NCBI GenBank assembly: GCA_037147375.1 | Contig: JBAWVI010000051.1 | Span: 1-6,930 of the forward strand | Reading direction: 5' to 3' | Source: an archaeon | GTDB taxonomy: Archaea; Iainarchaeota; Iainarchaeia; Iainarchaeales; CSSED10-239 | Length of the DNA: 6,930 bases | Shown here: piece after piece, positions 1 through 6,930 of the stretch | How positions within the stretch are numbered: the stretch's first letter is position 1 | Layout of the letters: each line of letters opens with the position of its first letter | Program-made: the position numbers and the translations under genes | The notes under the pieces: generated by a model | What the model was told of the DNA's origin: nothing | Database searches by the model: none | What the model saw: the letters and a program-made list of their open reading frames with translations, nothing else

Positions 1-71
1 CAAACAAGTTGTTCAAAAGAAAAGAAAACCAGCTTTAATAATAAAAATTTTTCTGAAGAACAAAAAGATAC

Positions 72-81
72 ATAAATTTGA
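72..81 (+). promoter_or_regulatory. ATAAATTTGA motif 7 nt upstream of the ATG at 89 (copy 1 of 2)
   Basis: An exact 10-mer is shared with the minus-strand copy at 1629..1638. Both copies sit immediately 5' of a start codon and neither gene has a Shine-Dalgarno sequence. The extended alignment is ATAAATTTGAaTAaTAT-ATG versus ATAAATTTGAtTAtT-ATG. Confidence 0.3.
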
Positions 82-88
82 ATAATAT

Positions 89-130
89 ATGCTGAACATA
101 CTTGAAGTTATAAATAATAGGAAAAAAGGG
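89..130 (+). other. Predicted class III (prepilin-type) signal peptide; cleavage predicted between G14 (128..130) and Q15 (131..133)
   Basis: R11-K12-K13-G14 is followed by Q15, then the AAITDALFFLTIIVTLSVLLF helix. The assignment rests on the motif alone and no peptidase gene is visible in this window. Confidence 0.5.
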
Positions 131-919
131 CAAGCAGCAATTACTGATGCACTATTCTTTCTAACTATAATTGTAACTTTATCTGTACTATTGTTTAAAT
201 TTTCATCAACCTATGGAGATAGAATTGATCTTGCAACCTCAAACCTTTATTTTAAAGAATATTCAAATTCTGCAATGAAAACTATATTTTATTCAGAAGT
301 TCCACTTGATTATTCTCTTGATGTTGATAATGCAAGCGAGGTTGATTATTTAATGACTTCAATTAAAGCTGATTACTTTAAAGATGGAGTAATTGGAAAA
401 AAACCAGTTGGAGGAAATGATCATCAATATATTAATGAAATATCAGGAGAAGATAGTGATATTGCAAAATATAATCTCTACCACACAATTAAAGCAGTAA
501 TGTATCCTCTTCCAAATTATGATTATATTTTTTATTTATATTATATAGATCGTGAAAGATTTGAATTTGTTTTAATTAAGGTTACTAATTTTGGGGATCC
601 TAATCCATCAGAAAGTGTAAATTACCAAGTAACCTATGATCCAAAAAGTATGAAATCAGAATATTATTTATGTAACCCAATCAATTATTCAGTGGTTAGA
701 AATTTAGTTGCAAAAGTAAATAGAGTATATGCTTCATCAATACCTTTACAGTTTGTTGTAAATAATCAAGATAACCAAATTAATAATACATTTGCAACAT
801 GGGCAGCAACAACAGCAATTAAAGAAAGTGATTTAACAAATTCAGAAACCATGAATTGTAAACTAATTGATGATAAAACAATTGCAGAATATGTGACTAC
901 CAATATTTCAATGGATTAA
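89..919 (+). CDS. Type IV pilin-like protein with archaeal class III signal peptide (276 aa); globular part of unknown function
   Basis: ATG-to-TAA ORF from the track. The N-terminus MLNILEVINNRKKG|QAAITDALFFLTIIVTLSVLLF has a short charged n-region, K-K-G at -3..-1 and Q at +1. A hydrophobic helix of about 22 aa follows. This is the pattern cleaved by archaeal prepilin/preflagellin peptidases (PibD/FlaK/EppA class). Codon usage (AGA, GGA, A/T third positions) matches the neighbouring genes. The rest of the protein matches no family I recognise. Confidence 0.7.
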   Translation: MLNILEVINNRKKGQAAITDALFFLTIIVTLSVLLFKFSSTYGDRIDLATSNLYFKEYSNSAMKTIFYSEVPLDYSLDVDNASEVDYLMTSIKADYFKDGVIGKKPVGGNDHQYINEISGEDSDIAKYNLYHTIKAVMYPLPNYDYIFYLYYIDRERFEFVLIKVTNFGDPNPSESVNYQVTYDPKSMKSEYYLCNPINYSVVRNLVAKVNRVYASSIPLQFVVNNQDNQINNTFATWAATTAIKESDLTNSETMNCKLIDDKTIAEYVTTNISMD

Positions 920-936
920 TTGATAAATATTATGAT

Positions 937-1623
937 TTAAAATTTCAATCCTAAATCATCATCTGAATCTTCATCATCAGATAAATCTAAATCATCTTCT
1001 TGAAGTAGTTTTGAAACATCATTCTTCTTAACTGGCTTTTCTTGTTCTTTTGTTTTCTTAGATGTTTCTTTAGATTTAATTGGTTGTTCCTTTTCTTTAT
1101 CTTTTTCTTTCTTGATATTTTCTAAAACAACCTTTTCTTTTGCTTTGTTTAGTTCTTCTGTTTTATTTTCATTTTCTATTTGAACATATAAATCATCAAC
1201 AACAAGCTTTAACTTATCTCTATCAATTGAACTATCAAATCCTTCATCAGATTCTTTATCTGTGCTTGTGTTTGTTGTTACTGTTCCTGTACTTGCTCTA
1301 TAATGCTTTGTAACAACATTTTTAACAACCTTTTTTTCAACATCAATATTATTTTCTTTTAATTGTTCATAAATTGCATCTGCAATACTATCCATATCTG
1401 GATTAATAACTTCAGACATATTATCAAGAACTTTATTCATAAGTTCTTTCTTATCAAGAGAAATATTTGTTGGAACTACTTTTTCAACCTTTATTTTATC
1501 AGGCTTAACATCTGAATAATCTTCAGAAATATCATCAACTGGGCTTGTGCTATACACTATTTCCCCATCAACAACCTTTCTATAATGTCTTTTTTCTCTT
1601 CTATTTAATGTATTTGCATCCAT
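937..1623 (-). CDS. Highly charged hypothetical protein (228 aa from ATG at 1623): basic N-terminus, K/E-rich low-complexity region, poly-acidic C-terminal tail
   Basis: The track ORF 937..1677 starts at a TTG (plus-strand caa at 1675..1677). The first ATG is plus-strand cat at 1621..1623, giving MDANTLNRREKRHYRK.... The 18 extra codons lie in TATA-like AT-rich sequence and would leave only 41 nt for two divergent promoters. The stop TAA is plus-strand tta at 937..939. I recognise no family. Confidence 0.7.
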   Translation of the reverse strand: MDANTLNRREKRHYRKVVDGEIVYSTSPVDDISEDYSDVKPDKIKVEKVVPTNISLDKKELMNKVLDNMSEVINPDMDSIADAIYEQLKENNIDVEKKVVKNVVTKHYRASTGTVTTNTSTDKESDEGFDSSIDRDKLKLVVDDLYVQIENENKTEELNKAKEKVVLENIKKEKDKEKEQPIKSKETSKKTKEQEKPVKKNDVSKLLQEDDLDLSDDEDSDDDLGLKF

Positions 1624-1718
1624 AATAATCAAATTTATTATATAAAAGGTATATAATAATCCTTTTAAATGTTTCAATTATAAATATAATATATATTTTA
1701 AGGAAAAACTGATATAAA
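1624..1718. promoter_or_regulatory. Divergent AT-rich intergenic region, presumed to hold promoters for the minus-strand gene (start 1623) and the plus-strand membrane-protein/giant-ORF pair (start 1719)
   Basis: This 95-nt spacer sits between divergent start codons. It has several TATA-box-like runs: minus-strand ttattatata and ttttatataa, and plus-strand ttataaatataatatatatttt at about 1678..1700. TATA-like strings are common in DNA this AT-rich, so exact elements cannot be assigned. Confidence 0.4.
1629..1638 (-). promoter_or_regulatory. ATAAATTTGA motif 5 nt upstream of the ATG at 1623 on the minus strand (copy 2 of 2)
   Basis: Plus-strand tcaaatttat is the reverse complement of ATAAATTTGA. 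It occupies the same position relative to the start codon as the copy at 72..81. This also supports 1623 as the real start. Confidence 0.3.
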
Positions 1719-2237
1719 ATGATTGATACTATTTTAAACTACGTTTGGTTTGTTTTTAAGTTATTGGCTTTATGTATTATTTTATCAATACCAATACTTA
1801 TTATAACCTATATATTTAAGGGTTGGTTTGAAAGATCAAAGAAAAGTTTTCTGTTTAAATTGTTTGCAATCACATATTTAATTTCTTTAATAGGGATTTG
1901 CTTACTATATTTTATCCCAACCTTTCAAATAGGCCTAGGAGATGGATACACTTTTTGGAATTATGTTGTATTTATTTTATTACATATTCTTTGGTTTATA
2001 TTTATTAATATCTTAATTACTGGTGTCTTAATCGTATTTGGTTTACTTGCAAAAGGAATATATGATTCTTTTTTAAAGACAAATAAAAATGATAAAAAGA
2101 AGCCAAAAGTAAACGAAGGCATAAATATCAAATATTTATGGATTAGTTTAATTATTACTTGGGTAATTATATTCGTTGTTTACATTATATTCCCAAAATT
2201 AATTGCAATGTTATTATACTTAATTTATTTATCTTAA
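1719..2237 (+). CDS. Small polytopic integral membrane protein (172 aa, about 4-5 TM helices), unknown function
   Basis: ATG-to-TAA ORF from the track. Long hydrophobic stretches (ILNYVWFVFKLLALCIILSIPILIITYIF, FLFKLFAITYLISLIGICLLYFIPTF, FWNYVVFILLHILWFIFINILITGVLIVFGLLA, YLWISLIITWVIIFVVYIIFPKLIAMLLYLIYL) are separated by K-rich loops (KGWFERSKKS, KTNKNDKKKPK). It ends 25 nt before the giant ORF on the same strand, so the two are probably co-transcribed. Confidence 0.85.
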   Translation: MIDTILNYVWFVFKLLALCIILSIPILIITYIFKGWFERSKKSFLFKLFAITYLISLIGICLLYFIPTFQIGLGDGYTFWNYVVFILLHILWFIFINILITGVLIVFGLLAKGIYDSFLKTNKNDKKKPKVNEGINIKYLWISLIITWVIIFVVYIIFPKLIAMLLYLIYLS

Positions 2238-2262
2238 ATATAGAATGGATGATGATTAGAAA

Positions 2263-2334
2263 ATGAAAGACTTTGATATCAATAAAATAGTAACTGTAAT
2301 ATTCCTTTTATTATTTTCAACAAGTGTGTTTGCA
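2263..2334 (+). other. Predicted Sec-type signal peptide (24 aa) of the giant ORF, or alternatively an uncleaved N-terminal signal anchor
   Basis: A short polar n-region (MKDFDINK) precedes a 16-residue hydrophobic core (IVTVIFLLLFSTSVFA). The core ends in a small-residue V-F-A motif before Y25. Confidence 0.6.
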
Positions 2335-5300
2335 TATAATGTTGATTATGATAGACTTAATACAGGAAAAACAAGTACAGTAACTGATAATGAAAAAACA
2401 ATCTTTTTTGCTGATGCTACAACTCCAACTAGCACAATTGCAGAAGATGAACTTGATGATTTTGGAGCAGGATGTTATACTGAAACTCTTCCAAAAGAAA
2501 GTGTTGAGAAAATATGGAATGATATCTTAGTTAAAGGTTTTAGGATTGATAAACTCTCATCAAACATAGAAGCTGATAAAGACAGAGATACTCTTGATAA
2601 AAATCAAGTTTTATTAACTGATGTATCAACTAAAGGTGGAGACGTTGTTGTTAAAAGAGATATGCCTTCACAAATCATGGAACCTCTTGAAACTCCTGGT
2701 ATCCTTGGAGAAGTTTGTTCAGGACCTTATTCATATTCTATTAATTTAACATCAACCTTAAGAGTTGGAAGATGTGCTGATGGAAACACAGCTTGTTATC
2801 TTGCAAGCGATGGTTTATTTAGACAAAATGGAAACCAAGGTTTCTTTAAAGAAATTACAACTGTTGGGCAAGACATGCTTGACATGATTGGTGTTAACAA
2901 AGTTAAAGAGTTTGCAGGAGAAGTTGTAAACTCAGATCTTAATTATGAAACAAATATTGATTTAGGAATGTTTTCTGAAATGTCTGCAGAAGAACTTGCA
3001 GACTTTAAACAAACTCAATTAGTAGATGCAAATAGAACTGAAATAAATATTGAAAAAATGAATCTTGTAATGGATAAAGCAATTAAGAATAGTTACAAGA
3101 CAGATACTTTTAATGCAAGCATGGAAACAACATGCTCTGGAGAAAATTGTTATATAAATGTTTATTCTTTATTTGATAAAGTATTTAATCAATATTTCTC
3201 TGCAGATTTAGTTATTTCCTCTGCATCTCCTCTCTTATGGAAAGCAGCAAGTGGAATATTTGGTGGAGGAACAGGAATCTTAAGAAAATACACAGGAATA
3301 GATAATATTAGTAAAAAAATTGCTGGTAAAGGTAAAGTTTTCAGTCAAGGAGGATTTGTGGATAATCTTCTAAATAATAGAAATAATCCTTTAAGAGCAA
3401 TAAGTAATGCAACTGAACTTAAAACAGCATTAAGAGATATTGATTCATATTCAAGATTACTTGCTGAAAAACAAACAAAAAATCTTAAAAGATTACAAAG
3501 ATATGAGCTTGAACCTGTAATGAATGATTACGTAAAGGTCCTAAAAGATAAAGGACAAATTGATAATTTAAAGAAAGAATTTTTTGAAGGAGGAAAGTTT
3601 GCTAAACTAAGTAAACCACAAAAAAGAATATTCTATGAAATTGCTCAAGATTATCAAGATCAAATTAAAATAACAAGAGCAGTTGTTGCAAGTCTTCAAG
3701 CTGATCCATTATATAAAAGTGGATACGGAAAAGCAAGAGCAGCACTTCTTGAAATTTCAACAGACCCTGCAGGTGGACCAACAAAGAATATGACAGATTT
3801 TTATAGTAGGTTAACAAAAGCAGAATATAAAGCACTTGAAGATAATACAAAACAAATAAATACACTTTCAAAAAATTGGGAAAGCTATACAAATGATCAA
3901 ATAGCTTGGAAAGAAGGACAAGATAAACTAAAATCAATAACTGAAAGAAGATTTTATATACAAGAACCAAATCCAAATACTGGAGTTCTTGAAAATAAAG
4001 AATATTTAGTAAATAAGGTTAAACCAACAACTCAAGGTAATCCAATTAAAATTACTGATTTCCCTGGTGGAGCAAAGGACGCATTTATTCCTGCAGGTGC
4101 TGGTAAAGGAACAGCTCTTGATTCAAAGAATATATTTTCAACACAAGATGTAACTGTTAATTTTGCAGATGGACCAATGACTATTAAAAAAATGGTTCCA
4201 TACATGGAGCAAGCTGATACTGTAAGAGGTGGAGCATTCGGTCACGATCAATTACAAGCATTTAAATCAATGCCAGATATTTATATTGAATACAGACAAA
4301 TTAACACTGGAGTAATGAAGAAAGTTAGAGCAACAGATCTTGTTGAATCAGATATGGATCCAGCTTATAGTTTATATAATTGGTATCCAGTTAAACTAAA
4401 ACCAGCTGATGTTGTAAAATATGGTTATGATCCTGTTGAACTTGGAACTGATTTTACAGTAACAGCAGATTTACGTTTTGGAGATATGGAAATTGTTTCT
4501 GGAAAAGCAACTGAACTTATGCAAAATCAAGGATGGGTTACTGGAAAAGGAATTAACTATATTAATCAAAAAATGAAAGCAATGGATGTAACTAATTTTA
4601 AGAAAAGCCCACTTAACATACTTGCAAATCCACTTAAAGCATATGCATACAATGTTGGTTATTGGCAATTAAAATCTGGCATTACTCATAACCCATTAGG
4701 ACTTGATATGTTCTCAGAGTATTCTATGTATAGAATACCAGACACATACACTGCAGTTATTATACAACCAGGAGAAACAGGAGACGTTTACAAAGATGCA
4801 TATATTGATTTCTTTGCAAATGATGGTTCTGATCAAGGAGATTTATTTGAACAATATTTTAATTCAATGCTATTCTGGATAGTTGCAATTGCAAAAGAAG
4901 GATTATACAATTGGGATGTAGGTGCTGCTGAAAGTGTAAGCAATTGGATAAAATCATTTACTGAAAACCAAATCAGAAGAAGTTCAGTTGATGATATTGT
5001 ACTATTAACTGATGCAGAAAATGGTGGATGTACAAGTGCATGTACTGTTAAAATTGGAGATGGAACTCTTCTTGAAAAAAGAACACTTGATAGTTCTATG
5101 CTTCTTGATGCAAATACATCTAGAGTTGATGATAATTTTATTTCAAATAATCCAGTAAATGTACCTACTATTGAAAAACTAAATATAGTTATGTCTGTTC
5201 CAAATGGAGTTAAGACACCTAACTATGTTCTTGAGAACACAAGTTCTAAGAATCTTAAAGATGAAGGACAAACATTAATTACTTTCTCTCATCATACAAA

Positions 5301-6930
5301 TTATGATGGAACTATTGCAGGAGACACAACTAAAGATTCTGTAAATCTTGCTCAAGCTAAGAGTGATGAAACAACTTGTTCAGCAAAGATTAGAGATCTT
5401 GAATTACTTGGTGTTCCTATTGGTTGGACTGTTAATTGGACAGGAAAAACATATAGAGCAGGAATGGTTTCTGCAGTTGCTAGTAACATAGCTTACTTTG
5501 TGTTATCAGCTCCAAGTCATCGTATGATGATGGGTATGGTTGTTGGAGATATTGTTCCTCAAATGCTAATTATGCCTGAAATAAATAATTGTGTTGATGA
5601 TGAAGAAGGTTATTACACACATATATTTGTTTCTAAGCAAGAAGCTGAAAGAATTGAAGGAGATCCTAAAAATAAAGTAGGAGATATGGTTTCAAAGGGT
5701 GCTGATGGAGTAACTCAAGCATTATCAGGAGTAACTAGTGGAACAAAGTTGAATGATGTTGTTGCTGCAGGAGCTGCAGAAGTTAAAAATCTTGCAGAAA
5801 CTCAATTAAAGGATAATCCAATTGTTCAAGCAAGATTTGAAACAATTAATAGTACAAGTGGATCTCTTGAAGGTAAGCTTTTCTTCTTTGAGCTTGGTAA
5901 ATTATCTACTTGTAGAGCAAGCGGATATAATGATAAAGGTATTGAAAACTTAATTGATTCTAAAACTAAACAAACTCTTGTAATTGATAAAGAAGCTGGA
6001 GAACTTGCACTTATTGATGAAAACGGAAGCAAGAATATTATAATACCATCAGATAAGAAAGACTTTGTAAGATTAATTGCAACTAACTTAGGTATTCCTG
6101 CTAAGGTTATACCACATAAGATAAGTTACATACCTGTTCCTGATGATAATTCTCCTCTTTTCGTAGTTGATGTTTATGGTAACTTAACTATTGAAAACCA
6201 AGATGTTCTATCTTGTTTAAAATCTAATTATAACGCACAAACAGGACTTACTATGGAAGGATCAGTTCTAACTGATTATCTAGGGCCTGTTAAGATGGTA
6301 ACAACAACAAACCCAATTAATCCAACTACTCAATATGATGCTATACCTAAAGGACTTTCAGGAGCAACAGAGATTGTTGCTGAAGGAACTCCTAGAAAGA
6401 TTGCAGAGGGTAGCGGTGCAAAAGCTGTAGTCATGGGTAATCGTATGACTAGATTAAGCCCTGTTCAAGGAAGAACTGAGATCTTAGGACAAAACATAGC
6501 TATCCAGTTTGAAAGAGGCCAGCTTATTTATAGTGGAGAGAAAAACAGTTACATTTTATGGGTTGAGCAAACAGCAGTTATACACCAAAGTGAGGTTGCT
6601 GACCTTAAAACAAAACTTGTAAAATACACTAATGATCAAGGATGTGAAGAGATAGCACTTAACTTTAAAGTAACTCCTATAGAAGGAAATGGAGATGCTA
6701 AAGTAAAAGCTGATAAAATGAATACTGCCCTTGAAAATGTTGGGCCTTTCCAAATGTTTGATACAGCAACTAAATCATTTATTTTTTATACTACTCCTGC
6801 ACCTGAGTGTGAAAAAAGATTAAAAATAATTGATAAATTAACTGGGCAAGTAATAACTGACCAAGCTATTACAGATATTGTTGAAACTCCTGATGGATTG
6901 ATTACTACGAGACCGCTTGCCCTGTCAATG
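2263..6930 (+). CDS. Giant secreted or surface protein, 5' partial (at least 1556 aa, no stop before the window end); unknown family
   Basis: I translated every line codon by codon. The ATG at 2263 follows an in-frame TAG at 2257..2259, and there is no TAA, TAG or TGA in frame +1 up to 6930. Over the same 4.7 kb the track finds nothing longer than 103 codons in any other frame. Codon usage is the same as in the upstream genes. The N-terminus MKDFDINKIVTVIFLLLFSTSVFA|YNV looks like a Sec signal peptide. A weak GGTGAT-like element (gatgat, 2251..2256) lies 6 nt upstream of the ATG. Confidence 0.95.
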   Translation, partial: MKDFDINKIVTVIFLLLFSTSVFAYNVDYDRLNTGKTSTVTDNEKTIFFADATTPTSTIAEDELDDFGAGCYTETLPKESVEKIWNDILVKGFRIDKLSSNIEADKDRDTLDKNQVLLTDVSTKGGDVVVKRDMPSQIMEPLETPGILGEVCSGPYSYSINLTSTLRVGRCADGNTACYLASDGLFRQNGNQGFFKEITTVGQDMLDMIGVNKVKEFAGEVVNSDLNYETNIDLGMFSEMSAEELADFKQTQLVDANRTEINIEKMNLVMDKAIKNSYKTDTFNASMETTCSGENCYINVYSLFDKVFNQYFSADLVISSASPLLWKAASGIFGGGTGILRKYTGIDNISKKIAGKGKVFSQGGFVDNLLNNRNNPLRAISNATELKTALRDIDSYSRLLAEKQTKNLKRLQRYELEPVMNDYVKVLKDKGQIDNLKKEFFEGGKFAKLSKPQKRIFYEIAQDYQDQIKITRAVVASLQADPLYKSGYGKARAALLEISTDPAGGPTKNMTDFYSRLTKAEYKALEDNTKQINTLSKNWESYTNDQIAWKEGQDKLKSITERRFYIQEPNPNTGVLENKEYLVNKVKPTTQGNPIKITDFPGGAKDAFIPAGAGKGTALDSKNIFSTQDVTVNFADGPMTIKKMVPYMEQADTVRGGAFGHDQLQAFKSMPDIYIEYRQINTGVMKKVRATDLVESDMDPAYSLYNWYPVKLKPADVVKYGYDPVELGTDFTVTADLRFGDMEIVSGKATELMQNQGWVTGKGINYINQKMKAMDVTNFKKSPLNILANPLKAYAYNVGYWQLKSGITHNPLGLDMFSEYSMYRIPDTYTAVIIQPGETGDVYKDAYIDFFANDGSDQGDLFEQYFNSMLFWIVAIAKEGLYNWDVGAAESVSNWIKSFTENQIRRSSVDDIVLLTDAENGGCTSACTVKIGDGTLLEKRTLDSSMLLDANTSRVDDNFISNNPVNVPTIEKLNIVMSVPNGVKTPNYVLENTSSKNLKDEGQTLITFSHHTNYDGTIAGDTTKDSVNLAQAKSDETTCSAKIRDLELLGVPIGWTVNWTGKTYRAGMVSAVASNIAYFVLSAPSHRMMMGMVVGDIVPQMLIMPEINNCVDDEEGYYTHIFVSKQEAERIEGDPKNKVGDMVSKGADGVTQALSGVTSGTKLNDVVAAGAAEVKNLAETQLKDNPIVQARFETINSTSGSLEGKLFFFELGKLSTCRASGYNDKGIENLIDSKTKQTLVIDKEAGELALIDENGSKNIIIPSDKKDFVRLIATNLGIPAKVIPHKISYIPVPDDNSPLFVVDVYGNLTIENQDVLSCLKSNYNAQTGLTMEGSVLTDYLGPVKMVTTTNPINPTTQYDAIPKGLSGATEIVAEGTPRKIAEGSGAKAVVMGNRMTRLSPVQGRTEILGQNIAIQFERGQLIYSGEKNSYILWVEQTAVIHQSEVADLKTKLVKYTNDQGCEEIALNFKVTPIEGNGDAKVKADKMNTALENVGPFQMFDTATKSFIFYTTPAPECEKRLKIIDKLTGQVITDQAITDIVETPDGLITTRPLALSM

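Follow-up and report, generated by a model that had tools for sequence, protein, structure and literature searches.

Bacterial Tad/Flp systems comprise the TadA ATPase, the TadB/TadC platform, a short Flp pilin and the TadE/F pseudopilins. For archaea, type IV pilus (T4P) loci were reported in silico in 2016 to encode large, Cys-rich "S-layer-like" proteins with a signal peptide and a C-terminal transmembrane (TM) segment (Makarova, Koonin, and Albers; PMC4858521), examples being arCOG05471 in clade 4B of the Thermoproteales and proteins of PilA-system loci in Euryarchaeota. The Epd-type loci of methanococci encode other large proteins, the pilus-associated adhesins of the PilY1/DUF2341 type (PMC4858521). 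T4P islands of DPANN archaea, with an ATPase, TadB/TadC, "specific surface proteins" and unrecognisable pilins, are depicted in Fig. 2A of a later study (Makarova, Wolf, and Koonin, 2019; PMC6393860). Finally, the S-layer protein of "Ca. Micrarchaeum harzensis", SLP_Mh, is experimentally supported; it is a 101-kDa protein that has PF05123, is nearly devoid of sulfur-containing residues and lacks a C-terminal TM helix (10.1101/2021.04.28.441871).

The window analysed here, a stretch of 6,930 nucleotides, comes from the DPANN lineage Iainarchaeota, in agreement with an earlier note on this DNA that had suspected a small-genome archaeon. Its giant protein can be likened by architecture to the S-layer-like proteins, since it is encoded at a T4P locus and is large, with a signal peptide, a single C-terminal TM helix and conserved Cys residues, and it appears, by analogy, to match the class predicted in other archaeal T4P loci; in both cases the function and the disulfides are predictions. 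It differs from the arCOG05471 type in its restriction to Iainarchaeota plus remote Micrarchaeota-labelled relatives, in a size at the large end, and in the possession of its own motif, [IL]P[SL]xP[EQ], and of a fixed small-TM partner gene. The gene cluster is of the same kind as the DPANN "dark matter" islands, which likewise hold many signal-peptide proteins that standard models do not recognise as pilins; in the description of those islands, the giant protein is not analysed as a family (PMC6393860). It is a new family within an already predicted architectural class, and because both that class (PMC4858521) and DPANN islands with surface proteins (PMC6393860) had been described, its novelty is below the earlier estimate.

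RESULTS

The giant ORF is a real gene

Translation of positions 2263 to 6930 (plus strand) yielded 1,556 codons without a single stop from the ATG at 2263 to the end of the window in frame +1, exactly as the earlier note had read it, whereas each of the five other frames contained 59 to 242 stops over the same span. The largest other ORF there did not exceed 103 aa, again as noted before. With a per-codon stop probability of 0.085, taken from base composition, the chance of the giant frame staying open was ∼1e-60 (log10 P = -59.8), and 200 shuffles produced open runs of 131 codons at most, compared with the 1,556 observed.

The copy in the window is truncated. A 99%-identical contig provided the full protein of 1,688 aa (P0001), whose C-terminal TM helix lies beyond the window. 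Contig L001 is 98.95% identical to the window outside both ends, while the first ∼45 nt and the last ∼27 nt (6904 to 6930) were unmatched in L001 and L002. The last ∼9 codons (…ITTRPLALSM) stand where the family has the invariant motif …IVTTADG…. To judge from these sequences, the last ∼27 nt are probably an assembly-end artefact and the ∼9 terminal codons are probably not authentic.

The unmatched ends are the one observation in favour of regarding the entire long ORF as a non-coding or chimeric artefact that arose from AT-rich sequence or in assembly, a possibility to which we give practically no weight. It is opposed by the negligible open-frame probability and by full-length homologs of 27% to 99% identity in more than 80 independent assemblies, with Cys residues, motifs and ends conserved. 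The artefact explanation is refuted for the ORF body, suspicion being confined to the terminal ∼27 nt, and the giant ORF is a real gene.

Architecture of the giant protein

The giant protein is predicted to consist of a Sec signal peptide, a ∼1,630-aa ectodomain and, at the C-terminus, a single TM helix followed by a poly-Lys tail. The layout of signal peptide, C-terminal TM helix and tail was kept in every homolog, remote ones included. Coordinates of the features are given in Table 1.

Table 1. Features of the window and of the giant protein that it encodes
Feature	Position	Strand	Remarks
Prepilin-like protein, operon family "I", 276 aa	89..919	+	Class III signal; N-terminus MLNILEVINNRKKGQ, cleavage site, AAITDALFFLTIIVTLSVLLF
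Gene "J", 228 aa from conserved start MDANTLNRREKRH	937..1623	-	Longest ORF to 1677; no Pfam match
Small multi-TM membrane protein "K", 172 aa	1719..2237	+	Stop 25 nt before giant ATG
Sec-type signal peptide, giant protein aa 1-24	2263..2334	+	Predicted cleavage between VFA and YN; Kyte-Doolittle 2.08
N-terminal cysteine-rich conserved domain, aa ∼25-345	2335..3297	+	Six invariant or near-invariant Cys
Variable middle	3370..4527	+	Helical bundle aa ∼370-545, then beta domain aa ∼560-755
Central motif-rich region, aa ∼800-1125	4660..5637	+	Motifs DAYIDFFANDGSDQGDLF, FSHHTDYDGT, CVDDEEGYYxH; five invariant Cys
Beta-rich membrane-proximal region, start (P0001 aa 1229-1609)	5944..6903	+	Window breaks off inside
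Window-end segment	6904..6930	.	GC-rich; no match to homologous contigs

A Sec/SPase I signal can be read from the N-terminus, MKDFDINKIVTVIFLLLFSTSVFA before YN, in which a charged stretch, a hydrophobic stretch and a V-x-A site are present; in all 25 aligned homologs the N-terminus was likewise hydrophobic, with a VFA cleavage site followed by Y or S. These sequence features support the Sec-type signal peptide proposed earlier. At the other end, the ∼140 aa absent from the window comprise a G/S linker, the sequence IPLTPE, the TM helix and KKKKKK. In P0001 the helix spans residues 1654 to 1684 (Kyte-Doolittle 2.53), directly before KKKKKK, and its hydropathy across the family had a median of 2.39 and a minimum of 1.9. 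The juxtamembrane motif [IL]P[SL]xP[EQ], followed by the TM helix and K/R, was found in 76 of 87 giant ORFs and in none of 2,339 neighbouring ORFs. A motif, a TM helix and a basic tail also make up the C-terminal signals of sortase and archaeosortase substrates; NCBIfam sorting-signal models, PGF-CTERM and the like, did not match the tripartite layout of the giant proteins.

Conservation and modelling confidence varied along the ectodomain, the AlphaFold2 (AF2) models being partly confident (mean pLDDT, 55 and 67). The N-terminal domain, with the motif ASMETTCSGENCYINxYSLFDKMFNQYFSAD, showed a column conservation of 0.57 and was left unmodelled (pLDDT below 50). The variable middle was the least conserved part (0.40 to 0.41; pLDDT, 70 to 91). 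The central region (0.59; pLDDT low to moderate) includes a Gly/Ala-rich, weakly hydrophobic helix pair at aa ∼1066 to 1108; the maximal 19-aa hydropathy of the internal helices, with a median of 1.35, lies below TM level. The membrane-proximal region was both the most conserved (0.68) and the best modelled (pLDDT, 85 to 93).

A recount gave 14 Cys residues and 12 N-x-S/T sequons in the ORF of the window, in concordance with the 14 and the roughly one dozen counted before. All 14 Cys were invariant or at least 90% conserved among homologs; family proteins carry 11 to 24 sequons each, with three positions conserved. The reported lack of tandem repeats was confirmed, self-BLAST giving the identity match alone and Pfam no repeats. 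A repeat adhesin (Ig-like, cadherin, beta-helix or YD/Rhs) was discarded on the same two results and on fold comparisons with TM scores of at most 0.18.

A motif scan found neither HExxH nor a P-loop, and no catalytic signature, as previously stated. The central motifs FSHHTDYDGT and CVDDEEGYYxH, together with DAYIDFFANDGSDQGD, might nevertheless build the active site of a surface enzyme, e.g., a glycan or peptide hydrolase, given that H1011, D1113, E1116, H1121, D846, D850 and further polar residues do not vary, or hardly vary, among homologs of 25 to 30% identity. We consider this improbable. No enzyme family was matched by Pfam, NCBIfam, PDB sequence or profile searches or Foldseek, the HExxH and P-loop signatures are missing, and the motifs, which lie in a region modelled at low confidence, could equally be Ca2+-binding or structural sites.

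A phylum-wide family of hypothetical proteins

A word-indexed search retrieved 29 relatives, and an exhaustive HMMER search yielded 211 clusters at 50% identity. GTDB species genomes with relatives number at least 99, the labels being Iainarchaeum, Diapherotrites or archaeon throughout, and include the complete genome CP045477.1. Within the phylum Iainarchaeota, the giant protein is near-universal and appears to be encoded in a single copy, with lengths of ∼1,250 to 1,770 aa. Remote relatives were found in Micrarchaeota-labelled MAGs; a search with this Micrarchaeota-type subgroup returned close relatives alone, from no cultured organism. The protein is not an orphan; it is one of a large family of hypothetical proteins that spans the phylum. 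The earlier claim of no recognisable family stands as regards the curated libraries, which were empty, and falls as regards homologs.

The giant gene closes a pilus-like cluster

The neighbourhoods of the giant gene were mapped with our own HMMs over 85 loci. The conserved order is a ∼750-aa gene (gene A), six or seven genes whose products carry class III (prepilin) signals, the small multi-TM gene K and, in the last place, the giant gene; the same order was observed in loci L001 to L008. Upstream of the giant gene, 48 of 52 loci had two or more pilin families, and 36 of 42 had five or more. Class III signal N-termini were conserved gene by gene among loci. A type IV pilus-like context was also observed at the remote loci L090 and L091, and pilin synteny persisted down to ∼25 to 30% identity.

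The earlier note had overlooked this cluster, as well as the C-terminal anchor and the prepilin-like nature of the ORF at 89 to 919. The signal of the latter, family "I", is of the type IV pilin type (a basic residue, G and Q, then a hydrophobic helix), and its N-terminus [KR][GA]Q-AAITDALFFL was kept in L001, L002, L003, L005, L007 and L008. The corresponding HMM recovered members of family "I" ahead of the giant gene across loci. Pfam gave no match for "I". Gene "J" encodes an acidic, Lys-rich protein ending in DDLGLKF, whose deeper-lineage counterpart ends in a CPxCG zinc ribbon; it holds a conserved place, after the pilin genes and before the K-giant pair. Since J, on the reverse strand, splits the cluster, the giant gene and K probably constitute a transcription unit of their own. 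The short distance between the stop codon of K and the giant ATG makes K the likely co-transcribed partner of the giant gene. The spacer contains the purine-rich sequence GGATGATGA upstream of the ATG. Of 62 loci, 52 had a K-family gene within 400 nt on the upstream side of the giant gene, so that the synteny of the upstream small membrane gene, a check proposed in the earlier note, was indeed observed; a K-like gene of 82 to 85 aa is retained in the Micrarchaeota-labelled loci.

Immediately downstream of the giant gene, 33 of 51 loci have a T2SSF/T2SSE module. Deeper lineages have a T2SSF-T2SSF-T2SSE motor module next to the cluster; in the clade of the window, the ATPase/T2SSF module has lost this adjacency, and a tRNA synthetase gene comes after the giant gene. 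Gene A encodes a putative T2SSF-like platform protein: its matches to PF00482 were sub-threshold (best E = 0.0019; three of six orthologs), with "faint" T2SSF matches on the orthologs of L090 and L091, and hhalign against bona fide T2SSF aligned 42 columns with 3% probability. Its profile had no match in the PDB. In five loci (L034, L037, L046, L085 and L090) gene A directly adjoins a T2SSE ATPase gene. The Flp-sized prepilin of 65 to 76 aa, which matched Pfam Flp_Fap weakly (E = 0.098), is a candidate major pilin. No prepilin peptidase was located.

The cluster resembles the Tad system in its T2SSE ATPase followed by two T2SSF proteins of ∼250 to 300 aa, in the Flp-sized prepilin and in several minor pilin-like proteins. 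It differs from Tad in lacking a secretin or outer-membrane part and in having the extra ∼750-aa platform-like protein with its own ATPase, and nothing in Tad corresponds to the giant, C-terminally anchored protein.

Searches for known families and folds

Searches of Pfam, NCBIfam and PHROGs with the giant protein and its neighbours returned noise alone, and the PDB gave no match by sequence or by full-family profile (best E = 1.1). Foldseek searches of the PDB with the AF2 models yielded non-matches: the best hit of the N-terminal half was FlgL (E = 0.048; TM score, at most 0.18), and those of the C-terminal half were phage nozzle, WD40, tricorn, teneurin-like and Tc-toxin structures (TM score, at most 0.18; rmsd, above 20 Å). 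As AF2 left the N-terminal and central regions poorly modelled, the result for these two regions is weak. At these low TM scores, the C-terminal beta-rich region hinted at a resemblance to beta-propellers or beta-repeats. Neither the profile nor the structure searches that the earlier note had proposed gave a confident match to a characterised adhesin or S-layer protein. The literature searched held no description of this specific gene cluster, and cryo-electron tomography and cultivation papers on DPANN archaea contained nothing relevant.

A viral origin of the giant gene was discarded because no PHROG matched and the flanks carry cellular housekeeping genes (tRNA synthetase, thymidylate synthase). 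Viral structures in BFVD gave non-matches as well (TM score, at most 0.2). Another idea is that the giant protein engages a host or partner cell as an adhesin or as a membrane-perturbing or fusogenic device, the pili gathering cells and the giant protein making the contact or bridge. Such a role would suit a DPANN lineage, a giant anchored ectodomain without matches to known folds, and the conserved Gly/Ala-rich, moderately hydrophobic helices (aa ∼1066 to 1108) between invariant Cys residues. However, these segments are below TM or fusion-peptide strength and poorly modelled by AF2, the Foldseek matches to viral fusion and spike proteins were non-significant (probability, at most 0.06), the N-terminal domain is conserved instead of forming a hypervariable receptor-binding tip, and hosts of Iainarchaeota are unsupported by present data. 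We therefore hold a role in host or partner engagement to be quite unlikely.

Neither S-layer domains (PF05123, TIGR01564/01567) nor PGF-CTERM-type sorting signals were matched by Pfam or NCBIfam in the protein of the window, in P0001, P0021 and P0025 or in isolated C-termini. SLP_Mh is a secreted, glycosylated envelope protein of a related DPANN lineage, and the same properties are predicted for the giant protein, but the latter has no such domains, and it has 14 Cys residues and a C-terminal anchor. It could be the principal S-layer lattice protein of Iainarchaeota, with its adjacency to pilins being incidental. The large size, the Sec signal, the TM anchor, the abundance of sequons and the near-universal, apparently single-copy occurrence would all be compatible with this, as C-terminally anchored glycoprotein S-layers are common in archaea (PMC4858521). 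We nonetheless regard it as unlikely. The S-layer domains and sorting signals are missing; the invariant Cys residues set it apart from typical S-layer proteins, in which sulfur-containing residues are nearly absent (10.1101/2021.04.28.441871); the gene closes a multi-gene cluster and is not a solitary, highly expressed gene; and Micrarchaeota-labelled MAGs carry giant relatives although SLP_Mh, the S-layer protein of this sister lineage, is different. Moreover, pilin synteny at ∼25 to 30% identity is hard to call incidental.

DISCUSSION

We propose that the giant protein is probably an envelope component, anchored in the membrane, of a Tad/type IV pilus-like machine, its fixed last position in the pilus-like cluster making an envelope part of the pilus system the most likely assignment. 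Among the speculative roles put forward earlier, the "S-layer-like envelope component" comes closest to this proposal. After removal of the Sec signal, the protein would be exported as a type I membrane protein with ∼1,630 residues outside the cell, carrying about seven disulfides and probable N-glycosylation, and the single C-terminal helix and poly-basic cytoplasmic tail would hold it in the membrane. The cluster would ancestrally have included two ATPase/platform motor modules. Gene neighbourhood suggests that the giant protein is physically or functionally coupled to the pilus. It might serve as a scaffold or collar by which the filament is carried or anchored where it crosses the pseudoperiplasm and the surface layer; equally, it might be a surface module deployed alongside the pili.

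The giant protein is not a pilin, since it lacks a class III signal: the [KR]-G/A cleavage motif running directly into a hydrophobic helix is absent from it, its site being the V-x-A of Sec substrates, and is present in its neighbours. Like PilY1/DUF2341 proteins, it is a large, putatively secreted protein that is encoded with pilins and proposed to act with the filament. Unlike them, it has a C-terminal membrane anchor, and no DUF2341, PilY1 or vWA domain was matched by Pfam in it or its homologs. Since the TM helix anchors the protein in the membrane, a location at the pilus tip does not fit. The gradient of conservation, highest next to the membrane and lowest in the middle, is easier to reconcile with a base that contacts the machine than with a diversifying adhesin tip.

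More specific versions of a pilus-linked role are doubtful, although conceivable. Together with K, the giant protein may form an envelope-spanning collar or conduit that lets the Tad-like filament cross the pseudoperiplasm and the S-layer, or it may be a contact or bridge device that pili deliver to the partner cell in DPANN symbioses; either way, its folds would be absent from the PDB.

Whichever version applies to the proposed envelope component, Iainarchaeota and their DPANN relatives, despite tiny genomes, keep a giant gene of ∼5 kb in essentially every genome sampled, tied to the pilus cluster, and such retention implies that its role in the envelope is important. Some dozen genes of each genome that are labelled "hypothetical" can now be annotated as a pilus cluster, and a family profile and a hallmark juxtamembrane motif are now supplied for an unnamed family without structural relatives. 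We know of no extracellular machine parts of archaeal type IV pilus-like systems. Defining the role of the giant protein would show how such filaments fit into the cell envelope, and it could bear on the attachment of DPANN archaea to surfaces or partners.

Coding capacity of the giant open reading frame

Translation of frame +1 from the ATG at 2263 to base 6930 yielded 1,556 codons without a stop. At the G+C content of this region (32%), the composition-based stop probability is 0.085 per codon, which gives a probability of approximately 1e-60 for an open run as long as this one, and open runs in 200 shuffled versions of the sequence reached 131 codons at most. The remaining five frames contained 59 to 242 stops over the same span, where every other ORF was of 103 aa or less, the very ceiling set in the earlier note. 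The probability that the ORF is an artefact is negligible, and this reading is excluded except at the window ends.

The earlier claim that the frame stays open to the final base is correct as regards the absence of stops, but the final ∼9 codons are probably an assembly-end artefact. The window is 98.95% identical to L001, a contig carrying a relative of the giant gene, and the match is confined to bases 46 to 6903. The last ∼27 bases (6904 to 6930; 3' end, GACCGCTTGCCCTGTCAATG) are GC-rich against a genome of ∼30% GC and differ from L001 and from L002, a second such contig, which agree with each other there; as a result, those final codons displace an invariant motif of the family. Bases 1 to 45, likewise unmatched in the ∼99%-identical L001, with which L002 again agrees, are probably artefactual too, and both ends look like adapter or assembly-end sequence.

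Architecture of the full-length protein

The full length sought in the earlier note was provided by P0001, a relative on L001 (NCBI assembly GCA_964445425.1) that has 1,688 aa and is 99% identical to the windowed protein. The ∼140 residues beyond the window comprise a G/S-rich linker, an IPLTPE motif, a strongly hydrophobic helix (Kyte-Doolittle value, 2.53) and a KKKKKK tail. Transmembrane strength is reached at two places only, in the N-terminal signal and in the C-terminal helix just described, so that the product is predicted to be a type I membrane protein whose ectodomain spans ∼1,630 residues. The predicted Sec-type signal, already recognized in the earlier note, has a VFA|Y/S site common to all 25 aligned homologs, all of which also keep the C-terminal anchor and basic tail. 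Of 87 ORFs of the family, 76 have the juxtamembrane layout, [IL]P[SL]xP[EQ] followed by the transmembrane helix, as against none of 2,339 ORFs neighbouring giant genes, and no known sorting-signal model matched the motif.

A recount of the windowed product agreed exactly with the 14 cysteines and dozen N-x-S/T sequons (12) reported before, as well as with the lack of HExxH and P-loop signatures, and self-BLAST bore out the lack of internal repeats. The aligned homologs contain 14 to 17 cysteines, the 14 of the reference being invariant or at least 90% conserved, and 11 to 24 sequons, three of them at conserved positions. Internal hydrophobic stretches fall below transmembrane strength throughout the family. 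What would point to a host-contact or fusogenic device is a set of conserved helices of weak hydrophobicity, plus the DPANN lifestyle; such a device seems quite unlikely.

The AlphaFold2 (AF2) models, built with a 30-sequence alignment, were partly confident. Confidence was low for the Cys-rich N-terminal domain (aa 25 to 345) and for the motif-rich centre (aa 800 to 1125), which holds DAYIDFFANDGSDQGDLF, FSHHTDYDGT and CVDDEEGYYxH. Invariant acidic and His motifs are what would suggest a surface enzyme, a very unlikely role. Across the family, conservation peaked at 0.68 in the beta-rich region next to the membrane and fell to its minimum, 0.40, in the middle part with the helical bundle and the beta domain.

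A widespread family without known fold

In agreement with the earlier note, no recognizable family was found: searches of Pfam, NCBIfam and PHROGs returned noise only, and neither the sequence nor the family profile matched any PDB entry. Foldseek comparison of the AF2 models with PDB and BFVD gave TM scores of 0.2 or less with rmsd above 20 Å, values treated as non-matches. The giant gene is nevertheless no orphan. A word-indexed search recovered 29 homologs, and at least 99 GTDB species genomes carry a relative. Every named one is Candidatus Iainarchaeum, Diapherotrites or "archaeon", and the complete Ca. Forterrea multitransposorum genome is among them. Exhaustive HMMER searching of 1.84 billion representatives gave 211 clusters at E ≤1e-3, 113 of them at ≤1e-30. 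The distant tail, in which Candidatus Micrarchaeota-labelled proteins appear, is entirely annotated as hypothetical and devoid of Pfam domains. The family is real, phylum-wide, uncharacterised and without structural relatives.

A conserved pilus-like gene cluster

Gene context weighed most in the interpretation. One HMM per cluster gene was mapped onto the ORFs of 85 loci (see the table). Wherever the flank was long enough, the giant gene closes a conserved cluster, in which a ∼750-aa polytopic protein (A) is followed by about nine small genes, the reverse-strand gene J, K and the giant gene. K, of ∼170 aa and with several transmembrane segments, ends 25 nt ahead of the giant ATG; its synteny, which the earlier note proposed to check, was corroborated.

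The products of six or seven small genes, among them window ORF 89-919, open with [KR]-[GA]-Q and an immediate hydrophobic helix (e.g., KKGQAFSTFQLLIAAVV, TRGQAESNTLYMLLIVV, GKGQVSAPFEILVAVIV, KKGQAAITDALFFLTIIV), the archaeal class III (prepilin) signal pattern. For each gene these N-termini are kept from locus to locus, even where the giant proteins share just 27% identity. The very short prepilin, with a weak Flp_Fap match (E = 0.098), is the best candidate for the major Flp-like filament subunit. Several loci carry two or three tandem copies of family D (QAFSTF-type), a pattern typical of pilins that are major or variable. In L001, which is most closely related to the window, a toxin-antitoxin pair splits the pilin operon midway, separating the 71-aa pilin gene from the pilin gene that follows; it was seen there only and is absent from L002, L003, L005 and L008.

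The Tad-like downstream module consists of one ATPase and two ∼250- to 300-aa platform proteins. A shows sub-threshold T2SSF similarity, faint in its orthologs on the remote loci L090 and L091, and a second T2SSE ATPase directly adjoins it in five loci. The motor module has shifted to another location in the clade of the window, where the giant gene is followed by one for a class II aminoacyl-tRNA synthetase.

The conserved place of J, directly ahead of K and the giant gene, suggests that it may act as a regulator or as an adaptor in the cytoplasm. Its C terminus is an acidic tail to DDLGLKF in the window's clade versus a CPxCG…VTVKKK zinc ribbon in deeper lineages.

This arrangement persists in remote relatives. 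In L090, an intein-containing T2SSE gene precedes A, pilin families D to I, a K-like gene and the giant gene; in L091, the latter is flanked by pilins and T2SSF-T2SSF-(Fer4-)T2SSE. Short Micrarchaeota-labelled contigs keep a triad of a reverse-strand zinc-ribbon protein, an 82- to 85-aa transmembrane protein and the giant gene. A divergent stand-alone Fer4 gene (∼61 to 64 aa) lies beside A in the window's clade (L002, L003, L005, L008), and together with the L091 fusion it may reflect a recurring ferredoxin-pilus motor link. In two remote loci a conserved PAC2 gene, unexpected in a pilus cluster, separates the giant gene from the T2SSF-T2SSE module.

Features of the giant protein and its loci (L numbers, contigs or loci carrying relatives; denominators, loci with enough flank for the feature)
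Feature	Location	Detail
Helical bundle, N-terminal half	aa ∼370-545	AF2; mean pLDDT of half, 55
Beta domain, N-terminal half	aa ∼560-755	AF2; mean pLDDT of half, 55
Beta-rich region, C-terminal half	aa ∼1229-1609	AF2 pLDDT 85-93; mean of half, 67
At least 2 pilin families	upstream of giant gene	48/52 loci
At least 5 pilin families	upstream of giant gene	36/42 loci
K	within 400 nt upstream of giant gene	52/62 loci
T2SSF-X-T2SSE module	immediately downstream of giant gene, convergent	33/51 loci
J	window 937-1623 (-); L007 4900-5673; L090 7961-9175; L092 26-1162; L088 411-1760	conserved basic N-terminal motif RRE[KR]RxYR..G.IVY
Very short prepilin	L001 4607-4822; L002 5642-5857; L007 1968-2132; L090 4923-5123	54-76 aa, mature ∼45-55 aa; conserved core TLYMLLIVxIVAxxLIAVVKPMF
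Tandem family D	L003 (5049-5612 region); L010; L019; L022; L024; L026; L036	two or three copies
Toxin-antitoxin pair	L001 4967-5850	DUF3368 PIN-like, UPF0175
T2SSE with intein	L090 1-1943	LAGLIDADG homing endonuclease (Pfam Intein_splicing, LAGLIDADG_3)
T2SSE-ferredoxin fusion	L091 16278-17825	PF00437 with 4Fe-4S domains (Fer4 families)
PAC2 gene	L007 12021-12767; L091 14083-14820	proteasome assembly chaperone-like

A probable pilus-linked envelope component

Given its Sec rather than class III signal and its C-terminal anchor, the giant protein would not be a subunit of the filament, and a role as tip adhesin is unlikely. Its fixed association with a set of pilin genes across very great evolutionary distances, its dedicated small membrane partner, the strongest conservation beside the membrane, and predicted disulfides and glycans of the type seen on exposed proteins indicate a cell-envelope component working with a Tad/T4P-like filament, gene neighbourhood being the basis for the proposed coupling to the pilus. 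Candidate roles are those of a surface module deployed together with pili, or of a scaffold or collar that would provide anchorage across the pseudoperiplasm and the S-layer.

That it is the main S-layer protein is unlikely: its architecture and ubiquity would fit, but it lacks an S-layer domain, has 14 cysteines and is encoded at the operon end. Moreover, for Ca. Micrarchaeum harzensis experiments support another protein, of 101 kDa and with PF05123, as that of the S-layer (10.1101/2021.04.28.441871), yet relatives of the giant protein occur in Micrarchaeota-labelled MAGs as well. As for the envelope-component reading, "S-layer-like proteins" were predicted in several archaeal T4P loci by Makarova, Koonin and Albers in 2016 (PMC4858521), with a signal peptide, a C-terminal transmembrane helix and conserved cysteines, an architecture that the giant protein shares. 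DPANN T4P islands are described as containing an ATPase, TadB/TadC, "specific surface proteins" and unrecognisable pilins (PMC6393860). An extracellular module of the archaeal pilus machine without known counterpart, or a device for contact with partner cells in DPANN archaea, is a rather doubtful prospect; compared by architecture, the giant family is of a kind that in silico work on archaeal T4P loci had predicted before.
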